A DNA stretch of 64,000 nt. Origin: an uncultured Phycisphaerales bacterium (GTDB lineage: Bacteria > Planctomycetota > Phycisphaerae > Tepidisphaerales > Tepidisphaeraceae). Below, in pieces: positions 1-64,000 of the stretch (position 1 is its first letter; every line of letters starts with the position of its first letter). Location of the stretch: contig CAVWLP010000002.1 in assembly GCA_963755915.1 (NCBI GenBank), forward strand, positions 2,816,001-2,880,000, read 5' to 3'. Below the pieces are notes generated by a model. That model was not told the DNA's origin, did no database searches, and saw nothing but the letters and a program-made list of their open reading frames with translations. A program made the translations under genes and the position numbers.

Positions 1-993
1 TTTTCCGGATCAAAACCCGCCCCGCACAGTCCGGCTGCCGAGACGATCCGTCCCCAGTTCGGGTCGTTTCCATGCATCGCGCACTTCACCAGCGGCGAGT
101 TTGCTATCGCCCGCGCGATGAGCTTGGCATCCTGCCCGCTCCGCGCTCCCCGGACGTCGATGCGAACCACTTTGGTCGCTCCCTCCCCATCGGCCGCGAT
201 CTGATAGGCCAGCGAAGCGCACACTTCCTTCAGCGCCGCCCGGAAGGATTTCGCGAGTGAAGTCGAATCGATGGCCGCCCCTATCCCCGAAGCCATCATC
301 GCCGCGGTATCGTTGGTGCTCATGTGATCGTCGACCGTCACTGCGTTGAAACTTTGCTCCGACGCCTCGGCCAGCATGGCCCGCAGCAGCGGTGGGGGGA
401 TCACCGCGTCGGTTGTGAGGTACGCCAGCATGGTCGCGTGCAGCGCCAGCCGCGGCCCGATCATTCCCGAACCTTTGCACACGCCGGCGATCGTCACCCA
501 CTCCTTCCCCACGCGATATCGTGCGGCCGCCGATTTTCGTTTCAGGTCCGTGGTAAGAATCGCCCGCTCAAACCGCTCGGAATGCCCCGCCGATCGCCCC
601 AGATCTTTGGCCGCAGCGGCGATCCCTCGCTCAATTTTCGCCATCGGAAGAAGATGTCCAATAATCCCTGTCGATGACGGCAGCACTTCACTGCTCTTGC
701 ACCCCAGCCCTGCCGCCGCCAACTCGCACATCCGCAGCGCATCCCGCTCTCCCTGCTTCCCGGTGCAGGCGTTGGCGTTTCCGGAATTCACCACCACCGC
801 GCAATTTTCCGGGAGCCACGTGCCGTCGGCCGATCTTGATCGGCGCCGCAAACACTTTGTTGGTTGTAAAGACCGCCGCCGCGGCCGTCAGCGCATCGCA
901 CGCCAGGATCCCGACATCCGGCTGCCCATTGGTTTTGATCCCCGCCCGCGCCGCCCCAGCCAAAAATCCGCGCGGTGATAACAAATGCAGCAT
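1..993 (-). CDS. argJ: Bifunctional ornithine acetyltransferase/N-acetylglutamate synthase (runs off the window; split by frameshifts)
   Basis: The N-terminus SPRGFLAGAARAGIK...AAVFTTNKVFAAP is typical of ArgJ. Other frames continue with NSGNANACTG, PSSTGIIG, KGSGMIGP, VDDHMSTNDT and IARDGEG. Confidence 0.9.
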
Positions 994-1039
994 CTAACCT
1001 TCCCTTTCTAAATCCCGTCTATCGAAATCAAAAAAAGAG

Positions 1040-1114
1040 TTTTCGCGCAGGAGCGCTGAGGCGCAGAGAATAAGAAACTCTCTTTCTCTGCGCCTCAGCG
1101 CCTCAGCGCGAAAA
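1040..1114. repeat. Family-A REP-like palindrome (9-nt-periodic GCGCWGAGG arms)
   Basis: TTTTCGCGCAGGAGCGCTGAGGCGCAGAGAA ... TTCTCTGCGCCTCAGCGCCTCAGCGCGAAAA, an intergenic inverted repeat. Confidence 0.85.
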
Positions 1115-1159
1115 ACGCCTTTTCCATGACCAGGATTTTAGCGGGGGAGCATTAAACTT

Positions 1160-1768
1160 TCATTCAGCGGCCGACTTGTCTTCGCGCTTCGCCCAGAATT
1201 TCGCGCGCTTCCTGCGGATTTCCTCCGGCACGGGATTGCCCCGGATATACCCCGCCGTCTCGTGCAGCAGGCGGAAGAACGAAACGAAGTCTTCCCCATA
1301 AATAAACAGCCGGATTTTGCGCACTTCACCCGTTGCCTTGTCGCGCTTGCCTTCCGTCAGCACCAGCAGATGGTTCCCGTTAGAAAGCTCCTTCACCTGT
1401 GCCGCATACGTCCGTGGCCCCACCGAATGAAAATACTTCTGAAACAAAATCTTCGGCTCCGCCTTTTCGGCATCGGAGTGGTTTGCCCCATTCGCCGGCT
1501 TCCCCGCCACCCTCGGCGCACCCTTCACGGCAACCGACGCATTTACATTCACGCGCCCGTTCACCCGCACCGGCCAGCCCATTGGCTCGACCGTTTGATT
1601 GCCCATTCGAATGGCCGCCATTCGAGCGGCCGCCATTCGAGTGTCCATTGCCCGAATGCCCCCCGTTCGCGTGTCCATTGCCCCGTCCGACAACGATGCT
1701 TGGCCGAACAACATTCGATGCGGTGGCGCTTGGGCGAGGGGCGCTGGGCCGGACAAAGCCCTTGCCAT
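1160..1768 (-). CDS. DUF3276/PUR-like nucleic-acid-binding protein with a low-complexity N-terminus (start uncertain, probable frameshift)
   Basis: The C-terminal ILFQKYFHSVGPRTYAAQVKELSNGNHLLVLTEGKR...IRLFIYGEDFVSFFRLL resembles the PUR/DUF3276 pattern. There are 15-bp tandem repeats at about 1600-1685. Confidence 0.5.
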   Translation of the reverse strand: MARALSGPAPLAQAPPHRMLFGQASLSDGAMDTRTGGIRAMDTRMAAARMAAIRMGNQTVEPMGWPVRVNGRVNVNASVAVKGAPRVAGKPANGANHSDAEKAEPKILFQKYFHSVGPRTYAAQVKELSNGNHLLVLTEGKRDKATGEVRKIRLFIYGEDFVSFFRLLHETAGYIRGNPVPEEIRRKRAKFWAKREDKSAAE

Positions 1769-1983
1769 TGCGCAGTACCAGACGTGCGGATTTGTGTAGC
1801 CACGCGGTCTCCTTTACTTATTAAACGCCTTATGGGCAAGAAAGTTGCACGAAACTACCGCACTCGCCCGCCCGCTCGTTTTCAGCCCAATTCTCTTCCC
1901 ACCCAACGCCCTTTGCCCAACATCAACGTCGATTGCCTGATGCCCGATCCCCGACGCCACAGTACCCAATGCCCGACGCCCGG

Positions 1984-2601
1984 TCAGTTATTGTAGCTTC
2001 GCAATACCCCGATCACGACGCCCTGAATCCGGCATCGCTCGGCATCCACGATCCTTGGCTCCATGCTGCTGTTCGCCGGCTGCAGCCGGATCTTTCCGCC
2101 TCCCTCGCGGTAAAACCGTTTCAGCGTCGCCTCGCCCGTATCCAGCAGCGCCACCACCTGCTCGCCGTTCCGCGCCGATTCCCTTCTTTCAATCACCACG
2201 TAATCCCCGTCGCAGAGATGATCGTCGATCATCGAATCCCCGCGCACGCGCAGCACATATACCCCGGCCCGCGAATGAAACATCCGCTCCAGGTCGATCT
2301 CCTCGCGATTCTCAATCGCCTCGATCGGCGACCCCGCGGCAATGTTCCCCAGCATCGGCAGCTTCGTGGAGCGATTCTCGTCCGGCAGCTTCTCTTCCGA
2401 CACAATCTCCAGCGACCGCGCCTTGTGCTTATCCCTCCGCAAAACCCGCTTGCGCTCCAGCGCACCGACGTGCTCGAAGATCGTCACCTTGCTCGTCCCG
2501 AGCTGATCCGCAAGCTCCTGCATCGTGGGCGCATACCCGTTCAAATGCCGGTAATTCCGAATCGCCACCACCACATCTAGCTGCCTGGGCGTGAGGTTCA
2601 T
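1984..2601 (-). CDS. lexA: LexA repressor
   Basis: wHTH LTPRQ...GYAPTMQELA, Ala-Gly cleavage site IAAG, catalytic Ser in RVRGDSM and catalytic Lys in TLK. Confidence 0.95.
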   Translation of the reverse strand: MNLTPRQLDVVVAIRNYRHLNGYAPTMQELADQLGTSKVTIFEHVGALERKRVLRRDKHKARSLEIVSEEKLPDENRSTKLPMLGNIAAGSPIEAIENREEIDLERMFHSRAGVYVLRVRGDSMIDDHLCDGDYVVIERRESARNGEQVVALLDTGEATLKRFYREGGGKIRLQPANSSMEPRIVDAERCRIQGVVIGVLRSYNN

Positions 2602-2690
2602 AAAAAAATCCGACCCTTCCCCAGCCGTTTGTTCGGCCAGTGTATGGGCGGACATTAACCTAACATTTTGGGGATGTCAAGAGGGAGCAG

Positions 2691-2795
2691 ATTTCCGATT
2701 TCCGATTTCCAATTGCCGATTGGAAAGGCCGGTGTGAAAGGTGCGAAAGGTGTGAAAGGTAAGAGCGCCGCACATTCGCACCTTTCACATCTTCC
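2691..2795. repeat. Short-period tandem repeats (7-mer ATTTCCG; 9-mer GTGTGAAAG with an inverted partner)
   Basis: ATTTCCG/ATTGCCG units at 2691-2722; three GTGYGAAAG units at about 2732-2758 followed by CACATTCGCACCTTTCACATC. Confidence 0.75.
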
Positions 2796-2844
2796 CCTTC
2801 GTTCCCCAATTGATTCGCCGCCCCATATCTCCGATTATCCCTCC

Positions 2845-3851
2845 ATGCGCCACACCATCGTTCTCATCCCCGGCGACGGCATCGGGCCCGAAGTCACCCG
2901 CGCCACCTGCCGCGTACTCGAAGCTGCCGGCTTCTCCGTCAACTGGCTGGAAATGCCCGCGGGGGCAAGCGCCCTCGAGCAGGGCCATGACAACGTTCTC
3001 CCCGAGCAAACGACTTCCGCCATCACCACCCACAAAATCGCCCTCAAGGGCCCGGTGACCACTCCGGTCGGCAAGGGGTTCAAATCCGTCAACGTTCAGC
3101 TCCGCCAGAAGCTCGGCCTCTACGCTGCCGTTCGACCGGTCCGCAATCTCCCGGGAATCAAAACCCGCTACGAAGGCGTCGACATGGTCATCGTCCGCGA
3201 AAACACCGAGGGCCTCTACAGCGGGATCGAAAACGAAGTCGTCCCCGGCGTCGTCACCAGCATGAAAGTCGCGTCGCGCATGGCCTGCACCCGCATCGCA
3301 CGCTACGCCTTCCGCTACGCCACCCGCCGCCACCGCAAAACCATCACCGTCTTTCACAAGGCCAACATCATGAAGATGTCCGACGGCCTCTTCCTCGAAT
3401 GCGCCCGCCAGATCCAGCAGGAGGAATATCCCAACATCGAATACTCCGAGCTGATCATCGACGCCGGCTGCATGAAGCTCGTCCAGGACCCCGCCCGCTT
3501 CGACGTCCTGCTGATGGAAAATCTCTACGGCGATCTCGTCTCCGACCTGTGCGCCGGACTGGTAGGGGGGCTCGGCGTCGTCCCCGGCTCCAACATCGGC
3601 GACAACGCCGCCGTCTTCGAAGCCGTCCACGGCTCCGCTCCCGACATCGCCGGCAAAGGCATCGCCAACCCACTGGCCCTGATCATGTCCGGCGTCATGA
3701 TGCTCAACCACATCGGCGAAACCGCCATCGCCGAAAAGATCAAACACGCCTATGACGCCGTCCTCGCCGAGGGAAAAATCTCACCCCTGACCTCAAGGGT
3801 TCGGCGACCACAGACGGTTTTGCCGACGCCATCATCGCCAAACTGGCCTGA
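2845..3851 (+). CDS. Isocitrate/isopropylmalate dehydrogenase family protein (NAD-IDH-like; frameshift near 3778)
   Basis: Motifs IPGDGIGPEV, RENTEGLY, HKANIMK, NLYGD and FEAVHGSAPDIAG. The natural end LTPDLKGSATTDGFADAIIAKLA* lies in a shifted frame, with TGA at 3849-3851. Confidence 0.9.
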
Positions 3852-3927
3852 TAACCTCTGCTCAGCAACTTCGCGATTCAGCCCCCCCCGGTTTCAGCCG
3901 ATAACTCTCGGACGGGACTGGTGCACC

Positions 3928-4353
3928 ATGAAATTCACCGAAGCAAAGTTCGCCGAAACCGTCGAACTCCTGCACGCCTCTGGCGGCGCCAAGTCTGGCA
4001 AAGACAAACGCCGCGCCGAACGCAAAGACGTCCGCCTCACCGTCCCCATTAAACTCAGCAAAAGCGACAATTCCCCCTGGATCAATGTTCAGCTCCGCGA
4101 TGTTTCCTCCCGTGGCATCCGATTCTGCGCACCCCAGCCAATCGGCATCGACGACAATTTCCTTCTCCGCCTCCCCGGCGCCAAGGGAAAAAATTCCTTC
4201 ACAACTCTCATCTGTCGCGTCGCCAACTGCCGGCCCGACAAGGACGACCAGTTCATGATCGGCGCCGAATTCATTGGCCAGGACACAAATCAGCTTTCCC
4301 CCGCCGAAGAACAGAAGGAACTGGAGCGCATCCGCCGCTGGATCCTCGGCTAG
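3928..4353 (+). CDS. PilZ-domain protein
   Basis: ATG at 3928; RRAER (RxxxR) and RDVSSRG (DxSxxG) c-di-GMP-binding motifs; ends in GAEF. Confidence 0.85.
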   Translation: MKFTEAKFAETVELLHASGGAKSGKDKRRAERKDVRLTVPIKLSKSDNSPWINVQLRDVSSRGIRFCAPQPIGIDDNFLLRLPGAKGKNSFTTLICRVANCRPDKDDQFMIGAEFIGQDTNQLSPAEEQKELERIRRWILG

Positions 4354-7027
4354 TTTTTCCCGTTATCCACCGCGCCGTCCGTGAAAACCCATACCTTCCC
4401 CCCTCCAGGTCCGCCGCCATTTCCACCAGCACGCGCCGCAGCTTTCCCTCCGCAATCCACCCGCACAGCGGGGCAAGATTGATCTGAATCCCATCGTCCA
4501 CCCACCGCCCCCAACCCCGCGGCAGCTTCTCTCCAATCCGCGCAATCCCCACACGCACTGCCCCCTCGCTCAACGACGAAACCGCCACAATCTTCTCCCC
4601 GCTCGAAAATCCCCAAACCACCGGCCGATTGCGATACGTGGCATTGTGCCAGGCGAGAAAATCCCGTGAGAGAAACTTCTCCAGCCCGCCAACCGCGGCA
4701 GTTATCTCCGCCGCCGCCTTTGTTCCCCGCGCTCTTCGAGAATGCTCACAATGTCGCGCCCAACCGCGCATCCATCGGCGAAAGCATCGCCGTCTCCCCC
4801 CGCGACGAACCGCCCCATCTCCCCAGCCAGATCCCAATCGCAAAACTGATCCACCTCGCCGCTCTCTCCCATTTTCCCCCTCTCCCTGTACGCAGGGAGA
4901 GGGCCGGGGTGAGGGCCGTGGATTTGATGTCGTACAATTCCGCCACGATCCCATCAATCCTCTTCTCCGCGTGCGCAATCTTCTCTCGCAGCTCCTCTGA
5001 TTCCTCCCCATCCCACCCTTCCGGCTCCTCAAAATCCGCACTCGTCTCATCAAACCGATCCAGCCTCTTAGTCCACTCGATCGCCGCTTTCACCTCCGCC
5101 CTCAACTCATCCGGAAAATCCCCTGGCACTGGAAGCTGCCGCAAATCCCCCACCTGAAAATTCACCGTCGGATTGATCGCCTTCAATAACTCTCCCGCCA
5201 CCGACGAATTCAGCACCCCCAGCATCGCCAGCGAGTCCCGCGGAAACAGCGCCGACCCCGCCACGTCAAAAATCGTTCCTTTTTCCATCTGCCGGGCGCT
5301 GAATCGCCCGCTCGTCAGATACGAATAGGTAATCCCCTCTTTTCCATACCACGCGCTGTTTTTCGCGACCCATTGCCAATCCCCGTTGAGATACGGATAC
5401 CGCTCGACGATGGACGCCTTGATCTCCCGCCCATCCTCTCCCCAGTTCACCCTATGCCGCGCCGACTCATACCACCTGCGAAACCTCCCCGCCTTCGCAT
5501 ACGGCACCCACTTATTCCTCTCCCCGCAAAACCCCGGTTCCTCGATTTCCCACCAATACCTCACAAACCGCGCATTATCCGTCGTCGCCAACCCCTGCCG
5601 CGGCGGCGCAATCTCCCCCAATTTCGGCAACGTCTCAAACGCCCGTCTCACTGCCGGCGAAATCCAATACATCCAAGCCCCGCGCGGCATCGCCGCCAGT
5701 TCGGCCTGTTCCAGTATGAAAACATTTTCCCTTGTGCGTCTCTCCGTCTTTCCCCCGCCCCCGGTACTCCGGGGGAGGGCAGGGGAGGGGGTTCGGCGCA
5801 TGTGATTTTCGCTCCCGATCATTTCCTCGAGCGCATCACATTTCTCTTCCTCATCCACCACCCGATAAAACCTCCCCGCCGATTCCTCGCACGGCTTCCT
5901 CCTCAACACCACCGCCGCCGTCTGAAGCGTCCCTGGATTCCCAACCGCAAAAAGCCCCGGCCCAAAATGCGCCACCGTCTCGACCATCCCCCCCTCGGCA
6001 ATCTCCCTTCTCATCCTCTCAAACGCAGCCGTGAACATGAACGACTGCATCGTCAAAATCCCCGCCCGCCCCCCCGGCCCCAGCATCTCCATCGCCCGCA
6101 AAATGAAACAGCTATATAAATCCCGCCACCCCGCGGGATATCGCTTCTTGAGCCGTTTCACCACCGCGGGATCCAGATTCCGCGCCGACAGATACGGCGG
6201 ATTTGTCACCACCACGTCAAACTTCTCCGCCACGTCGCCAAACAGTGCATCGCCCACAACCAGCCGATGCTCCCGAATCGGCCTCCCAATCTTTATCTCC
6301 AGGCTCTTTCTTCCCAGCTCGACAGCCACCGGATCAATATCAAACCCCACCAGATTATTCCGCACGATCGACACATCGATATCTCCCCTGAATCCCTCCT
6401 CCCGATACATCTCCCGCAGCATCTCCAGCGCCACCAGCCCGAAATTCATGGTCCCACAAGCCGGATCGCAAATGCGAATATCCGCAACGCTCTTTGCCTT
6501 TTCTTGGCATCTTGGCGTCTTGGCGGTAAAAAATTCTTTGAACCGCCAAGACGCCAAGAGCGCAAAGAAGAGGAATCAATCCACTTCCATTTCTTCACCA
6601 ACCCTGACTCCGGATGCCAATCTAGCCAAAGCTTCCCCAGCGTATTCTGAAGCAAAAACTCCACCACCCATCGCGGCGTAAAGAGTTGTGTCACCGCCGG
6701 AATTTCCGTATCGGAAAACTTCCTCCTCTCCCGCGCCGTCCCCCGATACGCCGCCTCGAGCGCCGGCGCATTGATCGCCTGGTAAATCTGCCCCAGCGCG
6801 TCATCCTCCCGAAGGATCGGCTTCAATTCCGCGATCTCCCCGCAATCCCCACTTCGCATCGCCTCGGCTACAAGATCCAGCAACCCCCGCGCCCGCCACG
6901 CGCGGCAACAACTCCGCCACCACATTGTAAAGCCGACGCCGGTCCACCGTGGAAGGCGCTTATACCGCAAACAGAAATCAAAAAATAGACCCCCATTCAA
7001 ACGAAAAACCGCCGCCACCAGTTTCAT
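4350..7027 (-). CDS. BREX-1 PglX-like (Eco57I-type) N6-adenine DNA methyltransferase; orphan and split across three frames (ends approximate)
   Basis: IPAVTQLFTPRWVVEFLLQNTLGKLW, motif I DPACG, motif IV TNPPY, QGLATTDNARFVRYWWE, INPTVNFQVGD, and C-terminal WHNATYRNRPVVWGFSSG and DDGIQINLAPL, as recalled for PglX. Confidence 0.8.
4876..4915. repeat. Family-B palindrome (CCCTCTCCC..GGGAGAGGG..GGGTGAGGG) inside the methyltransferase gene
   Basis: CCCCCTCTCCCTGTACGCAGGGAGAGGGCCGGGGTGAGGG; translated in frame as ALTPALSLRTGRGG. Confidence 0.85.
5752..5793. repeat. Family-B palindrome inside the methyltransferase gene
   Basis: CCCCCGCCCCCGGTACTCCGGGGGAGGGCAGGGGAGGGGGTT, one mismatch to the intergenic copy at 30637-30678; translated as TPSPALPRSTGGGG. 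Confidence 0.85.
6500..6570. repeat. Family-A-related palindrome (TCTTGGCG units) inside the methyltransferase gene
   Basis: TTCTTGGCATCTTGGCGTCTTGGCGGT ... ACCGCCAAGACGCCAAGAGCGCAAAGAA; close relative at 20050-20134. Confidence 0.85.
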
Positions 7028-7029
7028 TC

Positions 7030-7137
7030 ATTCGAATTTCGAATTTGATTCGTCCGGAGGCGCGGACGCCTCCGGGGCGTATTCGCCGATTACGGTCCGG
7101 AGCCGTCCGGGCTCGAATTTCGGAATTCGAATTTCGC
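7030..7137. repeat. TTCGAAT heptamer array enclosing a ~60-bp element also found at 11619-11680
   Basis: Direct comparison of 7055-7114 with 11619-11680. Confidence 0.8.
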
Positions 7138-7151
7138 GGCTTGCCCGCGCC

Positions 7152-8027
7152 TCACCACTTAATCGCCTCAGGCGCAAACCGCTTGTACTTGCTATGCGGC
7201 GAAAACTCCTCCCCCAGTTGCTCCACCTGCTGCCGATACGCCAAATACGCTTCTCCGCTTGCCCGCGTAAACCCCTGCAATCCGATCACCTGGTAAAAAT
7301 CCGGCCGCCACCCCTTCACGCCGCGCTCGATGGTGCACGCAATCCCATGCTGATTGAGAAAATCCCGCGCCTCCTCGGCCGTCTTCTCATCAAAATAACT
7401 CTGCATCAGAACATAGTGCATATTCACCACGCGCTCCCCCGGTTGCGCCAGGTTCGCCCCCTCAGTCTCACTTGCCGTCTGGCTCGCTTGGGCCACATCC
7501 TCCTGCAACTCCGGCGACGTCCCACCGGAAGGCGTCTGGCCCGAATACGTCTCCTGCGGAAGCTGCATGCTCCTCGGCGTCACCGCCAAAACGTCCGGAT
7601 GCACCGGCCCCGCCTCAATCGCCGCCTCCACCGACCCCGCGTTCAATCTCGGCGCCATATAATGCCGCCCCAAAACAACTCCGCCGATGACAATCCCCGC
7701 CGCCATCGCTCCCGTCGCCACTCCATGAATCCGCGCCAGCCATGCCATCCCGCCGCGCATCGCCCCCGAGCACTTGGCGAAACCTCCCTGCCATGCCGAT
7801 TTCACCCCCGCCCCAAAATCCCCGATCGACTTGCCGATCTTCTCCTTCGGAAACGTCCATGTCTCCGGATCGGAATTCTTCTTCTTCCAAAGATCCGCGG
7901 CCTCTTCCGCCATCTTCGCGGAAAAGCTCGCGCTCGCCTTCGGCGGAGTCTCCGCAGACTTCAGCCCAAACCGTTTGTCCTGATGAATAACTTCAAACAG
8001 CGCAACCGCGCGTTTCCCCTTGGCCAT
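7152..8027 (-). CDS. Membrane-anchored protein with a SPOR-like C-terminal domain
   Basis: One TM segment (GAMAAGIVIGGVVLG), a low-complexity linker and YVLMQSYFDEKTAEEARDFLNQHGI. Confidence 0.5.
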   Translation of the reverse strand: MAKGKRAVALFEVIHQDKRFGLKSAETPPKASASFSAKMAEEAADLWKKKNSDPETWTFPKEKIGKSIGDFGAGVKSAWQGGFAKCSGAMRGGMAWLARIHGVATGAMAAGIVIGGVVLGRHYMAPRLNAGSVEAAIEAGPVHPDVLAVTPRSMQLPQETYSGQTPSGGTSPELQEDVAQASQTASETEGANLAQPGERVVNMHYVLMQSYFDEKTAEEARDFLNQHGIACTIERGVKGWRPDFYQVIGLQGFTRASGEAYLAYRQQVEQLGEEFSPHSKYKRFAPEAIKW

Positions 8028-8215
8028 CCTTGACCATCCTTTCCAGTTACGTCGACGTCAAAATTACGGCCCGCCACACCCGAAATCAAGACGTTAAAAA
8101 AATAAAAAGCTCACGCAGAGGCGCAAAGGCGAAGAGAAATGATTCAACCTGACCTTCCCCACGTTTGGTGGGCGCGGCCTGAAGCCGGATAATCCGGCTG
8201 AAGGAGCGAATTGCC

Positions 8216-8518
8216 ATGGGACGCAAACATTATTCCAGGGAGTTTCAGGACGAAGCCTGCAAACTCGTCACCGATCAAGGCTACACACAAAGGAAAGCGG
8301 CCCAGGAACTGGGCCTTCCGGTGCACATCGTGCATCACTGGATGAAAAAACGTGGACTGATCAAGCCCGCGGCTGAGGAGCCCGCGTTTCCAGACACCAA
8401 CGATCCGACGCTGCTCAAGGCCCGCATCCGCGAGTTGCAAAAGCAATTGCGGCGGGTCGAAACCGAGAAGGAGATTTTAAAAAAAGCGACGGCCTACTTC
8501 GCATGCCAGAACCCATGA
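8216..8518 (+). CDS. IS3 transposase OrfA (HTH)
   Basis: RKHYSREFQDEACKLV...AAQELG...EKEILKKATAYFA. Confidence 0.95.
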   Translation: MGRKHYSREFQDEACKLVTDQGYTQRKAAQELGLPVHIVHHWMKKRGLIKPAAEEPAFPDTNDPTLLKARIRELQKQLRRVETEKEILKKATAYFACQNP

Positions 8519-9375
8519 GATTCGCCTGGATCAAAGAACATCGGGACCCGTTCGATCTGGCCGCATTGTGCGATGCGCTGGAAGTCAGCCGCAGCGGGTA
8601 TTACGCCTGGCTGAAACGTCCAGCCAGCCCGCGGCACAAGCGCCGGGAAGAGCTGACTGAGAAGATCCGCGAGGTTCATGAGGAGAGTCGCTATACCTAC
8701 GGCAGCCCGCGGGTGCACGCGGAGCTGGCGGATCGGCAGGTGAGCGTCTGCGTGAACACGGTGGCGCGTCTGATGAAACAGGCCGGATTGCAATCGCGGA
8801 TTCGCCGGCGATTCGTCGTCCATACCACCGATTCGAATCACGATGAGCCGGTCGCGGCCAATGTGCTGGACCGCCAGTTCGCAACTGAGGCGCCCAACCG
8901 CAAGTGGTGCTGCGACATCACCTACGTTCCGACGGATGAAGGATTCCTATACCTGGCGGCCGTGATCGACCTGTGCAGTCGGAAAATAGTCGGCTGGTCG
9001 ATGGCCGATCATCTGCGAAGTGAGCTGTGTCTGGAAGCGATATCGATGGCGCTGACACATCGCCGACCGGAGCGAGGTTTGCTGCACCACTCCGATCGCG
9101 GTGTCCAATACGCCTGCGAGACTTATCGACAGATGCTGGCGGAGCATGGGATGGAGCGGAGCATGAGCCGCACCGGCAATTGCTACGACAACGCGGTGAT
9201 GGAGAGCTTTTTCAGCACGCTGAAGACGGAGCTCATTTATCACGAGCACTACGCAACGCAAGCGGAGGCTCGGCGTTCGATCTTTGAGTACATTGAAGTG
9301 TTTTACAATCGCCAGAGACGTCACTCGGCGATAGGCTACCAAAGCCCCGAAGCGTTCGAGGCCAGCCTGAACTGA
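8515..9375 (+). CDS. IS3 transposase OrfB (DDE/rve core)
   Basis: WCCDITY, HHSDRGVQY, GNCYDNAVMESFFSTLKTE, FYNRQRRHSAIGY. Confidence 0.97.
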   Translation: MRFAWIKEHRDPFDLAALCDALEVSRSGYYAWLKRPASPRHKRREELTEKIREVHEESRYTYGSPRVHAELADRQVSVCVNTVARLMKQAGLQSRIRRRFVVHTTDSNHDEPVAANVLDRQFATEAPNRKWCCDITYVPTDEGFLYLAAVIDLCSRKIVGWSMADHLRSELCLEAISMALTHRRPERGLLHHSDRGVQYACETYRQMLAEHGMERSMSRTGNCYDNAVMESFFSTLKTELIYHEHYATQAEARRSIFEYIEVFYNRQRRHSAIGYQSPEAFEASLN

Positions 9376-9446
9376 CGATTTGGCCGCGCCCACCGAACGT
9401 GGGGAAGGTCAACCTCTGCGCCTTTGCGCTCTGCGTGAGATTCTCT

Positions 9447-9908
9447 TTACCGAATTTCCAAAATAAATTCGATTTCGACAGGGGAATTCAACGGCAGTGC
9501 CGCCGCCCCGACCGCCGCGCACACATGCCTCCCCGCATCGGCAAAAATTGCCTGTAGCAATTCGCTCGCCCCATTCGCCACCTTCGCCTGCTCTCGAAAA
9601 TCCCGATCGCTCTGTACGAACACCCCAATCCTCACCACGCGAACAATCCGCTCCCATTTCCCGCCAAGCTCCGCCCCCACTATGGCCAGCGCGTTCACAA
9701 CGCACTGCGCCGCCGCCTTCTGTGCCGACTCCAGGCTGACCGCCGACGGCACCGGCCCCTCCGCCATCAGTTTCCCCCCGCTCGTCGGCAACTGCCCGCT
9801 CACAAAAATCAGATTTCCGCTCACCACCGCCGGCAGATAAGCCCCCACCGGCCTCGGCGGCTCCGGCATTTTCCATCCCAACTCCGCCAATTTCGCCGCT
9901 ACATCCAT
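9447..9908 (-). CDS. RidA/YjgF-family protein
   Basis: PPRPVGAYLPAVVSGNLIFVSGQLP, VANGASELL, GRHVCAAVG and LPLNSPVEIE. Confidence 0.9.
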   Translation of the reverse strand: MDVAAKLAELGWKMPEPPRPVGAYLPAVVSGNLIFVSGQLPTSGGKLMAEGPVPSAVSLESAQKAAAQCVVNALAIVGAELGGKWERIVRVVRIGVFVQSDRDFREQAKVANGASELLQAIFADAGRHVCAAVGAAALPLNSPVEIEFILEIR

Positions 9909-10023
9909 CCCCGCTATGATACCCCCCATCAGGCGCCCCACGAAACAACAACGCGCCCCCCAAAATCTGTGAACGCCCACGGCGCCGCCGTGGGGGAATT
10001 TCGAACACGCAAATCCATCCACC

Positions 10024-10837
10024 ATGAAACCCCGCCGCCATCATCCCGACGCCTCGCGCAGATATCACGATCGTGTCGCCCGGAAGTACGACGCCATCTA
10101 CGACGACCCTTACTGGGAATTCCACGACCGTCTCACCTGGCAGGCCATCAAGCCCCATATCCCCACCGACGCCTCCGCTCCCTGCTGCGACCTCGGCTGC
10201 GGCACCGGAAAATGGGGCCTCAAGCTCCTCAAGAGCGGCTATCCCACCACCTTCGTCGACAACGCCGCCGCCATGATCGAAAAAACCCGCGCAAAATCGC
10301 CGACCTCGGCCCCAAATCTGACAAAGCCACGCTCGTGGTAGCCGACATCATCGATCTCGGCCAACTCGAATCCCACCGCTTCAACCTGATCCTCGCCATG
10401 GGCGACCCGCTGTCGATTTGCTCCGACGCCAATCGCGCCGTCCAGGAAATGCGCCGAATCTGCGCCCCGGCGGCATCGTCATCGCCACCGCCGACAACAA
10501 GCTCGCCGCCCTCGACCACTACCTCGAAAAATCCGACATCGACTCCCTCGAATCCTTCGTAAAAACCGGCAAAACCCACTGGCTCACCCCCGACGAGCGC
10601 GAACAGTTCCAACTCACGACTTTCACCCCCCCCGATTTCCAAAAACTCTTCCAGCGCGCCGGCTTCGAGGTCCTCAAGCTCACCGGCAAAACCATCCTCC
10701 CCATTCGCACCCACAAAGACCTCCTAGCGGATGAATCCACCTTCGACCGCCTGCTAAAACTAGAGCTGGACCTCTCCCGCGATCCCACTTCCGCCGCCAA
10801 AGCCGCCCACCTCCAAATCACCGCCAAAAAAATCTAA
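10024..10837 (+). CDS. Class I SAM-dependent methyltransferase (two frameshifts)
   Basis: Motif I DLGCGTG; the fragments 10024-10341 and 10418-10837 plus a middle frame (LILAMGDPLSIC) join into one protein containing LRPGG. Confidence 0.8.
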
Positions 10838-10912
10838 GCTCTTCACTTTCACACCTTTCACACTCTTCACACCCCTCCCCCATTCGGCATTTGGCAATCG
10901 GCATTCGGCAAT
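10838..10912. repeat. 9-mer TTCACACCT and 7-mer CATTCGG tandem arrays between convergent genes
   Basis: CTCCCCCATTCGGCATTTGGCAATCGGCA is identical at 10875 and 29705. Confidence 0.8.
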
Positions 10913-10918
10913 CTCTTC

Positions 10919-11464
10919 TCACATTTTCGGCGCCACATCCCCATACCCCGGCGGCTTGGGCTTCTTCCCCACCTGCGTACTAAAGCTCTGCAAATACGCG
11001 ATCCACATCATCGACAGACCAAAGCTGTACGCCCCCTGCACCACCATCTCCATGTAATGCTGCGTCGGCGGAATGTGATATTTTTCGACCGATGTCCCCT
11101 GATAGGTCATCGCATTCACCGGATCCCCCTTCCCCAGCGGCGCGACCTTCACGATCGTCCGCGCATACGTCCCCACCTCTTTTTCCGTCGTCGGATCCAT
11201 TTTCCGCCCGACTTTGGCGTCCAGAACCTTCAGGTCCGCCTCGCTCAGATCAAACAGCGCCCCCGCAACGTATTTCCCCGGATCGTAGACAATGTCCGCG
11301 ATCCCTCCCCCGTAATATTCGCTGAATATTGGAAAGCAAAGCCGGTAATTATCCAGCACCGCCGGCTTCCCCGGCTTCAGCGCCGGCACCCGATTCCCAT
11401 AGTGCCGGCACCACTCCGTCACCGCCCGGATGTTCAGGTTTGATCCATACGCAAAATACCACAT
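10919..11464 (-). CDS. Gamma-glutamylcyclotransferase family protein
   Basis: N-terminal YFAYGSNL signature; GGIADIV; PPTQHYM. Confidence 0.85.
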   Translation of the reverse strand: MWYFAYGSNLNIRAVTEWCRHYGNRVPALKPGKPAVLDNYRLCFPIFSEYYGGGIADIVYDPGKYVAGALFDLSEADLKVLDAKVGRKMDPTTEKEVGTYARTIVKVAPLGKGDPVNAMTYQGTSVEKYHIPPTQHYMEMVVQGAYSFGLSMMWIAYLQSFSTQVGKKPKPPGYGDVAPKM

Positions 11465-11597
11465 GCCTTCGATCCCTTAGCCAGCCGCATTCTTGCGATT
11501 GCCGCGCCAATTGCAAAAGCGCGGCGCGAACCTCGTTATCTGAATCACCTTGACGCATCGAGTCCGCTCGATTCAATCGATTATTGCGCACCGCCCG

Positions 11598-11826
11598 CGA
11601 AACTCGAAACCCGAAACTCGGAGGCGCGGACGCCTCCGGGGCGTACTCGCCGATTACGGCCCGGAGCCGTCCGCGGCTCCGACGAATCAAACCCGAATGT
11701 CGAACCGAAGCGTAGATCCCGGCGCACCGGGGACCAAAATTCGAAACTAATGCCCAAGCAACCGTTTCGTCATTCGGATTTCGGATTTGATTCGTCATTC
11801 GAGTTTCGGGTTTCGAGTTTCGGCGA
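11598..11826. repeat. CGAAACY/TTTCGRG heptamer arrays arranged as an inverted pair, with nested small palindromes
   Basis: CGAAACTCGAAACCCGAAACT ... GAGTTTCGGGTTTCGAGTTTCG; contains the 7055-type element. Confidence 0.8.
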
Positions 11827-13575
11827 CGAGCCTTTCTGCCACTCGCGCCATCACCCCATCCCAATCCCCCGTCCTCTTCTGCCTGAACAACCTCATCGTC
11901 GGATACCACGCGTTATCCTCCCGCTCCAGCATCCACCGCCAGTCCGGCGTAAACGGAATCAGATCCCACACCGGCTTCCCCATCGCCCCCGCGACGTGCG
12001 CCACCGATGTATCCACCGAAATCACCAGATCCAGGTTCGCGATCAGCCCAGCCGTATCCGAAAATCCTTCAGCTCCGCGCTAAAGTTCACCACTTCCATC
12101 CCCGCCGGCGGCGAATCCGCCTGCACCGCGCTCGCCCCCACCTGCAAGCTAAAAAACCTCACATTCTTCGCCGCCGCCAGCGGCCCAAACTTCGCCAGCC
12201 CGATCGTCCGCGTCAGATCATTTTTATTCTTCGGATTCCCGGCCCAAACCAACCCCACCCGCAGCTTCCCCTCCTCTTTCGGTGCCTTCGTCTCCCAGGC
12301 TTTCGCCCGCGCGGGATCCGCAAAAAGATAGGGAATCTCCGCCGGAATCGTCTCCATCCTCGTCCCAAAACAGAGCGGCAAGCTCATCATCGGACACACC
12401 ACGTCAAACGTCGGCGGCGTTTCACCCGCCGCCAGAATTTGCTCCAAACCCGGCAACTGCTTCAGCAGCGTAACCAGCTCCGGCTGAACCTCCAGAATCA
12501 CCCTCGCCCCCCGCTGCGCCAGCAGCGGCACATACCGCGCGAAATGGATCGCATCCCCCAATCCGCCTTCCCAATAAATAAAAATCCGCTTCCCCTTGAT
12601 ATCGCCCCCATCCCACTGAAGCTCCGGAAACCGCCGAGCGATGCCCGCGTAAATCGACGATTTCCACCGCCACTCAAATTCCTTCCATCCGCGCTCATAA
12701 TTCCCCACCAGCAGCATGTTCCACCCCAGATTCCAATGCGCATCCCCATTCTCCGGCCGCAGACGAACCGCCTCCTCCAACTCCGCCACCCCTTCCTGAT
12801 ATTTGCCCTTCTTCAGCAGCGCCTGTCCCAGATGTCCGCGTGCCGTGACATGATCTGGCTGAATCCGCAGCGCTAACCGATATTTCTCAATCGCCCCATC
12901 CAGATCCCCCAACCCCGCCATCACCACTCCCAGATTATGATGCACCAGCGCCACCTCCGGCCGCAGCTTTGCGGCCTCGGCAAACTCCTGCAGCGCCTCC
13001 TCCAGCTTGTTCTGATCCTTCAGCGCATTCCCCAGATTCGTCCGATACGGCCCGCTGCCCGGCTGCAACTTCACCGCCCTGGCAAACGCCTCCTCCGCCT
13101 CCGCGAATTTCCCCTGATCCTTCAGCGCCATCCCCAGCTCATTCCACCCATCCGCAAACCCGCTCTGCAATTCCACCGCCTTGCGAAAACACGCCGCCGC
13201 ATCCTCAAACCGACCCAATCCCACCAGCAATCGCCCGCAGTTAAAGTGCCCCATCACCGAACCTGGATTCAATTCCACCGCCCGCCGCGCCGCGTTAACC
13301 GCCTCTTCGCGCCGATCCATCGCCCCCAGCACCGTCGCCAGATTGACGTGAAATTCCCCCATTCCCGGCTTGATCCCAATCGCCCTCCCGATCAAATCGA
13401 CCGCCTGGTCGTTCTTTCCCCCCTGATGCGCCAAAACCCCCAGCAGATTCAGCGCATCCGCATTCCCCGGCTCCTTCTCCAGCACCAGCCGATAAAGCCC
13501 CTCCGCCTCCGCCAATCTCCCCCCCTGGTGCGCCGCCACCGCCCGCCGCAAGATTTCGTCCGTCTTACGATCCAC
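11795..13575 (-). CDS. TPR-repeat protein with a C-terminal GT9-like glycosyltransferase domain (frameshift near 12060)
   Basis: Many TPRs; EGGLGDAIHFARY, VGLVWAGNP, ISVDTSVAHVAGAMGKP, WYPTMRLFRQ. Confidence 0.9.
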
Positions 13576-13636
13576 TCCCCGATTATTGCACCGGAATCAA
13601 AAAATCTCACGCCCGGCGGCTTCGCGGTCCAATCCC

Positions 13637-14585
13637 TCAAATCGTCGCGACCAATCCGTCAAAAATGTTCTCCAGCCGCGCAACCGCCTCACGTCGCACC
13701 GCCGGCGCCTCATCCTGATTGAAACGCTGCCCCAGTTCCGCCAGAAAGCACAAACACGATTCCGCTGTATAAAAATCCAATGCCCGCCGCTGCAGGTCAT
13801 TCAGCGAAAGCGCCTCACACCAATACTCGATGTAGTCCAAATCCAGGCCCTCACTCATCAGCGCCATGCGCGTCAACCCGAGATGGGCGACGCGATCCCC
13901 GTAACACATCTCATCGACATCCACGATTCCGCTGAGTTTGCCATCCTCGATCAGCACATTTTTCGTCGTGATATCGTCCAAAAATGGCCAAGGCCGAATG
14001 GTGTCGAAGTACCCCTTCATTCGCCGCGCCGCCGTCCGCAGCACATCAACCCGCCTGCCATCCACCACGCCGGTCTGCTTGATCCACAGCGCTGCGCTCA
14101 ATGCCGCGGTCAAACGCTTCTCCCCAACTGGCCCGCGGCGGCGGAACCGCCGGATCGCTCTGAAATCCAAACCCCGCCCCTTCCGGCAAGCTCCCCACCA
14201 TTTTCTGCAGCGATGCCAACCGATCCGCAAGCGTCTTCTTTTCCCCCGCGCTGAGCCGCGAATAAACTTCACCCAAATCGGTCCCCGGCAAACGCTCCAA
14301 CACCAAATAGGGATACGGCGTGCACCCTGCCTCAAGCCGCGCATGAAGAATCTCCGGCAACGGAAATCCCATCGGCTTCAAAATCCCCGACCAATGAACC
14401 GCTCCCACCAGATAGGGGCGATTTTCCGGCTTCGCAATCCTCAGCACCACCGCACGCCCATCCGCCAGGGCGGCATCAAAAACATAATGACAGTTCCCCG
14501 TCGTGAATCGTTTTGCCGACACGAGCTCCGATCCCATCGCCTCCCACGCAATCGCCCGCAATTCATCCAACGTCGGCGTCGCCAT
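13637..14585 (-). CDS. Aminoglycoside-phosphotransferase (APH)/kinase-fold protein (frameshift)
   Basis: RFTTGNCHYVF, VVLRIA, YLVLERLPG, FLDDITTKNVLI...GIVDVDEMCYGD. Confidence 0.75.
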
Positions 14586-14695
14586 TTCTTTCCCACTTAT
14601 AGTCACGCTTGTTTCTTCCGCCACTCTCAGCGCTCTCCGCGATCTCCAGCCCAGCGGGCGGACTTCGGCGAGCTCAGCCGAGCCGTGAACTGAAT

Positions 14696-16153
14696 TTACT
14701 CGCCGGCCCGAAAATTCCTCAGCTCGCTCGCGATCTCCTCCACAACCTCCTCCCACTTCCCCCCATTCCTCTGCCGAAACAACCTCATGGTCGGATACCA
14801 GGGCGTGTCCGTCCTCTTCAGCAGCCATCGAAAATCGCTATGCGACGGAATCAGCACCCACACCTTCTTCCCCAGCGCCCCCGCAAGATGCGCCGTCGAA
14901 GTATCCACGCTGATCACCAGGTCCATCGAATCCACCAGCGCCGCCGTATCCGCCATATCCCCAATCTCGCCGGTCAAATCCACCCAATCGACTCCCGCCG
15001 GCGGCCGCTGCTTTCCGTCCTCCCCCATCTGCAAACTGAAAAACTGAAACCCCGGCAAATTCAAAAATGGATTGAACATCTCCAGCGTCCGCGATCGAAA
15101 CTCCATGTCATTGTTCGGACTCCCCGCCCAGACCAACCCAACCCGCGCCTTCCCATTTCTCTCCGGAATTTTCCCCGCCCACTTCGCTGCCCGCTCCTCC
15201 GGCACCCGAACGTACGGAACCTTGTTCGGAACACTGTCCACCCGAACCCCCAGAACCCGCGGCAACCCCTGAAACGGAATATGAACGTCAAACCCCGGCA
15301 GCTCCTTCCCCTTGGTAACGATCTCCCCCACGCCCTCCACCCCCTGAAACAGCGATACCAGCCCCGCCTGACATTCCAATATCACCATTCCCCCGCGCCG
15401 CGCCACGATCGGCACGAACCTCACGAATTGCAGCGCATCCCCCAATCCCCCCTCGGCATGCAGCAAAATTTTCTTCCCCGCCAGGTCCGATCCATCCCAC
15501 TGCGGCTGCTCAAACCCGCGGTTCAGTCGCATGGTCGGATGCTTCAATCGCCATTCAAATTCCTCCCAGCCCTCCCCCATCTCCCCCATCTGAAGCAGCA
15601 CCCGTGCCACGCTCCAGTGGGCATACACATCGTCCGGCTTCATCGCCACCGCCCGCCGAAACGCCGCCAGGGCGGCCTCATGCTCGTGTATGGCCCAGTG
15701 CGCGTTGCCCAGATTGATCTCCAGGTCCGCGTCCGCTCCCGCAAGCGCCCTGGCATTCAAAAACGCCAGCTTCGCCTCGTCCATTCTCCCGATGTCCCGA
15801 TAAACGTACCCCAGGTTCGCATGCGCGCCGGCCATCTGCGGGCAAAGCTCCACCGCCCGCAGCGCATGCGCCAGCCCTTTGTCGAATTTCCCCGCCCGGC
15901 GGTAACACTCCCCAAGATTGAGATGATATTCCCCCACGCCCGGCTGAATCGCCAGCGCCCGCTCCGTTAACTCAATCGCGATCTCATATTTCCCCACCTG
16001 CGCCGCCAGCGCCCCCAGAAGCTGTAGCGCCGTTGCATGATTCGGCGCAACCGCCAGCACTTTCCGGTAAATCCCCTCCGCCTCCGCCAGCCTCCCGGCG
16101 CGGTGGTGCTGCACGCCTATCTCAAGAGCCTGTTCGAGCGTAACCTCGGGCAT
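14696..16153 (-). CDS. TPR-repeat protein with a GT9-like domain
   Basis: TPRs; EGGLGDALQFVRF, LVISVDTSTAHLAGALGK, WYPTMRLFRQ. Confidence 0.9.
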   Translation of the reverse strand: MPEVTLEQALEIGVQHHRAGRLAEAEGIYRKVLAVAPNHATALQLLGALAAQVGKYEIAIELTERALAIQPGVGEYHLNLGECYRRAGKFDKGLAHALRAVELCPQMAGAHANLGYVYRDIGRMDEAKLAFLNARALAGADADLEINLGNAHWAIHEHEAALAAFRRAVAMKPDDVYAHWSVARVLLQMGEMGEGWEEFEWRLKHPTMRLNRGFEQPQWDGSDLAGKKILLHAEGGLGDALQFVRFVPIVARRGGMVILECQAGLVSLFQGVEGVGEIVTKGKELPGFDVHIPFQGLPRVLGVRVDSVPNKVPYVRVPEERAAKWAGKIPERNGKARVGLVWAGSPNNDMEFRSRTLEMFNPFLNLPGFQFFSLQMGEDGKQRPPAGVDWVDLTGEIGDMADTAALVDSMDLVISVDTSTAHLAGALGKKVWVLIPSHSDFRWLLKRTDTPWYPTMRLFRQRNGGKWEEVVEEIASELRNFRAGE

Positions 16154-16159
16154 CGCCGT

Positions 16160-16838
16160 TTAATTATATTCGCCACTGTCACTTTCGCCCGTCGCAATTA
16201 ATTCCAGCATCGGCGTCGCCGCGTCGAGCGCCGCGATCACGCGGGCAACCCGCCTCGATACGTCCCCCTCCGCGAGCAGCGACTGCTTCAGCCCCACATC
16301 GCTCAACAGATGATACGCAATCAGATCCGCCACCTCCCCCGTCCCCAGGCTGCTCCCCACAATCTTCCGCATCTCCTCCGAATCCGGCAGCTTCGCCAGC
16401 GGCCGGCTGCTGAACATCTCCATCAGCCGCTGCCGCTGGTTCGTCAGGTCGATCTCCATCACCTTCGTTTCCGAAATGGTTTCAATCCGCGCCCGCCGGT
16501 AGGGGGCCGACGGCTCTTCCGTCACGATCCTCCCCCGCGACTGCCCCTGGAGCAGAAAGTTATAGTTCCCATCCTCCAGCTTTTCCCAGCTCAGGATCTT
16601 CCCCACGCACACCACCGGCTCAATCGCCGGCCGCCCGTAATATTCCTTCGCCCACCCCGGGCGCAGCAGCGCCATCGCCACCAGGCGCTCGCCCGCCAGC
16701 GCGTCCGCAGTCATCTTCTTATATCGATCTTCAAAAATATGCAGCGGCAACACCGCGCGGGAAAAGTACGATATTTGGCAATGGAAACAGCGGCGCCGTG
16801 CAAACACGACTCGCCGCAGCTTCCGTTTGGCTATCCAT
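16160..16838 (-). CDS. LON peptidase substrate-binding-domain protein (N-terminal frameshift)
   Basis: PLFPLPNIVLF / LPLHIFEDRY, LEDGNYNFLLQG, PYRRARIE. Confidence 0.85.
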
Positions 16839-16957
16839 TCTGCCTATATCATAGGCTCTTTAAGCGCGCGGAAAACCCTGCTTTTACAATAGGGAATCTC
16901 CCCTATCGGGCATTTTGCCTGAGAACGCCTACGGCGCCGCCGTGGGGCCCTCCCAGA

Positions 16958-17176
16958 CTATTGCCCCCGCAGCTCTCGCTCAGCGCGTAGCCAGTTTTCC
17001 ACCTGGGATCCGCCCTTGCCCGAAGCGAAGATCTCGAACGCACGCTTTGCGATCTGTTCGTACGTCACTTCGCGCTTCGTCGTCCGGGGAATCGCGGTGT
17101 TCCGCGAAACCGTGGTCGCCGGCGTGGACTTCGTCGTGCTCCGATACGTCGATGAATATGTGGGCTTCTTTGGCAT
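16958..17176 (-). CDS. DUF2934-domain small protein
   Basis: EQIAKRAFEIF...ENWLRAEREL; GGAG ribosome-binding site upstream. Confidence 0.75.
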   Translation of the reverse strand: MPKKPTYSSTYRSTTKSTPATTVSRNTAIPRTTKREVTYEQIAKRAFEIFASGKGGSQVENWLRAERELRGQ

Positions 17177-17328
17177 GGTAATAAACTCCTTCTGTTTTGA
17201 GTCCCTACAGATACTGAGAAACGATATGGATGGGTTTGGTCATATCCCATCCCTGCGAGCGCGTTTTCTCACCCCGCGCTGCATCTTCCACATCTATCGG
17301 CAAATCGCAAGATGCCTACCGATCTTTT

Positions 17329-17763
17329 TCACTTCCCTGTCAGCGCCTTTCGCAAAAGTTGGTTCGCTGCCGCTGGGTCCACTAACCCGCCGTGCGCCTT
17401 CATAAATGCCCCCATTGCCTGCCCGAACTGTTTTTCTGTGAACGGGTGCTTTGCCAGGAAGTCGTTTACCAACTTTTCCGTATCTTCCGTAGAGGCCTTT
17501 TTGGGCAGATATTCGTCAACAACGGAAATCTCATACTTTAATTTCCGGACCTCCTCCTCCTTTCCGAGCCTCTCATACTCCTCCAGGCTCTTTTTCAGCT
17601 TCTTCCCGTATGCCGCCACCGCCTCTTCCGCTGTCGTCGGTTTGGGGGCAAGGTCGATGTTCTTCACGTCGCTCAGCAGCATGCGAATCACCATAAGCCG
17701 GTCTTTCTGACCACTTTTCAGTGCCTGTTTCATCTCCTCCTGCAATCGTTCGCGCAGATCCAT
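17329..17763 (-). CDS. GatB/YqeY-domain protein
   Basis: LQEEMKQALKSGQKDRLMVIRMLLS...EISVVDEYLP...FGQAMG. Confidence 0.9.
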   Translation of the reverse strand: MDLRERLQEEMKQALKSGQKDRLMVIRMLLSDVKNIDLAPKPTTAEEAVAAYGKKLKKSLEEYERLGKEEEVRKLKYEISVVDEYLPKKASTEDTEKLVNDFLAKHPFTEKQFGQAMGAFMKAHGGLVDPAAANQLLRKALTGK

Positions 17764-17853
17764 TGTCAGCTCCTGTTTACATTTCCATTTGGACGTCTAT
17801 AATCGCACATTCTACCGTAGGGCTTTCCCCATCGCACCTGTGGTTCGCACCAG

Positions 17854-18963
17854 ATGCAAACAGTAACGACTGCCTTAGAAGGCATATTGCATATTCCCGA
17901 TGAGCGCCACGATGGCCAGCTTCGCGACCCCGATCACCCTCTACGCCCCTTGCGCCGCGGAATCGTGCCGCGCAAGCTCATTCGCGAGCTGAACCTCCGT
18001 CCCGGCGTTCTGCTCCGCGGCGTCCCGCGCGGCGACGCCATCCTCCACATCGACACCATCGAAGGCCGCAGCCCCGCCGACTTCGCTGAGAAGGCCACTC
18101 TCTACGATTCCACCGCGCTCGACCCCGAGCCGATGATCAAGCTCGAGCACAACCCCACCGAATTCACCACCCGCATCATCGACATCCTCGCCCCCGTCGG
18201 CTTCGGCCAGCGCGGCCTCATCGTCTCTCCGCCGCGCTCCGGCAAAACCATCCTCCTCCAGAACATCGCCCGCGGAATCCACGCACAACTATCCCGACGT
18301 CCAGCTCGTCCTTCTTCTTGTCGATGAACGGCCCGAAGAAGTCACCGACATGAAGCGCAACGTGCCGGGCAAAGTTTACGCTTCCAGCAACGACAACACC
18401 GTTGAAAAGCATCTCGGATCTCGCCCAGCTCGTCATCGAACGCTGCAAACGCCAGGTGGAATTCGGCGCCAACATCGTCGTCCTTCTCGACTCCCTCACC
18501 CGCCTCGGCCGCGCCTTCAACACCGGCGGCCCCAGCGGCGGGCGGACGCTGTCCGGCGGGCCTCGACAACCGCGCCCTGGAAATCCCCAAACGACTCTTC
18601 GGCGCAGCCAGAAAAATCGAAAACGGCGGCAGCCTCACCATCCTCGCCACGTGCCTCATCGACACCGGCAGCCGGATGGACCAGGTCATCTTCGAGGAAT
18701 TCAAAGGCACCGGAAACATGGAACTTGTCCTCGACCGCAACCTGGCCAACCAGCGCATCTACCCCGCGCTCGACATCGCCGGCAGCGGCACCCGAAAAGA
18801 AGAAAAGCTTTTATCTCCCGAGCAACTCAAAGCCGCCCAGCACATCCGCCGACTACTGACGGGCATGCCTCCCGCGCAGGCGATCAAGACGCTCCTTGAG
18901 GTCATGAAAAAACAAAAAACCAACGCCGAGCTCCTCGCCGCCGCCGGCGCTCGCACCGCCTAG
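17854..18963 (+). CDS. rho: Transcription termination factor Rho homologue, short and divergent (several frameshifts)
   Basis: [79 protein letters not shown]. Confidence 0.88.
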
Positions 18964-19001
18964 GCTGGATGATTGTTCGTTGGCACGCTCCCCAAATCTA
19001 T

Positions 19002-19619
19002 ATGACCGCGCGTATTACCCGCCGCATCACGATTGCCCTGATTCTCCTGCTGATTTTCGTCGTCGCCGCCGTGCTGACGCTCATACCGGCCCGCGCCCGC
19101 ATCAATCGCTGGGAATGCGCCAAAAACCTGCGGGCAATCGGACAGTCGATCCTCCTCTTTACCAACGACCATCAACACAATTTCCCTCCCAACCTCGGAA
19201 CCTTGGCCTCGGCAGAGGACATCGCCCCCGCGGTCTTCATCTGTCCCGCCTCCGGCAATTCCGCGCCCCAGAACTTAGCTCCCGACCAGCTTGTCGATTG
19301 GGTTAACGCAAATTCGGATTACCTCTACATCGGCGCGCCGATCAGGGACGCAAGCTTCTTCGATTCAAAATCCAATCAGGAAACTCTGGCCTTCGAGGAC
19401 AAGGATGATCCCACCGTGCGATGGGACAGCGCCCAATCCAGGCGGCTCGTTTTGGCGTATGAAAAAGACCAGGACCACGGCGGAACAATGATGAACGTCC
19501 TTTTCGCCGACGGTCGCGTCGAATGGATGACCCTCGACGCCGCGCATGACGCCATTGCTCTCACCCTCGCGAAGATGGCAACCGCAAAGAAATCCACTCC
19601 CCCATCAACCCGGCCATGA
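19002..19619 (+). CDS. Planctomycete DUF1559-like protein with an H-X9-DG motif
   Basis: N-terminal TM segment, CAKNLRAIGQSILLFTND, VFICP, HGGTMMNVLFADGRVE. Confidence 0.75.
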   Translation: MTARITRRITIALILLLIFVVAAVLTLIPARARINRWECAKNLRAIGQSILLFTNDHQHNFPPNLGTLASAEDIAPAVFICPASGNSAPQNLAPDQLVDWVNANSDYLYIGAPIRDASFFDSKSNQETLAFEDKDDPTVRWDSAQSRRLVLAYEKDQDHGGTMMNVLFADGRVEWMTLDAAHDAIALTLAKMATAKKSTPPSTRP

Positions 19620-20049
19620 AACTCCGCCGCGCCCCCGTCCCCAACCTCCCCTCGGTGTAGCCGCCGTGCTTGACTTGGGTGAGCGATGTCGAACCGCACG
19701 GCGCTTTCCACCCAACACCCCGCGGACGCGATCACCACTCGAGCTCGCCGAACGAAAGCGTCACAGTTGAGGGCGCCTCCCAAAAATATTTTTTCAGAAA
19801 AATCTACGGAATTCCAAAAAATAGGTACAAAACGTACACCCTTTGGACCTATATATAGATGCACCTTATTGTCGATCCATATTCTCCCGCGATCTCACCT
19901 GGCTTCTCAAACTCAGCGAGGGGAAAGAAAACTCACCGGCGAATCCCGGGCACTTTCGGACATTTTCGGAAATGCCGCCCCCCGATACGTACTTCTGCGT
20001 TTCCCGTCGCCAGGAAGGGCGCAAATGCAGCGCGAGCCCAATGCAGGTA

Positions 20050-20134
20050 TTTTCTTGGCGCTCTTGGCGTCTTGAGCGAAGCGGGCGGTTATAAGATTTT
20101 TTAACCGCCAAGACGCCAAGATCGCCAAGAAAAA
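20050..20134. repeat. Family-A-related palindrome (TCTTGGCG units)
   Basis: TTTTCTTGGCGCTCTTGGCGTCTTG[AGCGAAGCGG]GCGGTTA ... TAACCGCCAAGACGCCAAGATCGCCAAGAAAA. Confidence 0.85.
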
Positions 20135-20290
20135 CCGCGCCGACGCGGTTCAGTCTCCAAATGTGGGATAAAGTGAGATATTCTGAGATAAGGGTCCATC
20201 TCTTGATTTCCAACAAATACTCAAAAAGTGTGAAATTTTGGGAAAAAGTGGGAAATCCGCCTTGATGCCCCAGTCTATCGTCGCCGCCGC

Positions 20291-20328
20291 AAAAAAAGCT
20301 GGACGGGCCCGCGCCGGGCCCGTCCAGC
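20291..20328 (-). terminator. Intrinsic terminator of the PEP-CTERM genes
   Basis: Perfect 13-bp stem GCTGGACGGGCCC/GGGCCCGTCCAGC followed by T7 on the minus strand. Confidence 0.85.
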
Positions 20329-20346
20329 CCCAATATCGCGCTCACC

Positions 20347-21351
20347 TTATCGAGCCGCTCGCCGTCGCCGCGCCAGCAGGGCGGGAATCGCGAATCCGAG
20401 CAGCCCAATGCTCGCCGGCTCCGGAACGCTCGTCGGCACCGAATACAGCGCAAACGCCAGATCCATCGAACTGCCGATCCCATCGAAGTTGGGGTTATAG
20501 TCCAGCGGCGAATATCCGCCTGCGACTCCATTGTTGTAGCTCCCGTTTACCGCGTCATCGAGAAAGTGATACGGATACGGGGTCTCGGTTCCCTCCGGCG
20601 TGGGTCCCGCGAGCGGATCGGCAATCCCATAATCCCGATCGTGCCAACCCCAGTCCAGCGTCGGGGTCGTGGTCGTCGGGGGAACCAGCGCCACGATGCT
20701 GAGCCATTCGATGTTCCCGTTAAACGCGTCCGGAAACGCGATCTGCTGCCAGTTCAACTCGGCGTTGTACTCTATCAGCCCGCTTTCCCCGGCCGGCGGC
20801 GGAACGTTGCTCTGTCCCGCGGGCACGGGCTTCGTCGTAAACTCGCCGTCCGAATACGCCAGTGTCCCGGTCGTCGATTGCGTCACCGTCTGCGTCGCAA
20901 TCAGCCTCCCCGGTTGGCTGAACGAACCGGCTTCCCCCGGGACCGGCGGAACATTGGTGTACAGCGAAATCTGAAACTGCTGCACCAGCGGCGCGCCGGA
21001 CGGATTGGTGTCATCCAGATACGAACCCCACCAGGTGATGTGCCCGATGTTCATCGGATTAAAATCCGAAAAATCATCCGCCGCCATATTCCCCTGATTT
21101 CCGCCGGCCGAGGTTGTGATTGCCGTGCTGACGATGTCCTGCCCCGGAAACGGTGCAGGCGTATCCGTCGGCAGGGGGGTCGCACCGACCGGATAGACGC
21201 CCGGCGGGGCATCATTCAGCGGCGACTGGTAAAACTTCAGCTCCTCATTGGGTAGCGGATCAGCGAAGGCAGCCGAGCCCAAACCGACCGTCGCCGCCGA
21301 GGCAGCGGCCAAAAGAATGCCGGTGGATTTTCGAGAATTAAAGCGTGTCAT
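20347..21351 (-). CDS. PEP-CTERM surface protein (paralogue 1)
   Basis: Signal peptide ending AFA; C-terminal VPEPASIGLLGFAIPALLARRRR. Confidence 0.9.
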   Translation of the reverse strand: MTRFNSRKSTGILLAAASAATVGLGSAAFADPLPNEELKFYQSPLNDAPPGVYPVGATPLPTDTPAPFPGQDIVSTAITTSAGGNQGNMAADDFSDFNPMNIGHITWWGSYLDDTNPSGAPLVQQFQISLYTNVPPVPGEAGSFSQPGRLIATQTVTQSTTGTLAYSDGEFTTKPVPAGQSNVPPPAGESGLIEYNAELNWQQIAFPDAFNGNIEWLSIVALVPPTTTTPTLDWGWHDRDYGIADPLAGPTPEGTETPYPYHFLDDAVNGSYNNGVAGGYSPLDYNPNFDGIGSSMDLAFALYSVPTSVPEPASIGLLGFAIPALLARRRRAAR

Positions 21352-21453
21352 TGGGAACTCCTGTTTTTTGGGGATTTGCCGGCGCGATCGAAGCACTTCG
21401 AATCGCGCCGGCAAACCAGGGTAGTTTTGGATCTGTCTGAGCGGGAGATTTCT

Positions 21454-22449
21454 TTAGTGAGTCTGCTTGCCGCGACGGCGGGCCAATAGCATCGGGATCG
21501 TCAGACCGAGCAATCCAATGCTTGCCGGCTCCGGAACGCTCGTTGGAACCGTGTACAGCGCAAAAGCCAGGTCCATCGAACTCTCGGCCCCGTCGTATTG
21601 CGGGTTGTAATCCTGGGGCACAAATCCACCGACGAGCGAGGGGTTGCCGTTGTAACTTCCAGTTACCGCATCATCGCCCCCGTGGTACGGTGGAGCTGCG
21701 GTATCGAAGCCCGGCGCCGCCAACGGATCGCTGATCCCCCAGTCCCGGTCGTGCCAGCCCCATTCGAATGTGGGAGCCGTGTCTGCGGGTTCCAATGCGA
21801 CAATGCTCAGCCATTCCACGTTACCGTTGAAGGCGTCCGGAAATGGATTTTGCAACCAATTCAGTTCCGCGTTGTACTGGACGAGCGGGCTGTCGCCCGG
21901 GGCCAGAGGGGCGCCGCTCGATCCCGGTGGCAGCGGGCTGGCCGAGAACGTTCCGGAGGAATAGCTCAGGGGGCCGGCATTGACCACCTGGGTGGCAATG
22001 AGAGTTCCCGGATGACTGAACGTGTTGGCGGTTCCAACGGCTCCGGGAACATCGGTGTAGAGCGAGATCTGGAATTGCTGCACCAGCGGTGCCGCGCTGG
22101 GGTCGGTTCCGTCGATGTAGGATCCCCACCAGGTGATATGCCCGATCGGCAGGGGGTTGTTGTCCGAAAAATCATCCGCCGCCATATTCCCCTGCGCGGT
22201 ACCGCTGCTGGGGGTTGAGAACACGGTGCTGAGAATATCCTGCCCCTGAAACGGGACGACGATATCCCCCGGCTGCGGCGTTGCGCCAACGGGATAAATG
22301 GGGGGCGGCGCACCGTTCAGCGGCGACTGATAAAACTTAAGCTCCTCATTCGGCAGGGGATCAGCGAACGCCAGCGACCCAATACCAGCGGATGATGCGA
22401 TGAGAGTAGATACAACCAAAAATGACTTACGAGAGATATGGCATGACAT
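21454..22449 (-). CDS. PEP-CTERM surface protein (paralogue 2)
   Basis: Signal peptide; shares DPLPNEELKFYQSPLN, ADDFSD, IGHITWWGSY and WGWHDRD with paralogue 1; VPEPASIGLLGL...RRR. Confidence 0.9.
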   Translation of the reverse strand: MSCHISRKSFLVVSTLIASSAGIGSLAFADPLPNEELKFYQSPLNGAPPPIYPVGATPQPGDIVVPFQGQDILSTVFSTPSSGTAQGNMAADDFSDNNPLPIGHITWWGSYIDGTDPSAAPLVQQFQISLYTDVPGAVGTANTFSHPGTLIATQVVNAGPLSYSSGTFSASPLPPGSSGAPLAPGDSPLVQYNAELNWLQNPFPDAFNGNVEWLSIVALEPADTAPTFEWGWHDRDWGISDPLAAPGFDTAAPPYHGGDDAVTGSYNGNPSLVGGFVPQDYNPQYDGAESSMDLAFALYTVPTSVPEPASIGLLGLTIPMLLARRRGKQTH

Positions 22450-23010
22450 GACAACCTCCAGTTTTGTTGAGGACCTGCGAGCGCACCCGAACCACATCGA
22501 GTCGCGCGAGCGAAGTCCAGGCGATTCTTCGATTTCGCTGTGCGCGGAGCTTCCGCTGCCGGCGTCAATCGCGTTTGCGGAGGACGCCTCCGTTTACAGC
22601 CGTTTCACGAAATTTTGGAAGTCGGGCGCGGGAGATCATCTCCGAGCATGCCGAGGCGCCCGGCCGAAAATCCTGCATAGCTCCGGAAGGACCTGTGTAT
22701 CCATCAGAGCTTCTACCACGAATTTGAAGATAGGATGTTACTACTAAGGGATTATTTCGTCAAGGTAAATTTTGCGATATCTATAGGTAATTTCGCGACT
22801 TATGGTCGTCGCAAAAAAGTGTTAAGATGTCCCTTTGTGGGAAAACGCTTTTTGCGCATAAGTGCTTTTCCAGCTTAAGCCGGCAAAAATCTCCGTGCAT
22901 AAATGCTTTGTGTTGCGCACGCTGTCCACCTTAATTCAAACCAGTTTTCCGCGCCACAAAAATGTGGCGCTGGCTGGAACCAGTTCAAAAAAATTTCGAA
23001 AACTTGGGAT

Positions 23011-24366
23011 TTACAACTCCGCCGTCACCAAACTCGCCAGCTCCGATCGCTCGCTCTTTTCGAGTGTCACATGCCCCACAATCCCCTTCCCCTTCAATCG
23101 CTCCACAAGATACGAAAGCCCATTGCTGCTCGAATCGAGATACGGATTATCAATCTGCGTCGCATCGCCGGTCAGCACCAGCTTCGTCCCCTCGCCAACC
23201 CGGCTCGCGATCGTCTTTACCTCGTGCGGCGTAAGATTCTGCGCCTCATCCACAATCATAAACTGATGCGGAATACTCCGCCCCCGGATATACGTCAGCG
23301 GCTCCAGAACCACCTGCCCGCTATCCATCAACTGCGTGATCCGCTGCTCCACGCTAGATAAACTCGTGTGCGGCGTGTGCCCGTTCCCCTCCTGCGTCAG
23401 ACGATTCGAAAGCAGATACGCAATATTATCGAAGATCGGCTGCATCCACGCCGTCAGCTTCTGATCCTTATCGCCGGGCAGATAGCCAATGTCCCTCCCC
23501 AGCGGCATGATCGGCCGCGCGCACAGCATCTTCTGATAGACCTCCTCGTTGAGCGTCTTGGCCAGTCCCGCGGCCAGCGCCAGCAGCGTTTTGCCGGTGC
23601 CGGCAGCGCCGATCAGCGACACCAGCTTCACCGAATCATCCAGCAGCAGGTCCAGGGCCATCGTCTGCTGCAAATTCCTGGGCATGATGCCGAAGACCGG
23701 GCCCCGCCGGGCCCTTACCGGGGCCAGCAAGTTTTCCCCCCGCACCCGCGCCACGGCCGTGTGGCTGGGGTCGTTTTCCGTCTTCATCAGCACAAACTCG
23801 TTCATGTACGCATCCGGCACCTCCAGGTGAAGCTGCTTCTCCGAATACATCCGGTCGATCGTCCCCGCCGGCACCTCGAGCTCCCGCCAGCCCGTGTACA
23901 GCCGCTCAAAATCGACCTTCTGCGCCTCAAAATCCTCGGCCAAAATCCCCAGCGAATCGCTCTTGATCCGGGCGTTGATGTCCTTGGTGATGAAGACCAC
24001 CCGCTTCCCCTCCCGATGCAGCGCAAAAGCGCAGCAGATGATCCGATTATCAGGCGTATTTCCACTCAGTCCCGGACAGAGCTTCTGATCCTGCTCCAGA
24101 ATGACCTTTACTCGCCCCCCTGATTGGGCGATCCGCACCCCATCCGAAAGCCGCCCCTGCTGGCGCAGGGAATCGAGATACCGGATCACGGTCCGCGCAT
24201 TTCGGCCCAGGTCGTCGCTGCCCGTCTTGAACTTGTCCAGCTCCTCCAGCACATCGAAGGGAATGATCACCTCATTATCCGCAAACATGAACAGCGCATT
24301 GGGATTGTGCAGCAAAACGCTTGTATCCAGCACGAAATGTTTGATATGTCCGTTGGTTTCAGTCAT
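23011..24366 (-). CDS. PIN-PhoH fusion (PhoH2/YlaK-type)
   Basis: PIN motifs FVLDTSVLL, LEELD, DNRI, TKDIN; Walker A GAAGTGKT; RGRS, VDEAQN, GDATQID. Confidence 0.93.
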   Translation of the reverse strand: MTETNGHIKHFVLDTSVLLHNPNALFMFADNEVIIPFDVLEELDKFKTGSDDLGRNARTVIRYLDSLRQQGRLSDGVRIAQSGGRVKVILEQDQKLCPGLSGNTPDNRIICCAFALHREGKRVVFITKDINARIKSDSLGILAEDFEAQKVDFERLYTGWRELEVPAGTIDRMYSEKQLHLEVPDAYMNEFVLMKTENDPSHTAVARVRGENLLAPVRARRGPVFGIMPRNLQQTMALDLLLDDSVKLVSLIGAAGTGKTLLALAAGLAKTLNEEVYQKMLCARPIMPLGRDIGYLPGDKDQKLTAWMQPIFDNIAYLLSNRLTQEGNGHTPHTSLSSVEQRITQLMDSGQVVLEPLTYIRGRSIPHQFMIVDEAQNLTPHEVKTIASRVGEGTKLVLTGDATQIDNPYLDSSSNGLSYLVERLKGKGIVGHVTLEKSERSELASLVTAEL

Positions 24367-24385
24367 GAATAAATCCGCTCCGCCT

Positions 24386-24457
24386 CAGTTACGAGTTGCG
24401 AGCAAAGTTGAGGGCATTTACTCGCAACTCGCAACTCGTAACTCGCAACTCGCAACT
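24386..24457. repeat. CTCGCAA heptamer array with an inverted partner in a divergent promoter region
   Basis: AGTTACGAGTTGCGAG ... (ACTCGCA)n, five units. Confidence 0.8.
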
Positions 24458-24476
24458 TTTCCAATACAATGCAGTT

Positions 24477-25466
24477 ATGTCCCTCTATCCATTGAAATTC
24501 AAGCCGCGCTACGTGCAGAAAATGTGGGGCGGGCGGAAACTCGAATCAATCCTTAACAAAAGTCTCCCCACCGGCCCCATCGGTGAGAGCTGGGAGCTGT
24601 ACGATTTCCCGCCCGATGTCGTTGAGAATTCGTCGAACTGGATCAGCAGCGTAGTGGCCGAAGGCCATCTCGCCGGCCTCACGCTTCACGAGCTGGTCGA
24701 GCGCTATGGCCGCGACCTCACCGGCGACGTTCCCGTCATCGCGCCGCACGGCCAGTTCCCCATCCTCATCAAATTTCTCGATGCCCGCGAAGACCTTTCC
24801 ATCCAGGTCCACCCCGATGCCGCCTACTGCAAGGCCCACCCCGGCGCCCACCTGAAAAACGAAGCCTGGTATATCGTCCAGTCCGACAAAGGTTCACGCA
24901 TTCTTAAAGGCCTCAAGCCGGGCACGACGAGAAATGATTTCGCCCAAAAACTCCAGGGCGGCTCCGTCGAATCGATCATCAATTCGATCCCCGTCCAACC
25001 CGGCGACTGCTTTTACCTCCCCAGCGGCACCGTCCACGCCCTGGGGGCCGGCATTCTTGCCGCCGAGGTCCAGACCCCCAGCGATACCACATACCGAGTG
25101 TTCGATTTCAACCGGATTGACCCCTCGACGGGAAAGGTGCGCACCCTCCACATCGAGCAGGCGATGGATTGCATCGACTTCACCACGCCGCCACACGAGC
25201 ATCATCCGATGGGACAATTGCTCGCCAGATGCGAACATTTCTCCATCCGCAAGCTTCTAGCCCAGCCGGGCAAAAACTTCCACATCGAGAACGGGCCCGT
25301 CGTCCTCATGGTCATTGAAGGCTCCGGCCAGCTCTTCACGTCTGGTGGCACGACGGAGTTCAAAGCCGGTGAGACGATTTTGTTGCCCGACATCATCAAA
25401 CAACGCGTCGGCGACGCGGAAACTAACGCGGTGCTCCTTGAAGTAGTCTTGGGCAATAGAGAATGA
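24477..25466 (+). CDS. manA: Type I mannose-6-phosphate isomerase
   Basis: WGGRKL, IGESWE, FPILIKFLDA, LSIQVHPD, KNEAWY, GTVHALG, EVQTPSDTTYRVFD. Confidence 0.9.
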   Translation: MSLYPLKFKPRYVQKMWGGRKLESILNKSLPTGPIGESWELYDFPPDVVENSSNWISSVVAEGHLAGLTLHELVERYGRDLTGDVPVIAPHGQFPILIKFLDAREDLSIQVHPDAAYCKAHPGAHLKNEAWYIVQSDKGSRILKGLKPGTTRNDFAQKLQGGSVESIINSIPVQPGDCFYLPSGTVHALGAGILAAEVQTPSDTTYRVFDFNRIDPSTGKVRTLHIEQAMDCIDFTTPPHEHHPMGQLLARCEHFSIRKLLAQPGKNFHIENGPVVLMVIEGSGQLFTSGGTTEFKAGETILLPDIIKQRVGDAETNAVLLEVVLGNRE

Positions 25467-25520
25467 CGATCCGTGGGAACGTGTGAAGGTAAGAAGGTGT
25501 GAAGGTGTGAATTGACCTTC

Positions 25521-27640
25521 TTACCTTCTTACTTTCTCACCTTCGCACCACTCCTCCCACTTCCCCCGAAACGCCTTCTCGACTTCCCCCGCGAACCTCT
25601 TCCCATCCATCAGCGCCGACCCGCGCATGCGATGCCTCAGCGAAGCTCGCAACTCTGAAAGCCGATCCCAATCCCCCGCCAACTTGACTGCGATCTCCAC
25701 AAACTCCCCCTCCGTCTTCGCGACAAGTTCCCTCAACCCCAGATTCGAAAGCTGGCTAAACCCCGCGCACCCCACAACTGTCTTCCCAATCATCGTCACC
25801 ACCGGAACCCCCATCCACAGCGAATCCAAACTCGTCGTATGCCCGTTATACGGCAGCGTATCCAGCCCAATATCAATCCGATTATAAAATGCCAGATACT
25901 TCGCTCGCGATTGCCGCTGCACAAACTCCACCCGATCCCCCAGCGTCTTGCGCACCCAGTCCCGCCGCGGGCCCAGCGGGGACAGAATCACCATCCGCGA
26001 ATCCTTCACGCCATCCAGCACCCGCCTCCAAAGCTCCAGCAGCGGCTGATTCAACTTGCAAAAATTATTCAGACACCCAAACGTCACAAACCCATTTCGC
26101 GTGGCCGGCAATTCATTCACAGCGGGAATCTCCGGACCCTCGAGCGCTTCGCGATCCAGGCACCAGAATGTTTGTCCCAATCTCACGGATTTTTCGAAAT
26201 AGAATTCATCAAACTCACCGGGCGGATCCAGATACGGATCCGTCAGCCGATAATCCATCGCCTCCAGCCCGCTGGTTCCCGGATATCCCAGCCATGTCAC
26301 CTGCACCGGCGCCGGCTTACGCGCGAACAGGAGCATCCGGTTCTCCGCCATGTGCACCGTTAGATCGACGAGGATATCGATCCCATCCTGCCGGATCATC
26401 TCGGCGACAGCTTCGTCGCTCATCCCCACAATGCTTCGCCAATGATCCGCCCAGCCGCGGATTTTCGCCGTGGCCGCATCGGGCACTTTCACATCCGAGT
26501 AACAGAAAATCTCAAACTTCCCATGATCGTGATTCGAAAACAGGGGCGCTGTGAAAAATGCCTGGCAATGGCCCCAGAAATTTGGCGAAACATAGCCGAT
26601 CTTTAGCCGGCGATCCGGGGATCGATCGTTGGCAAACGACAATTCTTTCGGCGCAAATTTACCCGCCACCGCATCATTCCATTTGCGATGCTCGGCAAGA
26701 ATCCCCGCGGCATCGACATCCGGATGATAGTAGAGCGTATAAAGCCGATTACTGTGCGCCACCGAATAATCCGGCCGAATCTCCGTCGCCTTTTCAAACT
26801 GCGCGACCGATTCTTCGATCTGCGCACTCTGCCGAAATAAATTCCCCAGGTTGTTGTACCCATCGGGCGAGTTGGGCAGCATCCTGATCGCCGTCTGCGT
26901 CGCCTCGATGGCATCGTCGATCAGATCCTTCTCGTAGAGCGCCCGCCCCAGGTTATAATACGCCAGCGGATGCGCTCCCGCGGCCACCACGCGCCGCCAC
27001 ATGGCGATGGCCTCGTCCGTTCGGCCCATCGCCTGGTAGACATTCCCAAGATTATTCCCGATATCCGCCGGCGCCGGGGCCAGCTCCAGCGCCCGCTGAA
27101 AGCAGACGATTGCCCGCTGAAAAGAATCATTCCGTTTTTTGGCGGCCGCCTCCACGCCCGTCTCCCCATCCATCCGCGCCTCATGACCCTTGCGCCCAGC
27201 AGTTCCCGAGGTTGAAATAGACGCCCGCCTCCCGCGGTAAGAACCGCGCCGCGGATTCAAAACATTTGATGGCTTCGTCGATCTCCCCCATGTCCGCGTG
27301 GATGTTTCCCAGTTGGATCAGCGTCATCGGCAAATCGGGCTTCAGCGCAACCGCCCGGCGAAAAGCCTCCACCGCCTCGCGCCGTTTGCCCAAAACCAGC
27401 AACATAAACCCCAGATTATTGAAATAAACCGCCTCCCGCGGGTTCACCCCAATCGCTCGACGGACCATTTCCACGCCGTCGCCGGGCCGGCCCATTTTTG
27501 AAAGTGTGCAGCCCAGCAGATGCAGCGCATCCGCGTGCGAGGGATTCTTCGCGACGACCTCGCGAAAGAGCCTCTCGGCGTCCACAAGCCGCCCCGCGCA
27601 GGTGCTCCGTCGCCAGATTCATCGTCTGCTGGAAATCCAT
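25521..27640 (-). CDS. TPR-repeat O-GlcNAc-transferase/SPINDLY-like (GT41) protein (frameshifts in the TPR region)
   Basis: TPRs; LKIGYVSP, IDILVDL, PAPVQVTWLGYPGTSG, FGCLNNFCK, LDTLPYNGHTT. Confidence 0.9.
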
Positions 27641-27657
27641 ATAGATTCACCCCAAGC

Positions 27658-29415
27658 CTACGCGGACGCATTCGCCCGCACAAACTCCCGCAGCGCCTTC
27701 CCCATCTCCAAGAATGGCGTGCGATTATCCCCTCGCTTCGGATCCTGGAACAGCCTCATCGTCGGATACCACGGCGAATCCGTCCGTTTGTACATCCACC
27801 GGAAATCCGCTGCCCACGGGATCTGGATCCACACCGGCTTGCCCAATGCCCCGGCGAGATGGGCCGTGGAAGTATCCACCGAGATCACCAGGTCCAGGTT
27901 CTGCACAAAAGCCGCGCTTTCCGCGAAATCGCTGAATTCGCCCGTGTAATCCGCCAGTTCCATTCCCGCCGGGGGAATCTGCCCGGCCTCCGCGCCCTTC
28001 TGCAAGCTAAAAAACTTGACGCCTTCGATCGCCGCCAGCGGTGCGTACACTTCAATCGATCGCGTTCGCGAATCGCCAGCCACTCCGGAGCTTCCCGCCC
28101 ACGCGAGCCCCACTTTCACCCTCTTCTCATCCGCCAGTCTCTCCGCCCATTTCTCGATCGCGTCCTTCGGCGGGAACAAATATGGCACCTTATTCGGAAT
28201 CGTCTCCTTCCGAATCTTTAAAATCCGCGGCAACCCCTGAAGCGGAATTCGCAAATCAAAATGCGGCAACTCCCCGCCGCGCGGAATCATCTCGGGCACC
28301 CCCGGCAAGCTCGAGAACAGCCGGATCAGTTCCGGCTGACACTCCAGCACCCACTTCGCGTTCCGGCCCGTCACCATCGGCGCCAGCCGGATGAAATTCA
28401 ACGCATCCCCAAATCCACCCTCCGTGTAAAGCAAAATCGTCTTTCCCCCTGGGTCGGACCCATCCCACTGCGGCTGCTTGAACGGCCGGTTAACACCCAA
28501 ACCCGGAATCCAAAACCGCCATTCGAATTCCTCCCACCCCTCCTCAAAATGCCCCAGCGCCAAAAGCACCCGGGCATAATTCCAATGCGCCCCCGAATAT
28601 CGCGGATCAGCCTTCACCGCCTTCCCCCAAGCGATCAGCGCCCCTTCGAGATCCCCATCCTCGAAATACATATTGCCGAGATTATTCTGAACGCCCTGGA
28701 AATTCGGATCGATCTGCACGGCTTTTCTGATCGCCTCCCATGCCTCTTCGTGCCGGCCAAGCTCGCGCAGCACCGCCGAGCGATTGCTGTGGAGCACCGC
28801 CAGCGACGGGTTCAGCGCCACGCATTTATCGAACGCATCAAGCGCTTCGATATGTCGCCCCGCCTCGGCCAGGGCTGCGCCGAGATCGAGCCAATAGCGC
28901 AAATCCCCCGGGGCAAGCCGTGTTCCCTGCTGAAGCTCCTCGACTGCGCGATTCGCCTTGCCTCCGCGCAAATACGCCGCCGCCAGTGATCCCCGGAATT
29001 CCGCCACGTCCGGCCGGAGTTTTACCGCTCTCTCGCCCGCCTCAATCGCCTGCGGATATTGTCCCAGCCCAGCGTGTAAGACGCACAGCCGCTCGTAGGT
29101 CGTGGCATCCAACGGCTCCAGTGCCGCGACTTTCCGAAACGCCTCAATCGCCGCCACATGCTGATTGGTCTGCTTATAGGCGAGGCCCAGGTTCCGATGA
29201 TAGGAAGCCGTCCCCGGCGAAAGCGCCGCCGCCCGGCGCAGCAGCTCTATCGCGATCCCCACCTGCCCTTTTTGCAGCAGCAACACCCCCAGGGCATTAA
29301 CCGTATCCGCGTGATTTGGCTGCCGCGCCAATATTTGCCGGTAGCCCAACTCCGCCTCATCGAGTCTTCCAACTCGATGCAACTGCACCAGCGTCTGGAG
29401 CACATCTCCGCTCAT
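27658..29415 (-). CDS. TPR-repeat protein with a GT9-like domain
   Basis: TPRs; EGGFGDALNFIR, LDLVISVDTSTAHLAGALGKP, WYPTMRLFQ. Confidence 0.9.
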   Translation of the reverse strand: MSGDVLQTLVQLHRVGRLDEAELGYRQILARQPNHADTVNALGVLLLQKGQVGIAIELLRRAAALSPGTASYHRNLGLAYKQTNQHVAAIEAFRKVAALEPLDATTYERLCVLHAGLGQYPQAIEAGERAVKLRPDVAEFRGSLAAAYLRGGKANRAVEELQQGTRLAPGDLRYWLDLGAALAEAGRHIEALDAFDKCVALNPSLAVLHSNRSAVLRELGRHEEAWEAIRKAVQIDPNFQGVQNNLGNMYFEDGDLEGALIAWGKAVKADPRYSGAHWNYARVLLALGHFEEGWEEFEWRFWIPGLGVNRPFKQPQWDGSDPGGKTILLYTEGGFGDALNFIRLAPMVTGRNAKWVLECQPELIRLFSSLPGVPEMIPRGGELPHFDLRIPLQGLPRILKIRKETIPNKVPYLFPPKDAIEKWAERLADEKRVKVGLAWAGSSGVAGDSRTRSIEVYAPLAAIEGVKFFSLQKGAEAGQIPPAGMELADYTGEFSDFAESAAFVQNLDLVISVDTSTAHLAGALGKPVWIQIPWAADFRWMYKRTDSPWYPTMRLFQDPKRGDNRTPFLEMGKALREFVRANASA

Positions 29416-29458
29416 TGATTTCGCCGGGGATAACCCGGCGCCCACCCCAAAATCGCGT

Positions 29459-29659
29459 TTACGTTTTTGAACTTCTGGAAATCATCCGCTCCGCCGCCTT
29501 CTCTGCCCTTCGCAAGCGGGTCTCCGGCTGCTTCGCCTCCATGATATGCTTGATGTATTCCCGCTGATGCGAAGGCGGCAACGCCTCAAACACCCGCCGC
29601 GCCTGCGGCTTCGCCGCAAGCACCGCCGACAGTTCCTTCGGGGGCGACGGTTCGATCAT
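29459..29659 (-). CDS. YdeI/OmpD-associated domain protein
   Basis: FEALPPSHQREYIKHIMEAKQPETRLRR. Confidence 0.8.
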   Translation of the reverse strand: MIEPSPPKELSAVLAAKPQARRVFEALPPSHQREYIKHIMEAKQPETRLRRAEKAAERMISRSSKT

Positions 29660-29846
29660 TGAATCTATCTTACCCGAAGGACTGCCATTTACGCGCGATA
29701 ATCACTCCCCCATTCGGCATTTGGCAATCGGCAATCGGCATTCCCCCCCATCCTTTTCCCCCGTTTGACGCCAAGCCCACACCCCTCTAACATCTTCCCG
29801 TCTGTCCGCGGCGAGCCGTAGCCTTGCCGGACGAAGGACGTTCGGC

Positions 29847-30596
29847 ATGTTCGCCATTGTCAGCGATATACACGCCAATCTTGAGGCCTTTACCACCGTC
29901 CTCGCGGAGATCGACCGCCGGGGCATCCAGCACATCGTATGTCTCGGCGACATCATCGGATACGGCCCGAACCCGATGGAATGCCTCGACCTCGTTGCCA
30001 CCCGCTGTCGCGCCTCCCTCATGGGTAACCACGATTTCGCTGTCTTTTACGAGCCTTTCAATTTCAACCAGGGGGCTGAGCAGGCCTGTTATTGGACCCG
30101 AAAATGCTTTGAGTCCGACCCCGACCCCGCTCGCCGCGCCGCTCGATGGAAATTCCTGGGAAACCTCCCGGTCCGCATCCGAACCAACGATTTCGTCGCG
30201 GTCCATGCCTCCCCGCGGAGGCCTATCAACGAATACATTTTCCCCGACGACATTTATACGAATCCCGGCAAATTCGTCAGCATCTTCGAACGCTTCGACC
30301 ACCTCTGCTTCGTCGGCCACACGCACGTCCCCGGCGTATTCCTCGAAGGCCCGGATTTCTACAGCCCCGATGAGCTCGACTACAAGTTCGAGCTCACCCA
30401 GGAAAAAGCCATCGTCAACGTCGGCTCCGTCGGCCAGCCCCGCGACCGCGACCCGCGCACCAGCTTCGTCATCGTCACAGACACCCACCTCGAATTCGTC
30501 CGGCTCGTCTACGATGTCGATACCACCGTCAAAAAAGTCGAAGCCATCGACGAGCTCGACAATTTCCTCGGCAGCCGACTACTCGATGGAAGGTAA
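29847..30596 (+). CDS. Metallophosphoesterase (calcineurin-like)
   Basis: SDIHAN, LGDIIGYGP, GNHD, GHTH, NVGSVGQPRD. Confidence 0.92.
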   Translation: MFAIVSDIHANLEAFTTVLAEIDRRGIQHIVCLGDIIGYGPNPMECLDLVATRCRASLMGNHDFAVFYEPFNFNQGAEQACYWTRKCFESDPDPARRAARWKFLGNLPVRIRTNDFVAVHASPRRPINEYIFPDDIYTNPGKFVSIFERFDHLCFVGHTHVPGVFLEGPDFYSPDELDYKFELTQEKAIVNVGSVGQPRDRDPRTSFVIVTDTHLEFVRLVYDVDTTVKKVEAIDELDNFLGSRLLDGR

Positions 30597-30636
30597 CCAA
30601 AACATTTTCTCCCCCGCGCGTCTTTCCCCTTTTTTT

Positions 30637-30678
30637 CCCCCGCCCCCGGTATTCCGGGGGAGGGCAGGGGAGGGGGTT
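30637..30678. repeat. Family-B palindrome immediately upstream of yidC
   Basis: Near-identical to 5752-5793. Confidence 0.85.
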
Positions 30679-30689
30679 AGCAACTACTC

Positions 30690-32765
30690 ATGACCACCAA
30701 ACAAACCATCCTCGGCATGACCGCAGTCTTCGTGCTCTGCATGGGCTATTACCTCTACCTCGACCTCAGGGTCTGGCCCAGCCATCCCGAGTGGTTCCGC
30801 ACCGAGACAACGCCCGATCAAACCGAATCTTCACCGCTGTCGTCCCAGCCTTCGACCACTTCAGTTTCCGCGTCCACTGTTCCCTCCACGCAATCTTCCA
30901 TTGCCCCCGCCACAATCCCTGCCGGGCTCCAGGCGCTCATAACCGTCCCCAGATTCGGTTCCGCCAAAATTGGTTCAACCCAACCGAGTGATCCCACTTA
31001 TGCGTTGGGAATGGAGGTCGATTCTCTCGCGGCCAGCCTCGACTCCGTCACCGTTAACTCCTACAAAAATATCGACGCCGACGGTCTGTATGTTTTCCAG
31101 CAGCCGATCGACCCCTCCAGCGCCGGCCCGCTCGCCACCGGGAACCTCTCGGTCGACGGCCAGACCATCAATCTCTCCCGCCAGATCTGGGGCCTCGAAT
31201 CCTCCTCGCGCGACTCTGCAACCTTCGGCCTCCAGATCAACGGCGCCGATCATAAACCGCTTCTCCACCTCACCAAGACTTTCCAGCTCAAAGCCCGCGG
31301 CCCCAGCTCCAATCGCGACCAGACGGCCGCCGGATATTTCACTGAAATCACTTACCACATTCAAAATTTATCCAGCAAAACCCTCGGTAATGTGCAGATC
31401 GACACCGCCGGGCCAACCATGCCTCCGCGCGAGATGGAACGATTTGACGACCGCACCGTCGTCTCCGGCTACGACCGCGGCGATCAGACCGTCGAATTCA
31501 GCCGCGACATGCTCTCCGAGTTCAAGCCCGAAAACGCCGACAAAGACATCACCGTCTACAAGGGATACAAATTCCTCTGGGCGGGAACGTCCAGCAACTA
31601 TTTCGCCGCCATCGTGCTTCCCGATAACGAAGGCGCGATGAGCCAGGTGCTGATCCACTGCCTGAACCCGCAGGCGCCGTCGGATGAGCGGATTGTCGAA
31701 ACCGACTTCGACAGCGCTGCCCTCTCCATCGCGCCCGGCGCGACGGCCGACCTGCCTTTGTCCGTCTTCTTCGGCCCCAAAGATCGCGGCCTGCTTGAGG
31801 GCGATTTCTATTCAAGCTTCCCGCGCTGTTTCAACCAGCTTCTTGGCACCTCCTCCAGCATGTGCGCCTTCTGCGCATTTCCCTGGCTCGTCGACGGTCT
31901 CGTCGATCTCCTTCGCGCCTTCCACTTCGTCCTGCGCGACTGGGGACTAGCGATCATCGCGCTGGTCGTGCTCGTGCGCGTCATCCTCCATCCCATCAGC
32001 AAGCATTCGCAGGTCTCCATGATGCGGCTTCAGAAAATGGGGCCGGAGATGGAGCGGCTGAAAAAGAAATACGGCAGCGACAAGGAAGGCCTCGCCAAGG
32101 CACAGATGGAAATGCACAAGGAAATGGGCATCGCCCCGTTCCTGGGGTGTCTGCCGATGTTTCTGCAGATGCCGATCTGGATCGCGCTTTATTCGGCGCT
32201 GCAAAACGACATTGCCCTTCGCCAGGCGCCGTTTCTTTGGGGCCTGACGTGGATTCACGATCTCGCCCGGCCCGACCGGCTCATTCACTGGGATTCGCAC
32301 CCGTTCATCGTGCCGATCCTGGGGATGAAGATCGTGTCGCTCAACCTCCTGCCGCTGGTGGTGGCGGTGGTGATGTTCCTGCAGCAGAAGCTAAATCCGC
32401 AGGCGCCGGCCATTACGGACGAGCAGCAGCAGCAGCAAAAGATGATGCGCTATATGTCGCTGCTCTTTTCGCTCTTCTTTTACTGGATGCCGAGCGGGTT
32501 GAATCTGTACATCCTGACCAGCTCAACAATCGCCATCTTCGAAAGCAAGATCATTCGCAAGCACGTGAAGGAGAAGGAAGAGGAAGAAAAGAAGAATCGG
32601 GTGATCATTGACGCCAAGCCGACGCGGCAAGGGAAGCAGAGCAAGAGCGATCGCGAGAACCTGAGCAAACAAACGAAGCAGGGGTGGCTGGGCGGCCTAT
32701 GGACGCGTTTACAGGAGAAGGCGGAAGAGGTTCGGCGGGATGCGGAGAAAAAAGGGAAGCGGTAG
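30690..32765 (+). CDS. yidC: Membrane protein insertase YidC
   Basis: Large periplasmic domain; FFGPK, DWGLAIIALVVLVR, GCLPMFLQMPIWIALY, WIHDLARPD, PSGLNLY. Confidence 0.95.
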   Translation: MTTKQTILGMTAVFVLCMGYYLYLDLRVWPSHPEWFRTETTPDQTESSPLSSQPSTTSVSASTVPSTQSSIAPATIPAGLQALITVPRFGSAKIGSTQPSDPTYALGMEVDSLAASLDSVTVNSYKNIDADGLYVFQQPIDPSSAGPLATGNLSVDGQTINLSRQIWGLESSSRDSATFGLQINGADHKPLLHLTKTFQLKARGPSSNRDQTAAGYFTEITYHIQNLSSKTLGNVQIDTAGPTMPPREMERFDDRTVVSGYDRGDQTVEFSRDMLSEFKPENADKDITVYKGYKFLWAGTSSNYFAAIVLPDNEGAMSQVLIHCLNPQAPSDERIVETDFDSAALSIAPGATADLPLSVFFGPKDRGLLEGDFYSSFPRCFNQLLGTSSSMCAFCAFPWLVDGLVDLLRAFHFVLRDWGLAIIALVVLVRVILHPISKHSQVSMMRLQKMGPEMERLKKKYGSDKEGLAKAQMEMHKEMGIAPFLGCLPMFLQMPIWIALYSALQNDIALRQAPFLWGLTWIHDLARPDRLIHWDSHPFIVPILGMKIVSLNLLPLVVAVVMFLQQKLNPQAPAITDEQQQQQKMMRYMSLLFSLFFYWMPSGLNLYILTSSTIAIFESKIIRKHVKEKEEEEKKNRVIIDAKPTRQGKQSKSDRENLSKQTKQGWLGGLWTRLQEKAEEVRRDAEKKGKR

Positions 32766-32825
32766 GGGGTTTGATCTGGCGCCGGTCCAATTTTTTTTGT
32801 GGTGGGGGACATCGGTACAAAAGGT

Positions 32826-33988
32826 TAATCCCGTTCGGCACGGGGTTCGCGCAAGCAGCAAGATATTGAGATTGCGCCTTTGATCTTTTTATGGCATGCT
32901 GCCGGACGTGCAGGCAAGACTGAAGGAAAAAGAGATCCTGTGCCTCGGGCAGGCGATCACGCTGGTCGACGGGACGGTGCTGACGGCGCTGAGTCGGCTG
33001 GCCAAATCCGCTTGCGGCATCAATGCGCGCTACAACACCTCCCGGGACGGGAAAGCGGTCTATGGCTGGCGTTTGCACGTTCAATTCGATCTGGAGACGT
33101 TCAAAGTCCATCGCCTCGACCGCACTGGCGCTCGCAACGCGGGGGCCAACCGTGAAAACAACGTCCTGCGGCGCAGCCTGGAAGCAGGACGGTGCTATGT
33201 AGGAGACGGCGGCTACGCCGACCGGAGCCTCTTTGCGGACATCGCCGCGGCGCAAAGCTCCTTTGTGATGCGGGCCGCGGAAAACTCGGTGTTTGAGCTG
33301 TTTGAAGAACGATTGCTTTCACAGGAAGCATTGGACGGCGGCGTGGTGCGAGACGCGCTGGTGAAACTCGACGGCCTGGAGACGGCGGCGGATAGGGTGG
33401 TGCGACGGGTGGAAGTGCAGGTGAAACCCCATCCGCGCCGCACGCGCAGCGGCAACAAGCCGACGGACCTGATCATCCTGTACACGAACCTGCTGGACCT
33501 GCCGGCGGAATTGATCGCCCTGATTTATCTGTACCGCTACACCGTTGAGTTGTTCTTCCGGATCTTCAAGCAACTGCTGGGCATGCGTCACCTGCTGAGC
33601 CAACGCCAGGAGGGGATCGACATCCAAATCCACTGCGCGCTGATCGTCTGCGTGCTGATTCAGCTGATCAGCGGCAGGAAGCCGAACAAGGCGATGCGGA
33701 ACATGATCGGCTGGTATCTGCTGGGGCTGGCCGAGGAACAGGACGTGCTTCGATTCCTGAACAAGCCGGATAACACCGGGATTAAGCTGAGGGCAAGAGC
33801 GGAGGCCTTGAAAAAACTGGGAGTAAACTGAAGGGGAATCCGTCGCCGCGGAGACCTCGCGGTTGATGCTGCGCTCTTGCGGACGCCGGCGTGCAGCAGG
33901 GGAAAGTAAAAGTATCTAAGCTTCAATTGTTTCGCGTCCTCCACAGCTTTGGAATGCTCCGATGAAGCCTGCGTGCCGAACGGGATTA
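32826..33988 (+). mobile_element. IS4-family insertion sequence, 1163 bp, probably internally deleted
   Basis: Perfect 17-bp inverted repeats TAATCCCGTTCGGCACG (32826-32842 and 33972-33988); 9-bp target duplication ACAAAAGGT (32817-32825 and 33989-33997). Confidence 0.93.
32896..33831 (+). CDS. IS4-family DDE transposase, lacking the N-terminal domain
   Basis: LVDGT, YVGDGGY and the Y-x2-R-x3-E-x6-K signature YLYRYTVELFFRIFK. Confidence 0.85.
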   Translation: MLPDVQARLKEKEILCLGQAITLVDGTVLTALSRLAKSACGINARYNTSRDGKAVYGWRLHVQFDLETFKVHRLDRTGARNAGANRENNVLRRSLEAGRCYVGDGGYADRSLFADIAAAQSSFVMRAAENSVFELFEERLLSQEALDGGVVRDALVKLDGLETAADRVVRRVEVQVKPHPRRTRSGNKPTDLIILYTNLLDLPAELIALIYLYRYTVELFFRIFKQLLGMRHLLSQRQEGIDIQIHCALIVCVLIQLISGRKPNKAMRNMIGWYLLGLAEEQDVLRFLNKPDNTGIKLRARAEALKKLGVN

Positions 33989-34189
33989 ACAAAAGGTAAC
34001 ACTCCGCAACAAGCTGGGGGGTTTGGGGGAGATGGGTAAGGCATTTTGGAGTATTTGGACATTTTAAGATTTCATTTAAGGTCTATTGTGGTCATGGCTC
34101 AAACGGAATCGAATGAAAGAATCCGTTTTGCGCGGAGGCGCGGAGGCGCTGAGCTTGAGACCGGATTTCTCCGCGCCTTTGCGCCTCTG

Positions 34190-35629
34190 GTGCGTCAGTG
34201 AAACCGGTTTTGTCTTGTGAACTGAAAGGAGTTCACCATGGAATGACCCGTTAGCCGTGTAGCCGCCCGGGCGTGACGACGGAGCAATCGGTCGCGCGAA
34301 GCCCCGGAAGGCGAAGGCGCGAGCCGTAGCGTTAAGCGAACCCAAACCAGCCTCGTTACGCCAATGGGAGTGGCCAACCCGTCAGAGAGGGCCAAGCCGG
34401 CGCGGACGATGAAGCAGCGGGTGCGAGCAATCGTCCGGCTCCTCGGGGTCGATGGGGACGGCGCGTGCCGACAGACAAGATCGGGAACTGAGAGACCCCA
34501 CGCATCGTTGTGCGGCTCGTTGGAAAGACATAACCAAGGGACGGGAAGCGTGGGGAGTCGGATGGGCTCATAGTAGCTGAGAAGCGGGGTAATGCCCGTG
34601 AGCGGAGGCGAAGCCTGCCGCGAGCCAAGGAGCCCTGACGGTATCGAGCGGAAGTAAGAAGAAGAGAGGCCCGCTTGCAGGGACAACCTGACAGTACGGA
34701 TGATCCGACAGACTTGCCGGAGCACCTGAGGGTGAACTCCAGGGGTCTGCCGGGGAAAGTCTTTCTTCTGAGACAGAAGCTATACCTCAAAGCCAAGCGG
34801 GAACCGGGGTTTCGGTTTTACACCTTGTACGACCGGATCTGCCGGCGCGATGTTCTGGAAGCGGCGTGGGACCGGGTGTCCGCCAACGGCGGGGCGCCCG
34901 GCTTGGACGGGGTGAGCATCGAGAAGGTGCAAAACTCCGAGCACGGCGTCAGTGGATTCCTGAGCGAGATCGAAGAATCGCTCAAGACCCGCACCTACCG
35001 CCCGCAGCCGGTGAAGCGCGTGTACATTCCCAAAGCCAACGGCAAGCGGCGTCCATTGGGCATCCCCACGATCCGAGATCGCGTGGTGCAGATGGCGGTG
35101 CTGCTGCTCATCGAGCCGATCTTCGAGGCGGATTTCCTGGACTGTTCGTATGGATTCCGTCCCGGTCGCTCGGCTCACGATGCGCTGGAGGCGATCAAGC
35201 AAAACCTCCAGCAGGGCCGAAGGGAAGTGTATGACGCGGATTTGCAGTCGTACTTCGACACGATTCCCCATGAGAAACTGATGGCGTGTGTCCAGAAGCG
35301 GATCACGGACGGAAGCGTGCTGAAGCTGATCCGGATGTGGCTGAAGGCGGTGATCGTCGAAGAAGGCGAGAAGCCCGGCGATCCACCGAAAGTCACCCGG
35401 AGCAAACAGGGAACGCCGCAGGGCGGAGTGATCTCGCCGCTGCTGGCCAACCTATATCTGCACTGGTTTGATAAATTGTTCCACCGATCCGATGGCCCGC
35501 ATCGCTGGGCGAACGCCCGGCTGATCCGGTACGCCGACGACTTTGTCATCATGGCAAGGTATATAGGCCCTCAGATCAAGCAGTTCGTGGAGCTGAGCGG
35601 CAATCGGGTCGTTCAGTTCTCTACTCTAC
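34190..35629 (+). mobile_element. Group II intron, internally deleted (RT C-terminus, domain X and ribozyme domain V missing)
   Basis: 5' end GTGCG at 34190; ~480-nt leader; RT ORF; domain-VI-like hairpin GAGCTGAGCGGC/GTCGTTCAGTTC at 35590-35619 followed by the terminal CTACTCTAC; the flanks rejoin into an intact palindrome arm. Confidence 0.88.
34675..35592 (+). pseudogene. ltrA: Group II intron reverse transcriptase/maturase, truncated
   Basis: RT0 [71 protein letters not shown]. Homology stops about 18 codons after YADD. Confidence 0.9.
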
Positions 35630-35834
35630 CGCGAACCTTGTATTTTTCCCGCGTTTCGGGAGAAAAGGATGGGACCACGGATTTCGCGGATGGGCGCGGA
35701 TAAGAGGGAATGGCGTTTGTCCGTGGACGGCGAATAATGGAAATGTAACTCTTCGCTAAGGGACGCGAGTCCGCTCAACTACTTTTTCTTTCCGCCGATT
35801 GAAATACGGCTTGGCTGCACGGAGGATAAGGGCA

Positions 35835-37512
35835 ATGAATTCCGGCTCCGAGCTTCCGGTGATCGGCCGCGTCGCATATTTCACGAGCAACGACCATTGG
35901 TTGATTCACGAGATCGCTGCGCGATCAAGGAACATGCGCAGAAAACCCCGAAATGGATTCCAACCGCCCGGCAGGGGGCGCTGTACGGCTGGAGCCGATT
36001 TGTGTCCGACGTCACAAACGGGGGCTTTGCGCAGTTCTTCTGGAATACGCGCGGAAACAAACGTGCAAAAGAGCTGTGCGATCTGCTCGATTTCCTCGAA
36101 CTCGTCGAAGCCAAAAAGGTACTTGTCAAAGCGATGGCCATCTTCAGTGCGAATCAGGAAAAGTTTCAGTTGAGCGATCCCCGGGGACACCGGCTTTTTG
36201 CCGGCGTGCAGGAATTCAAGCGGTTGGAGGGCGAATTTTCAAAACTCGACTTCGCCGGTGCGGAAGCGGCCATTGCGGACTGGGTGCGGCGCGATATTGC
36301 AAATCTGGTGATCGGGGACGATGGGCAGGCAATCGACACCTCCTTTACCGGCACGATCGAGGTCCGTCGTCCCGACGGCTCTCTTGCCGAGCAGCTCGAG
36401 GTCAAAAATGGCCGAGCCGACGGGACGTACCGGGAATTTTTTGAGGATGGCGCCGTTCGGGAGTTCAAACTCTATCAGGCCGGCGAATCCATGGGCGAGT
36501 ATTGGCCCAATGGGGAGGTCGCAAAAAAGGAATCGAAGCAAGGCGAGGAGAGAATCATTGAATGGTATTATCCGAGCGGAAAGCTTCATAAACGCATGGT
36601 GCTGGGAGCCTCCGGCATTTCGCCCGAACCAGTGCGCCTCTTTCATGAAAATGGACAACTGGCCGAAGAATTGTCCGTGCGCCGAAGAAACCCTTACGGC
36701 CCCTGGCTGAAGTTTTTTGAAGACGGATCCCCGCAGCTCCAGGCAGAATTCATTGATGACCGTGAGCTGATCGTTCGAAACGCCTGGGATGTGGATCGTC
36801 GCCAGGTTGTGGCGGATGGGAATGGGACCTTTGACGATGACGGTCGCAGCATTTACCTCGCACACACCATTTTTACTCGCTCCATGTGGCGTCGCGTGAG
36901 CGAGGTGCGTGACGGGATTCGCCACGGCCAAACGACGGTTTACCACAAGGGAGTTCTATGGCGCACGGAGAACTATTCGGGCGGGAAACTTCATGGCGCC
37001 GCCATACTTTATTGGGACAATGGCCGCATCCGGAGCACCAGCGAATATGAAAACGGCAAACAGGTTAAAACCGAGTCGTTTCCGAAATTCGATAATCCGG
37101 TGCCGGCCGTCCTGCTGAGCGTCGAGGCCAACGCAGATCTTTATGAAGCGTGGAATCATCTTCGGCTGGATGAGTATCCGTCGGCCCGGAATCTCGACGA
37201 AATCCGCGCCGAGCTGCAACTTCCACAGTTTCTGATGGAGGTGCAGGAGCGCAATCGGCTGGGGACAATTAAATCCAGGTACGAGGACTGGAATACATTT
37301 GACGACAGCATTGCTTATTTTCTGACGGTGAGTCCGTCGGGGGAGGTTGTGGAGACGCGGGCCAACGGCAGCGGGACATACTCCAGCAAAGATTGGAACA
37401 CCTATGTTCCGCTACTCAAAAAGCTGCGTTTCACGCCCGGATGTGTGCGCGGTGCGCCGTGAAGTGCCGCGTGCTGGCACACGTGAACCACACATTTGTG
37501 GAAGGCGGCTGA
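35835..37512 (+). CDS. DUF4375(DMP19)-like domain + MORN-variant (YwqK-like) repeats + possible TonB-C-like tail (probable frameshifts at both ends)
   Basis: DVTNGGFAQFFWN motif; repeated (Y/F)(Y/H/W)xNG units; C-terminal FLTVSPSGEV...LRFTPG, continuing AVKCRV in a shifted frame; GGAGGA upstream of ATG 35835. Confidence 0.65.
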
Positions 37513-37659
37513 TCGCCTGGATGGCCCCGCCGACTAACTCCATCGATCGCCTCGCGGCCGACGTTCAGGGTCGGAACCGGCGAGCCAGGAGAAGGTAAAG
37601 ATGTTGCTGTCCGCTTCAAACCGCTTTTGAGCCGGGTATTCAAACTGACTAAAGAATCT

Positions 37660-37804
37660 ATTTTCGCGCCGAGGCGCAGAGCGCGGAGAATAGGAAATTG
37701 AATTTCTCTGCGGGCTCTGCGTCTCAGCGCGAACCTTTCGCTTTTCCGGCTTTTTTTCGAAAAGAGGATTGAACCACGGATTTCGCGGATGGGCGCGGAT
37801 AAGA
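37660..37804. repeat. Family-A palindrome followed by a 32-bp repeat shared with 35674-35705
   Basis: TTTTCGCGCCGAGGCGCAGAGCGCGGAGAA...TTCTCTGCGGGCTCTGCGTCTCAGCGCGAA, then ACCACGGATTTCGCGGATGGGCGCGGATAAGA. Confidence 0.85.
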
Positions 37805-37925
37805 AATACATTTTTGCCACAGATTTAAAGGCAGATGAACGCGGATAATTGACCGCCCTCCGGAGGCGAGCCCTTTGGTTTCCGGGAAGATTTCGCCACG
37901 CTAGACTTGTTAGGCTCCTGACCTC

Positions 37926-39218
37926 ATGTTTTCGCACGACACCATCGTCGCAATCAGTTCTCCCGTCGCCCCCGCGGCCAGGATCATCGTCCGCATCAGC
38001 GGGCAAAGTGCATTTGCGATCGCCGAAAGATTCGGAATCGAATCGCATAAACCCGCCTCGGCTGCCTGGCTGGATTTGCAGTTCGACGGCCTCCGCTGCC
38101 CGGCGTGGGTCTATCAATTCAAATCGCCGGCCAGTTATACCGGCGAGGATTTGATCGAGCTGCACCTGCCGGGCAATCCGCTGCTGGCTCGGATGGCCGT
38201 CGATTGGGCCCTGCGCCACGGCGCTTGCGCTGCCGAGCCGGGAGAATTCACGGCCCGCGCCTATTTCCACGGCAAGCTCGATCTTTCCCAGGCCGAGGGG
38301 GTGGCGGCGACGATTGCCGCGCACAATCAACAGCAGCTTGCCGCCTCGCGGCAGCTTATGGCCGGCGAGCTCGCCCGCCGGCTTCGGCCGACGATGGACT
38401 CGCTTGCGGAATCACTTGCTCTGCTCGAAGCGGGGATCGATTTTTCGGATGAGGGGATCGAATTCATCAAGGCGCCCGATCTGAATCGGCGGATCGAGTC
38501 GGCGATTGACGATCTCGAATCCCTCGCCCGTCAGAGCGTGCGATTTGAGAAGCTCACGCATGAGCCGACGATAGTGCTTGCCGGGCGGGCGAATGCGGGG
38601 AAGAGCACGCTGACCAATGTGCTTTCGGGGCAGGAGCGCTCGATTGTTTCGCCGATCTCGGGGACGACGCGGGATGCGCTTTCGGTGGAGATCATGCTGC
38701 GGCGCGGGATTGCCCGCCTTCTCGACGTGGCGGGCATAGAGCCGGGCGGTGGGGAGATCGAAACGCAGATGCAATCGATGGCCATGTCGGCCATCGAGCG
38801 GGCGGATGTGCTGGTGCTGGTTCGCGATTGCACGGATGGGCGGGGTCCACTGGAATTGCCGCGTGGGCCGGATATTTGCGTCGCGTCGAAGTGCGATTTG
38901 CGCCTGGCGCCATGGGGGGATTATTTGCCGATCAGTGCTGTGACGGGGGCAGGAATATCTGAGCTTCGAGAGAAGCTGGATCAGGTGGCGTTCGGAGCCG
39001 ATTCGGCGGGGGTGAGTTTGGCGCTGAGTGGGCGGCATGTGCAATTGCTCGAGGAAGGCGCTGCGGCTTTGCGGCGCGCGGGGGTGGAAAAAGTTTCTAT
39101 CGAGGTTGCCGCTGCTGAAATTAGGTCGGCGCTTGATTCGCTCGGGGAAATTCTTGGAGTGGTTACGCCGGATGATATTCTGGGTCGGATATTTTCCAAA
39201 TTCTGTATTGGGAAGTGA
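37926..39218 (+). CDS. mnmE: tRNA modification GTPase MnmE
   Basis: DTIVAISS, PASYTGED, AEPGEFTARAY, GRANAGKS, GTTRD, terminal IFSKFCIGK. Confidence 0.95.
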   Translation: MFSHDTIVAISSPVAPAARIIVRISGQSAFAIAERFGIESHKPASAAWLDLQFDGLRCPAWVYQFKSPASYTGEDLIELHLPGNPLLARMAVDWALRHGACAAEPGEFTARAYFHGKLDLSQAEGVAATIAAHNQQQLAASRQLMAGELARRLRPTMDSLAESLALLEAGIDFSDEGIEFIKAPDLNRRIESAIDDLESLARQSVRFEKLTHEPTIVLAGRANAGKSTLTNVLSGQERSIVSPISGTTRDALSVEIMLRRGIARLLDVAGIEPGGGEIETQMQSMAMSAIERADVLVLVRDCTDGRGPLELPRGPDICVASKCDLRLAPWGDYLPISAVTGAGISELREKLDQVAFGADSAGVSLALSGRHVQLLEEGAAALRRAGVEKVSIEVAAAEIRSALDSLGEILGVVTPDDILGRIFSKFCIGK

Positions 39219-39237
39219 ACGCCGGGCTTTTTTTAGG

Positions 39238-39277
39238 CCCTCACCCCTGCCCTCTCCCAGAGTACTGGGCGAGGGGG
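39238..39277. repeat. Family-B palindrome
   Basis: CCCTCACCCCTGCCCTCTCCCAGAGTACTGGGCGAGGGGG. Confidence 0.8.
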
Positions 39278-41298
39278 AAAAGAGGGACATGCGGTTGCCC
39301 TGGGGAGGGGATAAAGGCGCGGCGATGGGAGGGGGGGTAAATGCGCCGCCGGCGGCTGAGCGTTGTGAGCCCGATTGCAACCAATATCCCGATCGAGCCT
39401 GGCTCGGGGACATCGGCCAGCAGGCCATTTGCCGCGGCGAAGGCGTCTAGCGCGGCGATGTCGGCTGGGCTGACTGCGACGGCGGCGCCGCTGTCCCCCT
39501 GGCCGAAGTTGGCGGCGAGGGCGCTGAAGTCGGAGCCGTTGACGGAGCTGCCGAAGAGAAAATTCCCCTGGTCCCAGTTGGTTACGCCCAGGCCGAAGTT
39601 GGCGGCAAGGATGGAGAAGTCGGAGCCGTTGACCGCTCCATCGAGATTGGCGTCGCCGAGGAGGGTGTATTTCAGCAGGATTTCCCCGCTGGTGAGGCCG
39701 GCGACGTTTCCGGTTTTGTCGTTGCCGTCGGCCCAGCCGACGCCGTAGCGGAGTCCGCTCGTCGGGGTTTGGGCGGTGCTGGAGATGATGCCGGTGGTTC
39801 CGTTCCAGGCGCCGTTGTTAAAGCCGGTTTGCAAATATCCGTAGATGGCGGCGATGGGGTCGCTGTTTCCGTAGGTGATGATGAGATGGTTGTTCGTGAT
39901 GTCCAGAAGGGAGCTGGTCGTAATGGTCAGGGAGGAGATATTGACATTGCTCGCCGGGCTGGTGGTGGAGAGCGAAGTGTTTTTGGCGATCTGCACTTTT
40001 CCAGCCGAAATGCTCAGGCTTCCGGCCGTCAGTCCGGTTGCGATAGTGAGTGTGCCGGTGCCGAATTTCGCGAATGATCCGGTGTCGGCGATGGTGCCGG
40101 TGCCAGTGATGGAATAGTTTCCGGTGCTGTTGTTGAAGGTGACGGACATGGGGCTGACGGTGGTGCTCAGGGTGACGGAATATCGGCCCGACGCCGAGCC
40201 GTTGCTGTCGCTGAAGGAGACGTTGTCCTGCGGCGTGAAGACGGTGGTGACGCCGCCATTGAGCCAGTTCGCGCTGGAATTGGTGTTCCAGAGGTTGTTC
40301 GCCGTGGAGTCTTTCCAAGCGGCGGACTGTGCTTCCAGGGCGAGCCCGGCGGAGGTGAGGTTCCATCCGACGACGTCGAGGGCGGCGAGCTCGTTGGGCC
40401 CGATGTTGGGCTCGAATGCGGGTGTGATGCCGGGGTCCTGGTAGGCGTCCTGAACCTGGGCGACAGGATTCGGTAGGCCGTCGGCCGGAACGACGCCGTC
40501 GCCCCAGTCGCCGTAATCGGAGCCGTCGTTGTTCTGGTTGAAATGGACGAAATCGGTGTTTCCGCCGTCGATGGAAAAATAGGAGGAGACGTTGGTAAAG
40601 GTTGAGTAGCTTCGTGAGCCGGGGGAGCCGTAGCGGAAGAGGTCCATGGGTCCGACGCTGCCGTCGCTGGTGCCTTTAAGGACGGCGTCGAGCTGCGAGC
40701 CTGCTCCGCCGGCGCCGAGGACTTCGTCCATTTCGTGAGCGACCACTGACTCGAGATCGTAGTGGGTGGCATTGGTTCCCGGCCGGGAATCGTTAACGAT
40801 TGTCGAATTAAAGGAGATCGTGCTGTCGGGATCGCCGGCGGGCGGGGTTGCGGACGCATCCCCGAGCGCCCGCAGAAGGGGCAGGGTGGTTTGGATGTTG
40901 GCGTTGCCGTCAACCGGATTCCCGGTGCTGGATGGGAGGGTCGCCAGAGCCGTCACGTCGTCGCGCGACTCGGTCTGGGCTCCCTGGAGGGCGGCGAGAT
41001 ACTCGGTGTAGGGAACATCGGCGAAATACGTCTGGCTCTGCCCCAGGCCGCTGCTCATTTCGGAGAAGGTGATGTTTACCGTTACCGGGTTGGCGATGTA
41101 GCTCTCGATATTGGAGATGGCGGTGTTGATGGTGGCTTCGATCGTGGCGGCATTGGGGTCGTTCATGATCGTGCTGTCGAAGTTGGGAACAATGGTGAGA
41201 TTGGCCCGGGCCTGACCCGAGAAGGCGAGGAATCCGCCTGAAAACAGACCGAAACCACCGACCGCGCGCTTAAGGGCTGCCGCCTTTGACTTTCGCAT
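39241..41298 (-). CDS. PEP-CTERM-sorted putative metalloprotease (NF038122-like) with a dockerin-like repeat
   Basis: Signal peptide; YDLESVVAHEMDEVLG, MDLFRY, ALDVVGW; GDANLDGAVNGSDFSILAANFG-type repeat present twice; VPEPGSIGIL...RRRR. The true stop is probably near 39335. Confidence 0.75.
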   Translation of the reverse strand: MRKSKAAALKRAVGGFGLFSGGFLAFSGQARANLTIVPNFDSTIMNDPNAATIEATINTAISNIESYIANPVTVNITFSEMSSGLGQSQTYFADVPYTEYLAALQGAQTESRDDVTALATLPSSTGNPVDGNANIQTTLPLLRALGDASATPPAGDPDSTISFNSTIVNDSRPGTNATHYDLESVVAHEMDEVLGAGGAGSQLDAVLKGTSDGSVGPMDLFRYGSPGSRSYSTFTNVSSYFSIDGGNTDFVHFNQNNDGSDYGDWGDGVVPADGLPNPVAQVQDAYQDPGITPAFEPNIGPNELAALDVVGWNLTSAGLALEAQSAAWKDSTANNLWNTNSSANWLNGGVTTVFTPQDNVSFSDSNGSASGRYSVTLSTTVSPMSVTFNNSTGNYSITGTGTIADTGSFAKFGTGTLTIATGLTAGSLSISAGKVQIAKNTSLSTTSPASNVNISSLTITTSSLLDITNNHLIITYGNSDPIAAIYGYLQTGFNNGAWNGTTGIISSTAQTPTSGLRYGVGWADGNDKTGNVAGLTSGEILLKYTLLGDANLDGAVNGSDFSILAANFGLGVTNWDQGNFLFGSSVNGSDFSALAANFGQGDSGAAVAVSPADIAALDAFAAANGLLADVPEPGSIGILVAIGLTTLSRRRRIYPPSHRRAFIPSPGQPHVPLFPLAQYSGRGQG

Positions 41299-41542
41299 TG
41301 TTCGCCTCCAGGGGAATGGAGAACTACCAGCGGAATGCTCCAACCGCTGGGGGGTATTTATACTCCGCGCGGGTTAAGAGTTGATAGGGAAAATTCGAAA
41401 ATGCGACGGAAGCAAAGCTGGCGCGGGTCGATTTCGGGCGACTTGCCATAACTGCTGCCGGCTGCGATCATTGAGAGCGCGGAGCCTGAATCGAAAATCC
41501 ATTCTGCATTCTCTGCCGGAATACCCGGTTGAGAGCCGGAAA

Positions 41543-42967
41543 ATGAAGCTCGTTAAGATCATCGTCTTTGCTTTGCTCGGGGCGACAGGGTTGGGATTTC
41601 TATTGTTTGGGTCGCGTCCGAATTTTTCCGACGCGCCGCCGGGGTATACCGTTGTCGAATACTGGGAGAAATGGAACGGGCCGGAATTCCTGGGGATGAA
41701 GCAGATCGTCGATGACTTCAACAATTCGGTGGGGAAGGAAAAGAAGATTTATGTGCGCTACATGTCGATGAGCGAGATCGACCGCAAGACGCTGATGTCG
41801 ATCGCGGCAGGTGTGCCGCCGGATATCGCGGGGATCTGGGACCAGCAGGTGGCGCAATACGCGGCGATCGGCGCGGCGCAGCCGCTGGATGAATTGGCGA
41901 AAGAGCATGGGATTACCGAGGATTATTATCTACCGGTTTTCTGGAAGGGGTGTTCGTATAAGGGGCATCTGTATGCGCTGGTGAGCACGCCGGGGACGGT
42001 GGCGCTGATTTATAACAAGCAGATTTATCAGCAGTGCGCCGACAAGCTGCGGGCGGCGGGGCTGGATCCGAATCGCGCGCCGCGGACGATCCCGGAGTTT
42101 GATAAATACGCCCAGTGTCTGGACGAGCGGGATGCGGACGGGAATATCACACGGGCGGGATTTATTCCGCTTCAGAGCTGGTATATCCCGCACCTGGGGT
42201 ATTGGTTTGGGGCGGATATTGTCGACCCACAGACGGGTCGGCCAGAGCTGGATTCACCGCAGATGCTGGCGGCGTTTGCGTGGGTGCAGGGTTATGCGAA
42301 GCGGCTGGGGGAAAGGTCGCTCAACGATTTCAAGAACAGCCTGGGGAATTTCGATTCGCCGCAAAATCCATTTCTGGTGGGGAAGGAAGTGATGGATCAG
42401 CAGGGGCCCTGGATGGCGAATTATATCCGCAACAATAAGCCGCAGCTTTCGGAGGTTTTGGTTCCGCTGGATCGGCAATTTGAATTGAAGGATCGGCGGG
42501 CCAACTGCGCCTGGGCTTTTGCGCCGTTTCCGTCGGCCGTGCCGGGGCAGGAGATGGTAAGCTACAACAGCTTTGATGGGCTGATGATTCCGACCGGCGC
42601 ACGGCATCCGAAGGAGGCGTTTGAATTCATCGCCTATGTGAATCGCGAGGACGTGGCGGAAAAGCTGAACACGCTGCACTGCAAAAACTGCCAGCTTCGG
42701 CATGTGAGCGAATATTTTCTGACGCATCATCCGAATCCGTATATCGCGGTGTTTCAGCAGTTGGCTGCGAGTCCGAATGCACGGCCGGTTCCACCCAGCC
42801 CGATCTGGGCGGAGATTTATCAGGAGCTGATCGACGTCTCGCAGGAGGTTTCGCTGGAGCCGGTTGCGTCAGATGAGGCCATGCATCACGCTCAACAGCG
42901 CATGATGGCGGAGTACAATCGCTTCACCGCGATCGAGAATGAGCGCGTGAAGCTGGGAATTGATTAA
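41543..42967 (+). CDS. Carbohydrate ABC transporter substrate-binding protein
   Basis: SIAAGVPPDI, LIYNK, QGPW, HPKEAFEFI; lies in an operon with two permeases. Confidence 0.88.
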   Translation: MKLVKIIVFALLGATGLGFLLFGSRPNFSDAPPGYTVVEYWEKWNGPEFLGMKQIVDDFNNSVGKEKKIYVRYMSMSEIDRKTLMSIAAGVPPDIAGIWDQQVAQYAAIGAAQPLDELAKEHGITEDYYLPVFWKGCSYKGHLYALVSTPGTVALIYNKQIYQQCADKLRAAGLDPNRAPRTIPEFDKYAQCLDERDADGNITRAGFIPLQSWYIPHLGYWFGADIVDPQTGRPELDSPQMLAAFAWVQGYAKRLGERSLNDFKNSLGNFDSPQNPFLVGKEVMDQQGPWMANYIRNNKPQLSEVLVPLDRQFELKDRRANCAWAFAPFPSAVPGQEMVSYNSFDGLMIPTGARHPKEAFEFIAYVNREDVAEKLNTLHCKNCQLRHVSEYFLTHHPNPYIAVFQQLAASPNARPVPPSPIWAEIYQELIDVSQEVSLEPVASDEAMHHAQQRMMAEYNRFTAIENERVKLGID

Positions 42968-43921
42968 ATGTCGATTGCAATCGGCGAAACATCTCGAGGG
43001 CACAGCGAAGTTGTTCGCGTTCCCCGGCAGCACCACGGAGGATCGCCCGAGCAGCGGCGGAACCTGATCAAGGGCTTGCTCTTTCTCTCGCCCTGGATCA
43101 TCGGCTTTGCCGCGTTCACGGCCGTGCCGATCGGGCTGTCGTTTTACTACAGCTTCTGCGATTTTGAGCTGACGGCGCCCGAACACGCGCCGCTTTGGAT
43201 CGGGCTGGACAATTATCGCCAGCTTATGCAGGACGCGATCTTCTGGAAATCGCTGAAGAACACGATGTATTACGCGGCGATGTCGCTTCCCGCGGCGATG
43301 CTGGTTTCGCTGGGGCTGGCGCTGATGCTCAACGCGCCGATCGCCGGGCAGAAATTTTACCGCGCGATTATCTTTCTGCCCTCGCTCGTGCCGGCGTTTG
43401 CGTCGGCGATGATCTGGCTGTGGATGTATAACCCCAGCATGGGGGTCTTCAACATGCTGCTGGCGAAAATGGGCCTTCCGCCGCCCGACTGGCTGGGAGA
43501 AAAATTGGCGATGCCTTCGCTGGCCGTGATGAGTGTCTGGGGCGTGGGGAATACCGTCATCATTTATCTGGCCGGTTTGCAGGATATTCCCAAGGAGCTG
43601 CACGAGGCCGCGGAAATCGACGGGGCGGGAGTTTTCCGCCGGCTCTTTTCCGTCACGCTGCCGATGTTAACGCCGGTGATTTTTTTCAATTTAGTCATGG
43701 CGATCATCGGAACGTTTTCGATCCTGGTCGTGCCGTACATCATGACCGCGGGCGGCCCGAACAAGGCGACCTATTTTTACACCATGTATAACTACGATGA
43801 GGCGTTCAAATATCTCAACATGGGCTACGCCAGCGCCCTGGCGTGGATCCAGTTGTCAATTACTCTGGCGCTGACGGGCATCGCCTTCTGGTCGGCCAAA
43901 AAATGGGTGCATTACGGATGA
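42968..43921 (+). CDS. Carbohydrate ABC transporter permease (MalF-like)
   Basis: GLDNY, EAA loop LHEAAEIDGA, MGYASALAW. Confidence 0.92.
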   Translation: MSIAIGETSRGHSEVVRVPRQHHGGSPEQRRNLIKGLLFLSPWIIGFAAFTAVPIGLSFYYSFCDFELTAPEHAPLWIGLDNYRQLMQDAIFWKSLKNTMYYAAMSLPAAMLVSLGLALMLNAPIAGQKFYRAIIFLPSLVPAFASAMIWLWMYNPSMGVFNMLLAKMGLPPPDWLGEKLAMPSLAVMSVWGVGNTVIIYLAGLQDIPKELHEAAEIDGAGVFRRLFSVTLPMLTPVIFFNLVMAIIGTFSILVVPYIMTAGGPNKATYFYTMYNYDEAFKYLNMGYASALAWIQLSITLALTGIAFWSAKKWVHYG

Positions 43922-44814
43922 AAGTGAGCGATGAAAATCGTCTTCGCAATCGCTGGGCGGCGGCCTCGCTGCATCTGGGGCTCATTCTTGTTTGCGTCGG
44001 CTATTTGCTGCCATTTATCTGGATGATCTCCACGAGCCTCAAGACCGGCGACCAGACGCAGGAAACTCCGCCGCGGTTCGAGCCGCATCCCTGGATGTGG
44101 CGAAATTACCACGACGTCTTTACGCATCCGACTTTCCACGCCTCACTTTACACCCGCAACACCCTGGTGATTGCCGTGCTCACAGTGCTGGGCACGACGC
44201 TTTCCAGCGCCGTCGTGGCCTACGGCTTCGCGCGAATTCCGTTCCGGGGCAGCGGCATTTTATTCGCGATAATGCTGGCGACGATCATGATTCCATTCCC
44301 GGTGGTGATGGTCTCGCTCTTCCGTGTCTTCCGGTGGATGGACGAGCAAACCGCCGCCTGGCTCGGGCCGGACAACCTGTTTCAGATGCTGGGCACATTC
44401 AAGCCGCTGTGGCTGCCGGCATGGTTTGGGTCGGCGTTCAATATTTTTCTGTTGCGGCAATTCTTCATGACGCTGCCGAAGGAACTATCCGAGGCGGCGC
44501 GCATCGACGGCTGCAACGAATTCGAAATCTTCTGGCGGATTGTTCTGCCTCTGGCCAAGCCGGCACTGGCGGTGGTGGCACTGTTCAGCTTTATGGGCGT
44601 GTGGAACGATTTTCTGGGTCCGCTCGTTTATATCCAGAGGCCCGAACAATACACGCTGGCACTGGGGCTTCAAGCGTTTCAGAGCCGGATCGGCGGCACG
44701 CCGTGGCAATTGCTGATGGCGGCTTCGACATTGGTTTGTCTTCCGACATTAATTCTGTTTTTCCTCGCCCAGCGCACGTTTATCCAGGGTATCGCGACGA
44801 CCGGGGGGAAATAA
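43918..44814 (+). CDS. Carbohydrate ABC transporter permease (MalG-like)
   Basis: LLRQFFMTLPKELSEAARIDG, WNDFLGPL, FIQGI. Confidence 0.92.
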   Translation: MKVSDENRLRNRWAAASLHLGLILVCVGYLLPFIWMISTSLKTGDQTQETPPRFEPHPWMWRNYHDVFTHPTFHASLYTRNTLVIAVLTVLGTTLSSAVVAYGFARIPFRGSGILFAIMLATIMIPFPVVMVSLFRVFRWMDEQTAAWLGPDNLFQMLGTFKPLWLPAWFGSAFNIFLLRQFFMTLPKELSEAARIDGCNEFEIFWRIVLPLAKPALAVVALFSFMGVWNDFLGPLVYIQRPEQYTLALGLQAFQSRIGGTPWQLLMAASTLVCLPTLILFFLAQRTFIQGIATTGGK

Positions 44815-44819
44815 GAATA

Positions 44820-44912
44820 TCTCACGCAGAGGCGCAGAGGCGCGGAGGAATTAAGATTGGAAATCGGGCTTGATTTGAATTTGCTCTGCGAGCTCTGCGC
44901 CTCTGCGTGAGA
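44820..44912. repeat. Family-A palindrome
   Basis: TCTCACGCAGAGGCGCAGAGGCGCGGAG ... CTCTGCGAGCTCTGCGCCTCTGCGTGAGA. Confidence 0.85.
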
Positions 44913-44918
44913 CCTTTT

Positions 44919-45768
44919 ATGTTTGGCTCCCATCTTTCCATAGCGGGTGGAATGCACAACGCGCTTCTGGCGGCGGAATCGCACGGCTGCGATACCGTCC
45001 AGGTTTTCACCAAAAATCAACAGCAGTGGAAGTGCAAGCCGCTGGATCCGAAGGCGATCGCGGATTGGAAGGAGCAGCTTCTAAGATTGAAATTCGAGCG
45101 CACGGTGAGCCACGACAGTTATCTGATCAACGTCGCCTCGCCGGACGATCGGCTCTGGAATGCGAGCGCGGAATTGCTGGCCGAGGAGATTTCGCGATGC
45201 GAGGCGCTGGAGATTCCATATCTGGTGATGCATCCGGGCGCATATGGGGTCGGGGGAGGAGGCGGGACTGAAGCGCGTGGCGAAGGGGATTGATGCGGCC
45301 TGCGCCGCGGCGGGGGGGCAAAATACGATCGTATGCCTCGAGGTCACCGCCGGTCAGGGGAGCTCGCTGGGATATCGCCTGGAGCACCTGGCGGAGATCA
45401 TCTCGGCGTCGAATGTCCCGGAGAAGCTGGGTGTCTGCCTGGACACGGCTCATCTGTTTGCCGCAGGGTACGATTTTCGCGGCGAGAAGTATGCGAAGTT
45501 TCGGCGGGAACTGGGACAGATCGTGGGGCTGAAGCGCGTGAAGGTGTGGCATTTGAACGATTCGAAAAAGGAGCTGGGAAGCCGGGTCGACCGGCACGAT
45601 CACATCGGCCGCGGCAAGATCGGCGTCGAGGGATTTATTCCGATTGTGCGCGACGATCTTTTTGCGAGCGTGCCGAAGATTCTGGAGACGCCGAAAGAGA
45701 AGGATCCGGAGTCGGGACGGCCGTGGGATGAGGTGAACCTCGAAGTCTTGCGGGGGATGATGCGGTGA
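44919..45768 (+). CDS. nfo: Endonuclease IV (frameshift near 45240)
   Basis: FGSHLSIAGG, HDSYLIN, HPG, LEVTAGQG, CLDTAHLFAAGYD, HLNDSK, DRHDHIG, ILETP. Confidence 0.93.
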
Positions 45769-45777
45769 ATCGGATTT

Positions 45778-45899
45778 CCCCCTCTCCCGGTACTCCGGGA
45801 GAGGGCAGGGGTGAGGGCCTTAAAGAGCGGCAATTTTATTTTGATCGTTGGCAGCTTCCGTCCTCACCCTAACCCTCTCCCCGAGTACCGGGAGAGGGG
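45778..45899. repeat. Inverted pair of family-B palindromes between nfo and ligA
   Basis: 45778-45817 CCCCCTCTCCCGGTACTCCGGGAGAGGGCAGGGGTGAGGG and 45862-45899 CCTCACCCTAACCCTCTCCCCGAGTACCGGGAGAGGGG. Confidence 0.85.
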
Positions 45900-45906
45900 A
45901 TAATAA

Positions 45907-47985
<2,079 letters not shown>

Positions 47986-48019
47986 GACGAAAAAGGAACC
48001 TGGGCTTGGGTGATTGCCG

Positions 48020-48065
48020 AAAAAAAATATAAACCGCCCGCGGGGAAAGCCGCAGGCGGTTTATT
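48020..48065. terminator. Probable bidirectional terminator between convergent genes
   Basis: ATAAACCGCCCGCGG...CCGCAGGCGGTTTAT with an A-run on the left. Confidence 0.7.
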
Positions 48066-48108
48066 GTGGTGAGCGGGGTTGTGAATCGCTCTTCGGCCAA
48101 CTTACCGG

Positions 48109-48663
48109 TTAATGGGAAACCGGCTCGTAGTTGAACTTCTGTCCACCGACGGCTGCGTCGGCCATCAGGCCGCCCTTCACATCGGTGAAGATGGCGATTC
48201 CATTTTCCCAGCGGGCGTTAGCGGCGGCGCCGTCTTTGGCGGCGACAGCGGAAGCGTCAGCGTCAAAGGTCAACTGACCTGCCTCAAACCGCTGCAGCGC
48301 ATCGCCGCTCTGGAAGACGATCAGCTCGGCAAAAGTTTGACCGCCGATGGATGCGCCGGCGGTGGCCTGGGTCATGTCGGCATAACCGATCAGGTTACCC
48401 CCTTGATAGACTTCGCCCTGGCCGTATGCACCGCCCACTCCGACGGCGCCTTTGCCGACCGAGGGGAAGATGGCATAGCCGTAGGAGTGACGCAGGACGT
48501 TATCCAGCGACGAGTCCTGGGCCTTGAGGTCATTCAACGCGGCGTCAGAATCGTTCTGAAGCTGCGAACGATCGGAGCCCGTCTGCGGCGCAGTCGAGCA
48601 TCCGGCAAGAAACATTGCAGCAGCACCAGCCGCCGCGAGACAAAACATTGGAATTCGGAACAT
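48109..48663 (-). CDS. Lipoprotein with a lipid-binding SYLF/Ysc84 domain
   Basis: Lipobox LAGC; GYAIFPSVGKGAVGVGGAYGQG; GGLMADAAVGGQKF. Confidence 0.85.
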   Translation of the reverse strand: MFRIPMFCLAAAGAAAMFLAGCSTAPQTGSDRSQLQNDSDAALNDLKAQDSSLDNVLRHSYGYAIFPSVGKGAVGVGGAYGQGEVYQGGNLIGYADMTQATAGASIGGQTFAELIVFQSGDALQRFEAGQLTFDADASAVAAKDGAAANARWENGIAIFTDVKGGLMADAAVGGQKFNYEPVSH

Positions 48664-48721
48664 GGGTAACCTCCCGTTGGTTAAATCGCTAAGCGTAAAG
48701 GCTGGACACGATCCAGCGCAC

Positions 48722-50176
48722 TCAACCGGGAGATAGCAAACTGTATGCGAGAGGCGGTGAAAGCACTATTTTCCGCCAGCGCTCAGGGCCATTCGGATCA
48801 AGCTGGCCCGTGATGCGCAAGAGATTTAGGTAAAAAATGGAGCGGCTTATTAGCTCGTTGCTGTAATTGAGCTGGGCCGTCAACAAAGTGTCCTGGGCCG
48901 TCAAAACGTCCAGGGGGATGGCAAGCTCGTTCTTAAGTAATTGCTGCGACTGGACCAGTGCATCGCTGGCGGCCTTCACCTGCGCCTGGAGGCTCGGTAG
49001 AAGTTGCTCGGAATTGATCAGATCGTCGTAGGCCACCTGTACATCGCGGTCAATCTGTCGGCTCAGCTCGGATTGATATAGAGCCGCTTGGCGGAGTTTT
49101 GACCAGGCATTGCGGACGTCCGCCTCAATGATGCCGGCGGAAAAGATGGGGAGGTTACCAATCAGGATCGCATCCCATTTGCTCGCGTCCGAGAAATATT
49201 CACGGTAGAGGAACCCGGCAACGTTGATCGACACGGATGGGTAATATTCCGCGATGGCCGCGTCGACGGAATACTTTGCCGCGCGAACAGCCGCCTCCGC
49301 GCCGAGAAGGTCCTGGCGATGGGTGGCGGCATAGGCGACGAAGTCCCGCGCCGTGGGGAGTTTGTCCGGAACGATGGCTTCATTGAGCAGCGGACCATCC
49401 ACTTCGGCGACGCCAATGACAAACGACAGCATGTGCCGCCCGTCGCGGACGTCGTTTTGCGCCTGGATCAGCGAAGATTCCGTGGCCGCAACCTGAGCCT
49501 CGGTCTGGGAAACTTCCAGCGCCAGGGCCAGATGGTTCTTAAACTGGCTTTCCACATCCACCAGGCGCGCCTGCTGAACCTTCAACGAATCTTCCAGCAC
49601 CCGCACCTGGGCTTCAGAAAGAAGGATCTGATAATACGTCTGCGCGACGCTGAGGAGGACGGTTTGCTGGGTGTCGAGAAGAAGCTGCCGCTGCTGGATG
49701 ATCGTCTGGCCGGCGCTTTGGATGTTGGGGTAGGAGACAAAGCTAAGGTTCATCGCGCCGGTGACGGGGGCTTCGAAGCGATCCCAGGTCTGGCCGTTGA
49801 TTTGGAACCCACCGGCGCTGGCCGCCACTTGCGGGGACACGTTGGCGCCGGCGGAAGTGAGACCGGACCCCGGCGCCTGCTCGATGGTGAAATCGGGCTG
49901 AAGGGCGACCGTCGGCAGAAACGCCGCGACGGCACGGCTTTTGGCCACCAGCGCCTGAATGTAGTTTTCGCCCTGGAGCCCGATCTGTTCATTATCCTGG
50001 TCGGCCAGCAAAAGAGCCTGCTCGACGGAGAGGGTCTGGCCGTCCTGGTAGGTCTTGGGGTGCGGGACGTTCGCGTCGACGACGTTGCGATAGGTCTGCA
50101 CCTCCGTGCGCTGATTCACACAGCCGCCAAGGGCGCACAAAAGCGACAGGATGACGGACAATCTGGACGCGCTCAC
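48722..50176 (-). CDS. TolC-family outer-membrane efflux lipoprotein
   Basis: Lipobox LGGC; two OEP-type repeats; last gene of the RND operon. Confidence 0.88.
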   Translation of the reverse strand: MSASRLSVILSLLCALGGCVNQRTEVQTYRNVVDANVPHPKTYQDGQTLSVEQALLLADQDNEQIGLQGENYIQALVAKSRAVAAFLPTVALQPDFTIEQAPGSGLTSAGANVSPQVAASAGGFQINGQTWDRFEAPVTGAMNLSFVSYPNIQSAGQTIIQQRQLLLDTQQTVLLSVAQTYYQILLSEAQVRVLEDSLKVQQARLVDVESQFKNHLALALEVSQTEAQVAATESSLIQAQNDVRDGRHMLSFVIGVAEVDGPLLNEAIVPDKLPTARDFVAYAATHRQDLLGAEAAVRAAKYSVDAAIAEYYPSVSINVAGFLYREYFSDASKWDAILIGNLPIFSAGIIEADVRNAWSKLRQAALYQSELSRQIDRDVQVAYDDLINSEQLLPSLQAQVKAASDALVQSQQLLKNELAIPLDVLTAQDTLLTAQLNYSNELISRSIFYLNLLRITGQLDPNGPERWRKIVLSPPLAYSLLSPG

Positions 50177-51602
50177 CGTGCGGCGCCTCCGGATGGCGGA
50201 TCAACATCGGCCTGGGCCACGCGCGTTGTGGGCTGGTCACTCGCCGCCACGGCGGTGGGGGGAGGAATGGGCTGCGAAGCGATCTGCACCTGCCCGCCCT
50301 CAACTAGTTTCTCGCCGGGATTGGTGATGACCTGGTCGAGCGGCGCCAGCCCGCCCACGACTTCGATAATCTGCCCGAGATCGCGGCCGATGGCGACTTT
50401 TCGGAAGTGCATGTGGCTGTCTGAACCGACGATCCCCAGCAGCGTGCCATTGGATTCGAAAAGCATGGCGGCGGTCGGAACCGTCAGCGTCGGATGGTCG
50501 CGATGCACGTTGATGTGCACCTCGCCGTACATCCCCGACCAGAGCTGGTGGTGGGAGTTGTCGAAGTTCAATTGCGTGAGCAGCGTTCGGGTGCCGGGGT
50601 CCAGGGCGCCGGCAGTGCGGCGACATAGCCGGTAAATTGACGCGTTCCGTAATTCCGCTGCGAGAGGAAATAGACCGGCTGGTTCACCTGGATGAAGGTG
50701 ACGTAGGCCTGGGGCACGTTGACGAAAATGCGCAGGGTGTCGGTGTCGGCGATGTCGTATAGCTCGCTGCCGGGCGCGGTCGTGGTGGAGGAAATGCGGG
50801 CGCCAAGATCGTAATTGCGGGTGGTGATCGTTCCGGAGAAGGGGGCGACGATTCGCTTGAAGCTTTCCAGCGCGGCGAGGCGATCGACCGTCGCCTGCGA
50901 GCTTTTCACCGCGGCGTCGTCGGCGTCCCGCTCGGCCTGCGCCTGGCTGGCGTTGGTCTGACGCGTGTCGAGGTCCTGTTGCGTAACGCTGCCGGTGGCC
51001 AGCAGGCCATAATAACGCTTGTACGTGGCATTGGCCAAATCGAGATTATTCTGGGCGCTAACGAGATTGGCCCTTGACTGGAGGAGCGTCGCTTTTGCCT
51101 GGGCGTAGGCCGCATCCGTGTCGGGGGCGTCGATGAGCGCCAACAGTTCGCCCGTCTTCACGTGATCGCCGATATCGACGAACCACTTGCCGACGAATCC
51201 ATCCACACGCGCGTAAATCGCCGTCTGGGCATTGGGCCGCACGTCGGCGGGAAGGCTGAGCGTTTCTTCGACGGCCTGCGGCGTGGGATACGCAACATTG
51301 ACGATTGGCGGCGCATCCGCCTCCTGCTGCGCCTGCTCCTGAAGCTGGCGGGTGTGGGCCATGTCAGGAATGATTCGCGCGACAAATGCCACGACGGCGA
51401 TGATGACGACGACGGCAAAAATCGCTATCAGCTTTCCCTTGCTGATGGTGGCAAGCTTCACCGGCGCTTCGCCGTGCCCGGCGGGGGGCGGCTCGTGATC
51501 GCCGTTGCGGCGCTGGTCGGGCGAACGCGGGGATTCCGGCGGCCGATGAATCGGCTGGGTCTCCTGCGTTGTTGTCGTTTGATTTTCCTGCATTGGCATC
51601 AC
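50173..51602 (-). CDS. RND efflux membrane-fusion protein (frameshift near 50620)
   Basis: IYARVDGFV, VDIGDHVKTG, APFSGTIT, GMYGEV, VPTAA. Confidence 0.9.
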
Positions 51603-54600
51603 CGTAATTCCTCCTCCACCTTGGTCTGCGGAGGCTTCTGACGAAGCAGACTGTAAACAACCGGTACAAAGAAAAGCGTGGCGAAGGTGGCGACGGATAG
51701 CCCACCAATAACGGCCCGGCCCAGGGGTGCGTTTTGCTCGCCCCCCTCGCCAAGGCCCAGGGACATGGGAAGCATGCCGATAATCATCGCCAGCGCGGTC
51801 ATGATGACCGGCCGCAGGCGGGTTATGCCGGCAGAGAGCGCCGCTTCATAGCAGTTGTGGCCGATCTTCCGTTGATCGTTCGCGAACGTGATGAGAAGAA
51901 TGCTGTTGGAGGTCGCGACGCCGATGCTCATGATCGCACCCATCAGGGATGGCACGTTGATCGTAGTGCCGGAAAGAAAGAGCATCCACAGGATTCCCGA
52001 AAGAGCGCCGGGCAGGGCCATTAGGATGATCATCGGGTCGAGCCAGGATTGGAAATTGATGACCATGAGCAGATAGACCAGCACGATGGCGAAAATCAGG
52101 CCGAAGCCCATGTCCTCGAATGAATCGTGCATGCTCTGGACCTGCCCGCGGATATTGATGCTGCTGCCGCGCGGCAGGGCCTTGCGCGCCGCGTCGACAA
52201 TGGCGTTGATTCCCTTCGCCAGAGAGCCAAGGTCGGTGTGGCGGGGATTGGCAAGCACGTCGTAGGTGTTGCGCACCTGGTAATGCGTAATATTCGCCGG
52301 TGAACGGCCGGGCACGATGTCGGCGATATTCCCAAGCAGTTGCGACCGCTGAACCAATTCGTTGCCTTCCTGGTATCCTTCCGGAACGACCGGCGAATTG
52401 CTCAGATCGGATATCGTGTCCATCTTGTACTGCGGGGTCTGAACCAGCACGTTGTACTGGATTCCGGTCTTGGGGTTGATCCAGAAATTCGGCGACAATC
52501 TGCGCGGTGCCGCTGAGGGAGACCAGCAGATCGTTGGCAACCTGCGATTGCGTCACGCCGACTTCGCTAGCCATCGTCCGGTCAACGTTGACGCGCACGT
52601 CGGGCTGGTCGGTAATTTGCGCCATCCGCACGTCCCCCGCCCCGGGCAGGGCGCGAATCTTGCGGAGCATGTCGCGGGCGATGCCCAGGTTGGTGGTCTG
52701 ATTCTGCGGCGGACCGTCGATCTGAACGTCAACCGGGGCGGAGATGCCGAAGTTCAGCACCTGCGTAACGATATCCGCCGGCAGGAAGTAAAACTGCGAC
52801 GCCGGAAATTTCTTCGGGAGGTCTTCGGTCAGGGCATCGATATATTTTTGCGTCGGCTCATGTCCCGGCGCAGGGAGATGAGGATTTCACCGTCCGCGGA
52901 AGAGTCGAGCGTTTCGTCGCTGAGCGAAAGGTTGATCGAGCTGTTGGGGATTCCCATGTTGTCGATGAGCGTTTCGATTTGGCTGGCGGGAATGTCCTTG
53001 CGGATTTGCCGCTCGACGTCGCCGAAAATCCGCTCCGTCTCTTCGATGCGCGTGCCCGGCGGATTCCGGACGTGCAGGCGCATCTCGCCTGCATCGACCG
53101 TTGGGAAAAAGTCAGTGCCTATGAACAGGATCAGCCCGCAGGAGAGGACCACCATGATGGCGAAGCCCACGATGGTGAGGTAAGCATGCTTCAGCGCCAG
53201 GTCCAGCATCCCGCCGTAGAAGCTGCGCAGTTTCTCGAATTGGACGTTAAACCCTTCGTGGAATCGCCAGATGAGATTGTTGGCGATCAGGTAGTGGCAA
53301 AGGGTCAGGGCCAGCAGCCCGGCGACGACGAAGGTAACGACGGTTTTCCAGTCGAAACTCTTCAGTTGACCCTTGGCGCCGGCAACGGCAGCGCCCCACG
53401 CATCCGGCAGAAACGCGACGACGAGGAGGATGATCGCGAGCAACAGAACCGCCAGCCCGATTCGCGTGAAAACCCACCACACGCTGGCCAGCATTGAAAC
53501 GTGTTTATGCTTGAGATGGGGATCAAGCTCGTGCGCCTTTTTGGGATCGGCATGTGGGTCGTCGGGGTCGAGCGTTCCGCCGTAGATTTCCACCTCGCTG
53601 GCCAGCAGATAGTGGACCATCGTCGGCACCAGCGTTCGGCTGAGGAGGTAGCTGGTCAGCATCGCAAACACGACCGCCATGGCCAGCGGGGTGAAAAGAT
53701 ATTTCGCGGCGCCGCTGATGAACAGGACGGGCACGAACACGATGCAAATGCAAAGTGTGGACACAAACGCCGGCACGGCAATCTGTGAAGCACCATCGAG
53801 GATCGCCTGTACCAGGCGTTTTTTCATGTCCAAGATTGCGGTGAATGTTTTCGATTTCGACCGTGGCGTCGTCGACCAGGATTCCCACCGCCAGCGCCAT
53901 GCCGCCGAGCGTCATCACGTTCAGCGTGTGGCCCAGCAGGCCCAGGATGATGATCGAGACCAGGATCGAGAGGGGAATCGAGACCACGACGATCAGCGTG
54001 CTGCGCCAGGAGCCCAGGAAGACCAGGATCATGAACGCGGTCAATCCCGCGGCGATGGCCGCTTCGCGCTCGACGCCTTCTACCGACGCCTTGACGAAAA
54101 TCGATTGATCGAAAAGGGGCACGACCTTGATCGACTTATCCATCTGCGCTTCGATCGAAGGCAGCACCGCCTTGAGGTGATTGACCACGTCGAGCGTCGA
54201 AGCGCCGCCGGCCTTCAGGACCACCATCAGCACGCCCTTTTTGCCGTCCTGGTGGACAATGCTCTGCTGGACCTGGAATCCGTCGCGAACAAAGGCCACG
54301 TCTTTCAGATAGACGGGAATGCCATTGACGGTCTTGATGGGCAGATTATTAAGCTCGTCGATAACCGTGGGGCTGGCATTCAGGATGATCGGTTCGTCAT
54401 GCGGGCCGAACTTGGCCGTACCGGCGGGGAGAATCAGGTTCTGGGCATTGACAGCCTGAACGACATCAGACGGGGAGATTCCCCAGGAATAAAGACGCTG
54501 GGGGTCGATATCGACCATCACCTGCTTCGCCTTACCGCCATAAGGCCAGGGCACCTGCACGCCGGCAACGGAGGCGAGATTAATGCGGACCGTCGTATTC

Positions 54601-55073
54601 GCCGCGTCGAATATGTCCTGCTCGGAAAGCCGGTCGCTGCTCATGCCGAGCTGAATGATCGGCACGTCCGAAGCGCTATACCGAAGGATCAGCGGCGGCT
54701 GGATCCCCGGTGGGAGCTGGCGCAGCGCGGTCTGCGAGATTGCCGTCACCTGCGCCACCGCTTCCTCGATGTTCACATTCGGATGGAAGAAAATCTTCAC
54801 GACGCAGATGCCCGTCAGCGACTGGCTCTCGGTGTGCTCGATGAAGTTGACGGTCGTGGGGAGAATGCGCTCGAACTGGTAAACGATGCGCTGCTCCATG
54901 TCCGTCGGGGTCATCCCGCTGTAGTTGAACGCCACGGCGATGACCGGAATATTGATGTTGGGAAATATGTCCGTTGGCATCCGAAGGATGGTCAGGATGC
55001 CCAGGAGCGCCACTAGCATGGCGGCCACGACGAATGTGTAAGGTCTGCGAAGGGCTAGACGTACAATCCACAT
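51599..55073 (-). CDS. RND efflux permease (AcrB-like; three or more frameshifts)
   Basis: MWIVRLALRRP, GILVDDATVEIEN, FFPTVDAG, GVATSNSILL, RLRPVIMTALAM. Confidence 0.92.
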
Positions 55074-55085
55074 ATAACTTCCGGG

Positions 55086-55617
55086 TCAGGACTTCTCTTC
55101 CTCGGTAGCTGTCGCGTCATCGGCCGCCTCGATGCGGTCGGCCCCGAAGACATTCCCCAGCCAGGTCATCGCTTCAAAGATTGTTTGCCGCTGTTCCTCA
55201 GATAGAACCGCAAGCTGCTTGTCGAGCTTGCGATGGGTCGCCTCGCGATTCCAGGTAGGCGCTGCGTCCCAGCCTTGTGAGCTGGAGGGAAACCTGGCGT
55301 CGATCCCGGGAGCACTCTTTTCGGGCGATCAGGTTCTTGGCCACCATGCCGTCGATCATTCGTGAGGCGGCCGGAAGCGACGAGCCGATGTGGTCGGCAA
55401 CCACCGAAAGAGAAACATCCGGCACCTTCGCCAGCAGGCCAAGGGCCCGGAACTGGGGAACGGAAAGCTCCGGCAGGCGATGCTCTCGCATCATTTTTCG
55501 GATCACCCGAACCACAGGCGGGACGACATTCAAAATCGCTCTGGCGCAATCTGCCGATGTCGGCTCCACGCCGGAACCGTTCCCCCGCTTGTTAATTTCG
55601 TCGGGCAATAATTGCAT
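55086..55617 (-). CDS. MarR-family regulator (frameshift near 55240)
   Basis: LSVPQFRAL, SRMIDGMV, DRRQVSLQLT; the shifted frame ends at TGA 55086-55088 next to the RND start. Confidence 0.88.
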
Positions 55618-55847
55618 GAGCTAACCATATACCGCATCGGACAACGGGTCAATTCGCTTAAAAAGAATGCGGTCAGCATCAAAAGAATCCCCCTATCGAG
55701 CGGCCGGTGAACCTATTTAAATGGCGAGTCTTATCTATCTTAACATCGGAACTGTCAATGAGTTGCGGATTCCATTCTGAAATCGTGAAGAATTGAAACA
55801 ATTTCCACAGTGTATCGTATATTAAATTGTAACGATCCTCCTTCCCT

Positions 55848-55887
55848 GGGTAGCGTGGAAAGCCGAGAGGTCCACGCTACCTTTTTT
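55848..55887 (+). terminator. Plus-strand intrinsic terminator with no plus-strand ORF upstream
   Basis: 11-bp stem GGTAGCGTGGA/TCCACGCTACC followed by T6. Confidence 0.75.
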
Positions 55888-55932
55888 ATGCGCGCAGCCG
55901 ACGCCATGCCCCGCGCTAAAAAATGCAAGGAC

Positions 55933-58182
55933 TTAGTCAGGCAGTGAACTGATTTCCTGCTGAATCTCCGCCTGCTGCTGGGCGGTCAGACGCTTGGGCT
56001 CCGCCTTATCCAACTGATCGTTGTAGTCCAGGGCCAGCTTAAATTGCTTCTTCGCTTCGGGGAGCAGATCCATCAGCTTTAAGGCGTGAGCATAATCCAG
56101 CCGCAGCGAGACTTCGTTGGGGTTAAGCTGCATGACCTGGTCGAAATCCTGCACCATCTGCTTCGCATCCCCCATCTGCAGATCGAAAATGGCCCGCAAA
56201 TGATAAGCGGCCAGGAATGCGGGGTCCTTGTCGATAGCGATGTCGTACCAGGTTTGAAGCTGCGGCCGCAGCCGAATCGCGCGATCGAGCTGCCGCGGAT
56301 CGCTCAGCGGCTCTGGCGGGCCGATGCTCAGGTGCAACGCACGCCCGGCGCGGTACGCGTAATCGGCATTGATCGGCAGCGTCATGGCCGCGTAGCCGTA
56401 TTCGTTGGAAGCCTCCTGAACGTCGCCGGCGCGGAGCTTGGCGTCACCCTCCTGGGCCATCGTTTCGGCACGGGCAATCGGCGCGGCAATCCAGATCGCG
56501 ACGCCAACCCAGATCACACTCGCGGCCCCGAGAGAAGCGATCGCGGATATCGAAACGCCCGGCGTGCGCACCGGTGGATTCCCCAATCGAAGCCCCAGCG
56601 CCGATCCGATCAGCACCGCCAGAAGACAAGTAGGCCCCGATTCAAACATCGAAAACTCAATCAGGTTGTGGATCAGAAAAACGCCCACGCCGATCAGGAT
56701 GCCATAAAGAATCCAGGGCGCCGCCCGCTGATCGACCTGCGGTTTCTCCAAGGTGCGCAGCGAGACCACCATCACGCCGATCACCAGGGCGCAGAAATAG
56801 AGAAGCTCTTTGATCAATACAATCGTGATGAAGCTACCGTTCTGATTGAAATCGACCGTTGCCCAGATATTGAGGACGATGCCGGCGACCGCGATCGCCG
56901 CCAGAAAGAGCACCTGACCCAGTTGCGATGTTCGCGAGACAGGGGCAAGTGTTGCCGGTGGGGCGGAAGGGCGGGTCAGTTCCCACCACAGTCTCCCCAA
57001 CCACGCCAGCATCAGGATTCCCCCCACAGCTCCCAGTTCCACGAAGAATCGAACGATGAAATCGTGCGGATCGTGAATTTCCTCCGAGGCCACCGGCAGC
57101 CGGTCGCGGACATATTGCTCCCCAAAATTCTCCCACCCGGTTCCGCGAACGGGGTGGCGCAGGAACATACGCCAGGACGCGACCCAATATCTCCACCGGA
57201 AATTCAGGCTGTCCGTCGGAAGCGAATGGTGATAAAGCCCATGCCCGACGACGGCGAGGATGAAAAACGAAACGATTCCCAGTCCGACCCAGAACCATCG
57301 CTTCGATTGCCGGGCCAGCGGACCACGCCATTTCCACACGACGGCGAGGAGCGCGATGACCAAAACGGGCATCACCATCGCCGCCTTGGATTGGGTCAGG
57401 ATCAGCAGCCAGATCGCCAGCGGCGCACTGAGGCCAAGCGCGACCGTCCAACCCGGGTCGTCCCGATCCTTGATTCGCTGAATGCCGACGCCCAGGCCGA
57501 TCGTGAGAAACAGCACGAGCAGGCCCGCGAAGGAGTTGGCCGAGGAATTAAATCCGACCAGTTCAGTAATTTTCTTCGCGAATTGGATTCCCTGAAAACT
57601 CTGCGGATCAAACCCCTGCTGCTGGAGCATCTTGGACTGCTGCTCGAGCATGGTGGGCATATCGACGAACTTGTAATAAAAGCCCTGGACGAGAAAGACG
57701 AGCAGCAACCCAAACGCCAGACCCGCGACCATCCGCAGTCGCATCCAGCTTCGCACCAGTTGCGTCATCGCCCAGAGAAGCGCCATCGCGCCGGCAAAAT
57801 TGCACGCCGAGACGATGCAGGCAAATTTATCGTCGGCCCATCTGGCGCTAAGCTCCATCCAAAAAACCAGCGGCAGCAGCAATGCCAGCGACCAGCTTCC
57901 CCGCAGCCGATAAGTTTTGTCCGTGCAGCGGCGCACCAGCACCAGAATCGCCGGCAGCCCGCAAAGCAAATTGAGAATCAGCGAGGTGTCCGCCCCCGCG
58001 CCCAGCGGAATATCCGGACTGCCGATGTTGACCTCGAGCGGATCGCGGATCGTTTCCAGCGTCATGCATCGCGCGACGACAAGTGCCAATGCCAGCCCAA
58101 ACGCGATTTGCGTTAGCCCCACGCGCCAATCGATCGCCGGCCGTGATTCGCGAACGGTTTGATAGTAACGCGTTCGCGTCAT
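55933..58182 (-). CDS. O-antigen ligase/Wzy_C-family membrane protein with a C-terminal TPR
   Basis: Many TM segments; ANSFAG, LTQSKAA, RWRYW...HPVRGTGWENF, DPHDFIV..ELGAVG; TPR-like tail. Confidence 0.82.
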   Translation of the reverse strand: MTRTRYYQTVRESRPAIDWRVGLTQIAFGLALALVVARCMTLETIRDPLEVNIGSPDIPLGAGADTSLILNLLCGLPAILVLVRRCTDKTYRLRGSWSLALLLPLVFWMELSARWADDKFACIVSACNFAGAMALLWAMTQLVRSWMRLRMVAGLAFGLLLVFLVQGFYYKFVDMPTMLEQQSKMLQQQGFDPQSFQGIQFAKKITELVGFNSSANSFAGLLVLFLTIGLGVGIQRIKDRDDPGWTVALGLSAPLAIWLLILTQSKAAMVMPVLVIALLAVVWKWRGPLARQSKRWFWVGLGIVSFFILAVVGHGLYHHSLPTDSLNFRWRYWVASWRMFLRHPVRGTGWENFGEQYVRDRLPVASEEIHDPHDFIVRFFVELGAVGGILMLAWLGRLWWELTRPSAPPATLAPVSRTSQLGQVLFLAAIAVAGIVLNIWATVDFNQNGSFITIVLIKELLYFCALVIGVMVVSLRTLEKPQVDQRAAPWILYGILIGVGVFLIHNLIEFSMFESGPTCLLAVLIGSALGLRLGNPPVRTPGVSISAIASLGAASVIWVGVAIWIAAPIARAETMAQEGDAKLRAGDVQEASNEYGYAAMTLPINADYAYRAGRALHLSIGPPEPLSDPRQLDRAIRLRPQLQTWYDIAIDKDPAFLAAYHLRAIFDLQMGDAKQMVQDFDQVMQLNPNEVSLRLDYAHALKLMDLLPEAKKQFKLALDYNDQLDKAEPKRLTAQQQAEIQQEISSLPD

Positions 58183-59300
58183 TTGCTTTGCTCCAGCAGC
58201 GCGACGACGCCGAGGATCAGCACCGTTTGCGCGACGATCAAAAGCGCCAGATCTCCGTCAACATGAGGCAGCACGATTGCCGCGATGCTGGTGGCGGCTG
58301 CCACGAGATAGAGGCAAAGCACCGCCGTTCGCCGCGACATGCCCCGCGCCACCAGCCGATGGCTGAAATGGTTGGTGTCCCCGACGAACGGGCTCTTGCC
58401 GCGCATAAGGCGGATGATGCTCACCACGATTAAATCATACAACGGCAGTGCCAAAACAATCACCGGCGCGAAGACCGCATACCAGTGATTCCGCCAGGTC
58501 ATGTCCGGGGCAAGATAAGTAGTCCGCACCGTCAGAACGCCCAGCATCAGCCCGATAAGCATGCTTCCGCCGTCGCCCATGAAAATCTTGGCCGGCGGAA
58601 AATTGTGCCACAGAAATCCAAGCATCGCCCCAAGCAGCAGTGACAACCCCGCCGCCACAAACCACTGCCCGATCGACAGCGTCGCGATCAGAAACGCGGT
58701 CGTGCAGACCGACGCCACGCCGGCCGAGAGGCCGTCCATGTTGTCCAGAAAATTGAACGCATTGGTGACGGCCGCGATCCAGAGCACGGTCAGAACGAGT
58801 GACACGATGTTTCCGCCCGGCATCTTGTCGTCAAGGAACGTCAGAATCCGGATTCTCGCGGCGAAGACAAGGGCGGTAATGATCAGAAGCTGGGCGAAAA
58901 GCTTGACCATCGGCCCAAGCGCTTTTTTGTCGTCCCACAAACCCAGGAGATGGATCGCCGCGCCGGCGAAGAGAATCCCGCAAGCGAACGGCACCTGGAG
59001 CCGCGCGCCCGACCAGTAGGCGTCGATGTTGCCGGCAATCTCTTTCCCCACGAATCCCGGGGAGCGGAGGAATCCAGGCGGGTCGGTCCACGTTAAAACC
59101 GCCAGTCCCGCCACGATCGGCAGCGCCAGCCCGCAGAAAATCCCCACCCCTCCCCCAAGCGGTTTTGGATTATCGTGGATTTTTCTGCCGCCCGGTTTGT
59201 CCACAAACCCGATGCGCACGGCAAAACGCCGCATCCAAAACGTCACCAGCCAGGAAATGGCAAAGCTGACCGCGATGAGGCAGACGATGACCCAGCTCAT
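58179..59300 (-). CDS. MraY/WecA-family (GT4) polyprenyl-phosphate sugar-1-phosphate transferase
   Basis: DKPGGRKIH, GLWDD, NAFNFLDNMDGL, NFPPAKIFMGDGG, GDTNHFSHRL. Confidence 0.92.
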   Translation of the reverse strand: MSWVIVCLIAVSFAISWLVTFWMRRFAVRIGFVDKPGGRKIHDNPKPLGGGVGIFCGLALPIVAGLAVLTWTDPPGFLRSPGFVGKEIAGNIDAYWSGARLQVPFACGILFAGAAIHLLGLWDDKKALGPMVKLFAQLLIITALVFAARIRILTFLDDKMPGGNIVSLVLTVLWIAAVTNAFNFLDNMDGLSAGVASVCTTAFLIATLSIGQWFVAAGLSLLLGAMLGFLWHNFPPAKIFMGDGGSMLIGLMLGVLTVRTTYLAPDMTWRNHWYAVFAPVIVLALPLYDLIVVSIIRLMRGKSPFVGDTNHFSHRLVARGMSRRTAVLCLYLVAAATSIAAIVLPHVDGDLALLIVAQTVLILGVVALLEQSK

Positions 59301-59399
59301 GTATTAACAAACCGCGGAAGCCGGCGGAAGATGCAATGAAAAAGAAGGACCCCAAATCCGGGGGTCCACTCTTAATTTTTTTGAAGTCGGCACGCCCGT

Positions 59400-59582
59400 T
59401 TATGGTAACCGCTTGCGCAGGAATCCGATTCGGTCCTTCAATTCCTGCAACTGACGATTGAGCACGCGGCGGTCCTCCGGACCTCGCACGTGTTCGATGG
59501 TTCGCCGAATTTGCCGGGCGTCGAGCTCCAGGCGCTCGATCTCAGCAATAACTTCGGCCTCGGGATTGTAAACTGCGCTCAT
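59400..59582 (-). CDS. Small coiled-coil hypothetical protein
   Basis: 60-aa ORF with GGAGG upstream and a helical hairpin pattern. Confidence 0.6.
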   Translation of the reverse strand: MSAVYNPEAEVIAEIERLELDARQIRRTIEHVRGPEDRRVLNRQLQELKDRIGFLRKRLP

Positions 59583-59660
59583 CGCGCCTCCATGTATGCG
59601 ACTAAATATATCTTATGTGCCGATTTTCGGCGTTTCAACCGGTACTACGCCTGATTTCGG

Positions 59661-60320
59661 CTAAATTGTCGCAGGCTCTAAGCTCGGTTTGCCCATCTTG
59701 ATGACCCTGGCCGGAACACCCACGACCGTTGCCCCCATCGGTACGTCTTCGATGACCACAGCCCCCGCTCCCACAATACAATAGGAGTCGAGCTTCAGGC
59801 ACTGAACAATATTCGCCCCCAAGCCAATAAAGGCCTGCTCCCCCACGCTCACCCTCCCCGCAAGGGTCGCGGAAGGGCAAATATGGGCGGCCGCGCCAAT
59901 CTGGCATTCGTGATCCACAACAGCGGACGTATTCACGATGACCGCATCGCTGATATGGGCGTCGGTCGATATCACCGCCCCCGCAGCCACCACCACATTC
60001 CGCCCAAGACGCGCCGTCTCAGAGACAAAGCTTGATGGATGGATTGCATTGACCAGGTCAAAACCCTGGCCGGAGATTTTTCGGAAGTACTGCCAGCGCG
60101 GATGGTTATCGCCAATCGAAATGATCGCCCCCTTCACCTTCTGCGATTTCAGCTTGGGCAGCATATTAAGCTGACCCATGACCGGCAGTCCGCCAACTTC
60201 CTGCCCCGTGAGTTGGGGGTCGGCATCGAGAAACCCCACGGGTTTGTGGATTCCCCCGGCACGAAGAATGTCCAAAACCACCCGCCCATGCCCGCCGGCG
60301 CCAATCAGAACGACATCCAT
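59661..60320 (-). CDS. NeuD/PglD-family sugar acetyltransferase
   Basis: IGAGGHG, IHPS, VDHEC hexapeptide repeats, VGVPAR. Confidence 0.92.
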   Translation of the reverse strand: MDVVLIGAGGHGRVVLDILRAGGIHKPVGFLDADPQLTGQEVGGLPVMGQLNMLPKLKSQKVKGAIISIGDNHPRWQYFRKISGQGFDLVNAIHPSSFVSETARLGRNVVVAAGAVISTDAHISDAVIVNTSAVVDHECQIGAAAHICPSATLAGRVSVGEQAFIGLGANIVQCLKLDSYCIVGAGAVVIEDVPMGATVVGVPARVIKMGKPSLEPATI

Positions 60321-60475
60321 GGCCGAATTATCGGACGTATTTAATCACGGGCAACAACAAAAAATGCCGATCGCCGATTTAAAGAACCCGCGTCGCGCGG
60401 TGTTTTGCTCAGGGGGTGTCCGACATCGCCCCTCATTGCCAAACCCCAACCATGCACATAGATTCGTCCGTTTCG

Positions 60476-61961
60476 ATGGAGGCCACACAATCCCCCCCAA
60501 TGCTTCGCCGCTGGTTGACGGCGTTCGTCATCATCGGGGTTGCCCTGCGGCTATTCCGATATGGTCTGGGACTGCCTCTCTGGGGGGATGAGGGATTTCT
60601 GGGGGTCAATATTCTTGACAGGTCATACCTCGGCCTGCTTAAGCCGCTGGAATATATCCAGGTCGCGCCCCTCGGATTTCTCTGGGCCGAGCGCGCCATG
60701 TATCAGGCGCTGGGGATGTCGGAATATGTGATGCGATTGATTCCCGTCCTCGCGGGCATCGGCGGCCTGATCCTCTTTGCCATGTGGGCAAGGAAAATCG
60801 CTGATCCCCTGGCGGCAACCATCGCCACTGGCGTCTTGGCGGTCTCTGATGAGGCCATCCGCCATTCCGCCGAACTCAAGCCCTACAGCATCGACCTCTT
60901 CGTATCCGTGCTGCTGCTCTATTTGGCGACCAGATTTCTACTCGAGCGCAAGAACCAATGGCTGATCGCCCTGATCGCGGTCATCCCCGTGGCGCTGTTT
61001 ATTTCACTGCCGTCGGTCTTTGTAGGAGCGGGCGTGGCCGCGACGCTGGTGCTGAACTTTCGCTCGCTCAACCCGGGCCAGCGCGCTCTCGCTTGGATTT
61101 GGCATCGTCCTCACCGCCGTCTTCGGCCTGCTCGTCTGGAAGTATCTCGGCCCGCAATTCGCCGGCTCGGGTCCCTGGCAACAGGTCTGCTGGGTCTTTC
61201 CGCCCTTGAATCCCTTCCAGTTCATCAACTGGTTCTTCATCGTTCACACCGGAAATTATTTTGGTTATCCCGCGGACGCCGGCTCGCCAGGCGGCGCCCC
61301 CAGCTTCATCCTTTTTGGCATCGGCGGAATCATATTGCTCATCCGCCGCCCCCGCGTGCTCGGCCTGCTCGTGCTCTCGCCGTTCGTGATGACATTTCTC
61401 GCCGCCGCCCTGCGCCATTACCCCTATGGCGACAGCCCCCGAATCGGCCAGCACGTGGCAGCGCCGATTTGTCTGCTCATCGGCGTTGGAGTCGCCGGGA
61501 TCATGCACCGCTTCGCAAAAACCCCCGAAGCCCTGCGCCTCACCTGCCTCGTCGGCTTCTGGGCCCTGATCGCCTTCGGTTGCGTGGGAATCATCGCCAC
61601 GGCATTTTTCCCCACCAGCGAGGTTCGCCGCGATCTGGCCACCCGCCGGTTTATCCGCGACGCCCTGCATCGCGCCCCGCCGGATACCACCATTGCCGTC
61701 GTCGAGGGGGCCGATCAATCTCCCATCCTTGAGCGCTGGTATCTTCACGAATGGCCGCACGCGATTCATTGGGCCGTGAACCCGGTGGATTTGCCCTCGA
61801 TGACAAACGGACCTCTCTGGATCGTCAACGCCCGCTTTTTCCCCGAGCAGTGGGCCAGGCAGATCAGCGCCCAGATCGGCCCGCCCAGGCAAGACATTTA
61901 TCAATCCTTCGGCGGCGACGAAGGGATCTGCGAAATCCTCATTTATTCCACCCCTTCTTGA
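60476..61961 (+). CDS. GT-C fold (GT39/ArnT-like) membrane glycosyltransferase (frameshift near 61100)
   Basis: LWGDEG, QVAPLGF, ELKPYS, YPYG..R; many TM segments. Confidence 0.75.
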
Positions 61962-62000
61962 CACGCCGATGCATTTCGTTGAACTCTCAACAATTACGGT

Positions 62001-63194
62001 ATGAGCAGGAGGGTTTTCATCAGCGTCGGCGAAGTCAGCGGAGACCAGCACGCCGCCCTTCTCATACGCGAGCTGAAGCTCCTCAACAAGGACATCATCG
62101 TCGAAGGCATCGGCGGCCCCGCCATGGCCGCCGCCGGCGCGATGGTCCACTACAACACCGTCAACCGCGCCGCCATGGGCCTCAAAGCGTTTCTCCGCTA
62201 TTTCGAATTGACCCGAGTTTTGAGGTGGACGGGGAATCACTACCGCCAGCGCCGGCCCGACCTCGCCATCTGCGTCGATTCCTGGACCATGAACTGGCAC
62301 TGGGGAATGCTCGCCCGCGAAATGGGAATTCCCGTCCTCTATTACGTCGCCCCCCAGATGTGGGCCAGCCGCCCCGGACGCGTGAAAAAGCTGCGAAAGT
62401 TCGTCGACCGCGTCGCCTGCATCCTTCCCTTCGAGGAAAAATTCTTCCGCGACCACGGCGTTGAGGCGACGTTCGTCGGCCATCCGCTCTTTGACGAAAT
62501 CCCTCCCCATCCGCCGTTCGACCCCGCGACGCGTTTTCCCAATCGCCCCCCGGTGATCGGCGTCGTTCCCGGCTCCCGCTCGGGCGTCTCCCGCATCAGT
62601 TTTCCGCCCATGCTCGATGTCTGCAACATCATCCGCCGCTCCTTCCCGCAGGCGACTTTCCTGGTTCCCACGACGACGGCAACGCATCCCGTCGTGAAGC
62701 GCACCCTCGAGGCCCAGTTCGGCCCCGGCGCTCCCACGCCCGACACGGAAACCTTTGGCCCCTTTACCCTCGGCCTCAACCAGTTCAACACGCTCATCCC
62801 CCGATGCGACCTCTGCCTGATCGTCTCCGGCACGGCAACCCTTCACGCCGCCGGCCACGGCGCGCCGCAAATCGTCGTCTATCGCGGCAACCCCATCGGC
62901 TGGCACCTCCTCGCCCGCTGGCTGATCAAAACCCGCACCTATTCTCTGGTAAACCTCCTCAACGATTCCCACCAGACGATCGTCCCCGAGTTCGTCCCCT
63001 GGTACGGCTCAAATCAGCCCGTCGCCGACAAGGCACTCGAATATCTGAACAATCCCGATTTGCTGATGCAGCAGCGCGACCGCGTCCAAAACCTCCTGCG
63101 AACGATCGCCCACCCGGGCGCAAGCCGGAATGCAGCGCGGCTGGCGAAGGATTTGATGGACGGCAGAGACACCACGTTGATGGGGCCGGGCTAG
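62001..63194 (+). CDS. lpxB: Lipid-A-disaccharide synthase
   Basis: GEVSGD, GIGGPAM, YYVAPQMWASR, ILPFE, FVGHPL, PGSR, SGTATL. Confidence 0.92.
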   Translation: MSRRVFISVGEVSGDQHAALLIRELKLLNKDIIVEGIGGPAMAAAGAMVHYNTVNRAAMGLKAFLRYFELTRVLRWTGNHYRQRRPDLAICVDSWTMNWHWGMLAREMGIPVLYYVAPQMWASRPGRVKKLRKFVDRVACILPFEEKFFRDHGVEATFVGHPLFDEIPPHPPFDPATRFPNRPPVIGVVPGSRSGVSRISFPPMLDVCNIIRRSFPQATFLVPTTTATHPVVKRTLEAQFGPGAPTPDTETFGPFTLGLNQFNTLIPRCDLCLIVSGTATLHAAGHGAPQIVVYRGNPIGWHLLARWLIKTRTYSLVNLLNDSHQTIVPEFVPWYGSNQPVADKALEYLNNPDLLMQQRDRVQNLLRTIAHPGASRNAARLAKDLMDGRDTTLMGPG

Positions 63195-64000
63195 AAATTG
63201 GAATGCCGGATTTCTCTTGGCGTCAGGAATACCAGGTCAATTCCCACCACTTTTTTGCCACAGATTTTCGCGACCGCTCCGGCGTAGAGCTGCATCTGTT
63301 TTTGATAGGAGAGAGCACGCTCTTCCAGCTGGGGACCGGAGACTCGGTCTGTCTTGTAATCCACGATGGTGAGCCCGCCCGGAACCGGCAACATCAGATC
63401 GATCCGCCCCCGAATCATTATCTGATCCAGAGGATCAGCGCTCGGCGGGCAACCATCGGCCGGGCGCATGAGAGCGAAGGGAGTTTCGCGAATCAGTTTG
63501 GAATGGTTGGCGCGGAGAACATTTCCCAGCGGCGTGCCAAGCAGCCATTTTATCGCCTCGCGATCAACCCATTTCGCCTCCCGTGCGGCGAGCAGTTTGC
63601 GATCCACGAGCCCTTGAATCTGCGCTTCGACTTCGCCCGAACTGAAATCGAAATATTGCAGCACGGTGTGCGTCGCGTTCCCCACGTCAGTTGCCTTCGG
63701 CGCAGCCTCGGTCTGAAAAAAAACCGGCAGATCCAACTTTCGCTGCATTGCGACGCCCAGCCCGCCGGATTTGTCCTTTGCCAGTGAGGTAACCGATATC
63801 GCCCCCTGCACACGCGTGAATGGCTCCAGCGCATATCGGCTTTCGAATCGCTCGATAAGCTGCTTCGCGTGTTCGTTCATCGCGGGCGCTTTATCCAGCG
63901 GCTCAAGCCGGAACATTTTCTGTTGTAGCGGCGTGACCGACCTGTGCTCGTGGCGCAGGATTTTTCCACTTCCCAATCTCCTCGGCGCCGTGCGAAATCT
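63191..64000 (-). CDS. C-terminal PD-(D/E)XK nuclease domain of an AddA/RecB-like helicase-nuclease (partial)
   Basis: SVTSL, GNATHTVLQ, IRGRIDL, IVDYKTD, QMQLYA. Confidence 0.85.
   Translation of the reverse strand, partial: RFRTAPRRLGSGKILRHEHRSVTPLQQKMFRLEPLDKAPAMNEHAKQLIERFESRYALEPFTRVQGAISVTSLAKDKSGGLGVAMQRKLDLPVFFQTEAAPKATDVGNATHTVLQYFDFSSGEVEAQIQGLVDRKLLAAREAKWVDREAIKWLLGTPLGNVLRANHSKLIRETPFALMRPADGCPPSADPLDQIMIRGRIDLMLPVPGGLTIVDYKTDRVSGPQLEERALSYQKQMQLYAGAVAKICGKKVVGIDLVFLTPREIRHSNF

Follow-up and report, generated by a model that had tools for sequence, protein, structure and literature searches.

A group II intron at positions 34190-35629 of the window (the whole 64,000-nt stretch of DNA analysed here), read on the + strand, interrupts a REP-like palindrome within its 3' arm and appears to be one copy of a retrohoming element whose homing site is provided by an entire family of dispersed repeats. 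This is the best overall explanation of the data, to which we assign a probability of roughly 0.85. Comparison of sequences within and between genomes supports the view that this intron lineage homes to a palindromic repeat that is non-coding and multicopy, always in the same register. The reading is an extension of known retrohoming and calls for no new mechanism. The genome examined is metagenome-assembled, with a size of 6.6 Mb, 81% completeness and 8% contamination.

The window intron begins with GTGCG at 34190 and ends with ...CTACTCTAC at 35629, the same limits as those drawn by an earlier reading made from the letters of the window (hereafter the sequence-only reading), and it matches the Rfam family group-II-D1D4-6 at 34228-34458 with 51.2 bits (cut-off 49). 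That reading had also claimed that removal of the intron restores a hairpin. The empty site rebuilt in silico from the 75 nt before 34190 and the 30 nt after 35629 indeed folds as one long hairpin of -51.6 kcal/mol, with the insertion point in the 3' arm, 6 pairs from the hairpin base. When compared by blastn with the rest of the genome, segments 1-1402 and 1401-1440 of the window intron match 12 full copies at 99.9-100% identity and delimit an internal deletion of 533 nt, corresponding to the C-terminus of the reverse transcriptase (RT), the X/maturase domain, domain V and the start of domain VI. This deletion (1440 vs 1973 nt) had been overlooked by the sequence-only reading. The truncated RT frame displays the RT motifs through YADD and reads on past the deletion junction into the 3' exon. 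In the remnant of domain VI, hand pairing places the likely branch-point A at 35623, and CUACUCUAC in this region is kept among relatives. With domain V and the maturase domain deleted, the window copy is predicted to be unable to splice or move; judged by its sequence, it descends from a mobile group II intron of 1973 nt, decayed recently and is now inert. The features of the window are summarized in Table 1.

Table 1. Intron, exon-binding and repeat features in the window, in order of position
Feature	Position	Strand	Basis or remark
Intron-free two-arm member of the repeat family	1041-1113		Arm HMM, 1041-1074 (-) and 1083-1113 (+)
Repeat arm, empty target	8108-8138	-	Arm HMM, E=5e-5; exact empty site
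Repeat arm	9412-9441	+	Arm HMM, E=0.011
Palindrome, 5' part	34126-34189	+	Left arm ~34126-34153, loop, right arm up to the insertion point; arm HMM match 34166-34189
Arm at window insertion	34166-34189	+	Arm HMM
IBS2 GCG	34181-34183	+	5' exon of window site
IBS1 CTCTG	34185-34189	+	5' exon of window site
Group II intron, deleted copy	34190-35629	+	1440 of 1973 nt left; predicted splicing-dead; blastn and Rfam
Conserved ribozyme block GCGAAGGCGCG, EBS2 candidate of the sequence-only reading	34311-34321	+	No exon covariation
EBS2 bulge loop UUACGCCAAU	34356-34365	+	Core CGCCAA 34359-34364; unpaired in consensus structure
EBS1 CAGAG	34383-34387	+	Loop of small CCC/GGG-closed DId hairpin; pairs with exon -5..-1 CTCTG
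EBS3 G	34451	+	Intron position 262, just 3' of DId closing helix; pairs with exon +1 C
RT reading frame, truncated	34675-35703	+	ORF list, translation
Deletion junction	35590-35591	+	2-nt (GA) microhomology; comparison with full copies
Domain VI 3' strand remnant	35592-35629	+	3' splice site ...CUAC; Rfam Intron_gpII alignment of full copy ends here
3' exon CGCGAAC	35630-35636	+	C35630 = IBS3; completes base of palindrome right arm
Repeat arm	37662-37691	-	Arm HMM, E=0.084
Complete two-armed palindrome, empty target on each strand	44819-44913		Arm HMM, 44819-44849 (-) and 44885-44913 (+)

Elsewhere in the genome we found 12 intact copies of 1973 nt, nine of which are identical; each of the other three has a single SNP, in every case outside the ORF, and this near-identity points to a recent spread of the element. 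The 5' junctions in the genome all (14/14) read GCGCCTCTG/GTGCG, where the slash marks the junction, with the nine exon bases GCGCCTCTG in common. All 14 of the 3' junctions start with CG, continuing as CGTGAG in 7, CGCGAA in 4, CGCGAT in 1 and CGCCTC in 2 cases. The single register expected from the window alone is shared by all 14 junctions. At every intron site the loop, the left arm and the outer flank are different and, as the sequence farther out is unlike at every one of them, the insertions are read as independent. Two of the 14 insertions are placed one unit deeper in the arm, at an internal boundary between units.

The repeats themselves are dispersed, mostly intergenic palindromes of 60-90 nt with unusually long stems of ~20-30 bp. 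We counted 43 elements in the genome (59 arms at E<=1 and 75 at E<=10 with the arm HMM), of which 11 are adjacent to an intron; together with the agreement of the junctions, this count sustains the claim, first made from the window, of homing to a multicopy non-coding repeat. Within the window, the arm HMM recovers all four members that had been proposed near 1040, 8110, 37660 and 44820, and adds a fifth at 9412. The arms are built of tandem 8-nt units and the target word of the intron is the unit junction. A role of the repeats as terminators was considered and rejected: their gene context (4 convergent, 9 divergent and 14 tandem gaps) displays no excess of convergent gaps, and terminator-like sites number 24 vs 17.4 after shuffling (sd 3.7), which is not clearly above. 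Note that the repeats have loops too long for the terminator consensus scan to call them. As for a link to RAYT proteins, the two Y1_Tnp matches, both on contig C3, have no arm within 3 kb when arms are called with a strict pattern in this 81% complete genome. Classical REP and REPIN elements are short palindromes outside genes that reach high copy numbers and are associated with a RAYT (Y1 transposase) flanked by REPs; the family found here is likewise dispersed and mostly intergenic, but numbers only 43 elements and has longer stems than usual.

How far the intron prefers the repeat was assessed from the distribution of its target word. The core word GCGNCTCTG/C is found empty 54 times in arms and 66 times outside, and the occupied sites are all in arms (14/14; Fisher p=3.6e-5). 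This distribution could also arise if the intron had no preference for the repeat, inserting at any ~9-nt word, and selection had removed the genic copies so that the intergenic repeat sites remain. The 66 non-repeat core sites, all empty, are consistent with such a history, as are the location of all 15 copies and fragments between ORFs (from crude ORF calls) and the dependence of an intron without endonuclease on short pairings. However, the copies are nearly identical and hence young, leaving little time for selection, and a sense insertion in a gene need not kill the host, since group II introns can remove themselves by splicing. Moreover, C at -6 and G at +2 are common to all 14 occupied sites and extend the word to 11 nt. 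These 11 invariant bases, GCGCCTCTG/CG, are present at 51 empty places, 48 of which continue as the repeat does (42 with CGYGA, 6 with CGCCTC), and the same association is seen in relatives from three other genomes. We regard selection without preference as an unlikely account of the data. Since the 66 empty non-repeat core sites may have been cleared by selection, programmed specificity can be claimed only to ~11 nt.

The retrohoming reading rests in addition on the exon-binding sites, which were mapped by covariation between intron and exon. CAGAG at 34383-34387 had been put forward as EBS1, and the comparison of 30 lineages bears this out: cognate combinations form 5.83 pairs vs 3.51 for non-cognate ones, a value reached by 0/10000 permutations, and the segment lies in a hairpin loop in both the consensus fold and the Rfam alignment. 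The proposal of EBS2 at 34311-34321 did not survive the same comparison. Its GCGAA is retained by 23-26 of 29 lineages irrespective of their exons, and cognate and non-cognate combinations are alike (4.79 vs 4.81 pairs, p=0.58), as expected from a conserved block of the ribozyme. The position of EBS2 is instead assigned to the bulge at 34356-34365, which gives 4.23 cognate vs 3.73 non-cognate pairs (permutation p=0.0012), a modest signal family-wide. Pairing is short in this genome, with three contiguous pairs to GCG at -9..-7 only; the window's own site adds TT at -12/-11 and reaches 5/6. In relatives, loop and exon letters were paired by hand, for instance CGCCAG/TTGGCG (loop/exon) in L002 and CGCTAA/TTAGCG in L010. 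EBS3 corresponds to the best alignment column, Watson-Crick complementary to exon +1 in 26/26 lineages. A pairing of exon +2 with the base 5' of EBS3 was discarded, being inconsistent by eye in ~11 lineages. The consensus fold, with compensatory changes at 18 of 25 pairs, assigns EBS1 to a hairpin loop and places EBS2 in a bulge. The exon-binding sites of a little-studied intron type are thereby mapped to the single base, which is useful for retargeting.

From these sites the following scheme may be drawn. The intron RNA would pair with the DNA through EBS1 CAGAG and CTCTG at -5..-1, through EBS2 CGC, extendable to CGCCAA, and GCG at -9..-7, and through EBS3 G and C at exon +1. The short target word being the junction between tandem 8-nt arm units, every insertion would therefore land in the repeat. 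Reverse splicing would then be followed by cDNA synthesis primed without endonuclease, two steps that we infer by analogy with known endonuclease-less group II introns. The window copy has since lost 533 nt, domain V included, and is now inert.

The full copies start with GTGCG, match D1D4-6 with 51.2 bits and carry an Intron_gpII domain V/VI match of 53.6 bits ending with ...CUAC. They encode a protein of 462 aa that matches RVT_1 (1.4e-33), GIIM (8.6e-14) and TIGR04416 (389.9 bits; cut-off 300), and the Pfam scan gave RVT_1 and GIIM only, with no endonuclease domain. Ribozyme ends and domains, RT and maturase, and covarying EBS-IBS pairs are all present, as in mobile group II introns, whose hallmarks are a 5' GUGYG, domains I-VI with a catalytic domain V, a bulged A in domain VI, a 3' AY and an RT with maturase (X) domain encoded in domain IV. 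The ribozyme is ~580 nt without the ORF (1973 nt minus an ORF of ~1390 nt). Domain V corresponds to intron positions 1893-1925 (33 nt) and has an AGC triad. Its loop was called as a GAAAN pentaloop by RNAfold in 17 of 24 distinct relatives; in the genome's own intron RNAfold closes it to AAA through an extra G-C pair, and the relatives indicate GAAAC. A long hairpin following EBS1 contains many compensatory pairs in the consensus fold, and its loop can be paired by hand with intron positions 57-63. Introns of classes IIE and IIF are described as having a 5-nt domain V loop, a IIB-like ribozyme of 450-700 nt and a protein without endonuclease, with EBS1 and EBS2 in a DId that has an extra bulge loop and alpha' in the terminal loop of DId3 (Nagy et al. 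2013). The domain V pentaloop, the ribozyme size, the endonuclease-less protein and the EBS2 bulge in DId are all found here, and the AGC triad is likewise a feature described for IIE/IIF introns. By its sequence features, the intron is a IIB-like ribozyme with IIE/IIF-type traits and an endonuclease-less RT/maturase. The hosts of its relatives, which include Solibacteraceae and Planctomycetota, resemble those of basal class F, which include Solibacter and Kuenenia within a range that covers Acidobacteria and Planctomycetes (Toro and Martinez-Abarca 2013), an indirect hint of class F by analogy.

These features bear on a second alternative, in which the intron would recognise the shape of the DNA hairpin, much as terminators or attC sites are recognised by class C introns, and would read only a short IBS1; the sequence-only reading had drawn the same analogy. 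Very stable hairpins (-42 to -64 kcal/mol) are indeed formed by 11 of the 13 reconstructed sites, with the insertion in the 3' arm, and relatives L042-L047 are inserted ~10 nt past a G-rich hairpin. The RT lacks an endonuclease domain, like class C proteins, and its best match among solved structures is GsI-IIC (6.7e-65, 223 bits, vs 152 for the T.el4h-type and 148 for LtrA), in a comparison set without class D, E or F proteins. However, the full hairpin is absent at 2/13 sites, so we infer that sequence rather than shape is read, and the two deeper insertions in the arm are likewise at odds with recognition of a shape. The gene context of the repeats does not resemble that of terminators. Class IIC also departs from the domain V pentaloop and AGC triad seen here, its triad being CGC. 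Class IIC introns are described as lacking EBS2 and having a shortened EBS1 (Nagy et al. 2013), and as inserting just past the stem-loop of a terminator or attC without sequence-specific homing (Zimmerly and Semper 2015). Here, there is an EBS2 bulge that covaries with the exon, EBS1 forms 5-6 bp or more (at least 5 pairs in 27/30 lineages), and insertion occurs inside the stem, usually 5-8 pairs from its base, leaving these pairs 3' of the site. The class IIC analogy is not upheld, and we consider recognition of the hairpin as a shape very improbable.

Amplification of intron and repeat together as a larger block, or insertion of the repeat beside introns, would account for the same short repeat sequence always flanking the intron copies but is already contradicted, and has practically no chance of being right, given the loops, left arms and outer flanks that differ at every site, the 42 exact empty sites with a continuous, unbroken arm, the splitting of the arm at one base by the intron and the opposite-strand site that is still empty in occupied palindromes.

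Homing to repeats, as proposed for the window lineage, has counterparts in other genomes. Relatives in three of them (assigned Gemmatimonadales, Acidobacteriota and Rubripirellula) are found in dispersed repeats of their own, with binding sites retuned: 2 introns with at least 38 further arm copies in G001, 4 introns with at least 27 in G002, and 5 introns with 15 in G004. The repeats of G001 and G002 fold as palindromes of tandem IBS2+IBS1 units, and in both of them, as in the genome studied here, each arm unit corresponds precisely to a single IBS2+IBS1 target of the intron residing there. The 13 copies of a fourth genome, G003, have only ~14 nt of 5' exon in common, and repeat homing is not universal among the relatives. 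In a set of 47 sites of relatives, which includes two flawed rows (L029 and L058), 17 fold clearly better than shuffles, and IBS1 is paired upstream in 19. The correspondence between units and targets invites the idea that tandem-unit repeats and this intron clade have co-evolved across phyla, the arms being built or lengthened by the intron or the repeats being non-autonomous elements moved by its RT, an idea that we hold to be quite improbable. Arms could grow if excision took place at an upstream unit boundary and the reinserted intron carried one unit with it; Ge.ur.I1-1 uses alternative upstream 5' splice sites in vitro (Nagy et al. 2013).

Among known systems, the basal class F group (Ge.ur.I1, So.us.I2, Pe.th.I2 and c-Ku.st.I1) shares with the window lineage an endonuclease-less RT, a small IIB-like ribozyme, a 5-nt domain V loop, EBS1 and EBS2 in DId and, from hand pairing, a long domain VI; a terminal-loop position of alpha' would be a further resemblance, for which the hand pairing here gives a putative candidate. 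In Ge.ur.I1-1 the intron-binding sites recur in the 5' exon, at 9 and 19 nt upstream (Nagy et al. 2013), the same tandem-unit architecture as that of the intron's own target here. The group differs in that its members are not known to home to a palindromic repeat family scattered over the genome. Class C introns are also multicopy elements with an endonuclease-less protein that occupy non-coding sites and have inverted DNA repeats as targets; the present intron differs from them in possessing EBS1, EBS2 and EBS3, in an insertion point within the stem and in accepting sites without the full hairpin. RmInt1, a class D intron of Sinorhizobium meliloti, homes into the insertion sequence ISRm2011-2 and is likewise an endonuclease-less IIB-like intron that retrohomes to a multicopy, dispensable target by EBS-IBS pairing. 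Its target is a transposase-bearing IS, whereas here it is a non-coding palindrome of 60-90 nt and, being a palindrome, offers a site on both strands. The elements ISPpu9, ISPpu10, ISPa11 and IS1397 also use extragenic palindromes (REPs) as landing sites but are DNA transposons. A group II intron of P. putida KT2440 was listed as REP-associated in 2/9 copies (Tobes and Pareja 2006), a weak association when compared with 14/14 junctions, a fixed register and an RNA guide that matches the repeat. Apart from that entry, we found no paper describing a REP-homing group II intron in the literature searched, in which few subscription journals were covered.

The target strategies reviewed for bacterial group II introns are specific homing sites, terminators and attC sites (Zimmerly and Semper 2015). 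A whole family of dispersed palindromic repeats serving as homing site would be unlike these three, and we lean towards the modest reading that it is a fourth strategy beside them. Repeat homing would also explain how an intron without endonuclease reached a dozen copies without gene damage.

Public data over 33600-36100 comprise four DNA runs, whose contigs break at repeats; among these contigs, none joins 34189 to 35630 and no filled/empty polymorphism was seen. One public contig is apparently chimeric and carries the 3' flank of another copy. As an identical target is present on both strands of the palindrome, the arm chosen by the intron reports strand or replication bias, so that the repeat family constitutes a natural experiment on strand choice. 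Co-orientation with the upstream gene was observed for 9/13 copies (p=0.13, from crude longest-ORF gene calls). On contig C2, copies lie on the + strand between 1.30 and 4.27 Mb and on the - strand at 0.33-0.35 and 4.22-4.62 Mb; the GC skew is noisy, and two DnaA-like genes are present, at 1.09 and 2.25 Mb.

The intron in the window is a group II intron, probably of class E/F type, that has a dispersed family of palindromic repeats as its homing site, a variant of known retrohoming. The sequence-only reading had placed a group II intron in a palindrome here, and both the intron ends and a match to an Rfam model bear this out (table). Using blastn with the window element against the genome that holds it (G000, a 6.6-Mb assembly of three contigs, 81% complete with 8% contamination, in which the window is C2:2816001-2880000), we found 12 places that match element positions 1-1402 at 99.9-100% and then, after a further 531 nt, positions 1401-1440. 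Each of these full copies spans 1973 nt, nine being identical and three carrying one base difference outside the ORF, and they encode a 462-aa protein that matches TIGR04416 (389.9 bits) and for which a Pfam scan lists RVT_1 and GIIM and no other family. Compared with them, the window copy lacks 533 internal nucleotides, and the joint shows 2 nt of microhomology. The deletion takes away the RT C-terminus, the maturase domain, domain V (at 1893-1925 of the intron) and the first part of domain VI. Since it lacks the maturase domain and domain V, this copy is dead, capable neither of splicing nor of movement, a state that the sequence-only reading had misjudged.

Coordinates of the intron, its exon-binding sites and neighboring features in the window
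Feature	Position	Strand	Remarks
DDE_Tnp_1 transposase gene	32896-33831	+	1.5e-19; immediately upstream of the intron-carrying repeat
Group II intron copy	34190-35629	+	5' end GTGCG, 3' end CTACTCTAC
Rfam D1D4-6 group II intron model	34228-34458	+	51.2 bits, cut-off 49
Segment formerly proposed as EBS2	34311-34321		rejected
EBS2, bulge loop	34356-34365
EBS1, hairpin loop	34381-34388
EBS3	34451		intron position 262
Reading frame with reverse-transcriptase motifs through YADD	34675-35703	+	continues past the element end into the flank
Short tandem motif GGATTTCGCGGATGGGCGCGGAT	35650-35710		just 3' of the intron
Repeat arms	1041-1113, 8108-8138, 9412-9441, 34166-34189, 37662-37691, 44819-44913		arm HMM

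Two partial copies were also found, a 118-nt 5' fragment at C2:4221478 and a 5'-truncated 273-nt copy at C2:332521. By crude ORF calls, all 15 copies and fragments are intergenic, and 9 of 13 copies have the same orientation as the upstream gene (p=0.13). All but one of the C2 copies follow a strand pattern, with + copies at 1.30-4.27 Mb and - copies at 0.33-0.35 and 4.22-4.62 Mb. Such a pattern could reflect a single orientation within each replichore, provided that replication starts close to the DnaA-like gene found at 1.09 Mb; the GC skew is too noisy to bear on this. The DnaA-domain search of this genome also matched two families of identical AAA-type ORFs, of 334 aa (~10 copies) and 304 aa (~30 copies), at ~40 places genome-wide (e.g. 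C2:55705, 574059 and 1926339); they are probably IS21-type helper (IstB-like) genes, which would make this a genome rich in insertion sequences. The window copy itself is flanked by the DDE transposase gene on one side and a MORN/DMP19-like gene on the other.

Homing to the repeat at a single register, as had been predicted, is seen at every junction: all 14 5' junctions in the genome join GCGCCTCTG to GTGCG, and all 14 3' exons start with CG (CGTGAG 7, CGCGAA 4, CGCGAT 1, CGCCTC 2). The insertions are independent, because loops and outer flanks differ at each site. Empty sites of the form GCGCCTCTGCGYGA number 42, mostly within palindromes whose arms are built of tandem 8-nt units, and many palindromes carry the target on both strands. 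An HMM of the arm, which recovered the repeats already listed in the window, finds 75 arms genome-wide at E<=10 and 59 at E<=1, the latter forming 43 elements (16 two-armed, 11 adjoining an intron). No RAYT gene was found next to the repeats in this genome, and their gene context is not terminator-like. When the flanks of 13 insertions were joined in a script and folded, 11 of the reconstructed empty sites gave a single long hairpin of -42 to -64 kcal/mol (-51.6 for the window site), with the insertion in the 3' arm, 5-8 pairs from the base; the full hairpin is absent at C2:4624852 and C2:3780871. In contigs of three public soil runs, the left palindrome arm differs from the window by an extra T after 34125 and by T>C at 34129.

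To locate the exon-binding sites, we compared 80 loci with related RTs (43-82% identity, many phyla), for which intron ends were located and 5' regions aligned. The EBS1 of the sequence-only reading holds: in each intron the homologous hairpin loop pairs with the end of the adjoining 5' exon, the mean helix being 5.83 pairs for cognate versus 3.51 for non-cognate exons; the cognate value is reached in 0/10000 permutations (30 lineages). Its proposed EBS2 is instead conserved whatever the exon and does not covary with it (4.79 cognate versus 4.81, p=0.58). The real EBS2 lies in a bulge loop, where pairing averages 4.23 versus 3.73 (p=0.0012), with clear pairings identified by hand in five lineages: CGCCAG/TTGGCG (L002), CGCTAA/TTAGCG (L010), AACCC/GGGTT (L033), GACTG/CAGTC (L041) and CACGG/CCGTG (L042). 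In the G000 intron, its partner is only GCG at -9 to -7, the window's own site adding two pairs. EBS3 occupies one alignment column and is the Watson-Crick partner of 3' exon position +1 in 26/26 lineages. The consensus fold, with compensatory changes in 18/25 pairs, comprises an outer helix, the EBS2 bulge, the EBS1 hairpin at a three-way junction, and a second, long hairpin.

The analogy that had been drawn with class IIC introns fails on the EBS2 in a DId bulge, the AGC triad, the pentaloop and the two hairpin-less sites; among solved structures, the RT matches GsI-IIC best (6.7e-65), in a library without class D, E or F proteins. Domain V has 33 nt, an AGC triad and a pentaloop of the form GAAAN (17/24 distinct relatives), the ribozyme is ~580 nt without the ORF, and EBS2 sits in an extra DId bulge, all matching features given for IIE/IIF introns by Nagy et al (2013). 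The same authors describe, for the IIF intron Ge.ur.I1-1, a 5' exon in which the binding sites recur 9 and 19 nt upstream, i.e. the tandem-unit architecture of the target studied here. Ge.ur.I1 has been placed with Solibacter and Kuenenia introns (Toro & Martinez-Abarca, 2013), and hosts of our relatives include Solibacteraceae and Planctomycetota. From these features we call the intron IIB-like, of class E/F type and probably class F (probability roughly 0.7).

Is it the sequence or the shape of the hairpin that is recognized? The core word GCGNCTCTG followed across the junction by C has 54 unoccupied occurrences within arms and 66 elsewhere, and occupied sites are in arms in 14/14 cases (Fisher p=3.6e-5). 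Every occupied site has, in addition, a C at -6 and a G at +2, and of the 51 empty places with the resulting 11-nt word, 48 have a repeat-type continuation, so that sequence alone could suffice to keep the intron within repeats. The repeat-only distribution could in part be due instead to selection against insertions in genes. Internal unit boundaries are used (2/14) at a rate close to that of the terminal boundary, which, together with the two insertions at hairpin-less sites, would argue that hairpin shape is unnecessary.

Queries made of the 40-nt 5' exon plus the initial 200 nt of the resident intron, run against four further genomes, gave 2 introns and at least 38 further dispersed exon-arm copies in a Gemmatimonadales genome (G001), 4 and at least 27, many as inverted pairs, in an Acidobacteriota genome (G002), and 5 and 15 in Rubripirellula (G004); a further Planctomycetota genome (G003) has 13 introns that share only ~14 nt of exon, and no further arm copies. 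The G001 and G002 repeats fold into long palindromes (-45 to -82 kcal/mol) with arms of tandem units, each containing IBS2 and IBS1 of that genome's intron. The tandem motif just 3' of the window intron differs from its target and resembles the G001 unit. Among 47 relatives' sites (rows L029 and L058 being flawed), 17 have folds clearly better than those of shuffled sequence, and in 19 the IBS1 pairs with bases upstream of it; palindrome homing is thus common in this clade, though not universal. Three target specificities are given for group II introns, namely homing sites, terminators and attC (Zimmerly & Semper, 2015), and a P. putida intron is REP-associated in 2/9 copies (Tobes & Pareja, 2006); our literature search, mostly of main texts outside subscription journals, returned nothing closer than the latter.

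Among the related loci, L029 (contig CAZNOE010000930.1) has one intron directly after another copy, with two tandem 5' intron regions (~252-1410) separated by a domain V/VI match (837-918). At L053, a second, unrelated group II intron (5393-5901, - strand; Rfam D1D4-3, D1D4-1 and Intron_gpII) lies 1.5 kb downstream of the Rubripirellula copy. L004 and L005, on contigs binned in different phyla (Terriglobales and Verrucomicrobiota), carry the same intron with flanks identical over the 60 nt shown, which points to misbinning or to a very recent transfer. On a contig filed as Bathyarchaeota in an archaeal bin (L020), a perfect palindrome of tandem units (z=-12.3) carries a related intron with 60% RT identity in its 3' arm.
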